DNA of 64,000 bases from Deltaproteobacteria bacterium (GCA_012728915.1 JAAYEC010000015.1:23082-87081); one strand, 5' to 3'. Shown: positions 1 through 64,000, counted from the stretch's first letter. Numbers and translations: made by a program. The notes: a model not told the origin generated them from the letters alone.

Positions 1-1063
1 TGGAAAGGCGACGGACGAGCTGCGGTCGTTTGCGCGGCGGGCAAAGCTCCCCGTCACGTCGACGCTCATGGGTCTCGGGGCCTTCCCGGGCTCGGACCCC
101 CTCTTCCTGGGGATGCCGGGGATGCACGGCACGTACTTCGCCAACATGGCGATCAGCCACTGCGATCTTCTCATCTGCATCGGCGCCCGCTTCGACGACC
201 GGGTGACGGGAAAGATCGACACCTTCGCGCCCAACGCCCAGATCATCCACATCGACGTGGACCCCTCGTCGATCAACAAGAACATCGTCGTGGATCTGCC
301 CATCGTGAGCGACGCCAGGGGCGCCCTGGAGAACATCAACCGCCTGCTCAAGGACAACAACTACACGGCGACCGACGCGGAGCGGAAGGACTGGTTGGAC
401 GAGATCGCGGGATGGAAGAAGAAGGCCCCCCTGTCCTACTGCCAGGATGCGCAGCACATCAAGCCCCAATGCGTCGTCGAGACCCTCCACGAGCTGACGA
501 AGGGCAAGGCCATCATCACGACCGAGGTGGGGCAGAACCAGATGTGGGCGGCCCAGTTCTACCGCTACGACGACCCCAACACCTTCATCTCCTCGGGCGG
601 CCTCGGGACGATGGGCTACGGATTCCCGGCGGCGATGGGCGTAAAGCTCGCCTTCCCCGACCGGATCGTCGTGGACATCGCCGGCGACGGGAGTATCCAG
701 ATGAACATCCAGGAAATGGCCACGTGCATGCAGTACGGCATCCCCGTGAAGATCGTCCTGCTCAACAACGGCTACCTCGGCATGGTCCGGCAGTGGCAGG
801 AGCTCTTCTATGAGAAGCGATACTCCAACACGGACATGACCTTCCAGCCCGATTTCGTAAAGGTCGCCGAGGCCTACGGATGGCAGGCCCTGCGGGCGAC
901 GAGGCCCGATGAGATCAAGGCCGTCCTCGAGCAGGGGCTCTTCACCGACCGGCCCTGCCTGATGGACTTCCAGGTCGCCCGCGAGGAGTGCGTCTACCCC
1001 ATGGTGAGACCGGGGGCCTCGATCAGCGAGATGACGCTGGGGACGCGGGAGATGACGAATTAG
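1..1063 (+). CDS. ilvB: Acetolactate synthase (AHAS) large subunit, C-terminal ~350 aa; 5' end lies off the window
   Basis: The reading frame is open from the left edge. It carries ThDP-enzyme C-terminal motifs (GGLGTMGYGFPAAMG, IAGDGSIQMNIQE, LNNGYLGMVRQWQ) and is followed by ilvN and ilvC. Confidence 0.92.
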   Translation, partial: GKATDELRSFARRAKLPVTSTLMGLGAFPGSDPLFLGMPGMHGTYFANMAISHCDLLICIGARFDDRVTGKIDTFAPNAQIIHIDVDPSSINKNIVVDLPIVSDARGALENINRLLKDNNYTATDAERKDWLDEIAGWKKKAPLSYCQDAQHIKPQCVVETLHELTKGKAIITTEVGQNQMWAAQFYRYDDPNTFISSGGLGTMGYGFPAAMGVKLAFPDRIVVDIAGDGSIQMNIQEMATCMQYGIPVKIVLLNNGYLGMVRQWQELFYEKRYSNTDMTFQPDFVKVAEAYGWQALRATRPDEIKAVLEQGLFTDRPCLMDFQVAREECVYPMVRPGASISEMTLGTREMTN

Positions 1064-1249
1064 GGCCGAAGGCCCCGGCTCAGGGCACAAGGCGAAAGGC
1101 TAAAGGCAGAATGAACCGGTTTCCTGCCCTTACGCCATACGCCTGAAGCCATTTGCCGAAACCAGTGCAGGGAAAAGCGACAGACCGGCGATGCGAACCC
1201 GACAGCTCGCGGCCGGACGAATATCATGACCAAAGGAAGGCGCGGAAGC

Positions 1250-1735
1250 ATGGAAAAGAGAGAAAACGTCATATCCCTTCTCGTACACAACAAGCCCGAC
1301 GTGCTGGCCCGGGTGGCGGGAACGCTTGGCGGCAAGGGGTACAACATCGAGTCCCTGTGCGTGGACGCCACGGCCAACCCCGAGATCTCGAAGATCATCC
1401 TCACCACGATCGGCACGAAGGCGACCATCCAGAAGATCGAGGCGCAGCTCGAGCGGCTCATCGACGTGATCAGGGTGGAGAACCTCACCGACGTGGAGAC
1501 GGTCAAACGGGAGCTGGCGCTCATCCGGATGAACCTCACGGCGGACAACAAGAACGAGCTGATCCGGACGGTCAACAGGCTCAACTGCAAGATCCTGACC
1601 TTCAACTCGGACCACTGCGTCCTGGAGTTCAGGGGAACCAAGGCCGAGGTCGACCGGGTGCTGGAGACCCTCAAGCCGCTGGGCCTCGACGATATCGCCC
1701 GCACGGGCATCGCCGCCCTGGAGCGGAAAAACTGA
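1250..1735 (+). CDS. ilvN: Acetolactate synthase small (regulatory, ACT-domain) subunit
   Basis: The ACT motif ISLLVHNKPDVLARVAGTLGGKGYNIESL is present. An AAGGAAGG Shine-Dalgarno precedes ATG 1250; ATG 1226 is an alternative start. Confidence 0.88.
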   Translation: MEKRENVISLLVHNKPDVLARVAGTLGGKGYNIESLCVDATANPEISKIILTTIGTKATIQKIEAQLERLIDVIRVENLTDVETVKRELALIRMNLTADNKNELIRTVNRLNCKILTFNSDHCVLEFRGTKAEVDRVLETLKPLGLDDIARTGIAALERKN

Positions 1736-1857
1736 AGACGCCGCGGAAGGCCGTGTCCTGCATCCCCCGTCCGCAGGACGAGAGGGGGGATTTGCCCTTT
1801 TTCGGCCCTTGCGTCGCACGCAACCCATCAAACCCAACTCGAACGAAGGAGGAACCC

Positions 1858-2901
1858 ATGTCAAAGCTCAACATCGGCGGGGTGGTCGAAGACGTCATCA
1901 CCTCTGAGGAGTTCACCCTGGAGAAGGCCCGCGAGGCCCTCAAGAACGAGGTGGTGGCCATCGTCGGCTACGGCGTCCAAGGACGGGGCCAGGCCCTGAA
2001 CCTGCGCGACAACGGGATCAACGTCATCGTCGGCGAAGAGTACAACACGAAGAAGGCCGAGGAGGAAGGCTGGGTGCCCGGCAAGACCCTCTTCCCGCTC
2101 ATCGAGGCGGCGCAGAGGGGAACGATCATCCAGTACCTCATGTCGGATGCCCAGCAGAAGTCACTCTGGCCCCGGCTCAGGCCGACCCTCACCAAGGGCA
2201 AGGCGCTCTACTTTTCCCACGGCTTCTCCATCGTCTACAAGGAACAGACCGGGGTCGTCCCGCCCGCGGACATCGATGTCATCCTCGTGGCTCCCAAGGG
2301 CGCCGGACGCACCGTGCGCGACAACTACCTCGCGGGAAGCGGCATCAATTCGAGCTACGCCGTCTTCCAGGACGCCACGGGGCGCGCCCTCGAGCGTACG
2401 CTTGCCGTCGGCGTGGGGATCGGTTCGGGGTACCTCTTCCCGACGACCTTTGAGCACGAGGTCTGGAGCGACCTGACGGGGGAGCGCGGTGTGCTGATGG
2501 GCGCCATCGCCGGCCTCATGGAGGCGCAGTACAACCTCTTCCGCAAGCACGGCCACAGCCCCAGCGAGGCCTTCAACGAGACCGTGGAGGAACTCACCCA
2601 GAGCCTCATCCCGCTCATCGCCCAGAACGGGATGGACTGGATGTACGCCAACTGCAGCGCCACGGCCCAGCGCGGGGCCCTGGACTGGAAGAACCGCTTC
2701 CGCGATGCCGTCGCCCCCGTGTTCGACGAACTCTACGAGCGGGTGAAGTCCGGCAAGGAGACGGAGATCGTGCTGACAACGGGCGCGGCCGCCGATTACC
2801 GCGACAAGCTGGCCAAGGAGCTCGAGGTGATGCGCAACTCCGAGATGTGGCAGGCCGGCGCCGTGGTCCGCTCGCTGCGGCCGGAGCGCCGCAAGAAATA
2901 G
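1858..2901 (+). CDS. ilvC: Ketol-acid reductoisomerase (class I)
   Basis: The protein begins MSKLNIGG and carries the Rossmann motif GYGVQGRGQALNLRDNG. An AAGGAGG RBS lies just upstream of ATG 1858. The 582-aa ORF in the track is an upstream extension across the antisense of ilvN. Confidence 0.93.
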   Translation: MSKLNIGGVVEDVITSEEFTLEKAREALKNEVVAIVGYGVQGRGQALNLRDNGINVIVGEEYNTKKAEEEGWVPGKTLFPLIEAAQRGTIIQYLMSDAQQKSLWPRLRPTLTKGKALYFSHGFSIVYKEQTGVVPPADIDVILVAPKGAGRTVRDNYLAGSGINSSYAVFQDATGRALERTLAVGVGIGSGYLFPTTFEHEVWSDLTGERGVLMGAIAGLMEAQYNLFRKHGHSPSEAFNETVEELTQSLIPLIAQNGMDWMYANCSATAQRGALDWKNRFRDAVAPVFDELYERVKSGKETEIVLTTGAAADYRDKLAKELEVMRNSEMWQAGAVVRSLRPERRKK

Positions 2902-2911
2902 AACGTACAGA

Positions 2912-3000
2912 AGGTGAGAAGGTAAGAGGGTAAGAAGGTTCGAAGTCGGGGATTCTCCCTGTGGTCTGACCTTCTTACCCTCTCAACCTCTTACCCTCTC
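2912..3000. repeat. Intergenic inverted-repeat element, copy 1. Each arm is three tandem octamers RGGTRAGA plus AGGT, with a 15-bp perfect stem AGAGGGTAAGAAGGT and a 29-nt loop
   Basis: The left arm is 2912-2939 (AGGTGAGA AGGTAAGA GGGTAAGA AGGT). The right arm is 2969-3000, whose reverse complement reads GAGA GGGTAAGA GGTTGAGA GGGTAAGA AGGT. The element lies between ilvC and ilvD. Confidence 0.85.
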
Positions 3001-3085
3001 GCGGAAGGGGGAGGGAGCCAAAGGTTGACCCTCCCTTTTCCGTATGGCATATGGAAGGCATTCCGCAAGCACAAGGGAGGGAACC

Positions 3086-4753
3086 ATGCGAAGTGACCTG
3101 ATGAAGAAAGGCGTGGAGAGGGCGCCCCACCGCTCCCTCTTCAAGGCCATGGGCTACACCGACGAGGAGATCGCGCGCCCCCTGATCGGGGTGGTCAACT
3201 CCTACAACGAGATCGTCCCCGGCCACATCCACCTGCGCACTATCGCCGAGCAGGTCAAGGCGGGCATCCGCATGGCCGGCGGCACCCCCGTCGAATTCCC
3301 CGCCATCGGCGTCTGCGACGGGATCGCCATGGGGCACGTGGGCATGAAGTACTCGCTGGCGAGCCGGGAGCTCATCGCCGACTCCGTCGAGGTCATGGCC
3401 GTGGGCCACCCCTTCGACGGCCTCGTGCTCATCCCCAACTGCGACAAGATCATTCCCGGGATGCTGATGGCGGCCCTGCGGCTCAACATCCCGGCGATCT
3501 TTGTCAGCGGCGGGCCCATGCTCGCCGGGAAGCTGCGCGGCAAGCCCGTCGACCTCATCACCGTCTTCGAGGGCGTGGGCGCCGTCAAGTCGGGGAAGAT
3601 GACCGGGCGGCAGCTCAAGGAGCTCGAGGACTGCGCCTGCCCGGGCTGCGGTTCCTGCTCCGGCATGTACACGGCCAACACGATGAACTGTATGACCGAG
3701 GCCCTCGGCCTGGGGCTGCCCGGAAACGGGACTATCCTGGCGGTGGACTCCGCGCGGATACGCCTGGCCAAGGAAGCGGGCATGCGGATCCTGGAGCTCA
3801 TCAGGAAAAACATCCGGCCCCGGGACATCGCAACACCGGCGGCCTTCAAAAACGCCATTGCCGTCGACAACGCCCTGGGCGGCTCGACGAACACCGTCCT
3901 TCATCTGCCGGCCGTTGCCCACGAGGCGGGGATCCGGCTCGACCTGGAGCTCTTCAACCAGATCGGATTCAAGACCCCCAACCTCTGCAAGCTGAGCCCC
4001 GCCGGATCCCACCACATCGAGGACCTCGAGGCGGCGGGAGGCGTGCAGGCCGTCATGAAGGAGATCAGCAAGCTCGGCGTGATCGACGGGAAGGCAATGA
4101 CCGTTTCCGGGGCCACAGTCGCGAAGAACCTCAAGGAGGCCAGGGTCTGGGATTATTCGGTCATCCGCCCCGTCAAGAACCCCTACAGCCCCGACGGCGG
4201 CCTCGCCGTGGTAAAGGGGAACCTCGCCCCCGAAGGCGGCGTCGTGAAACGCTCCGCCGTGGCCCCGGCCATGCTCGTCAACGAGGGCCGCGCCCGCGTC
4301 TTCGACAGCGAGGATGACGCTATCGAGGCCATCCTGGGCGGGAAAATCAAGCCGGGAGACGTCGTCGTCATCCGGTACGAAGGGCCCAAGGGCGGGCCCG
4401 GGATGCGCGAGATGCTCGCCCCAACCTCCGCGCTGGCCGGTATGGGTCTGGCCGAGTCGGTGGCCCTCCTGACCGACGGGCGGTTCAGCGGCGGCTCCCG
4501 GGGAGCAGCGATCGGTCACATATCCCCCGAGGCGGCAGAGGGCGGTCCCATCGCGCTCGTGAAGGAAGGTGACCGCATCTCCATCGATATCCCGAAGCGC
4601 AGGATCACGCTCCGGGTGAGCGCGGAGGAGCTCAGGCGGCGAAAGAAGGCCTGGAAGCCCCCGAGGCCGAAGGTCCAGTCGGGCTACCTGTCCCGGTACG
4701 CAAGCCTCGTCACCTCCGGGAGCACGGGAGCCATCCTGAAAGACAGGGTTTGA
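3086..4753 (+). CDS. ilvD: Dihydroxy-acid dehydratase
   Basis: The protein begins [24 protein letters not shown] and carries CDGIAMG and [16 protein letters not shown] (Fe-S ligands). The full-length protein is ~555 aa. Confidence 0.94.
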
Positions 4754-4755
4754 TC

Positions 4756-4788
4756 AAGGAAGGGGAGCCGATAAGGCTCCCCTTCCTT
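4756..4788 (+). terminator. Perfect 14-bp hairpin immediately after the ilvD stop codon
   Basis: AAGGAAGGGGAGCC-GATAA-GGCTCCCCTTCCTT. No U-tract follows, so intrinsic-terminator function is uncertain. Confidence 0.5.
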
Positions 4789-4793
4789 GTAGA

Positions 4794-4887
4794 AAGTGAG
4801 AACGTGAGAGGGTAAGAAGGTCGGAACGTTTTGCAGACATTGGGCAGCTTCCGTTTTCCAACCTTCTCACCTTCTTACCCTCTTACC
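4794..4887. repeat. Intergenic inverted-repeat element, copy 2, with the same octamer architecture and the identical 15-bp stem AGAGGGTAAGAAGGT
   Basis: The left arm is 4794-4821 (AAGTGAGA ACGTGAGA GGGTAAGA AGGT). The right arm is 4861-4887 (ACCTTCTC ACCTTCTT ACCCTCTT ACC). The perfect stem pairs 4807-4821 with 4869-4883. Confidence 0.85.
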
Positions 4888-4899
4888 GTCGGTGTTTCA

Positions 4900-5709
4900 A
4901 TGCTCCCCTCCACCCTGCGCGCGATCGCACTTTCCCTCACGGGGGTACTCGCCTTGATGTTCTTCCTGCAGTCGCGACTCGTCTATTTTCCGGACGGGCA
5001 GATCGTCGCCACGCCGGCTGACCGGGGATTGGCCTACGAGGAGGTCCTGTTCGAGGCGGCCGACGGTGTGCAGCTTGCGGCCTGGTACGTGCCGTCGGAG
5101 GCGGGCCGGGGCGTCGTCCTCTTCAGCCACGGAAACGGCGGCAACATCTCCTACAATCTCCCCTTTGTCGAGATCCTGCACCGTGTGGGACTCTCCACGT
5201 TCCTCTATGATTACCGCGGCTACGGCCGGAGCGAAGGGCAGCCCTCCGAAGAAGGAACCTACAGCGATGCGGCCGGGGCCTGGCGATACCTGACGGAGAT
5301 CCGCAAGATTCCCGCCGGACAGGTCTTGCTCTACGGACAGTCCCTCGGCGGGCCGATCGCCGCAAAGCTCGCCCGGGAGAAAACCTCCGCAGCCCTCATC
5401 CTCGACTCCTCCTTCACGAGCTTTGTCGACATTGCGGGGCATCACTACCCGTTTCTGCCCGTGCGGTGGCTCGCCCGCTTCGATTACAACACGCTCGAGC
5501 ACGTCCGCCACGTCCGGTGCCCCGTGCTCGTCATCCACAGCCCCGATGACGAGATCGTGCCCTTCGGCCAGGGGGTCGCCCTCTACGAGGCGGCGCCGGG
5601 GCCGAAAGCCTTCGTCAAGCTGCGCGGCGGGCACAATGACGCCCTCTTTATGTCAGCCGGTGCGTACCGGGAGGGAATCGACGGGTTCCTGAAGAAAATC
5701 GGACGGTAG
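4900..5709 (+). CDS. Alpha/beta hydrolase (serine hydrolase with an N-terminal membrane anchor)
   Basis: The nucleophile elbow GQSLGG, HSPDDEIVP and GGHND are present. The TTG start at 4831 in the track would read through repeat copy 2, so ATG 4900 is preferred. Confidence 0.8.
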   Translation: MLPSTLRAIALSLTGVLALMFFLQSRLVYFPDGQIVATPADRGLAYEEVLFEAADGVQLAAWYVPSEAGRGVVLFSHGNGGNISYNLPFVEILHRVGLSTFLYDYRGYGRSEGQPSEEGTYSDAAGAWRYLTEIRKIPAGQVLLYGQSLGGPIAAKLAREKTSAALILDSSFTSFVDIAGHHYPFLPVRWLARFDYNTLEHVRHVRCPVLVIHSPDDEIVPFGQGVALYEAAPGPKAFVKLRGGHNDALFMSAGAYREGIDGFLKKIGR

Positions 5710-5954
5710 CGGTCGGGAGGGCGGCACTTTTCGTGCGTGACCGACAGGCATACCGATCTCCCCGAAACGGATCATCCGGGCCGGGGCCGCCTTCCGGTTT
5801 CTCCTGCACCTGTTCATCCGCTTCAATCTCCGGCACTGCAGTCGATTGCCGCGACGGAGAAAAACCGGTGGCATCCTTGCGGAAAATCGTGTACATTATT
5901 CACGCTTGTTGTTGCGCTTGGCCCCCACCCCAAAATGACAGAAAGGTCCCGGAA

Positions 5955-7574
5955 ATGAGAGCGAAACCGATCCTCATCGCATCCCTGGCGACATGGCTAT
6001 GCCTTGTCGCCCTGGCCGGCTGGTCCGCGCCGCCGTCGTCGGTGGAACAGGTGCCGCGCCTGTCGAACGAAGACGTCCGGAACATGCTCGGGAAGCCCGA
6101 TGTCGTCATCGTGGACATCCGCTATATCAAGCAGTACGAAGAAAGCGACAGGCATATCCCCGGGGCGGTCTTCACCCAGCCGGACAAACTCGACGAATTC
6201 GTCAAAAACCATCCAAAGAAGGACGCCACTTACGTCCTCTACTGAGCCTGACCCCAGGAGTACACGGCCGCCCGGGTGGCGGTTGAGCTTTACAAGCGGG
6301 GATACACGAAGGCCTACACGATCGAGGGCGGATGGAACGGATGGGTCAAGGCGAACTTCCCCACGGAGCAGAAAGAGGTAACCTCGGCGAAAAACTGTGT
6401 CCTGTGCCACACGGCCATGACCCCCGGGATCGTGGCGGACTGGAAGCTGAGCAAGCACAGCCAGAAGGGGGTCGATTGCGCCGTCTGCCACGGCGACAAG
6501 CACTTCTCCCTCCAGACGGTCGCCCTGGCCGAGGTCCCGACGCCAGAACGCTGCGCCTACTGCCATGGCCCAAAGGTCAAGGAGTTCAAGGACGGCAAAC
6601 ACGCCAAGGCCTGGGCCTCCCTGAAGGCCATGCCCACCTTCCACATGCAGCCCATGGCGTTGATGGACGGCATGAAAGGGTGCGGGGGCTGCCACAAGAT
6701 CGGCACTAAAACAGACAATGAAATCAAAGAGTTGCGCAAACAGGGCGGCCAGTTCGGGGTCGCCTCCTGCGACGCCTGTCACACCCGGCACGTCTTCTCG
6801 AGGAAGGAAGCCCTGCAGCCCCAGGCCTGCCGGACCTGCCACATGGGCATCGACCACCCCCAGTGGGAGATGTATTCCTCCTCTAAGCATGGCGTGCGCT
6901 ACCTGCTGAAGCAAGCGGGCGTCCTGCCCGAGAGCGCCGCAGCGCCCACCTGCCAGAGCTGCCACATGACGGGCGGCAACCACGCCGTGCGGACGGCCTG
7001 GGGGTTCGTGGCCGTCAGGCTCCCCATGCCCGAGGACAAGAAGTGGGCGGCTGACCGGACGACGGTCATCAAGGGTCTTGGTGCTCTCGACCCGTCGGGA
7101 AAACCGACGGCGCGCCTCGGCGTTCTCAAGGACCTGGACATCTTCCGGACCACCCAGGAGGACTGGCAGAAGGAACGGGACCGGATGTTTGCCAACTGCC
7201 GTCAGTGCCATTCGTCCAACTTCGCCAAGGCCGAACTCGAGAAGGGCGACCAGATGATCCGCGAGGCGGACCGGCTGCTCGCCGAGGGGATCGAGATCGT
7301 GGCCGGCCTCTACCGGGACAAGATCATTGCCAGGCCGGCCCATTACGCCTACCCCTATCCCGATCTGCTGGCCTTCCACGACGCCCCGACGTCGATCGAG
7401 CAGAAGCTCTACCTCATGTTCCTGGAACACCGGATGCGGACCTTCCAAGGCACCTTCCACGCCAACCCCGACTACGCCCTCTGGTACGGATGGAGCAAGA
7501 TGGTCTCGGACATCACGGAGATCCGTAAGATGGCGGCCGACCTGAGGAAGGAGAAGAAAGCGGAAAGGCGATAG
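5955..7574 (+). CDS. Exported rhodanese domain fused to an HAO-like octaheme cytochrome c. Two in-frame TGA codons (6243-6245, 6249-6251) are candidate selenocysteines (U-A-U)
   Basis: The signal peptide is MRAKPILIASLATWLCLVALAGWS. The rhodanese N-half ends ...DATYVLY. Then come TGA-GCC-TGA, and the same frame continues PQEYTAARVAVELYKRGYTKAYTIEGGWNGWVKANFP. Eight CXXCH motifs follow (CVLCH, CAVCH, CAYCH, CGGCH, CDACH, CRTCH, CQSCH, CRQCH), and then an HAO-type C-terminal region (CRQCHSSNFAKAELEKGD, FHANPDYALWYGWS). Confidence 0.65.
6265..6285 (+). promoter_or_regulatory. Candidate bacterial SECIS-like hairpin serving the two UGAs of the rhodanese-cytochrome gene
   Basis: The sequence is CGGCCGCC-CGGGU-GGCGGUUG. 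The stem is 8 bp (6 Watson-Crick plus 2 G-U) and the apical loop contains GU. The loop lies ~31-33 nt after the first UGA and ~25-27 nt after the second. Confidence 0.4.
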
Positions 7575-7759
7575 AGACGGAGACCCGCTGAGAACGCCCC
7601 CCGATTCGGGCATTGCCGGCGGGCGCCGGGATATCCTGGGGGACGGGGGTGAATCCCGCCGAAACGAGGCGCTTCCCGCCGGAAGCGCCTTTCGCTTTTT
7701 CCCTCCCTTTACAAACATTCGGGGCGGCCCCATATTGGACGTGTGTAAGGGCTTTGACC

Positions 7760-8875
7760 ATGAGCAAGAGCACTGGGATCATCGCCGCGTTCCTTGCCGT
7801 TTTGTTGCTGAGCTGCCAGGGCACGGAAACGGGGGCCATCGAGGAGAAGAAACCCATGACGAAGGAAAACGCAGCCACGGGGGTCGCCACCTTTGCGGGC
7901 GGCTGTTTCTGGTGCACCGAATCGGATTTCGAAAAGGTGCCGGGGGTCGTGAGGGTCATCTCGGGGTATACGGGCGGCAAGAAAGAGAACCCCACCTACG
8001 AGGAGGTCTCCAGCGGCTGGACAGGCCACGTGGAGGCCGTCCAGGTCCACTACGACCCGGGCAGGATTACCTACGAGCAGCTCCTGGATGTCTTCTGGAG
8101 GCACATCGACCCGACGGACACAGGCGGGCAGTTCGTCGACCGGGGCTCCCAGTACCGCAGCGCGGTCTTTTACCACGACGAGGAGCAGAGGCGGCTCGCC
8201 GAGGCCTCGCGCGATGCCCTTGCCCGTTCCGGGAAGTTCACTCGGCCCGTCACGACGGAAATGCTCCCGTTGACGAAATTCTACGAGGCCGAGGACTACC
8301 ACCAGGACTACTACAAGAAGGATCCCCTGCGTTACCGTCTCTACAGGGCCGGATCGGGGCGGGATTCGTTTCTGAAAAAGACCTGGGGCGACGAGAAGCC
8401 GCAATCGCCGGCCCCCGCCTCAAAGACCTGGCCGAAGCCCGACGAGGAGACCCTCAAGCAGACGCTCACGCCGCTGCAGTACCAGGTGACGCGGAGGGGC
8501 GGGACGGAGCCGCCTTTCCGGAACGAGTACCACGACAACAAGCGCGAGGGGATCTACGTGGACATCGTCTCGGGAGAGCCCCTGTTCAGCTCGCTGGACA
8601 AATATGATTCCGGAACGGGGTGGCCGAGCTTCACGAAGCCGCTGGAGCCGGGAAATGTGGTTGAAAGGCCGGACCGGAGTCACCTCATGGTCCGCACGGA
8701 GGTGCGCAGCCGGCACGGCGACTCCCACCTCGGCCACGTCTTCCCCGACGGCCCCGCGCCGACGGGGCGGCGCTACTGCATGAACTCGGCTGCCCTGCGC
8801 TTTATCCCGAAAGAAAACCTGGAAAAGGAGGGATACGGGAACTATCTCGGACTTTTCGAGGAAAAACAGCCTTGA
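7760..8875 (+). CDS. msrAB: Bifunctional methionine sulfoxide reductase MsrA-MsrB lipoprotein
   Basis: A lipobox LLLSC is present. MsrA is identified by [11 protein letters not shown], and MsrB by [33 protein letters not shown] and [11 protein letters not shown]. Confidence 0.9.
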
Positions 8876-8938
8876 AGTGATTGGTCCAAATCGGGCATCC
8901 AATGCCCGGTGGAATGCCGTGTCGAGGAGGAAAGCACA

Positions 8939-9703
8939 ATGGGGCCGATCAGGGTCATGCCCTGCCTGGACATGAAAAACGGCCGCGTCGTCAAGGGGGT
9001 TCACTTCGTGGACATCCGCGACGCGGGCGACCCCGTGGAAAGCGCCGCCTTCTATGAGAGGGAAGGGGCCGACGAGCTGGCGATGCTGGACATCGCCGCG
9101 ACAGTCGAAAACCGCAAGACCCGCCTCGAGTGGGTCCGGCAGGTCTCGGCCGTCATCACCATCCCCCTGACTGTCGGGGGCGGGATCAACTGCCTGGAGG
9201 ACGTCGGGCTCGCCCTCGGGGCCGGCGCCTCCAGGGTCTCCATGAACAGCGCCGCCGTGAAGAACCCGGAGCTCATCCGGGAGGCGGCAAGGGCGCACGG
9301 GTCGGCCAGGGTCACCGTCGCCATCGATGCGCGACGCAACAGGGCCATGCCCTCGGGCTTCGAACTGGTCATTGCGGGCGGCACCGTCCCCGCGGGCAAG
9401 GACGCCGTCGCCTGGGCAAAACAGTGCCAGGCCCTCGGGGCGGGAGTCATCCTGCCGACGAGCATGGACGGCGACGGGACCCTGGCCGGCTACGATCTCG
9501 AGTTCACGAAGGCGATCGCCGACGCGGTCACCGTGCCCGTCGTGGCCTCCGGCGGGGCCGGCAAACTGGAGCACTTCTACGAGGCCGTCGTGAAGGGCGG
9601 GGCAAGCGTCGTCCTGGCCGCCTCGGTCTTCCACGACCGGACCTTCAGCATACGCCAGGTAAAGGAACACCTGCGGGACAGGGGTCTTCGCGTGAACCTG
9701 TAG
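8939..9703 (+). CDS. hisF: Imidazole glycerol phosphate synthase cyclase subunit
   Basis: IRVMPCLDMKNGRVVKGVHFVDIRDAGDPVE is present, followed by SMDGDGTLAGYD and VVASGGAG. Confidence 0.9.
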   Translation: MGPIRVMPCLDMKNGRVVKGVHFVDIRDAGDPVESAAFYEREGADELAMLDIAATVENRKTRLEWVRQVSAVITIPLTVGGGINCLEDVGLALGAGASRVSMNSAAVKNPELIREAARAHGSARVTVAIDARRNRAMPSGFELVIAGGTVPAGKDAVAWAKQCQALGAGVILPTSMDGDGTLAGYDLEFTKAIADAVTVPVVASGGAGKLEHFYEAVVKGGASVVLAASVFHDRTFSIRQVKEHLRDRGLRVNL

Positions 9704-9807
9704 CCGCCCGCCGCAAAGCCGGACATTCCGGCGCTCCAGCAGGGCAATCCCTTGGATTTGCGGCATCTCCGAGAAAAAACCGCTTGCCCGGCAGTCCGAT
9801 TAGCGGT

Positions 9808-11961
9808 ATGGAATACCGCTTTCGGAGGTTTCGGGAAATGAAAACAGCGGATGCGGGGAACGACCGCATTGCCATGGCGGTCCTGACGGGCATGGTTTTT
9901 TGCGGGGCCGTCCTGCTCTTCGGGCTCGAGCCGCTAACGGGACGCCTGCTGACCCCCTATTTCGGCGGCGCGGCTCACGTCTGGCTCACCTGCCTGATGT
10001 TTTTCCAGGCCATCCTGTTCGTCGGGTACCTTTACTCCCATCTCTTCGCGAGGAAACTCGGCGTCTGGCACCTGGCGATTCTCGCCCTGCCCCTCGTGAA
10101 CCTGCCTCTCCAGGTCCATGCCCAGCCCGACCCCCATGCGCCGCTCGCCCACCTTCTCTACGTGCTGTCCGTGTCCGTGGCAATCCCCTTCGCCGTGCTC
10201 TCCACGACGGCTGTGGTGGCCCAGGCCTGGTTGAGCAAGTCCCGCCTGGGCATGCATCGGGAGCCCTATTTCCTCTATGCCGCATCCAACGCGGGATCGC
10301 TCGTCGCCCTTCTCGGGTATACCTTCGCCGCCGAGCCCCTCATGGGGGTCAGGCTGCAAGGCGCGGCCTGGAGCCTGGCCTATGTGATCTACGCCTGCCT
10401 CGTCGTCGCCTCATGGGTCCTGCTTCGTCCGAACCTCGGACCGGGGACGGAGGGCGGCAAAGAGGAAGCGATCGCCGCGTCACCGGCCGTCGGCGCCGCG
10501 GCCTACGGGAAGTGGCTCCTTCTTTCCATCCTTCCCTCGGCATTCCTGCTGGCCGTGACGAACTACATCGCCCTCGAGGTGGGCTCCTTTCCGCTCACCT
10601 GGATCCTGCCACTCGCCCTGTACCTGGGAAGCTTCATCGTAACCTTCCGGACGGGCGGCGGCGTGCCCCGCTTTCTCCGCAATGCCTGGCCCGAGATCCT
10701 CCTGGCGGGCCTTCTCATGTTTCTGCTGGGACCGGTGCACTGGCTGGCCATCATCGGACACCTGATTGTTTTCTTTCTCGTCTGCCTGATTTCCCATGGC
10801 ACGCTTTACGAGCTGAGGCCCCCGGCGGCGCGGCTGACGAACTTTTACCTGGCGGCGGCCCTGGGGGGCTGGATCGGCGGAGCCCTCGTCAGTCTCGGTG
10901 CGCCCTTCCTGTTTCCGGCGCTCTACGAATACCCGGTCATCGTGCTGCTCCTGGCCCCCGCGTTCTGGTGGTGCCGGGAGAAACCCCTGACCCGCCTTCG
11001 GACTGGCATCTCCTATGCCGCCGTCGTGGGCCGGTCCGTCGTCGTGGCCTTTCTCGTCTTGCTGATCGTGAAGGAAGGCTGGCAGACCCTCCAGGAGCCG
11101 GTTCGCTTTCGCCACCGGAACTTCTACGGCACCTACACGATCTGGGACGTGGCGAGCTATCCGCAGGATATCCGGCAACTTCTCCACGGACGGACCATCC
11201 ACGGCGCGCAGCTGCTGGACCCCGAGACCCGCATGACCCCCATCATGTACTATTTCATCGGGGGCGGAATCGCGGACGTCTACGAGACGGCGCCGCCCGG
11301 CCGGAGGATGGCCGTGCTCGGTTTGGGGGCCGGGGCCGCCGCCTCTTACGTGAAGCCGGGCGAAACCATGGTCTACTACGAGATCGACCCCGACAACGAG
11401 GGGATTGCCCGCCACTGGTTCTCGTTTCTCGACGAGTGCAGGGGCCGCGTGCGGGTGGTCGTGGGGGATGGGCGTCTCGGACTGCAGAACAGCGACCGGC
11501 TGGAGCCTCCCTACGACATCATCCACATGGATGCCTTCACGGGTGACGGCATACCGACCCACCTGCTGACCAGGGAGGCGGTCCGGGTCTACCTGGAGCG
11601 GCTCAGCGGCAACGGCGTGATCCTCTTCCACGTGTCGAACCGCTACTACGAGCTTCGTCCCGTCATCAAGGCCATTGCCGCCGAGCTCGGCCTGGCCGGA
11701 GCCGTCAACGTCCCCACGCCGAAGACCGAGCTGAAGGCGAACCAGAGCGCCACGTGGTGCGTGGTGCTCGCCAGGAACCCCGATCGCCTGGCGGCGCTCG
11801 TCAGAAAGGGGTGGATTCCCTTCGGTCCCGGGGACGGCCTGAGGGAGGTGACGCCCTGGACGGACGACTACATCAACATCCTGCTGCCGCTGCGCGACGG
11901 GATGCGGGAGCGATGGGACGGGTTCAACTTCGCACAGTGGCTGAAGACCCTCCGGCCGTGA
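9808..11961 (+). CDS. Fused polytopic membrane domain / spermidine synthase-like (PABS-fold) protein
   Basis: The N-terminal ~480 aa are multi-TM. The C-terminal part is a class I methyltransferase/spermidine-synthase fold (VLGLGAGAAASY, YYEIDPD, IIHMDAFTGDGIPTHLLT). The start could be ATG 9808 or ATG 9838. Confidence 0.8.
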   Translation: MEYRFRRFREMKTADAGNDRIAMAVLTGMVFCGAVLLFGLEPLTGRLLTPYFGGAAHVWLTCLMFFQAILFVGYLYSHLFARKLGVWHLAILALPLVNLPLQVHAQPDPHAPLAHLLYVLSVSVAIPFAVLSTTAVVAQAWLSKSRLGMHREPYFLYAASNAGSLVALLGYTFAAEPLMGVRLQGAAWSLAYVIYACLVVASWVLLRPNLGPGTEGGKEEAIAASPAVGAAAYGKWLLLSILPSAFLLAVTNYIALEVGSFPLTWILPLALYLGSFIVTFRTGGGVPRFLRNAWPEILLAGLLMFLLGPVHWLAIIGHLIVFFLVCLISHGTLYELRPPAARLTNFYLAAALGGWIGGALVSLGAPFLFPALYEYPVIVLLLAPAFWWCREKPLTRLRTGISYAAVVGRSVVVAFLVLLIVKEGWQTLQEPVRFRHRNFYGTYTIWDVASYPQDIRQLLHGRTIHGAQLLDPETRMTPIMYYFIGGGIADVYETAPPGRRMAVLGLGAGAAASYVKPGETMVYYEIDPDNEGIARHWFSFLDECRGRVRVVVGDGRLGLQNSDRLEPPYDIIHMDAFTGDGIPTHLLTREAVRVYLERLSGNGVILFHVSNRYYELRPVIKAIAAELGLAGAVNVPTPKTELKANQSATWCVVLARNPDRLAALVRKGWIPFGPGDGLREVTPWTDDYINILLPLRDGMRERWDGFNFAQWLKTLRP

Positions 11962-11987
11962 CGATGCGACGTCTCCAGGCGCAGGAA

Positions 11988-12020
11988 AGCCCCCGCTCGT
12001 CCTTCCCGGAAGCGGGGGCT
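11988..12020. terminator. Hairpin between two convergent genes (possible bidirectional terminator)
   Basis: AGCCCCCGC-15 nt-GCGGGGGCT, followed by CCTGTTTG. Confidence 0.45.
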
Positions 12021-12055
12021 CCTGTTTGCGGCCCGGGGCCCGTTGCCTGTTCGCG

Positions 12056-12664
12056 CTAGACGCCCGGCAGGCGAGTGCGGTTCTTCTCGTACTCCTCCAT
12101 GACCTTCTTCGTGTACCAGGTCTTCGGCTCGCTGCTTCGCTGCATGTTCTGCCTTGCCCGGGTGAAGCCGACGTTATAGGCGTACAGGACGGCGTACTCG
12201 TTGTCGTAATGCCGTGAGAGCCACGACAGATAGTAGACGCCGAAACGGACGTTGGCGTGGGGGCAGCGCAGCACGTTCTGCCGATAGGGGATCCCCACCT
12301 CGTCGGAGAACTCGCGGGCCACCACGGGTTTGACCTGCATGATCCCGACGGCCCCCGCGCCGGAAACCACATTGTGGCGGAAGTTGCTCTCGGCATCCAT
12401 GACGGCCAGCACCAGGCGGTAGTCGACCTGGTAGCGCCGCGAGGCGTCGTACATCGTCCGCGCCACTTCCCGAAGTTCTTCGTCCGGGATGAGGGCGTTC
12501 TTTTCTGCAAGGTGGGCAACGATCAGTTCGACGGCGCGCTCCTCATCCCAGTTCAATTCAAAACCGAGGCCGCTGGAAGCGGCCTCATCGGAAAAATTCA
12601 GACTGGTCAGCGAAACAACGCCGACGATCAATCCGAGCATGCCCAGGAATTTCATCGCTTTCAT
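12056..12664 (-). CDS. Lytic transglycosylase (SLT domain), exported
   Basis: A signal peptide MKAMKFLGMLGLIVG is present. The SLT motifs are VMDAESNFRHN, GAVGIMQV and YAYNVG. Confidence 0.85.
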   Translation of the reverse strand: MKAMKFLGMLGLIVGVVSLTSLNFSDEAASSGLGFELNWDEERAVELIVAHLAEKNALIPDEELREVARTMYDASRRYQVDYRLVLAVMDAESNFRHNVVSGAGAVGIMQVKPVVAREFSDEVGIPYRQNVLRCPHANVRFGVYYLSWLSRHYDNEYAVLYAYNVGFTRARQNMQRSSEPKTWYTKKVMEEYEKNRTRLPGV

Positions 12665-13117
12665 GTCTCGTGCCTCCTTTCTCCTGTTCCTCCCCCTTCC
12701 GGCTGGTCGTGTCGCGGGGTTTTTCTCACAGGAGCTTGCGCTGGGAAGTATCAGCGTGAACGTGAAGAGAATACCGGAAGGGCTGTCTGAGCGAGGTCGG
12801 CCTTAATGGCCTGCACCGCCTGTAACCTCTATTTCGGCGAATGTTACAAATCGACGGCAAGGATTGCAAGAAAAAATGGAAAATTTTTGTAAAATGCTCA
12901 TAATATCAGCCACTTAAACTAAAAATACGCCGATTTTGCCCGCCCGGGGCAAAAAACGCTTGATTTTTCCGTAGCCCTTGCTTTCCGGAGTCCCGGCGGC
13001 AGCTTTTTGTTTCCACACTTGCCAACCCTGCGGCGTTTCGGTTAACGTAGAGCCTCCGCGGCGCAGGGCGGCTGCGCTCGCCGGAACCCAACAACAACCC
13101 CTTCGAGGAGACACGTC

Positions 13118-14551
13118 ATGAACAAACGCCGAGCCGAAACGCTTATCCGCGGGTGGCGCCCCATCCTTCCGGCGCTCATCCTGCTTGCCTTCCTGTTCCC
13201 GGGGAGAGCCGATGCCCAGAAGACGGTCGCCCCGGATCTCAGCACCGCCATCATCCGGGTAGCCAAGGACAATATCCCGGCCGTGGTCCATATCGAGGTG
13301 ACCCGGAGCCAGGAGGTCCGGCGCCCGGTCATGCCCTTCGAGGGCGACCCGTTCTTTCGCTTTTTCCAGGACCCGCAGCAGGCCCCCCGCAAGTTCAAGC
13401 GGGAAATGAGGGGGCTCGGCACGGGGATGATCACCGACGCCCAGGGCCACATCCTGACCAACAACCACGTCGTGGGCGGGGCCTCCAGGGTCCAGGTGCT
13501 GCTCGCCGACGGGAGCCGCTTCGAGGCCCGGGTCGTGGGGACGGACCCCAAGACGGACCTGGCTGTCGTCAGGATTAACGCCGGGAAGCCCCTCCCGCAC
13601 GTGCGGTTCGGCGATTCGGACGCCGTCGAGGTGGGCGAATGGGTCGTGGCCATCGGCCACCCCCGGGGCCTCGATCAGACGGTGACAACGGGGATCATCA
13701 GCGCCAAGCACCGCCGGGGGATCACGGACCCGTCGGGCTACCAGGATTTCCTCCAGACCGATGCGGCCATCAACCCCGGCAACAGCGGGGGCCCCCTGCT
13801 GAACCTGCGGGGGGAGGTCGTGGGGGTCAATGCCGCCATCGCCTCCGCATCGGGCGGATTCGAGGGGATCGGCTTCGCGATCCCCAGCAACATGGCCATT
13901 CACATTTCCCGCGAGTTGATCGCCAGGGGAAAGGTCGAGCGGGGCTGGCTGGGCGTTTCCGTCCAGGATCTCACGCACGACCTCTCCAGGACGATGGGCC
14001 TCGAGGCCACCCGGGGCGCCCTCGTCTCGGAGGTTCACAAGGCGAGCCCGGCGGAAAAAGCGGGACTCAGGCAGGGCGACGTCGTCATCGCCTACAACGG
14101 AAGGGAGATTCGTGACGCCTCGCAGCTTCGCAACGAGGCGGCCTCCTCGCCCATCGGCGGGGAGGTCCGGCTCACCATCCTGCGCGAGGGGCAGAAACGG
14201 GAGGTTCCCGTGCGGATCGAGTCCATGGAAAGCCGGACCCTGGCCGCAACCCCCTCGATCCAGGAACGTCTGGGCATCACGGTGCGGGGCGCCACGGCCC
14301 GGGAGGCATCCCGCCTGAAGCTCAAGCCGGGCCAGGGCGTGATCATCACCCGGGTGGAGCCGGCGGGCCCGGGGGCCAAGGCGGGGCTGGAACCCGGGGA
14401 CGCGATCCTGGAGGTCAACGAGATCCCCCTGTCGAGCGCCCAGGACCTCTCGGGGGCCCTGGCCCTGGTGAAACCGGGCGAGCAGATCCTGGCGACGATC
14501 ATGGACGGACGAACCCGGCAGCGCGGCTCGCTGCAGATCAGGCTGCGCTGA
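13118..14551 (+). CDS. htrA: Periplasmic serine endoprotease DegP/DegQ/HtrA family with two PDZ domains
   Basis: The catalytic triad context is TNNHVV, TDLAVVRI and GNSGGPLLN, followed by two PDZ-like repeats. Confidence 0.92.
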   Translation: MNKRRAETLIRGWRPILPALILLAFLFPGRADAQKTVAPDLSTAIIRVAKDNIPAVVHIEVTRSQEVRRPVMPFEGDPFFRFFQDPQQAPRKFKREMRGLGTGMITDAQGHILTNNHVVGGASRVQVLLADGSRFEARVVGTDPKTDLAVVRINAGKPLPHVRFGDSDAVEVGEWVVAIGHPRGLDQTVTTGIISAKHRRGITDPSGYQDFLQTDAAINPGNSGGPLLNLRGEVVGVNAAIASASGGFEGIGFAIPSNMAIHISRELIARGKVERGWLGVSVQDLTHDLSRTMGLEATRGALVSEVHKASPAEKAGLRQGDVVIAYNGREIRDASQLRNEAASSPIGGEVRLTILREGQKREVPVRIESMESRTLAATPSIQERLGITVRGATAREASRLKLKPGQGVIITRVEPAGPGAKAGLEPGDAILEVNEIPLSSAQDLSGALALVKPGEQILATIMDGRTRQRGSLQIRLR

Positions 14552-14695
14552 TCCCCGAAGGGACGGGCCTCCCGGACGGGGCCGCGCGGCCCCTCGCTCT
14601 GTCTGTCCAAGAAACCGTGAATTCGCGCCGCCTTTTTGTTATAGTGGACCGGGCGTTTTCAGTTTTTCGCTCTGCACGGTCCAGGGGGGCATGGG

Positions 14696-15241
14696 ATGGC
14701 GGCGTTCCGGGCGGCAAGGAGGTGGGGGACGGTCTCGGCTCTGGCGTTCATCGTCGCATGCACGCCTTCTCCGCCGACGCCGACGAAGGCCTCCGAGGCC
14801 TTCCGGCAGGAGGTCCTGGCGGCCCGGGAGTCCCTTTCAGCCGTCCTGACGGATGCCGCCGCCGGCCGCGAGCCAGGGACCGCCGAACGCGCCCTCGAGC
14901 AGACCTGCTCCCTGGCCAGGGACAGCGGCCGCCCCTTCGCGTGCGGCATCACCGTCCTGGACAATCACGGCATCACGCTCGCCTCCGCAACCCCCGGGGC
15001 GGCCATCCGCCGTCTCGACTACTCGCGGTACGAGGTCGTCACAAGGGCCCTGGCGGAGCGCAGAATCGTCAAGACGAAACTCCACCTGCAGGACCGCTCG
15101 AAGCTCTACGTCGTTGCGATGCCTCTGGAACGGCGGGGAGAGCTCGTGGGGCTTCTGGTGCTGGCATTCGATCAGGCAGACCTCATGGGCCGGCACGGTC
15201 TGACCGAGGAGGAATTCCAGAACGTCGATCTGGGCCGATGA
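14696..15241 (+). CDS. Hypothetical lipoprotein upstream of the Mla-like transporter
   Basis: A lipobox-like LAFIVAC is present. Third-codon GC is high and no recognisable family was found. Confidence 0.55.
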   Translation: MAAFRAARRWGTVSALAFIVACTPSPPTPTKASEAFRQEVLAARESLSAVLTDAAAGREPGTAERALEQTCSLARDSGRPFACGITVLDNHGITLASATPGAAIRRLDYSRYEVVTRALAERRIVKTKLHLQDRSKLYVVAMPLERRGELVGLLVLAFDQADLMGRHGLTEEEFQNVDLGR

Positions 15242-15263
15242 GGCCCGCCCGGAACGGGGATCA

Positions 15264-16409
15264 ATGGCGGCGATGAACCACTCGGGATACAGGATGACTG
15301 TCGAAGGGACCGCGGGAGAAGAGGCCTCGATCCGGCTGGCAGGCCGCCTGGCCCTCGAGGACCTCAGGCCCCTCATGGCGGAGCTGCGGGCGATTCCGGA
15401 GAGAATGAAGCCCCGCAGAATCGCCCTCGACGTCTCCGGCGTGGAGTACCTGGACAGCGCCGGAGCGCTGGCCCTGATCAAAATGGAAATCCTCTGCGGG
15501 TCCCTCGGAATCCCCTTCGAACTCCTCGGCGTCTCGGAAAAGGACCACGGCCTTCTGCGCCTCATCGACCGGGAGGCCCAGCTGCGGCCGCCGCTCAGGC
15601 CCGAGTCCGAAAGGTCGGACATCGTGGCGAAGCTGGGCGACCGGGCCCGCCGCCAGTACCGGGACGTCCTGGAGATCATGTCCTTCGTCGGGGAGCTCGT
15701 CGCGGCCCTCGCTTTCTGTCTGGCGCACCCGCGTACCGTCCGATGGGAGGAGGTCAAGTTCTACATGAAACGGGCCGGCGCCGACGGACTTCCCATCGTG
15801 GCGCTCATCAGCCTGCTGCTGGGGCTGATCATGGCCTTCATGTCGTCGCTTCAGCTCAAGCAGTTCGGGGCCAACCTCTACGTGGCCAACCTCGTGACCA
15901 TCGCCATGGTTCGCGAGCTGGGGCCCATCATGACGGCCATCCTCGTGGCAGGCCGCTCGGGATCGGCCTTCGCCGCCGAGATCGGCACCATGGTCGTCAA
16001 CGACGAGGTCAATGCGCTGGTGACCATGGGGTTCGACCCGGTCCGGTTCCTGGCCGTCCCGAAAGTGCTCGCGGCCATGATCGTGGTTCCCATCCTGACC
16101 GTCTATGCCGACGTTTTCGCCATGCTTGGCGGTCTCATCGTGGGGGTCACGGGCCTGGATCTCACCGCCTTCACCTACATCCAGCAGACGAAGGCCAGCA
16201 TCCGCGTGTTCGACTTCGCCACGAGCCTGGCCAAGGCCGTCGTCTTCGCCATGCTGATTTCCGGGATCGGCTGTCAGCGGGGGTTCCAGGTGAGGGGGGG
16301 CGCCGAGGGCGTGGGGACGTCGACGACCTCGGCCGTGGTCTCGGCGATCTTCCTGATCATCGTGGCCGACTCGGCCTTTGCCATCATGCTGCATTACGTC
16401 CGGCAGTAA
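15264..16409 (+). CDS. mlaE: MlaE-family ABC permease with an N-terminal STAS domain
   Basis: A STAS-like N-terminus (LDVSGVEYLDSAGALAL) precedes the MlaE core (RELGPIMTAILVAGRSGSAFAAEIGTM, VNDEVNAL). Confidence 0.85.
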   Translation: MAAMNHSGYRMTVEGTAGEEASIRLAGRLALEDLRPLMAELRAIPERMKPRRIALDVSGVEYLDSAGALALIKMEILCGSLGIPFELLGVSEKDHGLLRLIDREAQLRPPLRPESERSDIVAKLGDRARRQYRDVLEIMSFVGELVAALAFCLAHPRTVRWEEVKFYMKRAGADGLPIVALISLLLGLIMAFMSSLQLKQFGANLYVANLVTIAMVRELGPIMTAILVAGRSGSAFAAEIGTMVVNDEVNALVTMGFDPVRFLAVPKVLAAMIVVPILTVYADVFAMLGGLIVGVTGLDLTAFTYIQQTKASIRVFDFATSLAKAVVFAMLISGIGCQRGFQVRGGAEGVGTSTTSAVVSAIFLIIVADSAFAIMLHYVRQ

Positions 16410-16428
16410 CGGGGGAGGGAAGGGACGA

Positions 16429-17190
16429 ATGGCACCGCCCGGCACGGAACCGGTCATCATCGTCGAGGGGCTCACCGCGCGGTACGGGGAGGTGACGATC
16501 CTGCAGGACGTGAGCTTCGAGGTCCGCCGGGGCGAGCGGTTCATGATCCTCGGCGGAAGCGGCTGCGGGAAATCGACGCTGCTCAAGCACATGATCGGGC
16601 TCCTCAGGCCCCATGCGGGCCGCGTCATCATCAACGGCATCGACATCACCCGGGCCGACGAGGGGACGCTGCACCGGGTCCGGAGCCGGCTCGGTGTGCT
16701 CTTCCAGGCCGACGCCCTCTTCGGCTCCATGTCGCTGGCCGAAAACGTGGCCCTGCCCCTCGCGGAGTACACCGATCTTCCGCCGGAGCTGATCCGCGAG
16801 ATCGTCCGGATGAAGCTCGGCCTCGTCAACCTGGCGGGCTACGAAAACCACATGCCGTCGGAGCTCTCGGGGGGAATGCGGAAGCGGGCGGGGCTTGCCC
16901 GGGCCATGGCGCTGGATCCCATGTTCCTGTTCTTCGACGAGCCCTGGGCGGGCCTCGACCCCGTCACGGCCGCGGAACTCGACATCCTGATCCGGAGCCT
17001 CAACGAGGGGACCGGGACGACCATGGTCTTCGTCACGCAGGAGCTGGCCTCCATCTTCAGCCTCGCACAGAGGGTCATCATGCTGCACAGGGACGTAAAG
17101 GGCATCATCGCCCGGGGGGCGCCGCAGGAGCTCCGCGCGTCGTCGACGGACCCTCGGGTCAACCATTTTTTCAACCGCCGGGCGGATTAG
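16429..17190 (+). CDS. mlaF: ABC transporter ATP-binding protein (MlaF-like)
   Basis: Walker A is GGSGCGKST, the signature is LSGGMRKRAGLARA and Walker B is LFFDEP. Confidence 0.9.
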   Translation: MAPPGTEPVIIVEGLTARYGEVTILQDVSFEVRRGERFMILGGSGCGKSTLLKHMIGLLRPHAGRVIINGIDITRADEGTLHRVRSRLGVLFQADALFGSMSLAENVALPLAEYTDLPPELIREIVRMKLGLVNLAGYENHMPSELSGGMRKRAGLARAMALDPMFLFFDEPWAGLDPVTAAELDILIRSLNEGTGTTMVFVTQELASIFSLAQRVIMLHRDVKGIIARGAPQELRASSTDPRVNHFFNRRAD

Positions 17191-17205
17191 GGGAGAAGGA
17201 CAGCG

Positions 17206-18135
17206 ATGACCAGGAAGGTATCCAGCAGGGCCCTCGGCCTCTTCGTGACCGCGGGCGCCCTCCTCGGGGTGGCCGCCGTCATCTGGGTGGGGGCGTCGAA
17301 GTATTTCGAAAAAGGGATGCGCTACGCCACCTACTTCGACGAGAGCGTGCAGGGGCTCCAGCGCGACTCCGCCGTCAAGTACCGGGGCGTGGACGTGGGC
17401 CGCGTGGAGGAGATCCGGGTGGCGCCCGACAACCGCCTCATCGAGATCATCATGAAGATCCGGCTCCGCGAGGACGTGGAGAAGAACACGGTGGCCTCGC
17501 TGAAGGTCGCCGGGATCACGGGCATCGTCTTCGTCGAACTCGACCGCCGCGACCCCGGCGACGCCGACCTGTCTCCGCGGCTGGGCTTCGCCTCCGAGTA
17601 CCCGATCATCCCGTCGCAGCCGTCCCAGATCCGCCAGATCTTCTCGGGCATCGACGAGATCGTCGAGAAGATCAAGCAGGTCGATCTCGAGGGGATCTCG
17701 AAGAGCATCACGCTCTCGGCCAAGGCCGCCGAGGAGCTTCTGTCGGGCCCCCGGGCGCAGAAGATCATGGCAAACCTGGAGTCGATCTCGTCCAATCTCG
17801 ACCGGACCGTCGCCCGTGTGGAGGGGATCACGGCGGAGGGCCGTCTCGAGGGGATCGCCGGGGAGACGCGCGCCGCCCTAGTCGAGGCCCGGGCGCTGAT
17901 TGCGGCAGCGCGGGACGAGGTCAAGGCCCTGCGGCTCGCCGAAACGGCGGAAAAGGCAAACCGGGCCGTGGATCATTTCGCGAGAACGTCGAGAACGACG
18001 GCGCGGGACGTCCAGGCCATGAGCGAGAACCTGCGGCGCGCTTCGGAAACGCTGGAAAGGCTGCTGGAGAGGGTGGAGTCGAATCCGTCGGACCTGCTCT
18101 TCAGCAGACCCCCGGCGGCGGGAAGAGGGGACTGA
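17206..18135 (+). CDS. mlaD: MlaD/MCE-domain substrate-binding protein with a long C-terminal helical region
   Basis: An N-terminal TM segment is followed by the MCE motif GLQRDSAVKYRGVDVGRVEEI. Confidence 0.85.
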   Translation: MTRKVSSRALGLFVTAGALLGVAAVIWVGASKYFEKGMRYATYFDESVQGLQRDSAVKYRGVDVGRVEEIRVAPDNRLIEIIMKIRLREDVEKNTVASLKVAGITGIVFVELDRRDPGDADLSPRLGFASEYPIIPSQPSQIRQIFSGIDEIVEKIKQVDLEGISKSITLSAKAAEELLSGPRAQKIMANLESISSNLDRTVARVEGITAEGRLEGIAGETRAALVEARALIAAARDEVKALRLAETAEKANRAVDHFARTSRTTARDVQAMSENLRRASETLERLLERVESNPSDLLFSRPPAAGRGD

Positions 18136-18180
18136 CAGGGGCAGGTGGCAAAAAGGCAGGAGGGGAAGGGGTTGAGGCGG

Positions 18181-18798
18181 ATGAGACGGATATCGGTTCT
18201 ATTGTTGGCGGTGCTCGTTGCAACGGGCTGCGGGGGCGGGAAATCGACGTACGTCGTGAAGCAGTTTCTCCCCGAGTATGAGCCGCCGTCCGTGACGGGC
18301 CGACCGCGGGTCGACGAGGCGATCCGCATAGAGCCCTTCTCCACGGCGCAGGCCTTCGCCGGAACGGCCATGGTCTACCGGCCGTCCCCTTTCGAGCTCA
18401 ATGCCTACAGCCGGGAGCGCTGGCGCGTGGCGCCGGGCGACATGGTGACGGATTTCCTGCTCCGGGACCTGCGCGCCTCCGGCGCTTTCAAGGCCGTGCT
18501 CGCCTGGGAGGACCCGGGGGAAGGCCGGTACGTCCTGGCCGGGACCGTGGCCGAATTCCTGGAGACGGACGGGGACAGGGGGGCTGCGGCGCGGCTGGCG
18601 GCCGATGTCACGCTGCTCGACACGACCCGGAAGGTGATCACGGAGCGCGTCGTCTTCCAGAAAACCTACACCGTCGAGGAGGCCATGAAGGAGAGATCGG
18701 CCCGGGGGCTTGCCGAGGCCATGAGCGGGGCGATGAGGAAATTCTCCGGGGATCTCCAGGCGGACATCCGCCGCGCCGTGACGGACGCGAAGCCGTAA
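18181..18798 (+). CDS. ABC-type transport auxiliary lipoprotein (DUF330/YmbA/PqiC-like)
   Basis: A lipobox LVATGC is present, and the gene sits directly after mlaD as is typical for this family. Confidence 0.7.
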   Translation: MRRISVLLLAVLVATGCGGGKSTYVVKQFLPEYEPPSVTGRPRVDEAIRIEPFSTAQAFAGTAMVYRPSPFELNAYSRERWRVAPGDMVTDFLLRDLRASGAFKAVLAWEDPGEGRYVLAGTVAEFLETDGDRGAAARLAADVTLLDTTRKVITERVVFQKTYTVEEAMKERSARGLAEAMSGAMRKFSGDLQADIRRAVTDAKP

Positions 18799-18900
18799 TC
18801 GGAAAGAAAGCGGGACAAACGGTTCACGACGGGCTTGCGGCCACCCGCGGGGCGGCGGATGGGGACAGCGGCCGGAGCCCGGCCATGGAAGGGGGAAGTC

Positions 18901-19464
18901 ATGACGACCAAGGGAAGGGATTATTTCGAGGCCCTCTACGAAGTGGCGAAGGTAATCAACGCCTCCCTGGAGCCTTCGGAGGTTCTCGAGAAGATCACCT
19001 GCTGCGTAACGGAGGCCATGGGTGTCAAGGCCTGCTCCCTCCGCCTTCTCGATGCACGGGGCAAGCGGCTTCTGATGGGGGCGGCCTGCGGCCTGTCGAA
19101 AGGCTACCTCGTCAAGGGTCCGGTCCTGGTCAGGGAAAGCGGCATCGACCGCAAGGCCCTGGCCGGGAAAACCATTTGGATCCGGGATGCCCAGTCGGAC
19201 AAAGGGTTTCAGTACACCGCCGAGGCAAGGAAGGAGAAGATCCGGTCCGTCCTCGTCGTCCCCCTGCTGGCGGGCAGGAAGGTCATCGGGGTGCTCCGGG
19301 CCTACACGGGGGAAGAGCGGAAGTTCGACAGGCGGGAAATCCGGTTTCTCGAGGCCGTGGCCAACCTGAGCGCCATCGCCCTGGACAACGCCCGCCTGTA
19401 CAATGCCCTGAAGACGAATTTCGACCTGGTGATCGAACACAAGTACCGGATCGATGACAACTGA
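18901..19464 (+). CDS. Stand-alone GAF-domain protein
   Basis: The sequence reads LEKITCCVTEAMGVKACSLRLLD ... SVLVVPLLAGRKVIGVLRAY ... FLEAVANLSAIALDNARLY. Confidence 0.8.
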   Translation: MTTKGRDYFEALYEVAKVINASLEPSEVLEKITCCVTEAMGVKACSLRLLDARGKRLLMGAACGLSKGYLVKGPVLVRESGIDRKALAGKTIWIRDAQSDKGFQYTAEARKEKIRSVLVVPLLAGRKVIGVLRAYTGEERKFDRREIRFLEAVANLSAIALDNARLYNALKTNFDLVIEHKYRIDDN

Positions 19465-19483
19465 AAGGCAGGCGTAAGGCTGA

Positions 19484-20551
<1,068 letters not shown>

Positions 20552-20619
20552 GGGAAGGCAAAGGGCAAAAGGCCGGAAGCCGACGGACAGATACACAACC
20601 GATCCAGAAGGACAGCGAC

Positions 20620-22749
20620 ATGCCGAAGCTCATTCTACCCCGCAGGATCCGAAAGCGCGACGGCTCCGTCGTCCCGTTCGAAAAGGAGAAGATCCGCTAT
20701 GCCGTCGAGCGGGCCGCCTTCGAGGTCCTCCAGGACCGCCTGCGGTCGATCACCGTCTCCGATGTCGTGACCGAGGCCGTCGTGGCGGACGCGGCGCGCC
20801 TGTACGCGAAGACCGTCCCCGGCGTCGAGGCGATCCAGGATCTCGTCGAGCAGGGACTGATGAAGGCGGGCTATGGCGCCATCGCCAGGGCCTACATCCT
20901 CTACCGGGAGCGCCGCGCCGAGATGCGGCAGGCCAAGGCCGCCCTGGGGCTCCGGGACGACCTCAAATTCCCCATCAACGCCATGGAGGTCCTCAAGAAG
21001 CGCTACCTCGTCAAGGATGACGAGCGGAACATCGTGGAGACGCCGGGTGAGCTCTTCCGCCGGGTGGCGCGGCACGTGGCGAAAGCGGAGAAGGGTTTCA
21101 AGTCGGCCGTCTCGCCCGCCGAAGCCGAGGAGGCCTTCTTCGACAGGATGCGGGATCTCTCGTTCCTGCCGAACTCGCCCACGCTGATGAACGCGGGCAC
21201 GGCCCTGGGCCAGCTCTCGGCCTGCTTCGTCCTCCCCGTGAGCGACTCCATCGACGGGATCTTCGGCGCGCTTCACCACATGGCGAGGATCCACCAGTCC
21301 GGCGGCGGGACGGGATTCAGCTTCTCGCACCTGCGGCCCAAGGGCGACCTGGTGAAGACGACCAAGGGCGAGGCCTCGGGCCCCGTCTCGTTCATGGGCA
21401 TCTTCGACGCCGCCACGGGCGTGATCGTCCAGGGCGGAAGGCGCCGCGGGGCCAACATGGGAATCCTGCGCTGCGATCACCCGGACATCATGGAGTTCAT
21501 CGAGGCCAAGATCGACCGGGGGCGCTTCGCCAACTTCAACCTCTCCGTGGGCGTCACCGACCGCTTCATGGAGGCCGTGCGCCGCAACCGCGGCTTCGAT
21601 CTGCTGAATCCCGGCACGGGAAAGCGAGTCCGCACGGTGAGGGCCCGCACGATCTTCGATCTCATCGTCTACGGGGCCTGGCGCACGGGCGATCCAGGCC
21701 TGCTGTTCCTGGACACGATCAACCGCCAGAACCCGACGCCGGCCGTCGGGCGGCTCGAGGCGACTAACCCCTGCGGGGAGCTGCCGCTGCTGCCCTACGA
21801 GAGCTGCAATTTGGGCTCCCTGAACCTGGCCCGGATGGTGAAGGACGGCAGACCCGACTGGGAGCGGATGGCCGAGACGATCCGGTGGGGGGTGCGCTTT
21901 CTCGACAACGTCATCGAGGTAAACCATTTCCCCCTGGAACAGATCGGCGCGATCACCCGGGCGAACCGCAAAATCGGGCTGGGCGTCATGGGGTTCGCCG
22001 ACATGCTCATTCGCCTGGGGATCCCGTACGGGTCAGCCGAGGCCGAACGTTTTGCCCGCAGGCTCATGGCCTTCGTCCGGCGCGAGTCCCTGAAAGCCTC
22101 GGCGCAGCTGGCGGCCGAGCGGGGCGTCTTCCCGAATTACGCCAAATCGATCTATGCCCGAAGGAACCTCCCTCTCCGCAATGCCACGGTGAACACCGTG
22201 GCCCCCACGGGGACGATCAGCATCATCGCCGGCTGCTCGAGCGGCATCGAGCCCCTTTTCGCCATCAGCTACGTGCGCAATGTCCTGTCGGGCACGAGGC
22301 TCTTCGAGATCAACCCGATCTTCGAGAAGGTCGCCCGGGCCCGGGGAATCTACAGGCGGGAGATCCTCGCCGAGATCGCCCGCTGGGGCTCCCTGCGCAG
22401 GGTCCGGGGCATCCCGCGGGACATCAAGCGTGTCTTCGTCACGGCCTTCGACGTGGAGCCCGATCAGCACCTGCGGGTCCAGGCCGCCTTCCAGGAGAAC
22501 TGCGACAACTCGGTCTCCAAGACGATCAACCTGCCCGCGGAGTCCACGATCGACGACGTGCGCAACGTATACCTCGCGGCGCACCGGCTCCGGTGCAAGG
22601 GGATCACCATCTACCGGTACGGCAGCCGGGCCGAACAGGTTCTCTCCTTCCGCGGCGCCGACGGGGGCCCCGTGATCCTCGAGGAGGACCTCGTGGCGGC
22701 CGATTCGGAATTCGCCGGCGGCTGCATGACGGGGACGTGCGCGTTTTAG
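20620..22749 (+). CDS. nrdJ: Adenosylcobalamin-dependent (class II) ribonucleotide reductase with an ATP-cone
   Basis: An N-terminal ATP-cone (RKRDGSVVPFEKEKIRYAVERA) is present. Other motifs are LPNSPTLMNAG, ATNPCGELPL and a C-terminal Cys pair (GGCMTGTCAF). Confidence 0.9.
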   Translation: MPKLILPRRIRKRDGSVVPFEKEKIRYAVERAAFEVLQDRLRSITVSDVVTEAVVADAARLYAKTVPGVEAIQDLVEQGLMKAGYGAIARAYILYRERRAEMRQAKAALGLRDDLKFPINAMEVLKKRYLVKDDERNIVETPGELFRRVARHVAKAEKGFKSAVSPAEAEEAFFDRMRDLSFLPNSPTLMNAGTALGQLSACFVLPVSDSIDGIFGALHHMARIHQSGGGTGFSFSHLRPKGDLVKTTKGEASGPVSFMGIFDAATGVIVQGGRRRGANMGILRCDHPDIMEFIEAKIDRGRFANFNLSVGVTDRFMEAVRRNRGFDLLNPGTGKRVRTVRARTIFDLIVYGAWRTGDPGLLFLDTINRQNPTPAVGRLEATNPCGELPLLPYESCNLGSLNLARMVKDGRPDWERMAETIRWGVRFLDNVIEVNHFPLEQIGAITRANRKIGLGVMGFADMLIRLGIPYGSAEAERFARRLMAFVRRESLKASAQLAAERGVFPNYAKSIYARRNLPLRNATVNTVAPTGTISIIAGCSSGIEPLFAISYVRNVLSGTRLFEINPIFEKVARARGIYRREILAEIARWGSLRRVRGIPRDIKRVFVTAFDVEPDQHLRVQAAFQENCDNSVSKTINLPAESTIDDVRNVYLAAHRLRCKGITIYRYGSRAEQVLSFRGADGGPVILEEDLVAADSEFAGGCMTGTCAF

Positions 22750-22856
22750 GGCAGGCGAAAGGCGTACGGCGCAGGGCGAAGGTCAGGGCTGGAAAAACGA
22801 GAAGCCCCGTGTCGTGCAAAAAACCGTCAGGAACAAACCAAAGACAGGGGACGGCC

Positions 22857-23321
22857 GTGAAAGAGAGTCTCATCGAGGAAGCGGTAAAACGGCATCAGAA
22901 CGGGTTCAGCTGCGCCCAGGCGATTCTGGCGACCTACGGGCCGGAGCTGGGCCTGGAGAGGGAAACGGCTCTCAAGGTGGCCGGCGGGTTCGGCAGCGGA
23001 ATGGGCCGCATGGCCGGGACCTGCGGGGCCGTGACAGGGGCCTTTATGGTCATCGGCCTTCTCCACGGCATGACGAAAGCGGACGACCAGAAACAGAAGG
23101 AACTCTCCTACGAGGTGGTGCGCCGCTTCGCGGAGAGGTTCAGGCAGCGCCACGGGTCACTGGAGTGCCGGGAGCTGATGGGGGTCGACGTGAGCAAGCC
23201 CGAGGGTCTTGCCGAGGCGAGACGAAGAAACATCTTCCGGACCGCCTGCCCCGGGTACGTGCGGGACGCGGCGGAGATCCTCGAGGAGTTGATGGGCGGG
23301 TCCTTGGAGGACAGCAGGTAA
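22857..23321 (+). CDS. C_GCAxxG_C_C family protein
   Basis: NGFSCAQAIL, GTCGAVTGAFMVIG and ACPGYVRDA are present. The start is GTG with an AGGGGA RBS. Confidence 0.8.
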   Translation: MKESLIEEAVKRHQNGFSCAQAILATYGPELGLERETALKVAGGFGSGMGRMAGTCGAVTGAFMVIGLLHGMTKADDQKQKELSYEVVRRFAERFRQRHGSLECRELMGVDVSKPEGLAEARRRNIFRTACPGYVRDAAEILEELMGGSLEDSR

Positions 23322-23329
23322 GAGGGTCT

Positions 23330-23444
23330 GAAATTGAAGGAGGGCGCTCGCCCTGCCGGCCGCCTTCTCCATCCCCACGAGCTGCATCGCCCCACCCGTG
23401 AAGTAGTCGTTCTGGATGCCCACGGGCAGCAGCCCCCGTTTCAT
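23330..23444 (-). pseudogene. Possible remnant of an isochorismatase/cysteine-hydrolase family gene (N-terminal ~38 codons only)
   Basis: A GGGAGGA RBS and ATG are followed by MKRGLLPVGIQNDYFTGGAMQLVGMEKAAGRASALLQF, which resembles the family N-terminus. The frame then runs into the antisense of the neighbouring gene with no further similarity. Confidence 0.35.
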
Positions 23445-23458
23445 GAACGCTCCTCCCT

Positions 23459-24385
23459 TCAGGCCTTCGCCCCCGATGAGGCCTCTATTCTTTTCAACTC
23501 GTCAAAAAGCCTCCCGTTCACTGGGGTCGGAACGCCGAAGCGTTTCCCCAGCTCGATCACCGTTCCCGCCAGCATGTCCACTTCCGTTTTCCGGCCCGCT
23601 TCCACGTCCTGGAGCATGGAGGTCTTGCCCTCCGCGTGAAGACCCTCGAGGACCCTGTACCACTCCCCGATGTCCTTCTCGTCCAGCTCCACGTTCATGC
23701 GGTGGGCAATGGCGATGACCTCCCGCATGGCCGCGTCCATGAGCTCCCGGGCCTCAGCGGAAGAGCGCAGGGCGCCGTAATCCGCCCCCAGGACGGCCGA
23801 GACCTGGTTGACGCCCACGTTGACCATGTACTTGAACCAGAGGCTGCGGATCATGTCCGGCGGGATGACATGAGCAATCCCGGCGCGGTCGAAGAGTTCG
23901 TGGATGAGCCGGATGCGATCCGTCATCCCGGGGTTTTTCGCTTCGCCGAAAAAGATCCGCCCCTGGTTCTCGTATCGAACGCGGCTGCCTTCGCGGACGG
24001 CATCGATCCCGAGGGTGAGGCCGTAGACCACCTTGTCCATGCCGTAGACGGCGCCGATGCGCTCCTCGCTGTCGATGCCGTTCATGACGGAGAGGACCGT
24101 CGTTGCCGGGCCGACGGCGTTCTTCATCTCGACGATGGCCTGATCGAGGTGATAGTGCTTGACGGCCACGATGAGCAGGTCCGCCGGCGCGGCCTCTTCC
24201 GGGCTGACAACGGCAATCGGGTAGCGCTTGCCGTTGACGACGACGCCGTGCCGGAGCTTTTCGTGCCGGGGGCCGGCCGCGATGAAGCAGACGCAAGCCG
24301 GGTCCGCTTCGTAGAGGAGACTGCCGTAGGCCGCCCCGAGGGCGCCGGCGCCGATGATGGAGATTTTTTCAATGGATGGTTTCAT
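23459..24385 (-). CDS. panE: 2-dehydropantoate 2-reductase (ketopantoate reductase)
   Basis: The N-terminal Rossmann motif is KISIIGAGALGAAYG. The protein is ~308 aa, with an ApbA-type C-terminal region (GKTSMLQDVEAGRKTEVD). Confidence 0.85.
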   Translation of the reverse strand: MKPSIEKISIIGAGALGAAYGSLLYEADPACVCFIAAGPRHEKLRHGVVVNGKRYPIAVVSPEEAAPADLLIVAVKHYHLDQAIVEMKNAVGPATTVLSVMNGIDSEERIGAVYGMDKVVYGLTLGIDAVREGSRVRYENQGRIFFGEAKNPGMTDRIRLIHELFDRAGIAHVIPPDMIRSLWFKYMVNVGVNQVSAVLGADYGALRSSAEARELMDAAMREVIAIAHRMNVELDEKDIGEWYRVLEGLHAEGKTSMLQDVEAGRKTEVDMLAGTVIELGKRFGVPTPVNGRLFDELKRIEASSGAKA

Positions 24386-24438
24386 GGGTTCTCGCTCTAA
24401 AAATTCTTCATTCTGCCCCCGGGTGAAGGGGGTTCCGT

Positions 24439-24972
24439 TTACTTGCGGGCCTTCTTTGCCCCGGACTTTGCCTTGCGTTTCGAGGCAACTGTTTCCAGTT
24501 CGCTCTCGAGGCGGATCACCTTCCTGAGCTCGGCGAACAGGATCTTGTTCTTGGGCCGATCGGCGATGTCGTGGATGTCGATGTAGCGGATGATCCCGTA
24601 CTTGTCGAGCACGAAGATCGCCCGCTCCGAGAATCCTTCCTTGCGCTTCACGCCGTACTTCTTCGCGACGGCCGCCTGCGGAGAAAAATCGCTCAGCAGC
24701 GGGAAGGAGATCCCGCCCAGACTTTCCGCCCATGCCTTCAGGCAGGGGATATGATCGACGCTGATGCCCAGGACCTGGGCATTGAGCCCCGCGAACTTGG
24801 CCGTCTCGGCCTCGTACGAGGGCAGCTGGTTCGTTCAGACCGGCGTCCAGGCAAGGGGGAAGAACGCGATGACAACGGGACCCCGGCCGAGGCATTTTTT
24901 GAGAGTCACTCTTCTGTCGAGGTGACTCGGCAGGGTGAAGTTGGGGGCTTTCTGCCCGACCTTCAGCTTCAT
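24439..24972 (-). CDS. Peroxiredoxin (AhpC/TSA family) with an in-frame TGA (24835-24837, complement) at the peroxidatic Cys position; candidate selenoprotein
   Basis: MKLKVGQKAPNFTLP...VVIAFFPLAWTPV-[TGA]-TNQLPSYEAETAKFAGLNAQVLGISVDH...ERAIFVLDKYGIIRY. The two track ORFs 24835..25176 and 24439..24651 are in the same frame. Confidence 0.7.
24799..24823 (-). promoter_or_regulatory. Hairpin-capable sequence downstream of the peroxiredoxin UGA (candidate SECIS)
   Basis: On the mRNA strand two overlapping hairpins are possible. GCCCU-CGUACG-AGGC begins 12 nt after the UGA, and GGCCG-AGA-CGGCC begins 24 nt after it. Confidence 0.3.
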
Positions 24973-25105
24973 GCAACGACTCCTTTCGACATGGGGTTGC
25001 GCGGCGCGAACGGGCGTGCCCCGGTGCGCGAACGTCGAGCGGCATTCTAGCATGGTTTTCGGGCAGGCGGAATGGGGGTTCTGGTTCCGATCCGGATGAA
25101 TCTCC

Positions 25106-26170
25106 CTATGTGTTCCGGACCCGGCGATACACCCAGCAGTTGGCAAAGAAAAACCAGGCCAGCGGCCCCCCCTCATTCAGGAGACGCCTCGCGAGGCGCT
25201 TGATGCGGCGGCCCTGGCGGCCCAGCTTCACGTCGGAGAGATAGACGGCGAGCACCCCTCTGAGGAGCATTCCCTGGAACCCCGGCTCCGGGAGCCGGCG
25301 AAGCGCCCGGTTCGAGACCCGAAAGAAGTGGATGAACCGTTCGGCCATCTCGTCTTCATCGCGGTAATAATCGCAGAAGTTCAGCTCCCCGGCCAGGTGA
25401 TCCTCCTCGCGGTCCACGCAGTAGTCGAGCAGGATGTGGAGCCCCTGGACCCAGGGGAAATAGGTCTCCTTGATCCTGCGCAGGACGTCGTCGGGGAGAT
25501 CGTCCGCCCAGTTCTGCGAGACGAGCGAGAAGATCCCCAGCGTGGAGCCGGAGGCGGCGCAGAATTCCTGCCACCGGACTCCCGGGAACGATTCCCGGTG
25601 GCCGGCAAACCACGACTCGAGGCGCGGCTGGACCTCCCCGGCCGGCACGTGCTTGTGGACCTGAAGCTCGCGGTAATAGCCGGCAAGCTCCCTGAGCATG
25701 GGGGCGATCCGGCCGTGGCCGGGATGGTCCCTCAGGACGTTCTGGCAGGTCAGGACGAGAGCCGGCAGGTAGCCGCCGTCGTCCTTTTCCCGGCGGAAGC
25801 GGTAATAGTCCCCCGGCTCGGCCCCGGGGGACAGGGCGTCGGCCAGGGCGGTGTGCAGGGTGCGGAAGTCCTCGGGGTCGCGAGAGGTGCCGCGGTCGCA
25901 GAGGTTGTCGAGGTAATCGCTGATCGTCTGGTAGGCGACGATGAAGCGCATGGTCTCGCGGGCGTGCTCCCCCGCCAGGAGCGTGTAGATCCCCCCCCCC
26001 TCGCAGTGGAACGTCTTGGCCCCGATGCTCATCAGGGCCTGCCGCCGAAGCTCGGGATCGGGGATCTTCTTCGCCTTTTCCTTCCACCCGTCAAGGAAAC
26101 GGTGCACGGCGGGAAGGACCCGCGTCATGGCAATGTGAGTCAGCGACGCAAAATTCCCGGGAACGCCCAT
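25106..26170 (-). CDS. YtpB/DUF2600 family protein (tetraprenyl-beta-curcumene synthase-like)
   Basis: The sequence reads TFHCEGGGIYTLLAGEHARETMRFIVAYQTISDYLDNLCDRGTS, which I remember as the signature region of this family. The start could be ATG 26170 or ATG 26128. Confidence 0.7.
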   Translation of the reverse strand: MGVPGNFASLTHIAMTRVLPAVHRFLDGWKEKAKKIPDPELRRQALMSIGAKTFHCEGGGIYTLLAGEHARETMRFIVAYQTISDYLDNLCDRGTSRDPEDFRTLHTALADALSPGAEPGDYYRFRREKDDGGYLPALVLTCQNVLRDHPGHGRIAPMLRELAGYYRELQVHKHVPAGEVQPRLESWFAGHRESFPGVRWQEFCAASGSTLGIFSLVSQNWADDLPDDVLRRIKETYFPWVQGLHILLDYCVDREEDHLAGELNFCDYYRDEDEMAERFIHFFRVSNRALRRLPEPGFQGMLLRGVLAVYLSDVKLGRQGRRIKRLARRLLNEGGPLAWFFFANCWVYRRVRNT

Positions 26171-26463
26171 TGGTGCCTCCGCCGGCCCTTGTAACACAGG
26201 AGGGGGGGTAACACAAGATAGCCCGGATCCCCGCCGCGGCGTGCTTTGCGTCCGCGAGACCCTTCCCGCCCGGCTCGCGAGGATCCTGATCGAAAACAAA
26301 GCCGGTTCAAAATCGCAAACGCCTGTGGTAGGCTGTCAGACCATACAGGGAGGGGTGCGACATCTTCCGCGCCCTGTTCCGAACCGATGCCCGCAGGAAC
26401 GAAAAGATGATCGGCCTCCGGGCCGGCATCGCGGGCGGCAGAACCCCTGGAGCGGTTCCCGGC

Positions 26464-26862
26464 ATGCTGACCCCCGATTTTGCCCGTTACAGCCTGGCCC
26501 TTTTTCACGAGGGCCGGCCGGTTTTCCTCTCCGAGAAGGAAGGGCTTCGGCCGCTCGTGGAATGCATCCGGGCCTGCCGGGGACGGTTCCGCGGCTGCGA
26601 GCTGCACGACCGCGCCATCGGCCTGGCGGCGGCAAAGCTCGTCGTCGCCTCGGAAGGGCTGGTCACCCGGATCGTCACCCGCAGGGCCTCCGCCCGGGCC
26701 GTCGCGCTTCTCGCGAAGCACGCCGTCCCGCTCACCGCGGGCGAGGTCGTGCCGGTCCTCCTGAACCGCGACAGGACGGGTCCCTGCCTCATGGAGCAGA
26801 AGGCCTCGGCCACGGAAGACCCCCGGGAGTTTCTCCGGGAGATCTTCGCGTTTTTCTCGTGA
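26464..26862 (+). CDS. DUF1893-like protein (TM1506 family)
   Basis: The pattern is LALFHEGRPVFLSEKEGLRPL...DRAIGLAAAKL...SARAVALL...NRDRTGPCLME. The start is uncertain (26407 or 26464). Confidence 0.55.
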   Translation: MLTPDFARYSLALFHEGRPVFLSEKEGLRPLVECIRACRGRFRGCELHDRAIGLAAAKLVVASEGLVTRIVTRRASARAVALLAKHAVPLTAGEVVPVLLNRDRTGPCLMEQKASATEDPREFLREIFAFFS

Positions 26863-26931
26863 CCCCTGCCTCGCAGGGGTTCCCCTTCATTCTCGTCGTC
26901 CGGATTTGCGCAACGCAGAGGGCGGAGGGAC

Positions 26932-27882
26932 TCAGGGCTGCTGAGAGAAGCAGACCTGGTTCTTCCCGGAGGCCTTGGCCTTGTAGAGGTTCCGGTCGGC
27001 GCGTCGCAGGAAGTCCATCATCTCTTCGTTTCTGGCGTGCTGGGCGAGCCCGATGCTGACGGTGACCCGGATGTCCTTGTCGGGGCGTGGCTTGAAGATC
27101 TCGTTCTTCAGGGCAATCCGCACGCGCTCGGCCGTGACGATCCCCTGTTCCCCCTTCGTGGCCGGCAGGATGACGGAAAATTCCTCGCCGCCATACCGGT
27201 AGGCCGAGTCGGTCTGGCGGAGACACTCCCGGATGATCTCCGCAAACCGCGCAAGGACGCGGTCGCCCTCCAGGTGCCCGTAGGTGTCGTTGTATTTCTT
27301 GAAGTCGTCGATGTCGAGCATGAGCACGGTGAGCGGGTGATCGTAGCGGTTGGACCGCTCGATCTCGCCGTGGAGAACCGCGTAGAACTGGCGCGAGTTG
27401 AACAGTTTCGTGAGCCCGTCGGTGATGCTCAGTTCCTGGTAGCGCTGCTCGCTCTCCCGGAGCCTTTCCATGGCGTGGTTTCTCTCCCTCAGGAGCGCCC
27501 TCTCCCTCACCACGCGCTTGATCCGGAGGGACAGCTCGGGGATGGCCACGGGCTTGACCATGAAATCGCTCGCCCCCTTGGTGATGATGTCCTCGTAGGA
27601 AAAATCGTCGGTGTAGCCCGTCATGACAATGACACCGACGTCATGCTTCTGCTTGATGTGCTCCGTGAGCTCGAGGCCGTTCATCTCCGGCATCTTGATG
27701 TCCGTCAAGACGATGTCGACGGTGTTTCCGACGAGGCATTCCAGGGCCTCCCGGCCGTTGCCAGCAGTCAGGCACTCGAACCCGGTCAGGGACATCGCCT
27801 CCCGGAGCATCTCCCGAAGCTCGACGTGGTCGTCGACGATCAGGATACGGGTCTTGATCTCTTTGAGTTCGTCTTTTTCCAT
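26932..27882 (-). CDS. Response regulator receiver + GGDEF diguanylate cyclase
   Basis: The REC domain shows ILIVDDH...DIVLTDIKMPEMNG. The GGDEF domain shows LMLDIDDFKKYNDTYGHLEGD and RYGGEEF. Confidence 0.9.
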   Translation of the reverse strand: MEKDELKEIKTRILIVDDHVELREMLREAMSLTGFECLTAGNGREALECLVGNTVDIVLTDIKMPEMNGLELTEHIKQKHDVGVIVMTGYTDDFSYEDIITKGASDFMVKPVAIPELSLRIKRVVRERALLRERNHAMERLRESEQRYQELSITDGLTKLFNSRQFYAVLHGEIERSNRYDHPLTVLMLDIDDFKKYNDTYGHLEGDRVLARFAEIIRECLRQTDSAYRYGGEEFSVILPATKGEQGIVTAERVRIALKNEIFKPRPDKDIRVTVSIGLAQHARNEEMMDFLRRADRNLYKAKASGKNQVCFSQQP

Positions 27883-27998
27883 GGTTCTCGATGGGTGAGG
27901 GCTCCCCTCCCCGGACCGTATGCCTCAGAATCGTGATGCATGAACCGTACCCGAGGCGCGGCGCGGGCAGAGTCCCCCGGGGCGCTGCCCGCTTCCCC

Positions 27999-29039
27999 CT
28001 ACAGGCGGACGAGTTCGTAGCCTCTCCGGCCAAGCCCGATGGACTCGGCGTAGCCGAGGATGTGGGTCCCGTCGATCCGGGTCGCCTTCCTGAAGATGTC
28101 GACGTTGCCGTGCTGCGACTTGACGAGATCGAAGGCGGCCTGCTCGCAGGCGACCGGGTCGACAGAGGAGACAATCCCCACGTCGCGCCCGATCAGCGCG
28201 CTGTCGGCCGCGCAGTCGCAGTCCTTCGCAATGTTGTTGACGAAGGTCATGCAGACGCAGGGCTTTTTGTTCAGGGCCCCGAGGGCGTACTCGGCTGTCC
28301 GCTCCATGACGGCGTTTGCGGCAAGGGCCATCCAGGGAATCTCGACGGCGTCGAACTCGCAGGCCGAGATGCAGCTCGCGCAGCCCTCGCACGCTTGGGG
28401 GTCGATCGCCGCCTTTTGCTCCCCCAGGTGAATCGCATCGGCGGGGCAGACCTCGGCGCACTTGCCGCAGAGGGTGCAGCCTTCCCCGATGAAGGGCTTG
28501 AGAGTGGAATGCATCTGCAGCTTGCCCGCCCGGGAGCCGCATCCCATCCCGAGATTCTTGATCGCTCCCCCGAACCCGAAAAGCATGTGCCCCTTGAAAT
28601 GGGACACCGCGACGAGGGCATCGGACTCGGCAATGCGGCGCGCAATCCGAACCTTTCGAAAGATTTTTCCGTCGATCGGGACTTCCTCTTCCTCCTCGCC
28701 CCGCTCCCCGTCGGCGATCAGAACGGGAACGCCCAGTTCGCAGAATCCGTGCTCTCGGGCGATCTCGAGGTGATCGGTCGCATTGTGGCGTCTGCCCCGG
28801 TACAGGGCATTGGCGTCCGTGAGGAAGTGGTTGCCGTTGCGGACGGCAAGCCTGGAGAGGACTGGACGGAGATTCGCCGGGGAGACGAACCGCGTATTGC
28901 CCTCTTCCCCGAAGTGCACCTTTACGGCGACGCGGTCCCCTTTCGCGATCTTTCCTCCGGTCTCGGACAGGGCTCGCTCGAAGAGACAGCCGATCGCGTC
29001 CGCGCTGAATGTGTCGGAAAAATAGACCTTGACAGCCAT
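27999..29039 (-). CDS. DUF362 domain protein with an inserted 2x[4Fe-4S] ferredoxin domain (cytoplasmic)
   Basis: VAVKVHFGE, SHFKGH and GGAIKNLGMG are present, together with CTLCGKCAEVCP and CEGCASCISACE. Confidence 0.8.
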   Translation of the reverse strand: MAVKVYFSDTFSADAIGCLFERALSETGGKIAKGDRVAVKVHFGEEGNTRFVSPANLRPVLSRLAVRNGNHFLTDANALYRGRRHNATDHLEIAREHGFCELGVPVLIADGERGEEEEEVPIDGKIFRKVRIARRIAESDALVAVSHFKGHMLFGFGGAIKNLGMGCGSRAGKLQMHSTLKPFIGEGCTLCGKCAEVCPADAIHLGEQKAAIDPQACEGCASCISACEFDAVEIPWMALAANAVMERTAEYALGALNKKPCVCMTFVNNIAKDCDCAADSALIGRDVGIVSSVDPVACEQAAFDLVKSQHGNVDIFRKATRIDGTHILGYAESIGLGRRGYELVRL

Positions 29040-29206
29040 CGCTCAACCCCCTGGAGAATGACGGTAAGACCATACCGGAAAAAGGGATCCTTGCCAAGAG
29101 GGGCATCGAGGTATTTCCTTTACAAAACCGGGCCTTTTCATTATAGTAAGAAACGCGAGAGGCCCCGGTCACGTGGGCAGGGCATTTTTTTTGGAGGGGA
29201 ACGCCG

Positions 29207-29383
29207 ATGTCTCAGATGCAGCCCGAGGGCGAGGAAATCAGGAAGGCCATCAAGTGGATCTCCGCAAACATGGAAGAAGGGAAAAAGAAGAGCAAGCTCA
29301 TCGAGGAGGCGGCGATCAAATTCGATCTTTCTCCGGCTCAAACCGACTTCCTCATCAACTTTTTCTCGAAGAAACCGGCCTGA
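29207..29383 (+). CDS. Small hypothetical protein (58 aa), absent from the ORF track
   Basis: A GGAGGGGA RBS lies 7 nt before the ATG. The protein is MSQMQPEGEEIRKAIKWISANMEEGKKKSKLIEEAAIKFDLSPAQTDFLINFFSKKPA. Its codon usage matches that of neighbouring genes. Confidence 0.5.
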   Translation: MSQMQPEGEEIRKAIKWISANMEEGKKKSKLIEEAAIKFDLSPAQTDFLINFFSKKPA

Positions 29384-29465
29384 CCGATCAGGCCCGATCG
29401 GCTGAGATCTTCCGGACGGAGGGGCGCGTCCCGTCCGAACGGAAGGGCCGCCGGCATGGGATTTC

Positions 29466-29777
29466 ATGAGGATTGACGGAACAACCTGGACGGGAAGCCC
29501 GGACCGGATATTCGCGCAGCAGGGCGGCGCCACGGCGGGGGCCCTGGTCCCTGCGGGATCCGGCGAAAGCCGCCGCGGACAGTCCCCGCCGCAGCCGAAT
29601 GTGCCGCCCCATGGGTTTGCCCTCGTCCACGATCCGTCGCACGGGGTTGTCGTCATCGACCTGGTTCACGCCGCCCTTCGCGCCGCCGAGTCGCCGACCT
29701 ACCGTATTTCACGGCACGGCATCTTCGAGATCGACGCGAAACCGTACAAGGGAGGCATCGTCGACCTGAGGGTCTGA
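29466..29777 (+). CDS. Hypothetical protein (103 aa); coding status uncertain
   Basis: Third-codon GC is about 80%, like real genes here, but the RBS is weak and no recognisable family was found. Confidence 0.3.
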   Translation: MRIDGTTWTGSPDRIFAQQGGATAGALVPAGSGESRRGQSPPQPNVPPHGFALVHDPSHGVVVIDLVHAALRAAESPTYRISRHGIFEIDAKPYKGGIVDLRV

Positions 29778-29998
29778 CCCTGCCAGGGCCGGCGGGACCG
29801 GATCTTCGCCGGGTCCGGCGCGCTGCCTTCGACACAGACGGCCTGCGCAGGCTGCCTTGTCGCAGGGAATGAATCCGCAGGATGCCCCAGGATCGTTCAC
29901 GCGGCGCTTCTTTTCCCGGCCCCCGTTCCGTCCCCCGTGTTTTCGTTCGTCCGACTCCAACCGGCAACGACACAGACTCATCAGAAAGGAGCTTCCTC

Positions 29999-30448
29999 AT
30001 GTACGCATTCGCCGACAAGCTGCTGGAAGTGACGGAGCGACATGCCGACAAGATTGCAGCCCAGTGGTGCAAGTCCGTCCGGTCGAACCCGCACACACAG
30101 TGGTTCCATGACCGGAAACCGGATGACTGCACCAACTTTGCCCTGGATTTCTACAGGAACTTCCGGGTCGTCTATTTCGACGAGAAGCCTTACAAGAAGC
30201 TGGAGAAATACTTCGCCGACTACGCCGAGGAGAGCTTCCGCAAGGGGGTGCCGATGGAAGAGGCGATCTACGCCCTGATCATGATGAGACGTCACATCTG
30301 GCTCTACGCGGATTTCCAGGCCCTCTTTGTAACCGCCATCGACGCCCACCGGGCCGTGGAGACGCTCAACCGCACGATTCGCGTCTTCGACCAGGGGATC
30401 TTCGTCATCCTCAAGCGCTACGGGGAGATGCGGAAGGGAAAGGCGTAA
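29999..30448 (+). CDS. Hypothetical protein, possibly an RsbR-N-terminal-like (non-heme globin-like sensor) domain
   Basis: The protein begins MYAFADKLLEVTERHADKIAAQWCKSVRSNPHT and contains AIYALIMMRRHIW. An AAAGGAG RBS is present. The function call is weak. Confidence 0.6.
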   Translation: MYAFADKLLEVTERHADKIAAQWCKSVRSNPHTQWFHDRKPDDCTNFALDFYRNFRVVYFDEKPYKKLEKYFADYAEESFRKGVPMEEAIYALIMMRRHIWLYADFQALFVTAIDAHRAVETLNRTIRVFDQGIFVILKRYGEMRKGKA

Positions 30449-30638
30449 CCGGCATCGGCAGGAAAGGTTGAAAAGCCCCGCGTGCGAGCGCCCGCGGGGC
30501 TTTTCCCGTCACCATGCCCGCTCCCTGCAGCAGGCTGCGGGGTCGCGTGCGATCGTTTGCACGGGGAAAATCCTGGTCATCCGGCTCCGGGCAGCCTCTC
30601 GTTGAAATCATTTCTCTCATGGCTCCCCCGCCTTTCCA

Positions 30639-32213
30639 TCACTTGGCCGGTGCTGCCGGCGGCGGCTGAAGGAGAATCTGGTGCTCCTCCTCGCGTGACT
30701 CTCCCGCGCTTGTCACATAAATGGCCGGCTGGCCGACGACGGGACAGTGCTTCTCGCAGGCCCCGCAGCCGATACAGGCCGCGAGGTCCACGTGAGGCTG
30801 CTGCAGGCGGATCGGCCGGCCATTGCGGTCCTTCACCGCGACCTGCTCGAGCCAGATCGCTTTTTTCGGCGTCGGGCAGATCTCTTCGCAGACGATGCAC
30901 GGGGTGGCGTGGGCGAAGGGCAGGCATCGGCCCCTGTCGATGGCGGCGTGTCCCAGCCTCTCCTGCTGCTTCCGCTCCAGGGGCAGCTTCCGGATGGCCC
31001 CCGTGGGGCAGACCTGGCCGCAGAGGGTGCAGCCGAACTCGCAGTACCCGATCCGCGGCACGAGCACCGGCGTCCAGAGCCCCTCCAGGCCGGCTTCCAG
31101 CAGCGTGGGCTGGAGCCCTCCCGTGATGCATACTTTCATGCATTCGCCGCATCGCACGCAGCTCTGGAGAAACGTCGTTTCCGCAAGCGCGCCGGGCGGC
31201 CGGATGAGCTTCGCGTCCGACATCCGCGGCCGGGCAAGCGGCGAGATGCGCAACAGCGGAACGGCGAAGGCCCCCGCGAAAATCGAGGCCATCACCTTTC
31301 TTCGCCCCAGGTCGAGGCCCCCCCGGGGGCGCCCCTTCATCAGGCCGAAGCTCACGGCGTTCTTCGGGCACGCATCGTCGCAGTTGCTGCACAGGAGGCA
31401 CTCCGAGGCCCGCCACCTGTCCTTGCCGGCGGGCACGGCGTCGGCCTGACACACCCCGACGCAGGCCCCGCAGGAGTCGCACTCCTCGCTCACGCTCCGC
31501 CGCAGCACGGAGCGGCGCGAAAGAAGCCCCAGCAACGCCCCCAGCGGGCAGAGGAACCGGCACCAGAAGCGCCGCTGCACGAGGTTTAGCGCCAGCAGGC
31601 CGAGGAAGGTGAGGCCGATGAAAACCCCCTGTGCAGACCAGGGCTGCCGGAACGGGAGAACCGTCTTCTGGAGCAGGCCGTAGACGGCCTCCGAGGCGGG
31701 GGTGACGAGTGGAAGGTTGAGCCGGCAGATCGCGTCGAAGAGGGACGTGGCCGCAATGCTCGCGGCCGGGTAGAGGGCCAGCGAGAGGGACCGGATGGTG
31801 AGCGAGATGGGGTCCAGGATACCGGCCAGCTGCACGCCGAAGAGCGACATGCCGATAAGGCCCAGGAGGACGTAATACTTCACCCTGAACCCCCCGGCGC
31901 CGGGGGGATTGGGTCGCGTCGTCCGGAGGCCCCCGGCAAGATTGTTGAGAGTGCCCAGGGGGCAGACCCAGCCGCAGAAGATCCGCCCCAGCAGGGCGGT
32001 GAGGCCCGCGAGGACGAGTGCCGGCCAGAAGAGCCCCTCGGCGCGACGGGAGGCAAGGGAGGTCGTCAGGGCAATCAGGGGATCGACGTCGAGAAAAAGC
32101 CTGACGGGCCACCCCAGCTCGTCGGTCCCCTTCGACTCCGTCTGAATGAAGAGAAAGAGGAACAGGGCCAGGAACAGTCCCTGGACGATCCGTCGCGTGC
32201 GCGCCAGTGTCAC
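30639..32213 (-). CDS. Membrane-bound polyferredoxin (NapH/MauN-like 4Fe-4S binding protein)
   Basis: TM segments carry repeated CGWVCPLGT and RFWCRFLCPLGA motifs. Several C-terminal CxxCxxCxxxCP clusters follow. GTG 32213 lies 2 nt after the upstream DUF362 stop codon. Confidence 0.8.
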   Translation of the reverse strand: MTLARTRRIVQGLFLALFLFLFIQTESKGTDELGWPVRLFLDVDPLIALTTSLASRRAEGLFWPALVLAGLTALLGRIFCGWVCPLGTLNNLAGGLRTTRPNPPGAGGFRVKYYVLLGLIGMSLFGVQLAGILDPISLTIRSLSLALYPAASIAATSLFDAICRLNLPLVTPASEAVYGLLQKTVLPFRQPWSAQGVFIGLTFLGLLALNLVQRRFWCRFLCPLGALLGLLSRRSVLRRSVSEECDSCGACVGVCQADAVPAGKDRWRASECLLCSNCDDACPKNAVSFGLMKGRPRGGLDLGRRKVMASIFAGAFAVPLLRISPLARPRMSDAKLIRPPGALAETTFLQSCVRCGECMKVCITGGLQPTLLEAGLEGLWTPVLVPRIGYCEFGCTLCGQVCPTGAIRKLPLERKQQERLGHAAIDRGRCLPFAHATPCIVCEEICPTPKKAIWLEQVAVKDRNGRPIRLQQPHVDLAACIGCGACEKHCPVVGQPAIYVTSAGESREEEHQILLQPPPAAPAK

Positions 32214-32214
32214 C

Positions 32215-33116
32215 TCAGACACCGATCTTCTTGATCTGCAGTTTCGAGAGGTCCATGACCCCGAGGCCCGCATTCGCGGCGAGTCTCACGCTGCCGATGT
32301 CGCTGCCCTTCATCCCGAACAGCGTCGCCCCGAAGGAATCGACAGCCACCTGGTCCGTGCCCGCGACAACGGTGTCGAGACGCTTCACGTCGCTGAGATC
32401 GCCCCCGGTGGGGCCGTTGGCCGTGAGGATGCGAACGGCGTCCAGCACGGTGAGCGCCGGCCTGATGACCCGGACGAGATCGACAAGGCTCTCATCGAGG
32501 CGCTGATGGACGCGGAACCGCGCGCCCCCCATGATGCCCATCCAGTTCTTCATGCCCAGGGTAAGCCCCGACAGGCCGTGGGTCTTGGCGACGGGGACGT
32601 TGATGACCTTGTCCGCCTCGAAGATCTCGCCGTAGAGGGGCCAGGACTTCAGGGCCTTTCCATCGAGTCTGACGTCCCGGTACTTGCGGCCGTCCATGTA
32701 GACCATCTCGGCCCCCGCCGTGGCTGCCGCATCGGCGATCCCGCTCTGCCTGTAGCAGCGCCTCGCGTCGTTCACGGGATTGTCGAGGATCCGGACCTTT
32801 TTCGCCCCCGCCTCGTAGCACAGCTTCGCCAGGGCGCCGACGACATCGGGATTGGTGGTGGCGGCGTACTGCGGGGCGCGGTCCCACCCGATGTTGGGCT
32901 TCAGGACGACGACGTCGCCCGCGGCAACGAAACGTTTCATCCCCCCAGGGCATCCAGGGCCGCACGCACAATTTGCGGGGTCGAGGTCCCCCGGACCACG
33001 ACCAGATCGGGCCCCCGGGCCGCGTGCGCCATGCGGCCCAGCGCGGCAAGGCCGCAGGGCAGCGCCAGCCCCGCCGAGGAAAGGGCCGTCCACTTCAGGA
33101 AATCGCGTCTCTTCAT
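32215..33116 (-). CDS. Tat-exported DUF362 domain protein; the reading frame is broken by a 1-nt shift at a G6 run (32941-32946)
   Basis: The Tat signal is MKRRDFLKWTALSSAGLALPCGLAALGRMAHA. The N-terminal frame ends ...AALDALGG-TGA at 32937-32939. The family continues in the next frame as MKRFVAAGDVVVLKPNIGW...VPVAKTHGLSGLTLGMKNWMG. Confidence 0.7.
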
Positions 33117-33286
33117 CCGGCACCTCAACGGATTGCTGCCTGGGTAAATACCACAACCGGCAGGCCGGGACAAACCGAAAGGGAAGCCGCGTTCTGTCCG
33201 GGCCGGACACCTGCGGGGGAATTTTTATGTGGATTTTGGCCTCCCGAGCCATTACTATACTATCACACTGATAAGGAGGTCCGTCC

Positions 33287-33595
33287 ATGAAATCAAGATC
33301 CCTCGGCCTCGTGGCGATCCTGGCGGCGCTTGCCGTCCTGATCGTCGCCTCGCCCGTCCTGGCAAAGGAACGGGTCGTCCAGCTTTCCCTGCCGGACTGC
33401 TCCTGACCCTTCACCCGCGAGAGGGTCAGTTGGACCGTCGAAAACATCGCAAAGGCGTCCGTCGTGGATATCAACGAGTACACCCACATAGCGGTTGTAA
33501 AGTTCGACGACGAGAAAACGACCGTCGAAAAGATCGTCGATTCCCTCGAGAAGGCGGGGTTCCCCCTGTCGGGACCGCCCAAATTCCTGAAGTAG
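33287..33595 (+). CDS. Exported HMA-fold (heavy-metal-associated-like) protein with in-frame TGA (33404-33406) in a C-S-U motif; candidate selenoprotein, absent from the ORF track
   Basis: An AAGGAGG RBS is present. The signal peptide is MKSRSLGLVAILAALAVLIVASPVLA. The mature part reads KERVVQLSLPDCS-[TGA]-PFTRERVSWTVENIAKASVVDINEYTHIAVVKFDDEKTTVEKIVDSLEKAGFPL. This gives a beta-alpha-beta-beta-alpha-beta pattern with the motif at the CxxC position. Confidence 0.6.
33403..33436 (+). promoter_or_regulatory. Hairpins at and after the UGA of the HMA-like gene (candidate SECIS)
   Basis: CUGACCCU-11 nt-AGGGUCAG is a perfect 8-bp stem that includes the UGA. The alternative GGUC-AGUUG-GACC places its loop 24-28 nt after the UGA. 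Confidence 0.35.
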
Positions 33596-33609
33596 TGGAC
33601 CGGTTAGCC

Positions 33610-33646
33610 GGGGCGGCGGCCCCGAGAGGGTCACCGCCCCTTTTTT
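33610..33646 (+). terminator. Intrinsic terminator after the HMA-like gene
   Basis: GGGGCGG-17 nt-CCGCCCC, followed by TTTTTT. Confidence 0.7.
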
Positions 33647-33713
33647 CGCGCAAGCAGTCGCCCTTCGGCCTGCCTTTTCTGCCCTGCCCGCTGGACCCCG
33701 GAGGCGGAATTCC

Positions 33714-33956
33714 ATGGAAAGTTCCACGAGAGAAAGATACCTCCGCACCCTGATGCGATACCAGGAACAACACGGCCGGGAGAAGGCCTCGGCCATCCAG
33801 GAAAGATTCTGGAAAGACCGGGAGCGGGTCGTCTCGGAAAGCGCGGAGGAAATCGACTGGTTTCCTTCCTGGAAAAAGAACCAGGTCCTCGAGTCCCTGC
33901 TCGAGAAAACTTACAGGGATCTCATCCGTGAAATGGAGCTCGAGGGCCTGCCCTGA
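33714..33956 (+). CDS. Hypothetical protein (80 aa)
   Basis: The ORF begins with ATG and has plausible codon usage. No family was recognised. Confidence 0.45.
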   Translation: MESSTRERYLRTLMRYQEQHGREKASAIQERFWKDRERVVSESAEEIDWFPSWKKNQVLESLLEKTYRDLIREMELEGLP

Positions 33957-34070
33957 ACGCCCCCGTTGCGTAAAGGCGCGATGGCGATCCGGATGACGAT
34001 CCCCTTCAACGCTCGACGGCCGACGGGGGGCCGGCCGTTCACCGGCCCTCCGGGGCCGCGGGAGGTCATC

Positions 34071-35696
34071 ATGGAGTTCAACGTGCTCATCGGCGGGGAG
34101 GCCGGCCAGGGGATGTTCTCCGTGGAGCTGCAGCTCTCGGAGATGCTCTCCCGGCTGGGGTATCCCTTTTTCGCGACAAAGAACTACATGTCGCGGATCC
34201 GCGGCGGCCACAATTTCCACATGATCCGGATCGCCGAGAAGCCTGTCCATGCCCTCAGCGGGAAACCCTGGGACCTGATCGTCGCCATGGACCGGGCCGA
34301 GACGGAGCGCCGGCACAAGCCCTTCCTCCGGGAGGGAGGCCCCTTCATCGGGCCGGAACGCGTCGGACAGATCGAAAGGGAAGCGAAGGGGGAACTGCAG
34401 GACGTAACGGCAACGAGCGTCATCCTGACCGGCCTGATCCTCGCCTTCATCGGGGCGGATGACGCCGCGGCGCAGTCGGCGGCGCCCGACGGGACGGCGC
34501 GGAAGGCGCTGGCGATGGGATGGGACTTCGCCGCCCGCTGGGGGCTGGCGGCCCGAAGGTCCTTCGCCCCGCAGATCGGCGAGCACTGCAAGCTCGACGG
34601 GAACCAGGCCCTCGCCCTCGGGGCTCTACTGGGAGGATGCCAGTTCGTGGCCGGCTACCCCATGACGCCCGCCACTTCGATCCTGCACTACTTCTCCTCC
34701 GTCGCGGAAGAGCTGCCCGTTCATTTCGAACAGGCCGAGGACGAGATCGCCGCCCTGAACATGGCCCTGGGGGCCTCCTATGCGGGGCTCCGGTCCATGG
34801 TGGCCACCTCGGGCGGGGGCTTTGCCCTCATGACCGAAGCCGTCTCGCTGGCCGGGATGACGGAGACACCGGTCGTCATCATCGTCGCCCAGCGGCCCGG
34901 ACCGGCCACGGGACTTCCTACGAGGACCGAGCAGGGCGACCTGAACTTCGTCCTGCACGCCGGGCACGGCGAATTCCCCCGGGTCCTCTTCGCACCGGGA
35001 TCCATTGAAGAGGCCATATCACTGGCGCGCAGGGCCTTCGATGTTGCCGACCGCTGGCAGATCCCCGTGTTCATCCTGACGGACCAGTACCTGGCCGACT
35101 CCCTGCAGATCATGGAAGGACGCGTACCCACCAAGATGCTCAAACGGGACTTGCCCGTTGCCGGGGCGGACTACCGGCGCTACGAGATCACGGACTCCGG
35201 GGTCTCGCCCCTGACCTATCCCGGGCTCTCCGAGGCCCGCGTCGAAGTGGATTCCGACGAGCACACGGAAGACGGCAAGATCACGGAAGATCGCGGGATG
35301 AGGGTCCGGATGGTCGACAAGAGACTCCGGAAATTCGAGGGTCTCCGGAAGGAAGCGGTCATGCCGGCCCGTTTCGGAGACCGGAGGGCACCCACCGTCC
35401 TCGTCTCGTGGGGATCGAACCGACTGATCGTGAACGAGGCCGTCGAGGTGCTTCGGGCCGAAGGGATTTCCGTGTCATCGGCCCACTTCGGCCAGGTCTA
35501 CCCGCTCACCCCGCAGATGGCGCGTGGTCTTGCGCGCAAGCGGCTGATCTGCATCGAAAACAATGCCACGGGGCAGTTCGAACAGTTGCTCCGCCACGAA
35601 TTGGGCCTGAAGGCGACCCATCGGATCCTGAAATACGACGGCGAATGCTTCACCGTGGGAGAACTGGTGGAACGGGTCAAGGGAATTCTGGGTTGA
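34071..35696 (+). CDS. korA: 2-oxoacid:ferredoxin oxidoreductase, fused gamma-alpha subunit
   Basis: The gamma domain shows IGGEAGQGMFSVELQLSEML...RIRGGHNFHMIRI. The alpha domain shows GNQALALGALLGGCQFVAGYPMTPATSI. A GGGAGG RBS is present. Confidence 0.85.
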   Translation: MEFNVLIGGEAGQGMFSVELQLSEMLSRLGYPFFATKNYMSRIRGGHNFHMIRIAEKPVHALSGKPWDLIVAMDRAETERRHKPFLREGGPFIGPERVGQIEREAKGELQDVTATSVILTGLILAFIGADDAAAQSAAPDGTARKALAMGWDFAARWGLAARRSFAPQIGEHCKLDGNQALALGALLGGCQFVAGYPMTPATSILHYFSSVAEELPVHFEQAEDEIAALNMALGASYAGLRSMVATSGGGFALMTEAVSLAGMTETPVVIIVAQRPGPATGLPTRTEQGDLNFVLHAGHGEFPRVLFAPGSIEEAISLARRAFDVADRWQIPVFILTDQYLADSLQIMEGRVPTKMLKRDLPVAGADYRRYEITDSGVSPLTYPGLSEARVEVDSDEHTEDGKITEDRGMRVRMVDKRLRKFEGLRKEAVMPARFGDRRAPTVLVSWGSNRLIVNEAVEVLRAEGISVSSAHFGQVYPLTPQMARGLARKRLICIENNATGQFEQLLRHELGLKATHRILKYDGECFTVGELVERVKGILG

Positions 35697-35719
35697 CGGA
35701 AACGAAAGGGCAGAACTCC

Positions 35720-36541
35720 ATGGATAGACAGGATATCGCCTGGTGCCCGGGCTGCGGGGATTTCCCGATCCGGGCAACCCTTGAAAAGGTCCTCGGAGGG
35801 CTTCCGCTCCCGGCAAAGGACATTGTGCTCACGTCGGGCATCGGCCAGGCAGCCAAGATGCCCCATTACCTCTCGTACAGCTATTTCAACGGCCTCCACG
35901 GCCGGTCCCTGCCTCTTGCCGTGGGCATCAAGCTCGCCCGTCCCGATCTGACGGTCATCGCCGTTTCGGGAGACGGATGTCATTACGGCGAAGGCGGCAA
36001 CCACTTCATCCATACGATCCGGCGAAGGCTGGATATCACGATCCTCGTCTGCGACAACAAGGTGTATGGACTGACGAAAGGCCAGAGTTCCCCGACGACG
36101 GATCTCGGGAGGAAAAATGCTCTCGACCCCGAGGGCAACCGCAATGCCCCGTTCAGCCCGCTGGCGGTGGCCCTCGCGGCAGGCGCCCCCTTCGTGGCCC
36201 GGACCTTCGCGGGGGATCCCGAGCACATGGGAAAGATCATGCGCGAGGCGATCCTCTTCAGGGGCCCTTCCGTTGTCGACATCCTTCAGCCCTGCGTGAG
36301 TTTCAACAAGGTGAATTCCTTTGCCTGGTACCGGGAGCGGGTCTATCGGCTGGATGACTCCCTGAAGGACCGGTACGAGGCCATCCGCCTGTCGGATGAC
36401 TGGGGGGAGCGCATCCCCATCGGCGTCTTCTGGCGGGACGATCGTTTCCCGTGCAGGGAGGGCAAACAGATGTTCCGCAAGCCCGTTACGGAATCGGCTG
36501 TGGCGCGGCTTCTGAACACGAAGTGCATCATGATGAGGTAG
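35720..36541 (+). CDS. korB: 2-oxoacid:ferredoxin oxidoreductase beta (ThDP-binding) subunit
   Basis: WCPGCGDF, GIGQAAKMPHY, SGDGCHYGEGGNHFIH and CDNKVYGLTKGQ are present. Confidence 0.88.
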   Translation: MDRQDIAWCPGCGDFPIRATLEKVLGGLPLPAKDIVLTSGIGQAAKMPHYLSYSYFNGLHGRSLPLAVGIKLARPDLTVIAVSGDGCHYGEGGNHFIHTIRRRLDITILVCDNKVYGLTKGQSSPTTDLGRKNALDPEGNRNAPFSPLAVALAAGAPFVARTFAGDPEHMGKIMREAILFRGPSVVDILQPCVSFNKVNSFAWYRERVYRLDDSLKDRYEAIRLSDDWGERIPIGVFWRDDRFPCREGKQMFRKPVTESAVARLLNTKCIMMR

Positions 36542-37095
36542 CGGGCTTTCCGGGGAGGAGGCGGGGACAGTCAATTTTCCGGCGACAGGGTCGACCGAGG
36601 TGACAGAATTCCGTCACAAGCCGCCGATCACGCGCCAGTAGTTTTCATCTTTTTCGGGTTCGATCTTTTTCTTTCCTTTCTTATTCATGGACAAAAAAAG
36701 AATGAGAAAAACAATCAGAAAGGGCTGCTTCCCGGAGCTTTTCATCAGCCTGCGGACCAGCGATTTTTCCAAACCCTCGAGAATTCCCACGAGTCCTGCC
36801 GCCGTCGTCTCTGAATTTGGTCACGCCGGGCGTGACGATATTTATATCCGATAAAAAAGAAAGCTTGTAAAGACAAAAAAGGGATAAAAAAAGATTGGGT
36901 GCCAGGTGAAGGAGGGGAAACTGGCACCCAGAGAGAGATAAATGGGGTTTCAGGTCGTCAGATTTGCCTGATATATATGCAACAACCATGACAGATACAT
37001 GCGTTCGCAAAAAAATATTTTCGACTATGTGCAAGTCCTGACGAAAGCGCGTGGCCGGGCCCCCTCAAGCGGTGAGGGCGGGAGACGAGGCGGGC

Positions 37096-37593
37096 TCAGG
37101 CGGCGGGCACTGCGGGAGATGCACGGCGGGCCGCAATGAACGGAAGAACCATAAGGCCTGAAATATACTTAATAATTGCTTGGCCAAGGATGGCGGGCCA
37201 GACGGGGCCGAAGACCAGCAGAACAAAAATCAGGGAGTCAACCGGGCAGGAAACGAGGTTGGACCAGACAACCCGGGAGAGGAAAGACCGCTTCAGTACC
37301 CGGAAGAGGAGCCAGTCGAGGCTCTCCGAGACGAAGAAGGCGGCAGTGGAGGCCAGGGCCACGTCGAGGTTGAAGAAAAGCGTGATCAGTGAAGCGGCGA
37401 TCATCCAGCCCCATGTGGCCCAGTCCCCCCAGTAGCGCTGGACAAAGTCGCGAAATGAAAAGGTCAATCCGATCCAGACGACCCCGGCCGGGAAAGAAAG
37501 GCCGGCAACGGTAATAATGCCGAACCAGATGACGAATGCATTGCCCAGGAGGATGCTCAGGAGGTAGAGCAGCCCCCATGTCCATTTTTTCAT
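37096..37593 (-). CDS. VUT-family (DUF165, YhhQ-like queuosine-precursor transporter family) membrane protein, short form
   Basis: The protein has 5-6 TM segments. The pattern is FPAGVVWIGLTFSFRDFVQRYWG...ALASTAAFFVSESLDWLLF...SCPVDSLIF. Confidence 0.55.
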   Translation of the reverse strand: MKKWTWGLLYLLSILLGNAFVIWFGIITVAGLSFPAGVVWIGLTFSFRDFVQRYWGDWATWGWMIAASLITLFFNLDVALASTAAFFVSESLDWLLFRVLKRSFLSRVVWSNLVSCPVDSLIFVLLVFGPVWPAILGQAIIKYISGLMVLPFIAARRASPAVPAA

Positions 37594-37662
37594 GACGCCC
37601 GTCCTACATTTTTTGTAGGGTCATCTACAAAGGGAGGCTTTTTATTTCACAGAACCTCCTCC
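37594..37662 (-). promoter_or_regulatory. Structured 5' leader of the VUT-family gene with alternative pairings involving the SD region
   Basis: On the mRNA strand the sequence is GGAGG-UUCUGUGAAAUAAAAAG-CCUCC, then UUGUAG-AUGACC-CUACAA-AAAA-UGUAGGAC. The CUACA segment can pair with either UGUAG copy, and the second copy overlaps the AGGA SD. Confidence 0.3.
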
Positions 37663-37716
37663 GATTCAAGATTTTTTGCCTCAATCGAGGCATGAGGCAG
37701 ACAGGATTCAGGCAGA

Positions 37717-38967
37717 ATGAGCTCCGAAGGATCCTCCCTGAAGCAAATAGCCGTTTCGGCCGCCGTTCTGGAAAAGGACGGCAGGGTTTTGATCGCTCGC
37801 CGCAGGCGGGGAGACCGCATGGAGGGCAAGTGGGAGTTCCCCGGAGGAAAAATAGAATCCGGCGAGACCGCCCAGGGATGCCTGCGAAGGGAGATGAAGG
37901 AGGAGTTCGGGATCGATATCGCCGTGGGTCCCCTCGTGGGACGTAGCCGTCACGCCTATCCCCATGCGGAAGTTGACCTCTGGGCTTACCGGGTAGCCCA
38001 CCGCGCGGGCGATTTCCTGCTCCGTGACCACGAGGAGATCCTCTGGGTGAGGCCTTCCAGCTTGCAATCGTACGATTTCTCCGCTGCCGACGTCCCGATC
38101 ACGAAAATCCTGGCGGGCAAACGGAACGCGACGCCGGTCGACTCCTCTCCGCGAGCCGAGCATTTCCTTCAAATCGCGGGCCTGCGGTTCCGCATCCTGG
38201 AACGGGGCCCGGACGCCGGAAGGCCCCTTCTCCTTCTCCACGGCACCGGGGACAACGCCCATACCTGGGACCTGCTTGCCCCGCCTCTGGCGAAGTCCTT
38301 CCGGGTCCTGGCTATGGATCAGCGCGGACACGGTGAAAGCGACTGGGCCGTGCCGCCCGCCTACGGATGCGACGACTATCTGCGGGACCTGCGCGCCGTC
38401 ATCGATATCCTCGGCCTCGAGGACGTGATCCTGCTCGGGCACTCCATGGGGGCCCTGCACGCAAGCCTGTACACTGCGACGAGCCCCGGCCGGGTTGCGG
38501 CCCTCGTCCATGTGGACATCGAGCCCTTCCCTCCGGACTGGAACCGCAAATACCTTCTCGGGTTGTACAGGAATCTGCCGGACTCCTATTCCGACATGGA
38601 CGAGTACATCGAGGAAATCGCCGGAAACGCCCCCTACGCTCGCCGGGAGCGCCTGCTGGACCTGGCATCGAAATCCCTGGCCCGTATGGGCGACAGGTGG
38701 CGCAGGATCTACGACCGGGAGATCCTCGCCCGGTTCGACCATTATGACCTGCGGGACCGTCTTGCAGACATCCGCTGCCCCGCGCTGGTGATCCGCGGAG
38801 CCGAGAGCCGGGTGCTCGGCCGGGAAGCGGCGGAACAGATGGTTCGGGCCCTTCCGGCAGGCGAGTTCGCCGAGATCCCGAGGGCTGCGCATCCGGCGCA
38901 CCTGGACAACCCCGGGGCATTCCGGGACGCGGTCATGGGGTTTTTGGCGAGGCACGAGTTGGTGTGA
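37717..38967 (+). CDS. Fusion protein: NUDIX (MutT-like) hydrolase + alpha/beta hydrolase
   Basis: The Nudix box is GGKIESGETAQGCLRREMKEEFGI. The second domain shows LLLLHGTGDNAHTW, DQRGHGES and LLGHSMGA. Confidence 0.85.
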   Translation: MSSEGSSLKQIAVSAAVLEKDGRVLIARRRRGDRMEGKWEFPGGKIESGETAQGCLRREMKEEFGIDIAVGPLVGRSRHAYPHAEVDLWAYRVAHRAGDFLLRDHEEILWVRPSSLQSYDFSAADVPITKILAGKRNATPVDSSPRAEHFLQIAGLRFRILERGPDAGRPLLLLHGTGDNAHTWDLLAPPLAKSFRVLAMDQRGHGESDWAVPPAYGCDDYLRDLRAVIDILGLEDVILLGHSMGALHASLYTATSPGRVAALVHVDIEPFPPDWNRKYLLGLYRNLPDSYSDMDEYIEEIAGNAPYARRERLLDLASKSLARMGDRWRRIYDREILARFDHYDLRDRLADIRCPALVIRGAESRVLGREAAEQMVRALPAGEFAEIPRAAHPAHLDNPGAFRDAVMGFLARHELV

Positions 38968-39033
38968 CGGAGTAGAAAGTCTAGAGGGGAAGAGTAAATC
39001 CATGTCAACGGCCGACGAACAGAGGAGGGAATC

Positions 39034-39606
39034 ATGGACGTATTCGACGCCATCATTGGTCGCAGAAGCTGCAGAAAATTCCTGCCCGGGGCGGTAAGCG
39101 ATGCAGATATCGAGAAGATCCTCGAGGCGGGCAACTGGGCCCCGTCGCCCGCCAACCAGCAACCCTGGGAATTCGTCGTCATCACGGATCCCGGCATCAA
39201 GGCGAGGATCTTCACCGAGAGCGAGGCCTGCCGGAAGAAGCTCTTCGAGCGCAGCGGCTGGAAGTGGCTTGAGAAGTTCTCCATCGATTTCGTGAAGGAG
39301 GCGGCTGTCATCGTCGCCGTGGTGGGCGACCCGAGAAAGAGCGGCGCGGACATGTTCCTCGACGAGGGGGCAGGCCGGGGTTACCTGGAAGGCTGCTCGG
39401 CCGCCGTCCAGAACATGATGCTGGCGGCCCACGCCCTGGGCCTCGGGAGCCTCTGGTTCTCCCTGTTCGAGGCCGCAGCGGTGCGGCAGGTTCTCGGGCT
39501 CGACGCCGGCAAGGACCCCGTGGCCCTGCTCTGCATCGGCAGACCCGGCACGGTGCCCGCATCGAAGCGCAAGGATTTCCGGGAAAAAACAACGTATCTC
39601 CGGTAG
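39034..39606 (+). CDS. Nitroreductase family protein
   Basis: IIGRRSCRKF and APSPANQQPWEFVVI are present. Confidence 0.88.
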   Translation: MDVFDAIIGRRSCRKFLPGAVSDADIEKILEAGNWAPSPANQQPWEFVVITDPGIKARIFTESEACRKKLFERSGWKWLEKFSIDFVKEAAVIVAVVGDPRKSGADMFLDEGAGRGYLEGCSAAVQNMMLAAHALGLGSLWFSLFEAAAVRQVLGLDAGKDPVALLCIGRPGTVPASKRKDFREKTTYLR

Positions 39607-39769
39607 CGGCCCGTTCCCGGGAGAACCCGTTGAGTACTTAAAATATCTGTCGACATTTTCCGCCGACACGGGTATAAGGCTCTCACGAGCGTCGCAGGTC
39701 CCCGAACCGCTGCGGTCGCCGGTGGCAGCCGGCGGTTTTTTTGTACAAATTTTGCAACCTCGAACCGTG

Positions 39770-41470
39770 ATGAGCCCCTCTCCTGCCCGACATCTGCTCC
39801 GGCTTTCCCTGCTTCTGGCCCTCGTTGCCCTCTGCGCGGACAGCGCTTCGGCCCAGGCTCCGCCGGATGACATCCGCAAGAGCATCGAGAGGGCCGTCAA
39901 GTCCGGCGCCGTCTCGAAAACGGTCTGTTCAGGCGCCCCCTGGTGCAATCCGGGCTCGGTGAGCCGCTTCTACCAGATGCGAAAGTACGAGCCGGCCTGG
40001 ACGCGCGACGGCACGCCGCTGCCCGTGGCGGACACCCTGGCCCGGACACTCAAGTCGGCCGACGCGGAGGGCCTCCGGCCGAAGGATTACCACATCGAAG
40101 GCATCGAGGCCGCCCTCGGCGAGAACCGGCAGATTCTCGCCCGAAATGAAAAGCCCGATGCGGGGAAGATCATCGCCCTGGAATTTCTCCTGTCCGACGC
40201 CTATCTCGTCTATGCGGCCCACCTGCTCAACGGCCGCGTCAACCCCGAGACGCTCCATGCCGACGAATGGACGATCTACCCCTCTCGGTTCAACCTGGCC
40301 CGCCATCTCCAGAAGGCGCTGGAGGCCGGCGATTTAGAGGGGAGTCTCCAGGGCCTCATGCCGGCCCATCCGGGCTACGGCCGGCTCAAGACGGCGCTGC
40401 TCGTTTACCGGGCGCTGGCCGAGAGGGGCGGATGGCCCGCCGTTGCCGGCGGCGGAAAGCTCGAAAAGGGAATGAAGAGTGAGCGCGTGCCCGCGCTTCG
40501 CGCCCGCCTCAAGGTCACGGGCGAGATGCTGGCGGCGATCAATGGGGCGAACGATCTCTTCGACGAGGCCGTCGAGGAGGCGGTCAAGCGCTTCCAGCAG
40601 AGCCATGGTCTGTTCGCCGACGGAATCGTGGGCGCCAGGACCCTGAAGGCCCTCAACGTGACGGCCTCGAGCCGAGTACGCCAGATCGAGCTGAACCTGG
40701 AGCGCTGGCGCTGGCTGCCCCAGAACCTGGGAAACCCCTATATCCTGGTGAATATCGCGGGCTACGGGCTCGAGGTGGTCGAGGACGAAGCACCGGTCTT
40801 GACCATGAAGATCGTCGTCGGCACGGCCTACCAGAAGACGCCCGTTTTCAGCGGAAAGATGACCTACATCGAGATGAACCCCTACTGGAACGTCCCCCAC
40901 AGCATTGCCACGGAGGAAACGCTGGGAAAGATCCGGAAGGACCCGAAAGCCTTTTTCGCCAAGGAGAACATGAGAGTCTTCAGGGCGGGGCAAAACGGCG
41001 AAGCGGTCGATCCCGCCACGATCGACTGGTCGACGCTCTCGGCCAACAGCTTCCCCTACCGCTTGCGCCAGGAGCCGGGCCCGCGAAACCCCCTGGGACA
41101 CATCAAGTTCATGTTCCCCAACAAGCACAGCGTCTACCTGCACGACACCTCCGACCCGCAGCTCTTCGACAGGGAACGCCGGGGTTTCAGTCACGGTTGC
41201 ATCCGCATCGAGAAGCCTCTGGAGATGGCGGATTTCGTGATGAGGGGAAGCCGGGAGTGGTCACGCAAGAAGATCGAGGCCGTGCTGAAGACGACGGAGA
41301 CGACGGTGGCCTACCTGCCGAGGCCCATCCCCGTACACATCCTCTACTTCACGGCCTGGGGAAACGGGGACGGGACGGTTCATTTCCTGGAGGACATCTA
41401 CCGCCGCGACGAGCGGCTCGACAGGGCTCTTCAGCCGAAAACAAAGCCTGCCGGGGCATCAAAGCCCTGA
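39770..41470 (+). CDS. L,D-transpeptidase (YcbB/LdtD-like) with a peptidoglycan-binding domain
   Basis: A signal peptide is present. The PG-binding domain shows FQQSHGLFADGIVGARTLKAL. The YkuD catalytic motif is HSVYLHDT...FSHGCIRIEKP. Confidence 0.88.
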   Translation: MSPSPARHLLRLSLLLALVALCADSASAQAPPDDIRKSIERAVKSGAVSKTVCSGAPWCNPGSVSRFYQMRKYEPAWTRDGTPLPVADTLARTLKSADAEGLRPKDYHIEGIEAALGENRQILARNEKPDAGKIIALEFLLSDAYLVYAAHLLNGRVNPETLHADEWTIYPSRFNLARHLQKALEAGDLEGSLQGLMPAHPGYGRLKTALLVYRALAERGGWPAVAGGGKLEKGMKSERVPALRARLKVTGEMLAAINGANDLFDEAVEEAVKRFQQSHGLFADGIVGARTLKALNVTASSRVRQIELNLERWRWLPQNLGNPYILVNIAGYGLEVVEDEAPVLTMKIVVGTAYQKTPVFSGKMTYIEMNPYWNVPHSIATEETLGKIRKDPKAFFAKENMRVFRAGQNGEAVDPATIDWSTLSANSFPYRLRQEPGPRNPLGHIKFMFPNKHSVYLHDTSDPQLFDRERRGFSHGCIRIEKPLEMADFVMRGSREWSRKKIEAVLKTTETTVAYLPRPIPVHILYFTAWGNGDGTVHFLEDIYRRDERLDRALQPKTKPAGASKP

Positions 41471-41519
41471 CAGGCCGTACGGTTTCTCATCGATTTCCCG
41501 AGCGCGGTCGCCAGCGCAC

Positions 41520-42212
41520 TCAGGTCTTCCTGGTCGCCTTGACGGGTCTTCTCTTTCTCCTCCGTCCACCCTGCCAGGTCCGGACACTGCCGACATCGAC
41601 GTGCACGAAACCGCGCCTGGCGTAGTACCCCACCCCGCCGCATTGCATGTCCAGTGCAGCATGACAAAGGTGCTTGGCATGCAGCTCGGGCACCCTCAGA
41701 TCGACGGCCATGCCTTCCATATGCAGGCTGTTGCGGGCCACGTTGCGGTTGCGCCTGCGCAGGGCGGCGTTGGTCTTGGGCGATCGGTAACCGGAAAGCA
41801 CGTGGAACGGATTTTTTGTTTCCAGCTTCTGGTTGAGGTGGAAAAGCAGGTCAAGCAGGTCCGGGCTGATTTCCTTCACGAGGTTCGCCCTGTAGTCGCG
41901 CAGGAGATAATTGATCTCATCGAGAGACTGGGAGATGTATTCCCCGTCGGCCCAGTACACTCCGTTGAAGGTCTCGCCCGTGTTGGTGCTGTAAAGGTGG
42001 AGCCTCCTTTCTTCGGAAGGCTCGAGGACAAGTCCGGCTTCCCCGTTCCAGCCGGGAGATCCGATGATCTCGGGCGAAATGACCGGTTCGAGCGCGGCAA
42101 GCACCTTAGACGGAAGGACGAGCAGGGCGGAGCCGAGAACACCCAGCTTCAGGAAGGAGCGACGGTTGAGGAATCCCGCAGGAATGTCGTCATGTTTTCT
42201 AAAGGAACGCAT
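41520..42212 (-). CDS. DUF882/peptidase M15A (YcbK/MepK-like murein endopeptidase) with a Tat-type signal
   Basis: NRRSFLKLGVLGSALL, SGYRSPKTN, HMEGMAVD and FVHVDVG are present. The gene is paired convergently with the LdtD-like gene. Confidence 0.8.
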   Translation of the reverse strand: MRSFRKHDDIPAGFLNRRSFLKLGVLGSALLVLPSKVLAALEPVISPEIIGSPGWNGEAGLVLEPSEERRLHLYSTNTGETFNGVYWADGEYISQSLDEINYLLRDYRANLVKEISPDLLDLLFHLNQKLETKNPFHVLSGYRSPKTNAALRRRNRNVARNSLHMEGMAVDLRVPELHAKHLCHAALDMQCGGVGYYARRGFVHVDVGSVRTWQGGRRRKRRPVKATRKT

Positions 42213-42490
42213 GGTCCCCTCCTTTGCTTTTTCCTTAGAAAGCATGCGCCATTGACGCAAAAGTGCCGTTTTTTTACCCCGGGCCGAAGAAAAAAATCAA
42301 GAGAAAATTTTATTCCCTAACATTATTCGTGCCATATCGCGTTTCGGTTGCAGAACAGGGGCACGGGGACCCTGGCCCTGAAGGAGTTATCGGCCTCGTC
42401 GGCTTCGACTTGAGCGGACCGCGCCCCCGAAGCCCCGCCTTCCCTTCGGGGGGAAAATGGACTATATTGAGCCAGAAGGAGCAGCCATTG

Positions 42491-43348
42491 ATGCCCTCCG
42501 GCCCGGAACTCAAGGAAGACATCACAAGATTCTGCAAGGAGCGCGGTGCCGATCTCGTGGGATTTGCGCCCGTGGAGCGCTGGGACGAGGACGGCATCGT
42601 CCCGCCCGCTTTCCGACCGAGGGCCCTGTTCCCGCAGGCACGCACCGTGATCGTCATCAGCATGGCCATGCCGCTGCCCGTTGTGGAGACGACGCCGTCG
42701 GCCCTCCACAAGGAACTCTACGACACCACGAACCGCCAGCTCGACGATCTGGCCGTGGCGCTCACGCGGCATCTCAACCGGCTGGGACGCGCCTCGTACC
42801 CTTTTACCCGCGACACCTACACGTCCATGCGTGCCCTGCGGGAAAACAACCGGGCCGCCTTCGGCCACGTCCCGGCGGCAAAGTATGCCGGACTGGGGAC
42901 AATCGGGATGAACCAGTGCATCCTCACGCCCGGGTTCGGGCCCCGTGTCCGCTTCGTATCCGTCTTGACCGCCGCGGAGATCCCGCCGGACCCCATGCAG
43001 TCGAGGGAGCTCTGCATCCGGTGCGGACTGTGCGCCGAGTGCTGCCCCAAGAGCGCCATAACGCCCCGGGAGGACCGGGTTATCGGGGACTACGACAAGA
43101 CGGCCTGCCTCGAGATGCACGAGGAGTTGGTGAAAAGGCGCGTTTACCCCTGCGGCATCTGCACGAAGGTGTGCCCCGTGGGGAAAGACCGGTTGCTCTA
43201 CAGGAGCAAGGGGATCCGGAAGAAATACCGGGAAGAACGGGAGACCCTCGCGGCAAACCCCGACGCCCCCGAATACGGGTCGTGGACCCACGTGCGCAAG
43301 TATGGGACCCCCCGCAAATCCAGGGAAAAAGGGAAGGACCAGTTGTAG
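42491..43348 (+). CDS. QueG/reductive-dehalogenase-superfamily Fe-S protein (epoxyqueuosine reductase-like)
   Basis: AAKYAGLGTIGMNQCILTPGFGPRVRFVSVLT, CIRCGLCAECCP and YPCGICTKVCP are present. Confidence 0.6.
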   Translation: MPSGPELKEDITRFCKERGADLVGFAPVERWDEDGIVPPAFRPRALFPQARTVIVISMAMPLPVVETTPSALHKELYDTTNRQLDDLAVALTRHLNRLGRASYPFTRDTYTSMRALRENNRAAFGHVPAAKYAGLGTIGMNQCILTPGFGPRVRFVSVLTAAEIPPDPMQSRELCIRCGLCAECCPKSAITPREDRVIGDYDKTACLEMHEELVKRRVYPCGICTKVCPVGKDRLLYRSKGIRKKYREERETLAANPDAPEYGSWTHVRKYGTPRKSREKGKDQL

Positions 43349-43352
43349 GGGA

Positions 43353-44081
43353 ATGGTACGGTTCGAGGCCTTCTGCGGGAAGCTCGCGGCGATGCTCGCC
43401 CGCGAAAGCGGCATGATGCGACAAATAGAAAAGTCGAGGGAGCTCGTCGCCGAGCTGAATTCGAGCCCGGGGTGGTTTTTCGAGACCCTGGAGAAAATGG
43501 TTCTCGAGCCCGCGGCCATCGCACGCCAGAAAACCGGCATCTGGCCCAACGAGTTCACGCTTCACCGGGCCCCCGACCGTTCCTTTGTCGTGCTGGCCTA
43601 CATCTGGGACGCGGGCCTGGCGGACATCATCCACGATCACGGCTCCTGGGGAATTATCGGGACGCTGGTCGCGAAGCTGGGGGAGAGGAAATACGAGAGA
43701 ATCGACGACGGCCGTCGCGAGGGTTACTGCGAGCTCCGGGAAACCTCCGGCGGCGTCTTCGGCCCCGGCGAGACGACCTTCGTCCTGCCCCTCGACGAGG
43801 GCCTCCACGCCATGCACAACCCCACGGACGGGGTCGCTGTGAGCGTCAACGTGTACGGCAAAACGGTACGCCCGGGCTACATCCGGTTCTTCGATCCGGC
43901 CAGGCGCACCGTCACCCGGACCTACCCGCCGCAGACCCTGAAGGAAGTGCTCGCGGTAAAGACCCTGGCGGCAATCGACCCGGGCCGGGCCGAGGGGGTC
44001 TTCCGGAAAGCCCTCGGCACATCGCGCCCCCCGCAACTCCGGCAGGAATACGAGGAAGCCCTCCGGAAGTTGAGGGGCTGA
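43353..44081 (+). CDS. Cupin, cysteine-dioxygenase-type-I-like family protein
   Basis: IIHDHGSWGIIG...LHAMHNP...VSVNVYG gives a His-x-His ... His pattern. The function call is tentative. Confidence 0.5.
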   Translation: MVRFEAFCGKLAAMLARESGMMRQIEKSRELVAELNSSPGWFFETLEKMVLEPAAIARQKTGIWPNEFTLHRAPDRSFVVLAYIWDAGLADIIHDHGSWGIIGTLVAKLGERKYERIDDGRREGYCELRETSGGVFGPGETTFVLPLDEGLHAMHNPTDGVAVSVNVYGKTVRPGYIRFFDPARRTVTRTYPPQTLKEVLAVKTLAAIDPGRAEGVFRKALGTSRPPQLRQEYEEALRKLRG

Positions 44082-44099
44082 ACGAGGGAGCGGACGCCC

Positions 44100-44474
44100 T
44101 CACAGGAGCTTCTCGGGTGATGTCTGCAAGTCCTTCTCTTCGTAGAAAACGACCAGAAAAATCTCCCGGCCGGAGCGGTTCACGATAGCGTGGGGAAGGC
44201 CCGCGGGGATCTCGAAGAGCTCCGGCTCCTCCCCGCTGACAAGGACCTCCTCCTCCCCGGCCACCAGCGTCGCCGGCCCCCCGCAGAGAAGCAGCCACTC
44301 CGCGGCGGACGCGTGGGCGTGGTTCCCCCGGATCGAGCCGGGCTGCATGGAAGCCACGTGGAGATTTCCCAGGGGCCTCCCCTCGAGACCGGCCAGGGAA
44401 AGAGGGTTGAGCACCCAGCCCCGGCCGTCTTTCCATACCCTGTCGCCGATCATGACCCGCCTGATTCCCGCCAT
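44100..44474 (-). CDS. Small cupin-domain protein (WxcM/sugar-epimerase-like fold)
   Basis: GSIRGNHAH...FEIPAGLPHAIVN is present. The 417-aa track ORF is an upstream extension through the antisense of the next gene. Confidence 0.55.
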   Translation of the reverse strand: MAGIRRVMIGDRVWKDGRGWVLNPLSLAGLEGRPLGNLHVASMQPGSIRGNHAHASAAEWLLLCGGPATLVAGEEEVLVSGEEPELFEIPAGLPHAIVNRSGREIFLVVFYEEKDLQTSPEKLL

Positions 44475-44615
44475 GGGCCCTCCCGCCCGTCCGTTTCCTT
44501 TCACCGTCTCCATTCCTAGCACGCCGGCGGGGCCGCAGGCAAGTGCGGCAACGCGGGGCGCCACGGCCCGCGCGCGGGGTTGGCCTTCGGGACGCGCTGT
44601 GCTAGGATGCCCGGC

Positions 44616-45563
44616 ATGGAGAAGATCCGCATCGGCATCAGCTCCTGCCTGTTGGGCAACGAGGTCCGCTGGGACGGCGGCCATGCCCTGGACCGTTTCA
44701 TGGCCCGAACGATAGGCGGATTCGTCGATTACCTCCCCGTCTGCCCCGAGGTGGAGTGCGGCTTCGGCACCCCCCGCGACACCTTCCGCCTCGTCGGCGA
44801 TCCGCGGAGGCCCCGCCTCGAGATCACCCGGACGGGAGCCGACCACACGGCGAGAATGGAAACCTGGGCCCGCAGGCGCGTCGAGGAACTGGGCAGAGAG
44901 AAGCTCTGCGGCTTTATCTTCAAAAGCAGCTCGCCCTCGTGCGGCATGGAATGCGTCAAGGTCTACGGCGCAAGGGGAGTGCCGCGAAAGGCCGGTGAGG
45001 GAATCTTCGCCCGCATCTTTATGGAATGCTTCCCCCTGACGCCCGTCGAGGAAGAGGGCCGCCTGTACGACCCCGCCCTGCGCGAGAACTTCATCGAACG
45101 CATCTTCGCCTGCAAGCGCTACAGCGACATCCGGGAGGGAACCGGGAAGGCCAAGCGACTGGTGGACTTTCACGCCGAGCACAGGCTGCAGCTCATGGCG
45201 CACAGCCCGAAGCGCCTTAAGGAGATGGACGGCCTCGTGGCCCGGGCGAAGCAGATCCCGGCACCCGGGCTCGTGGAGGGCTACGGGAGGCTTTTCATGG
45301 AGGCCATGGCGATCAAGCCTACGGCGGCCCGGCACGAAAACGTCCTGACTCACATCCTGGGCTTATTCCAGAGAGACCTCGACGGCGTCGAGAAGCGGGA
45401 GCTCCTCGACGTGATCCGCTCGTACCGCAAGGGGCTCATCCCCCTCGTCGTTCCCGTTACCCTGCTTGCCCATTATGCCCGAACGCATGGCCCGCCCTGT
45501 CTGGAGGAACAGACCTATCTCAATCCGCACCCGGCAGAGCTGAGGCTACGGTACCATCTCTGA
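44616..45563 (+). CDS. DUF523 + DUF1722 fusion protein (YbbK/YbgA family)
   Basis: IGISSCLLGNEVRWDGG, PVCPEVECGFGTPR and SPSCG are present, followed by a DUF1722-like C-terminal half. Confidence 0.75.
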   Translation: MEKIRIGISSCLLGNEVRWDGGHALDRFMARTIGGFVDYLPVCPEVECGFGTPRDTFRLVGDPRRPRLEITRTGADHTARMETWARRRVEELGREKLCGFIFKSSSPSCGMECVKVYGARGVPRKAGEGIFARIFMECFPLTPVEEEGRLYDPALRENFIERIFACKRYSDIREGTGKAKRLVDFHAEHRLQLMAHSPKRLKEMDGLVARAKQIPAPGLVEGYGRLFMEAMAIKPTAARHENVLTHILGLFQRDLDGVEKRELLDVIRSYRKGLIPLVVPVTLLAHYARTHGPPCLEEQTYLNPHPAELRLRYHL

Positions 45564-45682
45564 CTTTCATCTCTGCAGGGCGCCTTGCATCCGGGATGGC
45601 GGGTCGACCCCTGAAGGAACGCCATCGAGGCGCAAGGCGCCCCGGGGTTGACGCCGCGCATTGCCGCAAGTATCCTGTCCGC

Positions 45683-46774
45683 ATGGGGCGCAACGTCGAG
45701 AAGGAGATCCCCCGGCTTCTGTTTGACTGGTACCGGACAAACAGGCGAGACCTGCCCTGGCGCGGGACGAAGGACCCCTACCGGACCTGGGTGGCCGAGA
45801 TCATGCTCCAGCAGACCCGGGTAGACACCGTCATCCCCTACTACGAGCGGTTCCTGAAACGCTTCCCCGACGTGAGGGCCCTTGCCCGGGCCCGCGAGGA
45901 CGACGTCCTCAAGGCATGGGAGAACCTCGGCTACTACTCCCGCGCCCGGCACTTGAGCGAGGCGGCACGCATCGTCGTGGAGCGCTTCGGCGGGTCCATC
46001 CCCTCGACGATGGAGGGGCTCCGGGCGCTGCCCGGTGTGGGCGCCTACACGGCCGGGGCGATCCTGAGCATCGCCTTCGGCCGGCCGATCGCCGCCGTCG
46101 ACGGCAACGTGATCCGCGTCATCGCGAGGCTCTTCGGGATCGAGGATTCAATAGCCCGGCCGGGCACAAGAAAGAAAATCGGGGAAATCGTCCGTCGGCT
46201 CGTACCGACGGAAGAGCCCGGCCACTTTAACGAGGCCCTCATGGACCTCGGCTCCGGTATCTGCACGCCCCGGAGGCCGGCCTGTCCGGCCTGCCCCCTG
46301 TCGGCGGCCTGCCTTGCGCTCGCGAGAGGAATCCAGGCCTCGCTGCCGGCGAGGGACAAGGCCGCAGCCCTTCCGAGGCGCGAAGCGTCGGTCGCCGTCA
46401 TCCGGGACGGCGGGGGCAGGGTCCTTCTGGTGAAGCGGCCCCGGAGGGGGCTGCTCGGCGGGCTGTGGCGGTTCCCCGGGGCGGAGGGAAAGGAAGCGCG
46501 GGCGCTGCGAAGCGCGCTGAAAAAGCAACAGGGGCTGGATGTCGTCGTGGGCAAGGAGATCTTCACGGTCGAGCACGCCTACTCCCACTTCTCCGTGACC
46601 GTTCACGTGTTCGACTGCCGCCTCCGGGCGGGGACGCCGCAGGCCCGGCCGGTTCCCGCCCGCTGGGTGGCGACGGGCGGGACGGCCCGCCTGGCCCTCT
46701 CGAAGCTGGAGAGGATGATCCTGCAGCGCCTGAAAAACCCGCGGGACCGCGCGCGGACACTTCCCCGTGGATAA
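45683..46774 (+). CDS. mutY: A/G-specific adenine DNA glycosylase
   Basis: RDLPWR...DPYRTWVAEIMLQQTRV, GLGYYSRARH and an Fe-S loop (CTPRRPACPACPLSAAC) are present, followed by a Nudix-like C-terminal domain. Confidence 0.9.
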   Translation: MGRNVEKEIPRLLFDWYRTNRRDLPWRGTKDPYRTWVAEIMLQQTRVDTVIPYYERFLKRFPDVRALARAREDDVLKAWENLGYYSRARHLSEAARIVVERFGGSIPSTMEGLRALPGVGAYTAGAILSIAFGRPIAAVDGNVIRVIARLFGIEDSIARPGTRKKIGEIVRRLVPTEEPGHFNEALMDLGSGICTPRRPACPACPLSAACLALARGIQASLPARDKAAALPRREASVAVIRDGGGRVLLVKRPRRGLLGGLWRFPGAEGKEARALRSALKKQQGLDVVVGKEIFTVEHAYSHFSVTVHVFDCRLRAGTPQARPVPARWVATGGTARLALSKLERMILQRLKNPRDRARTLPRG

Positions 46775-46827
46775 CCGGGGGCAAATCGTGTTACGGTGCG
46801 GGGAACACAAAACGATCAGGGCGGACC

Positions 46828-47310
46828 ATGAGCAGGGAGCACGTGCCGGCAACCCCGGCCATCCGGGTCCTGAAGGACAGCAGGGTCGACTTTATCCCCC
46901 GCCCCTACAAGTACGAGGAGCGGGGCGGAACGGACACGGCGGCCAGGGAACTCGGCGTGGACGAGCACCTGACCGTGAAGACGCTCGTCATGGAGGACGA
47001 GAAGAAATCGCCGTTCATTGTCCTGATGCACGGCGACCGGGAGGTCTCCACCAAGGAACTCGCCCGCATCCTCGGCGTCAAGGGGATCCATCCCTGCGAC
47101 CCGGCCGCGGCCAACCGCCACACGGGATACATGGTGGGCGGCACATCACCCTTCGGCACACGGAAGGTCCTTCCCGTCTACGTGGAGGAGTCCATCCTAT
47201 CCCTGCCCGTGATCTATATCAACGCCGGGCGCAAGGGGCTGCTTGTGGAAATGAAACCGGACGATTTGCAGCGGATATTGAAACCGGTGCCGGTAAGAGT
47301 GGCACGGTGA
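46828..47310 (+). CDS. ybaK: Cys-tRNA(Pro)/Cys-tRNA(Cys) deacylase
   Basis: TPAIRVLKDSRVDF, VKTLVMEDEKKSPFIVLMHGDREVSTKELARILG and GYMVGGTSPFG are present. Confidence 0.85.
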   Translation: MSREHVPATPAIRVLKDSRVDFIPRPYKYEERGGTDTAARELGVDEHLTVKTLVMEDEKKSPFIVLMHGDREVSTKELARILGVKGIHPCDPAAANRHTGYMVGGTSPFGTRKVLPVYVEESILSLPVIYINAGRKGLLVEMKPDDLQRILKPVPVRVAR

Positions 47311-47433
47311 AAAGTCGGACGGCAGACAGCCGAGACGGGGTGAAAAGCGGAAGGGCCGGGATCCGGAAAATGCCGCTGCCCGGTCCGACCCTCGTGACGC
47401 CGATGCCGTAAGGAGCATGGGGCCGGCGCGTCG

Positions 47434-47910
47434 ATGAAACTCAAGAAGGCGATGGACAAGGAATCTGTCATCATCGAGTGCCTGCGCTGCGGGACCCGGA
47501 ACCGCCTGCCCCGGGGGCGCATCCAGGACAGGCCGCGCTGCGGGAAGTGCCATGCCCCCCTCGACGTCCGCAGCTTTGCGGTGCGGCCCCTGGAGACGAG
47601 CGACGCGAAATTCGCCGTCGACGTCCTCGCCGCCGCGGAGCCTGCCCTTGTCCTTTTCTACTCGCCGTCCTGCCCGTACTGCCGGATGCTCTCGCCGGTC
47701 ATCGACGAGCTTGCCGTCAAATTCGAGGGGGCGGCCCTCGTGGCCCGGATCGACGTCAACACAAACCCCACCGTCGCCCGTCAGTACGGCATCCAGGGAG
47801 TGCCGACGCTGCTGCTGTTCCGCGAGGGGAAGCTGATGAAGCGGATGGCGGGGGTACTATCGGGCGACGAGATCGAACGGAGCCTGAAAGGAATCATTAA
47901 ACTATCGTGA
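47434..47910 (+). CDS. Thioredoxin-2-like protein (N-terminal zinc-finger + Trx fold) with an atypical SCPYC active site
   Basis: The zinc finger is CLRCGTRNRL...RCGKCHAPL. The Trx fold shows LVLFYSPSCPYCRML...GVPTLLLF. Confidence 0.85.
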   Translation: MKLKKAMDKESVIIECLRCGTRNRLPRGRIQDRPRCGKCHAPLDVRSFAVRPLETSDAKFAVDVLAAAEPALVLFYSPSCPYCRMLSPVIDELAVKFEGAALVARIDVNTNPTVARQYGIQGVPTLLLFREGKLMKRMAGVLSGDEIERSLKGIIKLS

Positions 47911-48854
47911 CCGAAACGCGGGCGAAACTCCAGGAGGGTGCCCGGAACGGATTGAAGCGGGGATGGGCGGCGTTCCTGTGGATGATCAAGATCATCCTCC
48001 CCATCTCCTTCCTTACGGCTGTGCTCGCCTGGACCGGGTGGCTGGCGAACCTGGACTTCTTGCTGGCGCCCCTCATGGGGTTCATGGGTCTGCCGTCCAT
48101 GGCGGCCTTGCCCATCCTGATCGGCGGGCTCACGGGTATTTACGGCGGGATCGCCGCCATGGCGGTGCTGCCCTTCACCATGGCCGAGATGACCCTGCTG
48201 GCCAATTTTCTGCTCATCTGCCACAACCTGATCCAGGAGGGTGTCGTCCAGGCCAAGTCCGGACTCAACCCCGTAAAGGCGACGCTTTTCCGGATTTCAG
48301 CGGCCGTGACCACCGTCTGGGTCATGACTTTTTTCATCCCCACCGATCCTTTTTCGTCCGCACAGGCCGGCGCGGTGGCCGCCTCCGCGCAGACATTTGA
48401 CGCCATGGCCTGCGAATGGGCCGTCTCGATGCTGAATCTCTGCGTGAAGGTCTTCTTCATCATCATGGCGATCCTCACGCTCCTGGAAATCGCCAAGAGC
48501 ATGGGCTGGGTCATGCCCGTCGTCAGGGCCCTGTCGCCTGCCCTGAAGCTGCTGGGGCTGAGCGAAAAGGTGGGCATCCTCTGGATGACGGCCGTCGTCT
48601 TCGGTCTCGCCTACGGGGGCGCGGTGATCGTCGAGGAGGCCCGGCAGGGGCACATCTCGAAGGAGGAACTCGAGGAGCTGCAGCTTTCCATCGGGATCAA
48701 CCACTCGATGGTGGAAGACCCCATCCTGTTCATGGCCTTTGGGATCGGCGCCTTCTGGCTCTGGGTGCCGAGGATCATCACGGCCATGGCGGCCACCCGG
48801 ATGCTCACCCTCTGGGTGTCGTGGCGGAAAAAATCCCTCAAGACCGCCGCTTGA
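47907..48854 (+). CDS. Nucleoside-recognition (Gate) domain membrane protein
   Basis: The protein is multi-TM and contains LLAPLMGFMGLPSMAALPILIGGLTGIYGG. Its GTG start overlaps the thioredoxin stop codon (GTGA). Confidence 0.7.
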   Translation: MTETRAKLQEGARNGLKRGWAAFLWMIKIILPISFLTAVLAWTGWLANLDFLLAPLMGFMGLPSMAALPILIGGLTGIYGGIAAMAVLPFTMAEMTLLANFLLICHNLIQEGVVQAKSGLNPVKATLFRISAAVTTVWVMTFFIPTDPFSSAQAGAVAASAQTFDAMACEWAVSMLNLCVKVFFIIMAILTLLEIAKSMGWVMPVVRALSPALKLLGLSEKVGILWMTAVVFGLAYGGAVIVEEARQGHISKEELEELQLSIGINHSMVEDPILFMAFGIGAFWLWVPRIITAMAATRMLTLWVSWRKKSLKTAA

Positions 48855-49125
48855 CTTTTTCCACTATCGCAGACAGGAGAGTGCGCGCCTCCTCGAGTCC
48901 GTTACGATAGGCCTCGTCGAAGGCCTCGTCGCCCATCCGGCAGGAGAGAAAAAGAGGGGTGTAATAAATCGACGTGAATTCGCGGACCTCTGCCGACTCG
49001 TCTCCGTAAAGGGACTTCAGGGTTTCTTCCGTCTGTTTTCGCCACCGGGCGAACCCCCCCGACACGGCCGTTTGATCCCTCAGCCCGTCGATGGCATCTA
49101 TCTGCTTTTTCAGTTCTTCAAACAT
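48838..49125 (-). CDS. Hypothetical protein (95 aa)
   Basis: The ORF begins with ATG and has a plausible composition. No family was recognised. Confidence 0.5.
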   Translation of the reverse strand: MFEELKKQIDAIDGLRDQTAVSGGFARWRKQTEETLKSLYGDESAEVREFTSIYYTPLFLSCRMGDEAFDEAYRNGLEEARTLLSAIVEKVKRRS

Positions 49126-49971
49126 TTTCCGGAAACGTTCATATCACATTGCTACGTCCGGGAACAGCCGTCCCTCGAACGAAGCAAATGCTTCGCCGAT
49201 GAAGCAATTGCTCAATCTATGCAACTTATCGAAATTCCTTATCGTTCTTCAATGGCGGGCCTCGTGACCCCGGCGGATGGAGGATATGCTTCTTTTTTTT
49301 CGATAAGCGCCGAGGGCACACGCATAAAATAATCAACAATATACGGATATTACAAACCTGCCCGGCCGGGCACGGCGATTGCTCCCAAGAAAGTCATCAC
49401 GGAAGATACGAGAGAAGGCGGCATCATGAAAAGTCTGAATGATTTCACTGAGATTTGTCAGCTGCCTGCTGATCCGATCCCGGCCTGTTCCGGAAGAACC
49501 CGGGCGCGCGTAGCGGAAGTGATGACGGATGACCCGATCCCCGTAAGGCAGGCCGGGCCCGCCGTCGGGAACGCGGCACGGGTCAGAAGGCTTCCCGGGC
49601 GCACCATAAAGTACACGAAGCGGGGGGCTGTAGGCATCATCACGGCGCAGGTGGACAATATCGGCGATGTCTTCGACGAACTCGATGCCCAGCTGGAGCG
49701 GATCGAGCGGGACGAGGAAGTCCGGGTCGTCGCCATCTACACCCTCAGCGGCCTGTTCGCCACGTTGTCCGTCCGCTGACCAACGAAGCACAGTCCGCCC
49801 GGCGGCGCGCCCTTCGCCGACCCGGGACAAACCTGACCCCCGGAAAACCATCTGGGGTGCCCCTGCGAGCCTCGCGCGTCGCCCTGTCTTCAGCGAAGAA
49901 AAGCCTTGCGGTTCGGGCACAGTAGCGTATCATCACGATGGGGAAAGGAAACCGGCCGCACCGGGGGGATC

Positions 49972-51637
<1,666 letters not shown>

Positions 51638-51651
<14 letters not shown>

Positions 51652-53008
51652 GATTCTCATCGTCGACGACGACAAGCTGCTGCAGGCATCCCTGGACGAC
51701 ATCCTGTCGGAGAGCTACGACACGCTCATCGCCGGCAGCGGCGAGGAAGCCCTGCGGCTGCTGAAGAGCCGCTCCGTCGACCTCGTCATGCTGGACATCC
51801 GGCTGCCGGGCATCAACGGGATCGAAACGCTCCGGCGCATGAAAGAGATGGGCGGCGAGACCGTCGTGATCATGATGACGGCCTATGAAGACGTCAAATC
51901 GGTCATCAGCTCCATGAAGATGGGAGCCTTCGATTACCTCGTCAAGCCCCTCGACATCGAAGAACTCGAAATCATCATCGAAAAGGCCCTCGAAAACCTG
52001 AAGCTCAAGCGGGAGGTCGAGGAACTCCGGCGGCAGTTCGTCAAGGAGTACAACCTCGACAACATCGTCGCCCAGAGCAACAGCATGAGACTCGCCCTGC
52101 GGCTGGCCGACACCATTGCCCGCAGCCACGACACCACGGTGCTGATCGAGGGGGAAACGGGAACGGGCAAGGAGGTCATCGCCCGATTCATTCACCATCG
52201 AAGCAGCCGGTTCAATAAGCCCTTCGTCAACATCAACTGCGGCGCCATCACGAAGGAACTCGTGGAGAGCGAGCTTTTCGGTTACGAGAAGGGCTCGTTC
52301 ACGGGTGGATTGCAGGAGGGAAAGCGGGGAAAATTCGAAACCGCCGACGGGGGCTCGATTCTACTCGACGAGATCAGCGAACTGCTTCCCGCAACACAGG
52401 TCAAGCTTCTCACGTTTCTCGAGGAAAAGGCCTTTTACCCCGTGGGCGGCTCCGAGAAGCGGCATGTCGATGTCCGGATCATCGCCGCCACGAACAAAAG
52501 CCTCGAGGAAGGCATCCGGGAGGGAACCTTCCGCGAGGACCTCTTCTACCGGCTGAACGTGGCCCGGATCACCATCCCGCCCCTGCGGGAGCGCCAGGCG
52601 GACATTCTGCCTCTTGCCCTCTTCTTCATGGACAAGTTCAACGAAAAATTCCGGAAGCAGTTCAGGACAATTTCCGAGGAAGCCAGGCGGCTGCTCCTGG
52701 AACACCCCTGGACCGGAAACGTCAGGGAGATCAGAAACGTCATCGAGCGCGTCGTCCTGATGGAAACCGGCGACGAGATCGAACCCGGCCATCTGGCCTT
52801 TATGAAAAAATCTTTCGGTGATGCCGCGACCGCGGCCCGGGCGATCAGACTCCCGGCGACCGGTCTGAATCTCGACGAACTGACGAAAGACCTGATCTTG
52901 CAGGCCCTGGAGCGCACAGGCGGACACCGCGGCCGGGCCGCCAAGCTCCTCGGCATCTCCCGCCCCACGATGATCTACCGCATCGAAAAGTACGGCATCA
53001 AGGTCTAG
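51638..53008 (+). CDS. Sigma-54-dependent response regulator (NtrC/AtoC family)
   Basis: The REC domain shows ILIVDDD...LVMLDIRLPG. The AAA+ domain shows GETGTGKE, the GAFTGA-type loop ELFGYEKGSFTGG and a Fis-type HTH (RAAKLLGISRPTMIYRI). The gene overlaps the kinase gene by 14 nt. Confidence 0.92.
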
Positions 53009-53017
53009 CCTCCCCGG

Positions 53018-53938
53018 TCACCGGATGATCATCCACCGGTACTCGCGAATGTGATCGAGGAATTCCAGGATCAACGCCTGCTCATCCGTCGAGCACGCCC
53101 GGGCGTTGAAGACGAAGCGGGCCTTTTCCGCGTTGGCGTAGCCGACCCATTCCAGGAGACTCCCCGTCTCGACCTTCCGGCCGAACGCACGGGCGACCTG
53201 TTCGAGGTGGGAGAACCGGATGGTATACTCCGAGTGGGCCGTGAGCCGAATCTCCCGCGGCCAGCCAGTCGCTTCGAGGCCCTTCGCGAGAAAGGGCATC
53301 TCCCGCGGGATGATCGGATCGCTCGAGTGCTCCGACAGAAACGCAGGCGCGCTTTTGCGGCAGATCGCCTCGACAAGCCGGATCGCCCCGATGTTGACGT
53401 GAAAAGGCCCCTCCCGGGGAACGGCAAGCCCGAAGCGGGCCACGACGGCCTCCGCATCGGCGGGAAGCCGCTTCGGGTCGAGCCCCGTCCGGACGGGGAG
53501 ATCGCCGATCATCTCGTTGATGATGAAAAGATCGATCCCGGAGAGCGCCGGCAGCACTTCGAGAGCGTCAGCCAGAATGACACTCACCCGTTCCTTCCAG
53601 GGCTCCATCGCCTTGCGCTGAATGTCGATGAGGAACCGGGAGAGATCCACCATCAAGACCCGCCTCACGAGATCCCCGTGAGCCTCCAACAGCCCCCGCA
53701 TCAGGCTGCCGTAGCCGCCTCCGATCTCGCAGATGCGGCATCCTTTCCACAGCAGCCCCCTGTCCCGCAACCGATCACCCAGGCGCGCCCCGTAGGTCCT
53801 TGCCAGCCCCAGGGCCCGGAGGGTCGGCGACCTCGGGCTTCCCAGGGATTCGCAGACGGTAAACTCCGTCATGAGATCGACGGGGTGGTGCAGGTGGTAC
53901 CGTCGGGTGTCGTGAAGGTCGGGCACGGAAGTGTCCAC
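53018..53938 (-). CDS. Class I SAM-dependent methyltransferase-like protein
   Basis: The ICEIGGGYGSLMRGLL motif is present. The start is uncertain; GTG 53938 has an AAAGGA RBS and ATG 53872 is the alternative. Confidence 0.65.
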   Translation of the reverse strand: MDTSVPDLHDTRRYHLHHPVDLMTEFTVCESLGSPRSPTLRALGLARTYGARLGDRLRDRGLLWKGCRICEIGGGYGSLMRGLLEAHGDLVRRVLMVDLSRFLIDIQRKAMEPWKERVSVILADALEVLPALSGIDLFIINEMIGDLPVRTGLDPKRLPADAEAVVARFGLAVPREGPFHVNIGAIRLVEAICRKSAPAFLSEHSSDPIIPREMPFLAKGLEATGWPREIRLTAHSEYTIRFSHLEQVARAFGRKVETGSLLEWVGYANAEKARFVFNARACSTDEQALILEFLDHIREYRWMIIR

Positions 53939-53975
53939 ATTTTTCCTTTCTACACGGCGGACACGGGTGTATAGA

Positions 53976-54371
53976 ATGAACGGGCAATTCGATATCTCGC
54001 CATACCAACATCCCCATCCCCGCGTCAAGCCCGGAGGATTCCTTTTGGCGGACAACCCCGACACCCCCTGCCTGCGCTGCGGCACCTGCTGCATGGCCAA
54101 CATGGTCGCCGACGCCGACCCCGATGACCTCGCGCGCTGGCGGCGCGAAGGCCGCGACGACATCCTGCGGGTCTGGCATGACGCCCTCTGGGTGGGCGAC
54201 CGTCTCTTGTCCGTCACCACGGGCATGGCCATCCGCGACTGCCCCTTCCTGGACTTCAGGGATGGGGTTTTTGCCTGCACGATCTACGAGACACGCCCCC
54301 GCGTCTGCCGGGACTTCGAGCCCGGTTCGTCAGCCATCTGCCCGCTGGGCGGCAAACGACCGCCCGGGTGA
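53976..54371 (+). CDS. YkgJ-family cysteine-cluster protein (UPF0153)
   Basis: CLRCGTCC...CPFL...CTIYETRPRVCRDF is present. Confidence 0.8.
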   Translation: MNGQFDISPYQHPHPRVKPGGFLLADNPDTPCLRCGTCCMANMVADADPDDLARWRREGRDDILRVWHDALWVGDRLLSVTTGMAIRDCPFLDFRDGVFACTIYETRPRVCRDFEPGSSAICPLGGKRPPG

Positions 54372-54661
54372 CAGGCCCCAGATCTCCGATACCATCGGGG
54401 ATCCCCGGAGCCCCGATGGCCATGAACTTCGTGGTCGCCCCGTGTGCCGGCGGAGCACGCGGAGAGGGACGGGGCGGTTCGAACCCGCCTTCGACGGGAG
54501 CAGGCGGAACCGGCGGGTCGCAGGAAGGCCCATTTTACTTGACAATCCGGCGCCGATTGTGGATATTCCCCGCGGAATCGATACCCGGTTGTTGAGTCAG
54601 GACGTCCTGCACGGCCAGGAAACATGACTCGACGGATCCCGCCGGACCCTGGCGAACCATC

Positions 54662-55006
54662 ATGACAAAAGCAAAAGCCGGCAAACCATCTGCCGCCAAA
54701 AAGCCCTCGACGAAAAAACCGACTCCGAAGAACGAAGAGGCGGTCCCGAACCCGCGCGTGGAAGCCCTCGAGGACATCAAGCTCCGGGGCCTGTTCCTGC
54801 ACGGATACGCCATCACGATCAATGCCGCACCGGTGATATTCGACACGGAGGAGTTCCGGGGCCTGGTGGACCAGTTCTACGAGGAGAACAGGGACGTCGT
54901 CACGCCCGCCATTCACCGCGCCTGCCGGGAGAACTACGAGTTCTTCATGACCATGGTCGAGAAGGCCCTGAACCACTTCAACACCCCCCCACGGGAAGAC
55001 CCCTGA
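54662..55006 (+). CDS. Hypothetical protein with a lysine-rich N-terminus
   Basis: The ORF begins with ATG and has good codon usage. No family was recognised. Confidence 0.55.
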   Translation: MTKAKAGKPSAAKKPSTKKPTPKNEEAVPNPRVEALEDIKLRGLFLHGYAITINAAPVIFDTEEFRGLVDQFYEENRDVVTPAIHRACRENYEFFMTMVEKALNHFNTPPREDP

Positions 55007-55357
55007 TCGGTGAGTTCACCCGTCAAATCCCGGTGCTGATCTCATTCAGCCATGCGAAATCATTGAGAAATCTACGACTTGACTTTCCTGCCGGTCCTTG
55101 GGATCATAGGGTCAACCATGTTGAGGGAGGATGGAGTGAGCGCTGGTGAGCAACCGGCAGGTTACGGGGTGTAAGCCCGGGCCGCCTGTCAATCCCTTCC
55201 ATCACCGGGGTACTTCCCGACCGTAACCTTCTCGAGCAGCTTCCCGCAGCCAAAACCGGACGGCAAACGTGCGCCCGCCCGGCAGGGGCTGCTGTTTCCC
55301 GATCCTCCAGGCGCCGTATCCGGCGAAAACCCGATCCCGAGCCGTTCCACCGGGGAG

Positions 55358-55615
55358 GTGTCTGCCATGATCACAAAACTTGTCCTGATTTTCTTCGCGG
55401 GCTTTGTCGTCGACCTGCTCATCACCAAGTACACGAGCGACGTGGCCCAGAGGCGCGTCTGGCGCGCAACGGTGCTGAGCGGGCTCATCACGGTCGCCAA
55501 CTTCCTGCTGCTCACGGTGATCCTGAAGGACAGCGCCATGGACGGCGTCTTCAGCATCATGGCTTTTGCCGGGGGCAACAGCCTGGGGACCTTCTTCGCC
55601 ATGAGACACGCCTGA
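55358..55615 (+). CDS. Small 3-TM membrane protein, DUF5698/UPF0316-N-terminal-like
   Basis: LVLIFFAGFVVDLLITKYT...RRVWRATVLSGLITVANF...IMAFAGGNSLGTFFA. A GGGGAGG RBS is present. Confidence 0.6.
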   Translation: MSAMITKLVLIFFAGFVVDLLITKYTSDVAQRRVWRATVLSGLITVANFLLLTVILKDSAMDGVFSIMAFAGGNSLGTFFAMRHA

Positions 55616-55715
55616 GAAAAATCCCTTTGCATCGCATTGCGCTGTGATAAGATGACCCCCCGGGGCCGGGCACAGGGCCCCGGCCGGGAGAAACGCCAGA
55701 CAGGAGGTTCATCGC

Positions 55716-56444
55716 ATGGGAAAGACCTTCGTCCTTTTTGCCCTCGCCATGATTGCGCTTGCCTGCAGCACGGCCATGGCTCAGGCGCCGGCGGAGCCCG
55801 GCACCCGTCCGCCGCCCACGGTGACCGTGACGGGCACCGGGGAGGTCCATGCCAGGCCGGACTTCGCACAGGTGCAGATGGGGGTCGTCACCGAGGGCGC
55901 CACGGCGGCCGAAGCGCTGAGGAAAAACAACGAAGCCATGAACCAGCTCGTCCTCCTGATCCGCAAGCGGGGGATCGAGGACAGGGACCTGCAGACGACC
56001 CACTTCAACGTCGCCCCGCGCTACAGGTACGACAAGGGCCAGCAGGATCCCCCGAAGATCACCGGCTACCAGGTCACAAACGAGGTCCAGCTGAAGATCC
56101 GCGACATGGACCGGCTGGAGGCGTTCCTGGACGAGACGGTCTCCGCGGGGGCAAACCAGGTCCGGGGGGTGAGCTTCGGCGTAGCCGAGCCTGCCGGGCT
56201 GATGGACGAAGCCCGCAGGAAGGCCATGGCCGACGCGCAGAGGCGCGCCCGGGTCTACGCGGATACGGCGGGGGTGAAGATCGGAAAGCCCCTGAAGATC
56301 TCCGAGCAGGCGGGCGGCCGCCCGGGCCCCTTCCCGGTTGCCCGCATGGAGGCCGCCGCGGCCTCCAGTGTGCCCGTCGCACCCGGCGAGCAGACCTTCA
56401 CCGTGAATGTCACCGTGAGCTACGCCATCGAGGACGGAAAGTGA
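55716..56444 (+). CDS. SIMPL/DUF541 periplasmic protein
   Basis: A signal peptide is present. The sequence reads VTVTGTGEVHARPDFAQVQMGV...ITGYQVTNEVQLKIRDMD...GEQTFTVNVTVSYAI. Confidence 0.8.
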   Translation: MGKTFVLFALAMIALACSTAMAQAPAEPGTRPPPTVTVTGTGEVHARPDFAQVQMGVVTEGATAAEALRKNNEAMNQLVLLIRKRGIEDRDLQTTHFNVAPRYRYDKGQQDPPKITGYQVTNEVQLKIRDMDRLEAFLDETVSAGANQVRGVSFGVAEPAGLMDEARRKAMADAQRRARVYADTAGVKIGKPLKISEQAGGRPGPFPVARMEAAAASSVPVAPGEQTFTVNVTVSYAIEDGK

Positions 56445-56452
56445 CGCCGGCC

Positions 56453-56827
56453 ATGGCGCAGAAGATCCGAATCACCGCCGGTTCCGCGGTTGTCCTGGCC
56501 GAGCTGTCCGATACGGAGTGCGCCAGGGCGATTGCCTCGACGCTCCCGATCGAGACGGTCCCGAACGAGTGGGGCGACGAGTTCTACTTCACCGTCCCCG
56601 TGAAGTTGCCCCTTGATGCCACGGCCACGAGGAAGGTAAAAGTCGGCGACATCGGCTACTGGCCGCCGGGCAGTGCGCTGGCCATCTTCTTCGGGCGCAC
56701 GCCCATGAGCACGGGGCCGGACCCGGTGCCGGCAAGCGAAGTGAATCTTGTCGGCCGGATCACCTCCGATGCGTTAATGCTGAGAAAGGCCAAGGGGGCC
56801 TCGAGCATCCGTATCGAAAAGGAGTAA
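56453..56827 (+). CDS. Cyclophilin-like fold protein (TM1367-like)
   Basis: KIRITAGSAVVLAELSDTECARAI...WGDEFYF...GDIGYWPPGSALAIFFG is present. The alternative GTG start at 56441 overlaps the upstream stop codon. Confidence 0.65.
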   Translation: MAQKIRITAGSAVVLAELSDTECARAIASTLPIETVPNEWGDEFYFTVPVKLPLDATATRKVKVGDIGYWPPGSALAIFFGRTPMSTGPDPVPASEVNLVGRITSDALMLRKAKGASSIRIEKE

Positions 56828-56831
56828 AACC

Positions 56832-57248
56832 ATGAGAGAGCTCGTACGGCTCGGCCTGATCCTCCTTGCACTCGTCCTCGTCGGCTGCGGCGCCACGAAG
56901 CGCCCTGTCCTGTACCCGAACCATCACCTGAAGGCGGTCGGCACGGCCCAGGGGGAACGGGACATCGACGACTGCATGCAGATGGCCGAGACCTACGTCA
57001 AGAAGAACCAGGAATCCAAGGTGGCCGAGGGGGCCGTGAAGGGCGGCGCTGTCGGAGCGGCTACGGGGGCGGCGGTGGGCGCCGTGACGGGCAACTTCGG
57101 CAGAGGCCTTGCAGCGGGAGCGGCAGGCGGCGCGGCAGGCGGGGCCACGCATGGACTCTTCAAGGCGGCCGAGCCGAGCCCGGTGTACAAGAACTTCGTC
57201 AACCGGTGCCTCAAGGACAAGGGTTATGAGCCGATGGGGTGGCAGTAG
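56832..57248 (+). CDS. Glycine-zipper lipoprotein
   Basis: A lipobox LVLVGC is present, with a Gly/Ala zipper (GAVKGGAVGAATGAAVGAVTGNFGRGLAAGAAGGAAGGA). Confidence 0.75.
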   Translation: MRELVRLGLILLALVLVGCGATKRPVLYPNHHLKAVGTAQGERDIDDCMQMAETYVKKNQESKVAEGAVKGGAVGAATGAAVGAVTGNFGRGLAAGAAGGAAGGATHGLFKAAEPSPVYKNFVNRCLKDKGYEPMGWQ

Positions 57249-57291
57249 GGTAGGGGGGGCCGCAGACCCTGGAAATATCGCCGATTGCCGA

Positions 57292-57957
57292 TCATAGATA
57301 AGGGAAAATCTCTTCGATCACCCTGTCGAAGTTCTTCTTCACGTTCGATCTCCCCGTTACCATACCCATGTGACCGGGAAGCAGGTACTCCACATCAAGC
57401 CTGGAGAGACTCAGGATGCTCTCCCGGAGGAGCTTGCTGTCGCCGCCGGGGAAATCGGATCGGCCCACGTTCATCTGGAAGATCACGTCGCCGGAGAAGA
57501 GGACCTTCTTCGCCGGCCAGTACAGGCCGATGGAGCCCGGCGAGTGGCCCGGCACGATGGAAACCTGGAATGTCTCCGCGCCCAGCTGCAGCTCCCCCTC
57601 CTTCAGCGGAAGGTTCACGTCCACGTCCGGCGCCTTGAGGCCGAAGAGCCCGTAGAGATAGGCGCCGGGGCCCTTCATGAAATCCATCTCGATCTCCGAA
57701 AGGGCGATCTTCACCCGCGAGCCGTCGAAGAGCGCCGAGGCCTCATAGTGGTCGGGATGCGAGTGGGTGTTGACGACGATCTTGATGTCCTCCTTCCCGA
57801 TCCCGTCCCTGGACATCCGCCGGAGCAGATCCGGCAGGTGAGCGCTCAGGCCCGGGTCCACGAGGGCCCCAACGGCGCCGCCGATGAAGTAGCTGTTGCA
57901 GTTGTTCTCGAAGTAGTTCGTCCACTCGTAGACGTAGAGGTTCTCGGCAAGCTTCAC
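57292..57957 (-). CDS. MBL-fold metallo-hydrolase
   Basis: The HSHPDHY motif is present, with PGHSPGS and LLPGH. Confidence 0.88.
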   Translation of the reverse strand: MKLAENLYVYEWTNYFENNCNSYFIGGAVGALVDPGLSAHLPDLLRRMSRDGIGKEDIKIVVNTHSHPDHYEASALFDGSRVKIALSEIEMDFMKGPGAYLYGLFGLKAPDVDVNLPLKEGELQLGAETFQVSIVPGHSPGSIGLYWPAKKVLFSGDVIFQMNVGRSDFPGGDSKLLRESILSLSRLDVEYLLPGHMGMVTGRSNVKKNFDRVIEEIFPYL

Positions 57958-58103
57958 GGCATCTCCTTTTCGCGGGCGGTGTCATGCGGTCGTCCAGTCT
58001 ATAGCCGATAGGGGCGTCGAAGACAAGGTCATTCTCCACTTTCCCGTTGCGTCCGGCGGAGTTCTGTGATTAGCAGGGCGGAAGAAGGGGGATCCCTGCG
58101 TCG

Positions 58104-58994
58104 ATGGAGCGACAGACAAGGGCCTATCTCTATGCCGTGGCAACCGTTGGGCTCTGGTCGACCGTGGCTTCGGCCTTCAAGCTGACCCTCGACCACATGG
58201 GTTTTCTCGAGATGCTTCTCGGGGCATCCGTCGTGTCGCTTGCCGCCCTTTTTGTCATCGTGCTGGCCCAGGGCAAGCTTGCCGCCATCGCGCATTCCTC
58301 AGCGAAAGACCTCGCTTGCTCGGCCGCCCTGGGGTTTCTCAACCCTTTCCTCTACTACGTGATCCTCTTCAAGGCCTACTCCGTGCTGCCGGCGCAGGAG
58401 GCCCAGCCCCTGAACTGGACCTGGCCGATCATGCTGGTGCTGCTCTCCATCGCGATCCTCAAACAGCCGATCCGTTGGGCGAGCGTGCTGGCCGTCGCGA
58501 TCAGCTTCTCGGGCGTCCTGGTCATCTCCACCCGCGGCGACGTGCTGGCCTTCCGCTTCACGAACCTGCCCGGGGCGCTCCTGGCGCTCGGCAGCTCCAT
58601 CGTCTGGGCCCTCTTCTGGATCTACAACGTGAAGGACTATCGCGACGAGATCGTGAAGCTCTTCCTCAATTTCGTCTTCGGGTCGATCTTCACCCTCGCA
58701 GCGGTTCTTTTCTTCGGAGAGCTTCGGGTCCCCCCTTCGGCGGGCCTCCTGGGGGTTCTCTGGATCGGCCTCTTCGAGATGGGAATCACCTTCGTCAGCT
58801 GGCTCAAGGCGCTTCAGCTCTCGCGAACGACGGCACAGGTGAGCAACCTCGTCTACGCCGCGCCCTTCCTGTCCCTGTTTCTCATCCACTTCATCGTCGG
58901 CGAAGAGATCCTGCCCTCCACGGTGCTCGGGCTTGTCCTCATCGTGGCGGGGGTCATCGTGCAGCAGTACGCGAATCGCTCAAAAAAGGCATAA
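58104..58994 (+). CDS. EamA/DMT-family transporter
   Basis: The protein has ten predicted TM segments in a duplicated EamA-like pattern. Confidence 0.8.
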   Translation: MERQTRAYLYAVATVGLWSTVASAFKLTLDHMGFLEMLLGASVVSLAALFVIVLAQGKLAAIAHSSAKDLACSAALGFLNPFLYYVILFKAYSVLPAQEAQPLNWTWPIMLVLLSIAILKQPIRWASVLAVAISFSGVLVISTRGDVLAFRFTNLPGALLALGSSIVWALFWIYNVKDYRDEIVKLFLNFVFGSIFTLAAVLFFGELRVPPSAGLLGVLWIGLFEMGITFVSWLKALQLSRTTAQVSNLVYAAPFLSLFLIHFIVGEEILPSTVLGLVLIVAGVIVQQYANRSKKA

Positions 58995-59232
58995 CAGACG
59001 GCGGGGACATTCGAAGACATCCGGAACGTCCTTCCGGAAAGCGAGGCCGCCATGAGGGGGTTTCCAGACGGGGGATTCTATGGCGCCTGAACGGCTCAGG
59101 CCGGGAGGGTTCTGCCGGCACGCATCACCGTCGCGTTCGTGAAATCCCGGCGGCAAGCGGGAACTGCGGGCGGGGCGAGGGAGTCGCGGTTGCAGTGAGT
59201 GGTTCGAGCTATTTCAGGGGACGCAAACGGCA

Positions 59233-59268
59233 GGCTCCCCGCCGTGCAGGTCGGGGAGCCCTTTTTCT
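59233..59268 (+). terminator. Intrinsic terminator-like hairpin, 240 nt after the EamA gene
   Basis: GGCTCCCCG-10 nt-CGGGGAGCC, followed by CTTTTTCT. Confidence 0.55.
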
Positions 59269-59285
59269 CGTGGTGGCCGTAATGC

Positions 59286-59561
59286 TCAGCCGATCATGGT
59301 CTTGATCGCATCGGCAACGGGAGAGGTGAAGAGGGCTATCATCACCGCGTAGAGCGCGAAGGAGCCGGCGGCCTCGCTCAGGTAGAGCTTCTCATACTTC
59401 TGCTTGAGCGAGAGGATCGTAAGCCCGCCGATCACGATGGCGCCGAGGTGGAAGTAGGGGAAGTTGTCCGCACCCGCGGCGGCGTATTCAGCAAAGCTGA
59501 AGGTGGCGGTGATGAGAACGACTAGGACGGTCAGGGCCAGCATCGAAAGCGACTTTTTCAT
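59286..59561 (-). CDS. Small hypothetical membrane protein (91 aa)
   Basis: A GGAGGAAA RBS is present. The protein has a signal/TM segment plus two further TM segments. Confidence 0.6.
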   Translation of the reverse strand: MKKSLSMLALTVLVVLITATFSFAEYAAAGADNFPYFHLGAIVIGGLTILSLKQKYEKLYLSEAAGSFALYAVMIALFTSPVADAIKTMIG

Positions 59562-59836
59562 TTTCTATTTCCTCCTTGCGACTGGTTTATTTCCGATCTT
59601 TGCCTTTCTCTATTGAAACGATCGTGCCAAGTCGCAACGGCGAAACAGAAAATTTGTAACTGCTGGTCATGATTGAAAAAACAGCGGTTCAGTTCAACCG
59701 CCCTTTGCGCGGGGGGGCCAGGAAAGGGGCTGCCCGTTGAATGGAACGTTCAACCGCGTTGAACGGATATTTCAAACGAAGATCTTCCCTGTCCGCAATG
59801 ATCCCCGTTCGGCCCACGGCCGAAGGGTCAGACGTC

Positions 59837-60043
59837 TCAGGTCCCGCCGTAGCCCACGGTCACTTTCCCGCCTTCGACGATGACGGGGACAAGCCTTTTG
59901 CCCCCGGAGAGCTTCAGCATCTCGGCAAGCCGCCCTGTATCCTTTTTCACATCCACGTAATCCGCCCCGGCGCCATAGGCCGACCTGGCCCTGTCCGTGT
60001 AAGGTCAGCCCGCCTTGCCGTAGATGACCGCCTTGTCCGCCAT
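59837..60043 (-). CDS. Glutaredoxin-like protein with in-frame TGA (60005-60007, complement) at the first active-site Cys (U-P-Y-T); candidate selenoprotein, absent from the ORF track
   Basis: An AGGAGG RBS lies 9 nt upstream, and the ATG is 28 nt after the rtcB stop codon. The protein is MADKAVIYGKAG-[TGA]-PYTDRARSAYGAGADYVDVKKDTGRLAEMLKLSGGKRLVPVIVEGGKVTVGYGGT. This matches the glutaredoxin pattern VxIYxKxxCPYCxxA...vP.i.i.G..igG. Confidence 0.6.
59978..59990 (-). promoter_or_regulatory. Candidate SECIS-like hairpin after the glutaredoxin-like UGA
   Basis: On the mRNA strand the sequence is GGCC-AGGUC-GGCC. The loop contains GGUC and lies ~21-25 nt after the UGA. Confidence 0.35.
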
Positions 60044-60071
60044 GACCGCGACCCTCCTGTTGTCTTTCCGC

Positions 60072-61514
60072 CTACCCCTTGATGCATCCGATGGCCTTGA
60101 GTCTCGCAACCTTGCGGGAGATCCCCGCACCGTGGACAACCCTGATGACCTCGTCGATATCCTTATAGGCCTCGGGGATCTCCTCGGCCAGGGTCCCCTT
60201 GGCGGCGGCCATGACGAGGACCCCGCGATCCTCCATTTCGCGGCGAATCGCGCGGCCCTTGCTGGCCTTGATGGCCGCGGCCCGGCTCAATACGCGCCCC
60301 GCGCCGTGGCAGGTGCTCCCGAAGGTCTGCTCCATGGCCCTTTCGGTCCCCACGAGCACGTAGGATCCCGCGCCCATGTCTCCGGGGATCAGCACGGGCT
60401 GGCCCGTCTTGCGGTACTTCTCCGGGAGAGCCGGGTGCCCCGGCGGGAACGCGCGGGTGGCCCCCTTGCGGTGGACGCAGAGGGTCATCTTCTTCCCGTC
60501 CACGACGTGCTCTTCGATCTTGGCGATATTGTGGCTCACATCGTAGATGAGGCGCATGCCGAGATCGCGGGGACTCAGCCCCAAGGCGCGTTCGAGGGCC
60601 TCGCCTGCCCGGTGCATGAGCATCTGGCGGTTGGCCCAGGCGTAGTTTGCCGCGCACGCCATGGCCGAAAGGTACTGCTGCCCCTCCGGCGAGCGGATGT
60701 AGGCGCAGGCAAGCTGCCTGTCCGGAAGGACGATCCCCATCCTGTCGACGTACTTCACCAGTCTTGCCAGGTAGTCGTCGCAGACCTGGTGCCCGAGGCC
60801 GCGGGAGCCGCTGTGGATCATGACGACCACCTGCCCCGTCTCGATGCCCAGGGCGGAGGCCGCGTCGCGGTCGAAGATCTCCTCGACGATCTCCACCTCG
60901 AGGAAGTGATTGCCGGAGCCCAGGGTGCCCACCTGGTCCTTTCCCCGTTCGAGGGCGCGCTCGCTGACCGCGTCCGGGTCGGCGCCGGGCAGGCAGCCCC
61001 CGTCCTCCATAGAATCCAGATCTCCGGCGGAACCATAGCCGTTTTTTACGGCCCAGCGGGCCCCCTCGGCGAGAACCTGCTTTTCTTCGCTGCGCGACAG
61101 CCTCAGGGCCCCTTTCGAGCCCACGCCCGAGGGCACATGCTGGAACAGGGCGGTGACGATCTTCTCCATCTGCGGGCGGATCTCCTCATGGTTGAGGTTG
61201 GTCGCCATCAGGCGACAGCCGCAGTTGATGTCGTACCCCACCCCTCCGGGCGAGATGACGCCGCCGTCGAGTTCGAAAGCGGCCACCCCTCCGATGGGAA
61301 AGCCGTAGCCCCAGTGCATGTCGGGCATGGCGAGCGAGTGCTTCACGATCCCCGGCAAATGGGCCACGTTGGCTACCTGCCTGGGGCTTTCGTCCTGCCC
61401 CATGGCCTTCATCAGTTTCGCGCTTGCGTAGATCATCCCGGGAACGCGCATGGAGCCTTCCCTCGGGACTTCCCAGCGGTACTCGTCGAGGCGGCGCAGC
61501 TTTACGTCAGACAT
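60072..61514 (-). CDS. rtcB: RNA-splicing ligase RtcB
   Basis: LPGIVKHSLAMPDMHWGYGFPIGGV, GYDINCGCR, GSGNHFLE, HSGSRGLGHQ and TCHGAGR are present. Confidence 0.95.
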   Translation of the reverse strand: MSDVKLRRLDEYRWEVPREGSMRVPGMIYASAKLMKAMGQDESPRQVANVAHLPGIVKHSLAMPDMHWGYGFPIGGVAAFELDGGVISPGGVGYDINCGCRLMATNLNHEEIRPQMEKIVTALFQHVPSGVGSKGALRLSRSEEKQVLAEGARWAVKNGYGSAGDLDSMEDGGCLPGADPDAVSERALERGKDQVGTLGSGNHFLEVEIVEEIFDRDAASALGIETGQVVVMIHSGSRGLGHQVCDDYLARLVKYVDRMGIVLPDRQLACAYIRSPEGQQYLSAMACAANYAWANRQMLMHRAGEALERALGLSPRDLGMRLIYDVSHNIAKIEEHVVDGKKMTLCVHRKGATRAFPPGHPALPEKYRKTGQPVLIPGDMGAGSYVLVGTERAMEQTFGSTCHGAGRVLSRAAAIKASKGRAIRREMEDRGVLVMAAAKGTLAEEIPEAYKDIDEVIRVVHGAGISRKVARLKAIGCIKG

Positions 61515-61923
61515 CGAAGATCACCCTTGCCTCCCAGCCGTCGGCCGTCTGACCGACCCGGGCCTGGTGATAGGTAACGGCCTTGATTTCCTTGCAGACC
61601 TCGTGCTTCCGCCCGTCGAGGGGCTCGCCACAAGCCTCGGCCTCGAGCGCGTTGTCCTTTACCTGTATAACGCGAATCTCCTTCAACAGCCAGCGCTCGC
61701 CATTATAGAGGTAAAGAATCTCGCGAAGGAAGTTGACGAGGAGATCCTCCGGACTGTCCCCTTCCGCATGAATTCTCCGAACCTCGAGGGCTTCAACCCG
61801 GCCCAGATCGGTGATGGTGTCGAAGACGGCGAAGGCGGCGTTTGCATAGAGATCCCCTTCCGTCTCTCCGGTTACCAGGAGACCCAGATCCGCCGTATGA
61901 TCAAACGTCTGGTATGGTTTCAT
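61507..61923 (-). CDS. Archease (RtcB activator)
   Basis: The protein begins MKPYQTFDHTADLGLLV and contains IKAVTYHQ. It overlaps the rtcB start by 8 nt (gATGTCTGAc). Confidence 0.9.
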   Translation of the reverse strand: MKPYQTFDHTADLGLLVTGETEGDLYANAAFAVFDTITDLGRVEALEVRRIHAEGDSPEDLLVNFLREILYLYNGERWLLKEIRVIQVKDNALEAEACGEPLDGRKHEVCKEIKAVTYHQARVGQTADGWEARVIFDV

Positions 61924-62179
61924 GATTCGATTCTATTGATCCTGGCGTGGGCCTGTCAACTTCCGGATCTCCCCTTTTCGCCGTTCCTGGAAGAATTGTC
62001 TCCTTTCGTCAATTTTGTCGATCCTGCCCCGTCTCTTCGGTTTTTCGACGGCCACAGGCGATTTTCTTTTTTCCAATCCTCTCAATTCCGACATTTATTG
62101 CCGGACTGCACGTCCCTCGAACGGGGCCGTCTTCGGAAAATGCTTAGCTATATCTATTGGTTACAAGACCATTGCCTTC

Positions 62180-62195
62180 TGGCACGCCTGGTGCA
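62180..62195 (+). promoter_or_regulatory. Sigma-54 (-24/-12) promoter
   Basis: TGGCACGCCTGGTGCA matches the consensus TGGCACG-N4-TTGCA. The GG and GC dinucleotides are separated by exactly 10 nt, and there is a single mismatch (G for T at the first T of TTGC). Confidence 0.7.
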
Positions 62196-62205
62196 ATATA
62201 AAAAG

Positions 62206-62358
62206 GCAACTCGTTTGACAGCACGAGTGAAACAGGAAACCGAAGAAAGCGAAGCCGGAAACCAGAAGACAAACGATCTCCTCCAGGGAGGCGACCCTCA
62301 AGGGTCGTCTCCCTCCCCCCCTGCTGCAAAGGCCCCGGCGGAAACGGGGTCTTTTTTT
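62206..62358 (+). ncRNA. Candidate sigma-54-dependent small RNA (~150 nt) ending at an intrinsic terminator
   Basis: There is no ATG and no plausible ORF between promoter and terminator. The 5' hairpin is CUCGU-UUGACAGC-ACGAG. An A/G-rich single-stranded stretch carries repeated GGAAAC/GAAAC motifs. A 12-bp hairpin GGGAGGCGACCC-UCAA-GGGUCGUCUCCC spans 62286-62313. The terminator is GGCCCCG-GCGGAAA-CGGGGUC followed by U7 (62331-62358). Confidence 0.55.
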
Positions 62359-62512
62359 GCCCGTCGAATGAGCGGGGTTTCCGTAACGAGCACTCTCCTT
62401 TCGGCGTGCTTCGCCCATTGCCGGCCGGGGCCGGCACGGTGCTTGGCTTCCTGTGAACCGCTCAGCGATCCCCGCCGTCGGCCGCCGAGGCCGGGGACCG
62501 GGCCGAAGGCCC

Positions 62513-62704
62513 TCATATGTTCATGACCTTCATGCGGTCCAGGATAGTCCGAATGATGGCCTCCCTGTGTTTCAGGCTTCGGCGGAAATCCTTGTCGTCG
62601 GTGTTGGCAATCTCGACGCGAAGGTCGTAATAATACCGTTCGATGAAGGAAAGCAGCTCCTTCTCTTCCTCAGAGCTCAGTTCCAGCTGTCCCATATCCG
62701 GCAC
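62513..62704 (-). CDS. Hypothetical protein (63 aa)
   Basis: The protein begins MPDMGQLELSSEEEKELLSFIERYYYDLRVEIANTDD. It lies 30 nt after the DUF3303-like gene on the same strand. Confidence 0.5.
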   Translation of the reverse strand: MPDMGQLELSSEEEKELLSFIERYYYDLRVEIANTDDKDFRRSLKHREAIIRTILDRMKVMNI

Positions 62705-62733
62705 CTCCTTTCAAGGCAGATGTCTCCCCGTCC

Positions 62734-63000
62734 TCATGCCCCCTGCTTCCTCACCAGATCCTTGGTCGCCCCGAGAGGCCACACGGGGAAGATCTCGAAC
62801 ATCAGCAGATTGATCCATGCCGCCCGGCAGGCGATGAGCCCTGCCGCATCGCAGTCGACCACGTAGACGGTCCGGCAACCCTGGAGATCGAAGTACTCCG
62901 AGATCACCCGCACCTCCTTCGGCCACTCCCAGTTGGCCCGCTTGGTCCTGACCTCCCGTTCGTCTTGCGGATCCCAAGTGCAAATCATCATGAACAGCAT
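62734..63000 (-). CDS. DUF3303-like small protein (88 aa)
   Basis: The protein begins MLFMMICTWDPQDEREVRTKRANWEWPKEVRVISEYFDLQG. A GGGAGGTGG RBS is present. The 176-aa track ORF is an upstream extension. Confidence 0.6.
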   Translation of the reverse strand: MLFMMICTWDPQDEREVRTKRANWEWPKEVRVISEYFDLQGCRTVYVVDCDAAGLIACRAAWINLLMFEIFPVWPLGATKDLVRKQGA

Positions 63001-63242
63001 ATGACCACCTCCCGTTCTGGACTTTTCCCCGTTACGGGCGCGCGGTGGCGACGGTGGGGATTTTCCTGCGGCCCGACGGCGGGGAACCGTTTGCTGGTGA
63101 GTTGACCTGTTGTGACGCGGACGAAAATGAACGGATGATGCCGGGATTGGAGCGCCGAGCCGTGAATGCGAGCGGGAAACGAAAACTGTGGCAAGAAACG
63201 GTCTATAATTATTTCTAGCGCGGCAACTGCGGCAAGTCAACG

Positions 63243-63278
63243 AAAAACAGCCGGGCGGTCCCATCGCCCGCCCGGCTG
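63243..63278 (-). terminator. Intrinsic terminator after the DUF4124-glutaredoxin gene
   Basis: On the minus strand the sequence is CAGCCGGGCGG-9 nt-CCGCCCGGCTG (11-bp stem), followed by TTTTT. Confidence 0.75.
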
Positions 63279-63310
63279 TACGGAGTCATCGTTTCGGGCC
63301 GGTGCGGCCG

Positions 63311-63784
63311 CTACTCCTTGAAGATCTCGTTGAGGCGGCTCTGATTGAATCCGACGATCACCTCATCGCCTACGACGATCACGGGCACGCCCGTCTGCCC
63401 GGAAATCTTCACCATCTCGTCGAGCCCGCTACGGTCGCTCGTGATATCGATTTCCCTGTAGCGGATCTTCTTGTCCCGAAGCCAGGCCTTTGCCCGGTGG
63501 CACCAGGGGCAGGTCGGCGTCGTGTAGATGGTGACCTCTGCAGGACGGACGCGGAACACCTTGTTCTCTGCAGGCGGCCCTGCCTTCGCCCCCTTGTCGG
63601 CATCCTCCACCGCGATCGCCTGGGCAGCGTCCATCTTTCCTTCCGGCGGGCTCTCCGAGACATGGACCACTCCCCGGTCATCGACCCAGCGGTAGAGGAT
63701 CGCGGCACCGCTCAGACCGGCGATGAGGGTCACAGCGAATGCGGCCGCGACGGCTAACCACAGGAGGCAGGGCGCTCGTCTCAT
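63311..63784 (-). CDS. Membrane-anchored DUF4124-like + glutaredoxin protein (Cys form, CPWC)
   Basis: ILYRWVDDRGVVHVSESPP is DUF4124-like. It is followed by VTIYTTPTCPWCHRAKAWL...GVPVIVVGDEVIVGF. Confidence 0.8.
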   Translation of the reverse strand: MRRAPCLLWLAVAAAFAVTLIAGLSGAAILYRWVDDRGVVHVSESPPEGKMDAAQAIAVEDADKGAKAGPPAENKVFRVRPAEVTIYTTPTCPWCHRAKAWLRDKKIRYREIDITSDRSGLDEMVKISGQTGVPVIVVGDEVIVGFNQSRLNEIFKE

Positions 63785-63839
63785 TCGGAAGACTCCTTAT
63801 TCCATCTCTTTGATCATTGGACCGTGCCTCCCCGATACC

Positions 63840-63964
63840 AGACTGTGTCATAATCAGTTCTCGTCATTGCGAGCGACCGAAGGGAGCGCGGCACAATCTT
63901 TTCGATACCATCCTGGATTGCTTCAGTCGCTTCGCTCCTTCGCAATGACATGGTGACACAGTCT
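63840..63964. repeat. Imperfect ~125-bp palindromic element (MITE/REP-like)
   Basis: The outer arms are AGACTGTGTCA (63840-63850) and TGACACAGTCT (63954-63964). The inner arms are GTCATTGCGA (63864-63873) and TCGCAATGAC (63940-63949). The core resembles the widespread GTCATTGCGAGCG...CGCTCGCAATGAC repeat class. Confidence 0.65.
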
Positions 63965-64000
63965 CTACGGCGGGAGGGTTTTCCTGTCCAATCGGTCCGG

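What the first reader, a model, noticed from the sequence alone, without database searches (positions are those of the whole stretch)
59837..60043. Glutaredoxin-like UPYT ORF (in-frame TGA) coupled to the archease-rtcB RNA-repair operon
Seen in sequence. An AGGAGG RBS and ATG lie 28 nt after the rtcB stop codon and open a 68-codon frame. The protein is MADKAVIYGKAG-U-PYTDRARSAY...RLVPVIVEGGKVTVGYGGT. This matches the glutaredoxin/NrdH pattern, with TGA at the first Cys of CPYC and Thr at the second. A GGCC-AGGUC-GGCC hairpin lies 21-25 nt after the UGA; its GGUC-containing loop resembles the fdhF SECIS apex as I remember it. The ORF is not in the supplied track. The three-gene arrangement archease, RtcB, Sec-glutaredoxin-like is unusual to my knowledge. 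Archease and rtcB overlap by 8 nt. A redox partner in this operon could protect or reactivate the RtcB metal/Cys active site (inference).
Basis: partly seen in the sequence, partly recalled or inferred. Interest (0 to 1): 0.72.

Follow-up and report, generated by a model that had tools for sequence, protein, structure and literature searches.

The report
Known two-selenocysteine glutaredoxin-like gene
It sits behind the RNA-ligase gene rtcB because of a local inversion in one small bacterial lineage, not because the two genes are conserved partners.

Summary
With Sec written as Cys it scores 107.9 bits (cut-off 72) against NCBIfam NF041114, "UXX-star selenoprotein family 1". A 2026 review lists this family as "Distant Grx-like protein 1" with motif UxxT and 2 Sec.

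The protein ends ...GGT-U-D-V-stop, and the true gene is 60043..59828 on the minus strand. In 79 related genome loci the pattern TGA, two codons, stop is invariant.

Each UGA is followed by a hairpin whose loop begins 19-20 nt downstream. The first hairpin lies in coding sequence and shows compensatory changes. The second lies just after the stop codon, and 74 of 79 loci have a stem of at least 6 bp there, with 35 different stem sequences.

The link to rtcB is not conserved. Only the window's subclade has rtcB and this gene in tandem. Sixteen related loci have them convergent, one sister lineage has deleted the gene, and 74 of 80 family loci have no rtcB within 8 kb. A 250-bp inversion created the "operon". 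A dedicated redox role for RtcB remains speculation.

The parts
59828..60043 (-). Complete gene for the UXX-star family 1 glutaredoxin-like double selenoprotein: 70 residues plus the stop, MADKAVIYGKAG-U-PYT...GYGGT-U-DV-stop.
   Evidence: Translation. NCBIfam NF041114 at 107.9 bits against a cut-off of 72, matching profile positions 2-70 of 70. pN/pS of 0.2-0.4 against relatives.
60053..60058 (-). Shine-Dalgarno AGGAGG, 9 nt before the ATG.
   Evidence: Read directly from the sequence. It lies inside the segment that is inverted relative to sister clades.
60005..60007 (-). Sec codon 1 (UGA), at the first position of the U-P-Y-T active-site motif.
   Evidence: This position is TGA in 55 of 79 related genome loci and TGT or TGC in 24 of 79.
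59977..59991 (-). SECIS 1: a 5-bp stem (GGGCC / GGCCU) with loop AGGUC, inside the coding sequence. The loop starts 19 nt after UGA1.
   Evidence: 96.2% of cells are paired, 3 of 5 pairs carry compensatory changes, no shuffle out of 500 reaches it, and slid registers pair in 54% of cells or less. It is intact in 47 of 56 Sec forms against 6 of 24 Cys forms.
59837..59839 (-). It is the U of the C-terminal U-x-x-stop motif.
   Evidence: TGA followed by exactly two codons and a stop occurs in 79 of 79 loci. The dipeptide is GV in 55 loci and DV in 7. Adding the last three residues raises the NF041114 score from 100 to 107.9 bits.
59828..59830 (-). The true stop codon (TGA).
59804..59827 (-). SECIS 2: hairpin CCCUUCGGCC-GUG-GGCCGAA(C)GGG, starting immediately after the stop codon. 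The loop starts 20 nt after UGA2.
   Evidence: 74 of 79 loci have an uninterrupted stem of at least 6 bp with the loop 16-24 nt after UGA2, against 12.7% of dinucleotide shuffles. There are 35 distinct inner stem sequences, and only 5 hairpins are followed by a U-run. The repeat finder pair I10.
60072..61514 (-). rtcB, the RNA 3'-phosphate ligase gene (480 aa).
   Evidence: Pfam PF01139 at 602.8 bits.
61507..61923 (-). Archease gene. It overlaps rtcB by 8 nt.
   Evidence: Pfam PF01951 at 138.7 bits; coordinates.
61930..61959 (-). Sigma-70-like promoter match (TTGACA, 18 nt, TAGAAT) just upstream of archease. It is the putative promoter of the archease-rtcB-selenoprotein unit.
   Evidence: Consensus scan, 11 of 12 matches. 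This is a prediction only.
59683..59702 (-). Terminator-like hairpin followed by GTTTTTT. It is the first such site downstream of rtcB and lies after the selenoprotein gene.
   Evidence: This is a prediction only.
59807..60057 (.). Segment of about 250 bp (RBS, ORF and SECIS 2) that is inverted relative to sister clades, while both flanks stay collinear.
   Evidence: blastn against L001, L002, L003, L005 and L032; sequences. The same orientation as the window appears in the independent assemblies L081 (99.7% identity), L082, L085 and L091.

Best explanation
The locus encodes a 70-residue glutaredoxin-fold protein with two selenocysteines. It belongs to the already curated 'UXX-star selenoprotein family 1' (NCBIfam NF041114), also called 'Distant Grx-like protein 1'.

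**What the sequence and comparisons show**
- Sec13 occupies the nucleophile position of the CPYC-type motif, which here reads U-P-Y-T.
- Sec69 lies in the C-terminal tail T-U-D-V-stop.
- Each UGA is followed by a SECIS hairpin with the same spacing. The first is in coding sequence. The second is directly after the real stop codon.

**Inferred mechanism**
- The resolving Cys of CxxC is replaced by Thr. The C-terminal Sec follows the Grx 'GG' kink next to the active site.
- Sec69 therefore probably acts as the resolving or partner residue, forming a diselenide with Sec13. In relatives with Cys at position 13 the bond would be a selenenylsulfide.
- The protein would then be a small thiol/selenol oxidoreductase, or a chalcogen-ligand protein.

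**Position behind rtcB**
- The position is a derived state. In the ancestor of a small Syntrophaceae-type clade, a segment of about 250 bp holding the RBS, ORF and SECIS 2 was inverted.
- A formerly convergent, independently transcribed gene now lies 28 nt downstream of rtcB without a promoter of its own.
- In this lineage it is therefore probably co-transcribed with archease-rtcB. This is an inference.
- That arrangement is a lineage-specific accident of gene order, not evidence of a conserved RtcB partnership.
For: **Family membership**
- NF041114 scores 107.9 bits against a cut-off of 72, full length. NF041212 scores 82.4 against 66.
- The review PMC13188914, Table 1, lists the family with motif UxxT and 2 Sec.
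- A Pelotomaculum homologue is named 'UXX-star selenoprotein family 1' by NCBI.

**Second Sec**
- TGA, two codons, then a stop occurs in 79 of 79 loci.
- Database proteins translated with TGA as Trp end ...GYGGSWGV.

**SECIS elements**

**Fold**
- The AF2 model has pLDDT 79.8 and a beta-alpha-beta-alpha-beta-beta topology.
- The best Foldseek PDB hits are all glutaredoxins, with TM about 0.7.

**Purifying selection**
- pN/pS is 0.2-0.4, including within the tandem clade.

**Sec use by the organism**
- A second gene in the window has TGA at the peroxidatic Cys position of a peroxiredoxin.

**Inversion**
- The flanks are collinear and the cassette is inverted.
- The tandem state forms one clade on the rtcB tree, and the convergent state is found in the other two clades.
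- Four independent assemblies show the window's orientation.
- There is no terminator-like site between rtcB and the gene. A promoter-like site lies before archease, and a terminator-like site lies after the gene.
Against: - Nothing experimental was available. Sec insertion at either UGA, co-transcription with rtcB and the diselenide are all inferred.
- The C-terminal tail has low confidence in the model (pLDDT about 36). The modelled homologue carried Trp at both Sec positions. Model coordinates could not be read, so the distance from the tail to the active site was not measured.
- No Sec-decoding genes (selA, selB, selD) were identified in the 64-kb window, whose proteins were not scanned systematically for them. 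ARAGORN found no tRNA-Sec in the window.
- The Fisher test comparing Sec and Cys forms is not corrected for phylogeny.
- Persistence of adjacency with rtcB (convergent or tandem) across a clade whose rtcB is only about 72% identical at nucleotide level could hide a weak functional link.
Confidence: 0.86

Rival explanations
1. The selenoprotein is a dedicated redox partner of RtcB, recruited to the archease-rtcB operon to protect or reactivate RtcB's active-site Cys and metal centre. It would be a bacterial counterpart of PYROXD1 protecting metazoan RTCB.
For: - The gene lies 28 nt downstream of rtcB, with no terminator-like site between them and no room for its own promoter.
- The gene is intact and under purifying selection in two diverged members of the tandem clade, the window and L091.
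- Adjacency to rtcB in either orientation persists across a clade down to about 72% rtcB nucleotide identity.
- RTCB's active-site Cys is known to be oxidation-sensitive and is protected by an oxidoreductase in metazoa (PMC12263435, found).
Against: - In 16 related loci the gene is convergent with rtcB and is therefore a separate transcription unit.
- The sister lineage L087 deleted the gene cleanly while keeping archease-rtcB. The L085 copy carries two frameshifts.
- 74 of 80 family loci have no rtcB within 8 kb, including 53 of the 58 that have at least 2 kb on both sides.
- 61 of 80 rtcB loci have no such gene nearby, although nearly all keep archease.
- Elsewhere the family's neighbours are cNMP-binding, rubrerythrin-like, ArsR and ECF-sigma genes, not RNA-repair genes.
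- No paper in the library links RtcB, archease and a selenoprotein.
Confidence: 0.07
2. The two Sec residues are not a redox pair. They act as ligands for a metal or metalloid such as Hg, As or Cu, or for an unknown small substrate. The protein would then be a carrier or chaperone rather than a disulfide oxidoreductase.
For: [quoted passage not shown]
- ArsR-family regulators lie next to the gene in 7 family loci, and rubrerythrin-like genes in 10.
- The motif lacks the second Cys of a dithiol glutaredoxin.
Against: - No metal-resistance genes accompany it in the window or consistently elsewhere.
- The fold and the placement of the active site are those of thiol oxidoreductases.
- No direct evidence exists either way.
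Confidence: 0.2
3. The TGAs are ordinary stop codons. The locus is then a dead glutaredoxin remnant or a 39-residue fragment gene, as gene callers annotate it, and the hairpin after the ORF is only a transcription terminator.
For: Automatic gene calls in public data give 37-39-residue fragments that start after the first TGA. Rfam has no matching model.
Against: - The 12 codons upstream of TGA1 and the RBS are conserved in 79 loci, with Cys/Sec alternation at that codon.
- The U-x-x-stop spacing is invariant in 79 of 79 loci.
- SECIS 1 shows covariation.
- The hairpin after UGA2 sits at a fixed distance from it, and only 5 of 79 are followed by a U-run.
- The protein scores above the curated cut-off of a selenoprotein model.
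Confidence: 0.02

Closest known systems
UXX-star selenoprotein family 1 (NCBIfam NF041114; 'Distant Grx-like protein 1', Zhang and Gladyshev 2008, as listed in review PMC13188914)
   Same: It matches the full-length HMM above the curated cut-off. It has about 70 residues, a G-U-P-Y-T motif at the N-terminus, a GYGG[TS]-U-x-x-stop tail, two Sec residues, and a taxonomic home among anaerobic Thermodesulfobacteriota and relatives.
   Different: Nothing in the protein differs. Only the context is unusual: the tail dipeptide is DV rather than the common GV, and the gene is tandem to rtcB.
Selenoprotein glutaredoxin of Clostridium oremlandii (UxxC; Kim et al. 2011, cited in PMC13188914; structures 4tr0 and 7c10)
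   Same: Both have the glutaredoxin fold, with Foldseek TM about 0.7. Both carry Sec at the first position of the active-site motif.
   Different: The Clostridium protein keeps the resolving Cys (UxxC), has one Sec and has the C-terminal helix. This protein has Thr at the fourth position, no third helix in the model, and a second Sec on a C-terminal tail.
Mammalian thioredoxin reductase C-terminal -Gly-Cys-Sec-Gly tail (from my own knowledge)
   Same: Both carry a redox-active Sec a few residues from the C-terminus on a flexible tail, so the SECIS must lie beyond the stop codon.
   Different: TrxR is a large flavoenzyme with a eukaryotic 3'-UTR SECIS. Here a bacterial-type hairpin sits 10-16 nt after the UGA, and the partner residue is at the Grx active site. 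The resemblance is an analogy of working principle, not membership.
Monothiol glutaredoxins with a semi-conserved resolving Cys after the GG kink (e.g. yeast Grx5 'GGC'; from my own knowledge)
   Same: Both have a single nucleophile at the active site and a second chalcogen residue just after the beta4 'GG' motif that can close an intramolecular bond.
   Different: The register differs by 2-3 residues in the alignment to Grx 2khp. The residue here is Sec, and the protein ends there.
PYROXD1 protection of metazoan RTCB (PMC12263435)
   Same: It is a precedent that RtcB-type ligases need redox protection of an active-site Cys.
   Different: PYROXD1 is an unrelated flavoprotein. No bacterial equivalent is known, and the gene-order evidence here does not support a conserved link.
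E. coli fdhF-type bacterial SECIS (from my own knowledge; no Rfam model matched)
   Same: Both are hairpins immediately downstream of the UGA with a G/U-containing apical loop (AGGUC here) at a fixed distance.
   Different: The stem of SECIS 1 is short at 5 bp. SECIS 2 lies outside the coding region, after the stop codon.

Membership tests
[quoted passage not shown] | Full-length match to the curated HMM above its cut-off | tested here: met
   107.9 bits against a cut-off of 72, profile positions 2-70 of 70. The score is 100 bits without the last three residues.
[quoted passage not shown] | N-terminal G-[U/C]-P-x-T motif at the glutaredoxin active-site position | tested here: met
   The window has G-U-P-Y-T with TGA at 60007-60005. 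All 79 aligned loci have [U/C]-P-[YFH]-T.
[quoted passage not shown] | C-terminal Sec followed by two residues and the stop codon (U-x-x-*) | tested here: met
   The window reads ...GGT-TGA-GAC-GTC-TGA. The pattern is present in 79 of 79 loci.
[quoted passage not shown] | A SECIS-type hairpin after each UGA | tested here: met
   SECIS 1 covariation and the Sec-versus-Cys contrast. SECIS 2 hairpin statistics.
[quoted passage not shown] | Actual incorporation of selenocysteine at both positions | not testable with these tools
   This needs 75Se labelling or mass spectrometry. The family is listed as 'predicted with high confidence', not as experimentally verified.
Classical dithiol glutaredoxin (PF00462; NCBIfam Grx equivalogs) | Glutaredoxin domain and fold | tested here: met
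   Pfam PF00462 at 31.5 bits against 22.9. Foldseek top hits are glutaredoxins with TM about 0.7.
Classical dithiol glutaredoxin (PF00462; NCBIfam Grx equivalogs) | C-x-x-C active site with a resolving second Cys | tested here: not met
   The fourth position is Thr in the window and in all 79 family loci.
Classical dithiol glutaredoxin (PF00462; NCBIfam Grx equivalogs) | Score above the cut-off of a glutaredoxin equivalog model (Grx3, GrxA, YruB, mycoredoxin) | tested here: not met
   TIGR02181 scores 28.5 against 90, TIGR02196 scores 25.7 against 88.55, and the others are lower.
Classical dithiol glutaredoxin (PF00462; NCBIfam Grx equivalogs) | C-terminal helix after the GG kink | tested here: not met
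   The model has the elements E5-9, H14-26, E27-31, H36-45, E54-57 and E60-63 and no third helix. The protein ends 8 residues after beta4.
NrdH-redoxin | Match to an NrdH model and linkage to nrdEF | tested here: not met
   No NrdH model appears among the NCBIfam hits at E <= 0.01. NrdH structures rank only 18th or lower in the fold search. Clustering of the family's neighbouring ORFs gave no ribonucleotide-reductase family among the clusters that were annotated.
Conserved archease-RtcB operon accessory gene | Co-directional adjacency to rtcB conserved across diverged lineages | tested here: not met
   The tandem state occurs only in one clade (the window, L081, L082, L085, L091). Sixteen loci are convergent and L087 has a deletion. 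74 of 80 family loci and 61 of 80 rtcB loci show no link.
Conserved archease-RtcB operon accessory gene | Co-transcription with rtcB in this organism | not testable with these tools
   Only predictions are available. There is no terminator-like site in the 28-nt spacer, a promoter-like site lies before archease, and a terminator-like site lies after the gene. RNA-seq is needed.
Bacterial SECIS element | Hairpin immediately 3' of the UGA with a G/U-containing apical loop at a constrained distance | tested here: met
   The loop starts at +19 for SECIS 1 and +20 for SECIS 2 in the window. Across loci it falls at +17 to +23 in 76 of 79, and the loops are AGGUC, GUG, GUU, GGU or CGUGC.
Bacterial SECIS element | Match to a curated RNA family model | tested here: not met
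   Rfam gave no hit at gathering threshold over the window and none at E <= 10 over 59650-60150. No matching model may exist in Rfam.
Bacterial SECIS element | SelB binding and Sec-decoding machinery in the genome | not testable with these tools
   ARAGORN found no tRNA-Sec in the window, and the window's proteins were not searched for selA, selB or selD. The rest of the genome is not available. A second TGA-containing peroxiredoxin gene in the window gives indirect support.

The most novel reading that the evidence does not exclude
In the small Syntrophaceae-type clade that carries the inversion, the double-selenocysteine Grx-like protein may have been captured into the archease-rtcB transcript. 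It would now serve as a dedicated reductant that keeps RtcB's Cys and metal active site functional. That would be the first bacterial analogue of PYROXD1-type protection of an RNA ligase.
Probability: 0.06. Interest if true: 0.6.

Novelty: already known. Interest (0 to 1): 0.15.

Why it matters
There are three practical points.

- **Annotation.** The locus shows how double-Sec genes are mis-annotated. Gene callers give 37-39-residue fragments, and a careful human reader found only one of the two Sec codons. The correct product has 70 residues and two Sec.
- **SECIS outside the coding region.** The family offers a clean natural example of a bacterial SECIS that works from just beyond the stop codon. 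It has the same spacing as the in-frame SECIS of the same gene.
- **Gene order.** The apparent archease-RtcB-Grx operon should not be used as evidence for a redox partner of bacterial RtcB. It arose from one 250-bp inversion and is dispensable in a sister lineage.

If the low-probability reading were true, it would give a testable bacterial model for redox protection of RtcB.

Tried and rejected
- **Rfam.** A search at gathering threshold over the whole window and a search at E <= 10 over 59650-60150 found nothing. No usable bacterial SECIS model matched, so the hairpins were tested by counts on related loci instead.
- **Single-sequence folding.** The MFE fold of the 61 nt from UGA1 was not better than shuffles (z = -0.38). 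One sequence alone is uninformative here. The comparative test was decisive.
- **Structure prediction.** A homologue with Trp at both Sec positions was modelled instead. The tail has low confidence and coordinates are not readable, so the diselenide geometry could not be checked.
- **Literature.** Haft and Tolstoy 2025 (mSystems), which probably describes the UXX-star families, is not held in the library. Zhang and Gladyshev 2008 does not use the term 'distant Grx' in its main text.
- **Assembly artefact.** This explanation for the tandem orientation was rejected. Four independent assemblies agree with the window.
- **Invertible, phase-variable cassette.** This was rejected as a general explanation. 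The tandem state is monophyletic. Flanking inverted repeats occur only in L001, and no convincing repeats flank the cassette in the window.
- **GC3-based scan for other in-frame TGAs.** The output was mostly noise. Inspection of 11 candidates gave one credible case, a peroxiredoxin.
- **Family-wide neighbourhood clustering.** It gave no single conserved partner.

Full report
**1. Observation**

All three genes lie on the minus strand. Archease is at 61923..61507 (PF01951, 138.7 bits). rtcB is at 61514..60072 (PF01139, 602.8 bits). The two overlap by 8 nt.

The rtcB stop TAG (60074-60072) is followed by a 28-nt spacer that contains AGGAGG (60058-60053). The ATG is at 60043. The frame reads MADKAVIYGKAG*PYTDRARSAYGAGADYVDVKKDTGRLAEMLKLSGGKRLVPVIVEGGKVTVGYGGT*, with the in-frame TGA at 60007-60005.

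**2. What it is**

With the TGA read as Cys, the protein hits Pfam Glutaredoxin at 31.5 bits against a gathering score of 22.9. More specifically, it hits NCBIfam NF041114, "UXX-star selenoprotein family 1", at 100 bits against a curated cut-off of 72.

A search of the 5.8-billion-protein collection returned 46 relatives.
- One is a Pelotomaculum protein that NCBI names "UXX-star selenoprotein family 1".
- Several full-length proteins were translated with TGA as Trp, and these end ...GYGGSWGV.
- Many are fragments of 37-39 residues that start just after the TGA.

[quoted passage not shown] It appears under "predicted with high confidence" and is credited to Zhang and Gladyshev 2008 (PMC13188914). 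The kind of gene is already known and curated.

**3. The second selenocysteine**

A genome scan with an alignment of relatives gave 80 loci from Syntrophales, Desulfobacterales, Desulfovibrionales, Thermodesulfovibrionales, Pelotomaculum, Spirochaetota and Brocadiia.

In 79 of them the ORF continues as ...GYGG[TSA]-TGA, then two codons, then a stop. The two codons encode GV in 55 loci and DV in 7. This invariant spacing gives the family its name: U-x-x-stop.

The window reads GGG ACC TGA GAC GTC TGA. The product ends T-U-D-V, and the gene is 60043..59828. Adding these three residues extends the NF041114 match to the whole profile (positions 2-70 of 70) and raises the score to 107.9 bits.

The first position is TGA in 55 of 79 loci and TGT or TGC in 24 of 79. 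The C-terminal TGA is kept even where the first position is Cys.

**4. SECIS elements**

*SECIS 1.* This is a 5-bp stem with a 5-nt loop at a fixed register (window 59991-59977, loop AGGUC).
- On a gapless, codon-anchored alignment of 53 distinct Sec-form sequences, 96.2% of cells pair.
- Three of the five pairs show changes on both sides, in 23 cells.
- No shuffle out of 500 reaches the observed pairing or covariation. Slid registers give at most 54% pairing.
- The stem is fully paired in 47 of 56 Sec forms but in only 6 of 24 Cys forms. Fisher p is 7e-7, not corrected for phylogeny.

*SECIS 2.* This hairpin starts 1-7 nt after the real stop codon.
- 74 of 79 loci have an uninterrupted stem of at least 6 bp whose loop begins 16-24 nt after UGA2. 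Only 12.7% of dinucleotide shuffles do.
- The inner stems have 35 different sequences.
- The loops are rich in G and U (GUU, CGUGC, GGU, GUC, GUG).
- Only 5 hairpins are followed by a U-run, so they are not ordinary terminators.
- In the window it is CCCUUCGGCC-GUG-GGCCGAA(C)GGG at 59827-59804.

The loop starts 19 nt after UGA1 and 20 nt after UGA2. This matches what is expected if the same SelB reads both, which is an inference. Rfam has no matching model. The single-sequence fold was uninformative.

**5. Fold and likely chemistry**

An AF2 model of a 70%-identical homologue has mean pLDDT 79.8. Its topology is beta-alpha-beta-alpha-beta-beta, and it has a disordered C-terminal tail and no third helix. 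Its best PDB matches are all glutaredoxins, with TM about 0.7. They include the Clostridium oremlandii Grx proteins.

Sequence alignment to solved Grx structures places the family's GYGG next to the Grx "GG" kink that borders the active site.

I infer that Sec69 on the tail replaces the missing resolving Cys, which is Thr16 here. It would pair with Sec13 as a diselenide. This resembles the resolving Cys after the GG kink in monothiol Grx and the C-terminal Sec tail of thioredoxin reductase, both from my own knowledge. The review instead suggests a ligand role for metals or unknown substrates. That remains a live alternative.

pN/pS against relatives is 0.2-0.4.

**6. The rtcB link**

*Family-centred test.* Only 6 of the 80 family loci have archease-rtcB within 8 kb. 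Among the 58 loci with at least 2 kb on both sides, 5 do. In all six, the gene is convergent with rtcB.

*Local comparison.* blastn shows that both flanks are collinear with the window. The segment of about 250 bp at 60057..59807 (RBS, ORF and SECIS 2) is inverted.

*rtcB-centred test.* A metagenome scan gave 80 loci with RtcB 63-91% identical to the window's.

| State of the gene relative to rtcB | Loci |
|---|---|
| Tandem (L085, L091) | 2 |
| Convergent | 10 |
| Convergent, about 860 nt away | 1 |
| None nearby | 61 |
| Too short to tell | 6 |

Nearly all of these loci keep archease.

*Phylogeny.* On an rtcB neighbour-joining tree, the tandem state is a single clade made of the window, L085 and L091. 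Its sister L087 has deleted the cassette cleanly. The convergent state occupies the two other clades and is therefore ancestral. The L085 copy has two 1-nt deletions, which could be a pseudogene or sequencing error.

*Not an assembly artefact.* Independent assemblies L081 (99.7% identical over 1806 bp) and L082 (93% identical) share the window's orientation.

*Expression.* The inversion carried only about 14 nt upstream of the ATG. Expression in this clade must therefore come from the archease-rtcB promoter or from a promoter inside rtcB. This is an inference. It is consistent with a promoter-like site at 61959-61930, no terminator-like site in the spacer, and a terminator-like site at 59702-59683.

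*Neighbours elsewhere.* The family's neighbours are heterogeneous.
- cNMP-binding protein directly upstream: 11 loci.
- Rubrerythrin-like protein directly downstream: 10 loci.
- ArsR regulator: 7 loci.
- ECF sigma factor: 7 loci.

No paper in the library links RtcB, archease and a selenoprotein.

RTCB is known to be oxidation-sensitive and is protected by PYROXD1 in metazoa (PMC12263435). The comparative evidence is against a conserved partnership.

**7. Sec decoding in this organism**

ARAGORN found no tRNA-Sec in the window. The window's proteins were not searched for selA, selB or selD. The window does hold a second gene with an in-frame TGA at a catalytic Cys position. It is a peroxiredoxin-like ORF at about 24972..24442 (minus strand), reading FFPLAWTPV-U-TNQL. 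The homology runs across the TGA, although it scores below the equivalog cut-offs. Together with the conservation described above, this makes Sec decoding very likely.

**8. Verdict**

- The selenoprotein and SECIS interpretation is supported and extended to two Sec codons and two SECIS hairpins.
- The family is already known.
- The RtcB "operon" is a lineage-specific by-product of a small inversion and is not evidence of function.
- Interest is low, at 0.15.

Noticed in passing
window 24442-24972 (minus strand); TGA at 24837-24835: A second candidate selenoprotein. It is a peroxiredoxin-like ORF reading MKLKVGQKAPNFTLPS...FFPLAWTPV-U-TNQLPSYE, with TGA at the peroxidatic Cys position (TxxU motif). 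NCBIfam peroxiredoxin models align across the TGA but score below the equivalog cut-offs.
   Followed up: partly
window 63311-63784 (minus strand): A conventional glutaredoxin-domain protein with a CPWC motif. It has an N-terminal signal-like segment and a DUF4124 domain (Pfam Glutaredoxin, 71.9 bits). It lies 1.4 kb upstream of archease.
   Followed up: partly
L087 5400-5500; L085 5360-5570: In the sister lineage L087 the whole selenoprotein cassette is deleted, and the rtcB stop runs directly into the conserved downstream flank. In L085 the tandem copy carries two 1-nt deletions, which may mean a pseudogene or sequencing error.
   Followed up: partly
L001 7933-7967 and 8303-8339; rtcB-grx spacers of L003, L005 and L032: Arrays of G-rich heptamer-like repeats (GGGTATA GGGGCCA GGGTACA ...) fill the spacer between the convergent rtcB and selenoprotein genes. 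In L001 an inverted copy (23 nt, 87% complementary) lies on the other side of the cassette, which could serve as a substrate for inversion. The repeats are absent from the window and were not found flanking the cassette in the other loci tested.
   Followed up: partly
L006, L007, L023-L025, L028, L029, L035, L037, L039, L054 (around position 8000): One sub-group of the family shows a recurrent three-gene arrangement: a cNMP-binding protein, 16-30 nt of spacer, the UXX-star selenoprotein, then 50-120 nt of spacer and a rubrerythrin-like protein. A pyruvoyl-dependent arginine decarboxylase gene often follows. This may hint at an oxidative-stress context.
   Followed up: partly
24 of 79 family loci (e.g. 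L009, L041 Pelotomaculum; L062-L079 Desulfovibrionales): Where the active-site residue is Cys (TGT or TGC), the C-terminal TGA-x-x-stop and its hairpin are still kept. The tail Sec is the more conserved of the two.
   Followed up: yes
L082 1-75; proteins P0004, P0006, P0008, P0016: These are public-data artefacts. Contig L082 begins with a Nextera adapter, translated as MCIRDR. Several database proteins of this family were called with TGA as Trp, giving GWPYT...GYGGSWGV, which incidentally documents both TGA codons.
   Followed up: yes
window 59286-59561 (minus strand): A small predicted membrane protein of 91 aa with no Pfam hit is syntenic downstream of the cassette in the window and in L001-L005, L032 and L087.
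   Followed up: no

What the first reader, a model, noticed from the sequence alone, without database searches (positions are those of the whole stretch)
62180..62358. Near-consensus sigma-54 promoter driving an orphan, terminator-bounded ~150-nt transcript (candidate sRNA) divergent from archease-rtcB
Seen in sequence. TGGCACGCCTGGTGCA (62180-62195) has the invariant GG and GC with exact spacing. About 10 nt downstream begins a segment with no ATG and no credible ORF. It contains a 5-bp hairpin and a ~50-nt A/G-rich stretch with repeated GGAAAC/GAAAC/GAAGAAAG motifs. It also contains a 12-bp GC-rich hairpin with a UCAA tetraloop and a textbook intrinsic terminator (7-bp stem plus U7, ending at 62358). 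No plus-strand gene follows. Sigma-54-dependent sRNAs are known elsewhere (Qrr, GlmY/Z, Pxr), so the architecture is plausible. An NtrC-family activator and its kinase lie about 9 kb upstream (49972-53008), but I could not identify a binding site. In other bacteria rtcBA is controlled by sigma-54 through RtcR. Here the sigma-54 promoter points away from rtcB.
Basis: partly seen in the sequence, partly recalled or inferred. Interest (0 to 1): 0.66.

Follow-up and report, generated by a model that had tools for sequence, protein, structure and literature searches.

The report
Conserved sigma-54-driven small RNA gene
The flagged stretch is a real, strongly conserved gene for a roughly 150-base non-coding RNA in a group of uncultured Syntrophales bacteria, with a complete sigma-54 promoter, and it matches no described RNA family, though its target and signal are unknown.

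Summary
No expression data were available.

- **Conservation.** Thirty-four distinct homologues were found, all from one Syntrophales clade. They keep the -24/-12 promoter, a 5' hairpin, an invariant AGGAAACCGA, an A-rich linker, the core AACGAUCUCCUCC plus a 13-bp hairpin plus a C-run, and the terminator. The flanking DNA is only 35-50% identical.
- **Promoter region.** It has two related upstream boxes at about -110 and -190, and an IHF-like site. Box-to-promoter spacing changes in 11-bp steps (105, 94 or 83 bp), as expected for enhancer-dependent promoters.
- **Not coding.** There is no conserved ORF.
- **Family.** No Rfam family matches, and three full-text literature searches found no description of it.
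- **Second context.** The whole cassette also occurs next to integrase genes.
- **Likely mode (inferred).** It acts in trans by base-pairing, using C/U-rich anti-Shine-Dalgarno-like segments.
- **Unknown.** The activator and the targets were not identified. No link to RtcB function was found.

Verdict: a new member of a known kind, of moderate interest.

The parts
62008..62023 (.). Box 2, TCGTCAATTTTGTCGA: the distal candidate activator-binding site, about -190 from the RNA start. It is an imperfect inverted repeat of the form TCGNCA..TGNCGA.
   Evidence: GTCAwTwTTGTC is conserved in all relatives. It lies 79-81 bp from Box 1 in 29 of 33 sequences. The integrase-associated duplicate of the cassette also keeps it.
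62087..62103 (.). Box 1, TCCGACATTTATTGCCG (family consensus TTCGACAwTTrTTGCCG): the proximal candidate activator-binding site, about -110.
   Evidence: It is 95.7% identical across 15 sequences, against 37-50% for the DNA on either side. Spacing to the -24 GG is 105 bp (20 sequences), 94 bp (5) or 83 bp (1), that is, steps of 11 bp. It is found only at RNA loci in about 0.9 Mb of fetched DNA.
62151..62163 (+). IHF-like site TATCTATTGGTTA (consensus WATCAANNNNTTR, 1 mismatch), lying between Box 1 and the promoter.
   Evidence: A match with at most 1 mismatch occurs in 21 of 36 sequences. The best match starts 30-32 nt upstream of the GG in 26 of 36.
62180..62195 (+). Sigma-54-type promoter TGGCACGCCTGGTGCA, with -24 GG at 62181-2 and -12 GC at 62193-4.
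   Evidence: The family consensus is yGGCAyGG-N3-GGTGCAAwAC, and GG and GC are invariant with fixed spacing in 36 sequences. The promoter block is 89.7% identical. The window is enriched for such sites.
62206..62358 (+). Predicted non-coding RNA of about 150 nt. The start is inferred from the promoter geometry and from where conservation begins.
   Evidence: There are 34 distinct homologues (alignment A6). The covariance model R1 scores the window copy at 151 bits. No Rfam family matches.
62209..62228 (+). 5' hairpin: 6 bp with the conserved loop UUyGACAGC.
   Evidence: Mean pair probability is 0.93 across the family. The innermost pair occurs as U.G, C-G, U-A and A-U.
62234..62243 (+). Invariant segment AGGAAACCGA.
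   Evidence: GGAAACCGA is invariant in all 34 sequences of alignment A6. The segment is 95% identical in alignment A4.
62244..62271 (+). A/G-rich linker. Its sequence and length vary, but its composition is kept.
   Evidence: It is 64.6% identical and carries indels of 1-4 nt. It is predicted to be unpaired.
62272..62285 (+). Invariant AACGAUCUCCUCCA: an anti-Shine-Dalgarno-like segment directly 5' of hairpin 2.
   Evidence: It is invariant in all homologues. For the metagenome hits, CTCCTCCAGGGAGG was part of the search pattern, but this was not so for the 15 synteny-derived sequences. It is predicted to be partly accessible.
62285..62314 (+). Hairpin 2: a 13-bp G+C-rich stem with a variable 4-8 nt loop.
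   Evidence: Mean pair probability is 0.93. The lower 10 pairs barely vary: eight are invariant, and A-U fails once at each of 86-118 and 90-114. The upper pairs change as U.G, C-G and U-A, and the G.U pair becomes G-C in 6 sequences.
62315..62322 (+). C-run CCCCCCCU. It is the most accessible conserved segment and therefore a candidate seed.
   Evidence: The C-run is conserved but not strictly invariant: its length varies by one C in a few sequences, and L136 has lost it. Mean unpaired probability is about 0.9.
62331..62358 (+). Intrinsic terminator: a 7-bp stem, a 7-nt loop and U7. In most relatives an A-run precedes it, so it can also terminate the convergent DUF3303-orf60 operon.
   Evidence: The stem keeps pairing through changes in relatives. 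The block is 92% identical, against 34.5% for the DNA just after it.

Best explanation
Window 62008-62358 is a self-contained gene cassette for a small non-coding RNA.

**What the sequence and comparison show**
- A dimeric DNA-binding activator probably binds two related imperfect inverted repeats, Box 2 at about -190 and Box 1 at about -110.
- An IHF-like site at about -50 would bend the DNA.
- RNA polymerase carrying sigma-54 would sit at the -24/-12 element (62180-62195) and start at about 62206.
- Transcription would stop at the intrinsic terminator that ends at 62358.
- The product is about 150 nt. It has a 5' hairpin, an invariant AGGAAACCGA, an unstructured A/G-rich linker, the invariant AACGAUCUCCUCC, a very stable 13-bp hairpin, an exposed C-run and the terminator.

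**What is inferred**
- The RNA acts in trans by base-pairing. Its exposed C/U-rich segments (CUCCUCC and UCCCCCCCU) would pair with G-rich ribosome-binding regions of mRNAs and lower their translation.
- The A-rich linker and the U-tail would suit a chaperone such as Hfq.

**What is unknown**
The signal, the activator and the targets are all unknown. I put about 0.85 on 'sigma-54-dependent non-coding RNA gene' and about 0.5 on the base-pairing, anti-Shine-Dalgarno mode.
For: **Conservation**
- The cassette is conserved in 34 distinct homologues, while the spacers and flanks are only 35-50% identical.
- GG and GC are invariant with fixed spacing, and conservation of the RNA begins about 24 nt after the GG.
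- The window is enriched for near-consensus sigma-54 sites, with 3 found against 0.41 expected.

**Promoter architecture**
- Box 1 to promoter spacing is 105, 94 or 83 bp, that is, whole helical turns. Box 2 to Box 1 spacing is fixed at 79-81 bp. An IHF-like site sits at a fixed position.
- The complete cassette, both boxes included, was duplicated into a second genomic context.

**RNA structure**
- Hairpin 1, hairpin 2 and the terminator have mean pair probabilities of 0.87-0.93 in all homologues.
- 97.6% of cells are paired, against 44-52% when the partners are slid. Four pairs carry compensatory changes.

**Not coding, not a known family**
- No start codon is conserved, and indels that are not multiples of three occur in the linker and the hairpin loop.
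- No known RNA family matches.
- The organism uses sigma-54 activators.
Against: - No transcript evidence of any kind was available.
- All homologues come from one narrow clade, so most stem positions never vary and covariation rests on a handful of pairs.
- Both arms of hairpin 2 are sequence-invariant. A simple structural hairpin does not need that, which hints at protein recognition or another role.
- No target could be established. The best local candidate is the 5' region of the neighbouring orf60, but it is only moderately and inconsistently favoured.
- The cognate activator is unidentified, and rpoN is not in the window.
- The -12 element reads GTGCA rather than TTGCA.
- The simple terminator scan did not list the terminator.
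Confidence: 0.7

Rival explanations
1. The RNA sequesters or is bound by a protein rather than pairing with mRNAs. The invariant hairpin 2 and its flanks would be a sequence-specific protein-binding site. Alternatively, the two conserved GGA motifs would bind a CsrA dimer, or the A-rich linker would titrate Hfq as CrcZ does.
For: Both arms of hairpin 2 and the flanking sequences are invariant without covariation in the lower 10 pairs. There are two conserved GGA motifs, AGGAAAC and CAGGGAGG, about 50 nt apart, plus an A-rich linker.
Against: Only two GGA motifs are conserved, and neither sits in a hairpin loop. Known CsrA sponges carry many. The linker sequence itself is not conserved. No csrA or hfq gene was seen in the window by motif search, which is weak evidence because the window is only 64 kb.
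Confidence: 0.15
2. The element acts in cis. It could be a transcribed leader or attenuator for a downstream gene. Alternatively, convergent transcription and a shared bidirectional terminator could modulate the DUF3303-orf60 operon.
For: In the duplicated context, a 75-aa ORF follows on the same strand about 70 nt after a weaker terminator. In most relatives the terminator is flanked by an A-run and a T-run and lies about 20 nt from the orf60 stop.
Against: In the main context, which includes all 23 loci with archease sequence, no co-directional gene follows, and the next three genes are convergent. The terminator there is strong. The sequence conservation far exceeds what a terminator or transcriptional interference needs.
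Confidence: 0.08
3. There is no stable RNA product. The conserved blocks would be DNA-level regulatory sites, such as operators and a terminator, for the neighbouring archease-rtcB and DUF3303-orf60 operons.
For: Box 2 lies about 90 bp upstream of the archease start. The hairpin-1 DNA is a palindrome that shares TTCGACA with Box 1.
Against: The duplicated cassette lacks archease, DUF3303 and orf60, yet it keeps the boxes, the promoter, the RNA body and the terminator. A 50-nt invariant block flanked by a promoter and a terminator on the same strand is not what operator sites look like. Archease has its own conserved sigma-70-type promoter.
Confidence: 0.05
4. It encodes a small protein.
For: A GTG at 62227 opens a frame in the window that runs through the terminator.
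Against: That GTG is GTT or GTC in some relatives. Indels of 1-4 nt in the linker and the hairpin loop shift the frame. There is no Shine-Dalgarno sequence before it, and the frame crosses the terminator.
Confidence: 0.01

Closest known systems
Qrr small RNAs of Vibrio (activated by LuxO with sigma-54)
   Same: Both are stand-alone RNAs of about 100-150 nt made from a sigma-54 promoter with an upstream activator site at about -100. Both end in an intrinsic terminator. Both can occur in more than one copy ('sibling' RNAs; PMC4211561, and my own knowledge).
   Different: There is no sequence or structure match. The taxon, hairpin layout and conserved core all differ. The upstream boxes, of the form TCGNCA..TGNCG, are not the LuxO site TTGCAwwwTGCAA (the LuxO site is from my own knowledge).
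GlmY/GlmZ of enterobacteria (activated by GlrR/QseF with sigma-54)
   Same: These are also sigma-54-dependent small RNA genes with activator sites and IHF sites upstream (PMC4152352, and my own knowledge).
   Different: There is no homology. GlmY acts as a decoy for RapZ. No glmS context or comparable structure is present here.
Small RNAs with C/U-rich anti-Shine-Dalgarno motifs: the cuckoo/CcsR family, alpha-r14/NfeR1, the Betaproteobacteria toxic sRNA, and RsaE/RoxS
   Same: All carry exposed CCUCC-type or C-run segments thought or shown to pair with ribosome-binding sites (PMC4615179, PMC8034643, PMC10746234). The weak Rfam alignment to RF02278 runs through the CUCC-rich 3' arm of hairpin 2, the C-run and the terminator.
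   Different: Those families place CCUCCUCCC in hairpin loops. Here CUCCUCC is unpaired 5' of a hairpin, and a C7 run lies 3' of it. The RF02278 score is 16.6 bits against a gathering score of 50 (E = 1.1), and no hit to cuckoo or alpha-r14 appeared. The promoter type and the phylum also differ.
Y-RNA-like YrlA/YrlB in the Salmonella rsr-yrlBA-rtcBA operon (controlled by RtcR with sigma-54)
   Same: A non-coding RNA gene sits next to rtcB, and sigma-54 control operates at the locus (my own knowledge).
   Different: Here the sigma-54 promoter drives only the RNA and points away from rtcB. Archease-rtcB has its own conserved sigma-70-type leaderless promoter. No Rfam Y-RNA or tRNA-like match was found. 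No rsr or rtcR gene is nearby. More distant Syntrophales archease loci have neither a sigma-54 site nor an activator gene. The duplicated cassette lacks rtcB.

Membership tests
Sigma-54 (enhancer-dependent) promoter | GG at -24 and GC at -12 with exact spacing, close to TGGCACG-N4-TTGCW | tested here: met
   The window copy matches 11 of the 12 specified positions. GG and GC are invariant with fixed spacing in 36 sequences. The window holds 3 such sites against 0.41 expected.
Sigma-54 (enhancer-dependent) promoter | Upstream activator sites at about -80 to -200, phased with the promoter | tested here: met
   Box 1 and Box 2 are conserved. Box 1 to GG spacing is 105, 94 or 83 bp, in 11-bp steps, with one exception at 100 bp.
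Sigma-54 (enhancer-dependent) promoter | A DNA-bending (IHF) site between the enhancer and the promoter | tested here: inconclusive
   A match to WATCAANNNNTTR with at most 1 mismatch occurs in 21 of 36 sequences, mostly at a fixed position. The region is A/T-rich, and no chance control was run.
Sigma-54 (enhancer-dependent) promoter | Transcription depends on RpoN and a cognate AAA+ activator | not testable with these tools
   Activators exist in the genome, at window 51638-53008 and L142:4802-7633. None is linked to the boxes. rpoN is not in the window.
Intrinsic (Rho-independent) terminator | G+C-rich stem-loop followed by a U-tract | tested here: met
   There is a 7-bp stem, a 7-nt loop and U7. 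It is conserved with pair-preserving changes. The simple scan did not list it.
Any described RNA family (Rfam 15, including Qrr, GlmY/GlmZ, Pxr, cuckoo, alpha-r14, YrlA and 6S) | Covariance-model score at or above the gathering threshold | tested here: not met
   There were 0 hits at gathering scores over the whole window. The best hits at E up to 10 were RF04085 mir-1271 (16.7 bits against a gathering score of 80.5) and RF02278 (16.6 bits against 50), both at E = 1.1.
Cuckoo/CcsR and alpha-r14 anti-Shine-Dalgarno small RNAs | CCUCCUCCC motif displayed in hairpin loops | tested here: not met
   The 9-mer is absent. CUCCUCC is unpaired 5' of hairpin 2, the loop of hairpin 2 is variable, and the loop of hairpin 1 is UUyGACAGC.
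CsrA/RsmA-sequestering RNAs | Many GGA motifs, mostly in hairpin loops | tested here: not met
   Only two GGA motifs are conserved, and neither is in a loop.
Hfq-dependent base-pairing small RNAs | Terminator hairpin with a U-tail plus an A-rich or U-rich internal binding site; Hfq binding | tested here: inconclusive
   The U-tail and the A/G-rich unpaired linker are present. Binding cannot be tested, and no hfq gene is in the window.
Small protein-coding gene | Conserved start codon and reading frame | tested here: not met
   There is no ATG. The GTG is not conserved, and frame-breaking indels occur.

The most novel reading that the evidence does not exclude
The RNA is more than a routine regulator. 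Its invariant GAUCUCCUCC copies the 16S rRNA 3' tail (GAUCACCUCC), and its core also holds an internal Shine-Dalgarno-like GGGAGG. Under sigma-54 control it would compete with ribosomes for strong Shine-Dalgarno sites across the whole cell. Alternatively, it could be a substrate or partner of the adjacent archease-RtcB RNA-repair system. In addition, the complete enhancer-promoter-RNA cassette would move as a portable unit, as suggested by the copy beside integrase genes.
Probability: 0.1. Interest if true: 0.7.

Novelty: new member of a known kind. Interest (0 to 1): 0.45.

Why it matters
Syntrophales are key partners in methane-producing degradation of fatty acids and aromatic compounds. They are mostly uncultured, and in three full-text literature searches I found no small RNA described for them.

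This is a high-confidence RNA regulator with a complete, readable control region. It gives a concrete handle for metatranscriptomics, because the organism occurs in hundreds of public assemblies. It also gives a sequence motif, Box 1 and Box 2, with which the cognate sigma-54 activator and its regulon could be found in full genomes.

In addition, it shows that a sigma-54 element beside rtcB need not be an RtcR-type circuit.

Tried and rejected
- **Known RNA families.** Rfam was searched at gathering thresholds and at E up to 10, and nothing matched.
- **Short core pattern.** The 17-mer core gave 14 hits in viral contigs, all chance matches. I therefore used a two-motif pattern for the single metagenome scan. 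One of its 24 hits, L138, was false.
- **More distant relatives.** The covariance model R1 was run against 77 more distant Syntrophales archease loci. It returned only terminator-plus-A-rich noise at 14-20 bits.
- **RtcR-type arrangement.** No sigma-54 promoter or GAFTGA activator lies near archease in those 77 loci.
- **Long-range helix.** RNAalifold proposed AGGA/UCCU plus CG/CG. Both sides are invariant, so it cannot be tested, and its mean pair probability is only 0.10. I dropped it.
- **Targets.**
  - Complements of the invariant segments in the window mostly fall in coding EEI codons or occur at chance level.
  - The orf60 5' region gives a cofold gain of -21.5 kcal/mol, which would rank about third against the 215 other start regions in the window.
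  - In relatives it ranks only in about the top 10% on average, and the G-run is lost in several of them. I treat it as a lead only.
- **Activator.**
  - The REC-only protein beside the duplicate copy is just 34% identical to the window's NtrC-type regulator.
  - NCBIfam gives that regulator no equivalog-level assignment.
  - The 943-aa activator just outside the window has no DNA-binding domain.
  - Neither box occurs elsewhere in about 85 kb of this genome; Box 1 was also absent from the other fetched loci (about 0.9 Mb in all).
- **Literature.** Three full-text searches found no prior description.

Full report

Yes. Reading 60500-64000 shows the following:
- TGGCACGCCTGGTGCA lies at 62180-62195, with GG and GC in the canonical register.
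- A 6-bp hairpin spans 62209-62228.
- An A/G-rich stretch follows.
- A hairpin of 12 bp plus a closing A-U pair, with a UCAA loop, spans 62285-62314.
- A C7 run follows it.
- The terminator has a 7-bp stem and T7, ending at 62358.

The RNA folds more stably than shuffles (-56.4 kcal/mol, z = -2.6).

At up to 2 mismatches the promoter pattern is no more frequent than chance. At up to 1 mismatch there are 3 sites against 0.41 expected, and no shuffle of 100 reached 3. All three sites are intergenic. The others lie before the kinase-regulator operon (49368) and before a 91-aa membrane ORF (59629, - strand).

The gene order is as described. Archease (61923..61507) and rtcB (61514..60072) are divergent from the RNA. 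A 60-aa ORF, a DUF3303 protein and a DUF4124-glutaredoxin are convergent with it.

**2. Source organism and relatives**

The archease protein occurs with exactly this sequence in about 600 blocks of the public assembly index. The locus is 100% identical in three metagenome contigs. Its relatives are Syntrophales genomes assembled from metagenomes.

Homologues of the RNA region were collected in three ways:
- Neighbourhoods of archease homologues gave 15 distinct sequences.
- A two-motif DNA pattern scan of metagenome contigs gave 24 loci, of which 23 were true.
- Together these gave 34 distinct full-length copies (alignment A6).

All carriers with archease sequence have archease at least 71% identical to the window's. 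The 77 more distant Syntrophales and Desulfobacterota archease loci have no copy within 4 kb, by nhmmer or by covariance model.

**3. What is conserved**

Mean pairwise identity by segment:

| Segment | Identity |
|---|---|
| Before Box 1 | 50% |
| Box 1 | 96% |
| Spacer | 37% |
| IHF-like site | 63% |
| Promoter | 90% |
| Hairpin 1 | 90% |
| AGGAAACCGA | 95% |
| Linker | 65% |
| Core | 92% (the differences lie in the loop) |
| Terminator | 92% |
| Downstream | 35% |

The conserved unit therefore runs exactly from the promoter to the terminator, plus discrete upstream boxes. The family promoter is yGGCAyGG-N3-GGTGCAAwAC. The RNA's conservation begins about 24 nt after the first G of the GG, where a sigma-54 start is expected.

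**4. Promoter architecture**

Two upstream boxes are conserved:
- Box 1, TTCGACAwTTrTTGCCG, at 62087-62103.
- Box 2, TCGTCAwTTTTGTCGA, at 62008-62023.

Both read as imperfect inverted repeats of TCGNCA. The evidence for a functional enhancer is as follows:
- The distance from Box 1 to the GG is 105 bp in 20 sequences, 104-107 bp in 6, 94 bp in 5 and 83 bp in 1, with a single outlier at 100 bp. The length changes come in 11-bp steps, which keep the box on the same face of the helix.
- The distance from Box 2 to Box 1 is 79-81 bp in 29 of 33 sequences.
- A match to the IHF consensus with at most 1 mismatch is present in 21 of 36 sequences. The best match starts 30-32 nt before the GG in 26 of 36.

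This is the standard layout of an enhancer-dependent promoter. In the roughly 85 kb of this genome that I could read (window plus L142), neither box occurs away from the RNA cassette; Box 1 was also absent from the other fetched loci, about 0.9 Mb in all.

**5. The RNA**

- Hairpin 1, hairpin 2 and the terminator have mean pair probabilities of 0.93, 0.93 and 0.87 across all homologues.
- On A6, 97.6% of cells pair, against 44-52% when partners are slid.
- Four pairs carry compensatory changes. The innermost pair of hairpin 1 occurs as U.G, C-G, U-A and A-U.
- Most stem positions never vary, because the clade is narrow.
- The long-range helix proposed by RNAalifold is invariant on both sides and has low probability (0.10), so I do not include it.
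- No reading frame is conserved.
- The most accessible conserved segments are the C-run and, in part, AACGAUCUCCUCC.

**6. A second context**

Six contigs (L121, L125, L126, L133, L136, L137) carry the cassette without archease, DUF3303 or orf60.
- The copy includes a remnant of the archease -35 region, Box 2, Box 1, the IHF-like site, the promoter, the RNA and a weaker terminator.
- A 75-aa ORF follows it on the same strand. A receiver-only protein and two tyrosine recombinases lie nearby.
- One metagenome (Ga0316621) yielded both contexts. Whether one genome holds both copies is unknown.
- Both boxes travelled with the RNA. This argues that they serve the RNA promoter rather than the archease promoter.

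**7. Relation to archease-rtcB**

Archease has its own conserved TTGACA-N17/18-TAGAAT placed 6-7 nt before the ATG, which implies a leaderless mRNA. I found no sigma-54 site facing rtcB. More distant archease loci have no RtcR-type activator or sigma-54 site. The linkage looks like conserved neighbourhood in a narrow clade, not a demonstrated functional tie.

**8. Mechanism**

*Shown by sequence and comparison:* this is an enhancer-dependent promoter cassette producing a terminated, structured, non-coding RNA.

*Inferred:* the RNA pairs in trans through its C/U-rich exposed segments with G-rich ribosome-binding regions, by analogy with small RNAs that carry CCUCC or C-run seeds (PMC4615179, PMC8034643, PMC10746234). 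The A-rich linker and U-tail would suit a chaperone.

*Targets:* the orf60 5' region pairs on both sides of hairpin 2 in the window (cofold gain -21.5 kcal/mol, against a control mean of -9.1 and sd of 4.2). In relatives it is only moderately favoured, and in some the site is lost.

*Activator:* it remains unidentified.

**9. Comparison with known systems and verdict**

It works like Qrr, GlmY and other sigma-54-dependent small RNAs at the promoter level. It resembles anti-Shine-Dalgarno small RNAs in its candidate seed. It is a member of none of these families.

No description turned up in three full-text literature searches. It is a new RNA family of a known kind. The evidence that the gene is real is strong, and its function is open.

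Noticed in passing
window 60043..59837 (- strand): A glutaredoxin-like ORF has an in-frame TGA at codon 13 (MADKAVIYGKAG-TGA-PYTD...), followed by a GGCCAGGUCGGCC hairpin. The TGA and the protein sequence on both sides are conserved in about 18 relatives, and the paralogue in the window has CPWC at this position. With Cys in place of the TGA, the protein matches Pfam Glutaredoxin (E = 2e-7). It is probably a selenoprotein.
   Followed up: yes
window 61959..61923 (- strand): Archease-rtcB has a conserved TTGACA-N17/18-TAGAAT promoter only 6-7 nt before the ATG in all 18 relatives examined. This implies a leaderless mRNA.
   Followed up: partly
window 59629..59614 (- strand) and 49368-49383 (+ strand): Two further sites lie one mismatch from the sigma-54 consensus. 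TGGCACGATCGTTTCA sits before a 91-aa membrane ORF (59561..59286), and a similar site is seen in L139. GGGCACGGCGATTGCT sits before the GAF-PAS kinase / NtrC-type regulator operon (49906-53008). Neither has the Box 1 or Box 2 motif.
   Followed up: partly
L142:4802-7633 (about 4.5-7.5 kb beyond the window's right end): A 943-aa protein fuses a sigma-54 AAA+ activator domain (127-374) to an MshEN domain (447-530) and a GspE/PilB-type secretion ATPase (560-937). It has no HTH. It lies in a conserved S1 / YbjQ-like / fusion gene row that is also seen in L084 and L102.
   Followed up: partly
L133:1300-4700, L136, L121, L125, L126, L137: A duplicate of the whole enhancer-promoter-RNA cassette lies beside a 75-aa ORF, a receiver-only response regulator and two tyrosine recombinases. 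This suggests movement on or next to a mobile element.
   Followed up: partly
window 62215-62221 versus 62088-62094: In most relatives, the loop of the RNA's 5' hairpin (TTCGACAGC) shares the heptamer TTCGACA with Box 1. This may be coincidence, or it may be a third regulator half-site at about +10.
   Followed up: no
window 62359-62512: A G+C-rich spacer of about 154 nt with several short hairpins lies between the RNA terminator and the orf60 stop. In many relatives this gap is only about 20 nt, and in a few it is also about 150 nt. Only sub-threshold Rfam noise was found here.
   Followed up: no
window 63856-63950: An imperfect inverted repeat (GTCATTGCGAGCGACCGAAGGGAGCG ... CGCTTCGCTCCTTCGCAATGAC) lies in the intergenic region after the DUF4124-glutaredoxin gene. 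It was seen by eye.
   Followed up: no
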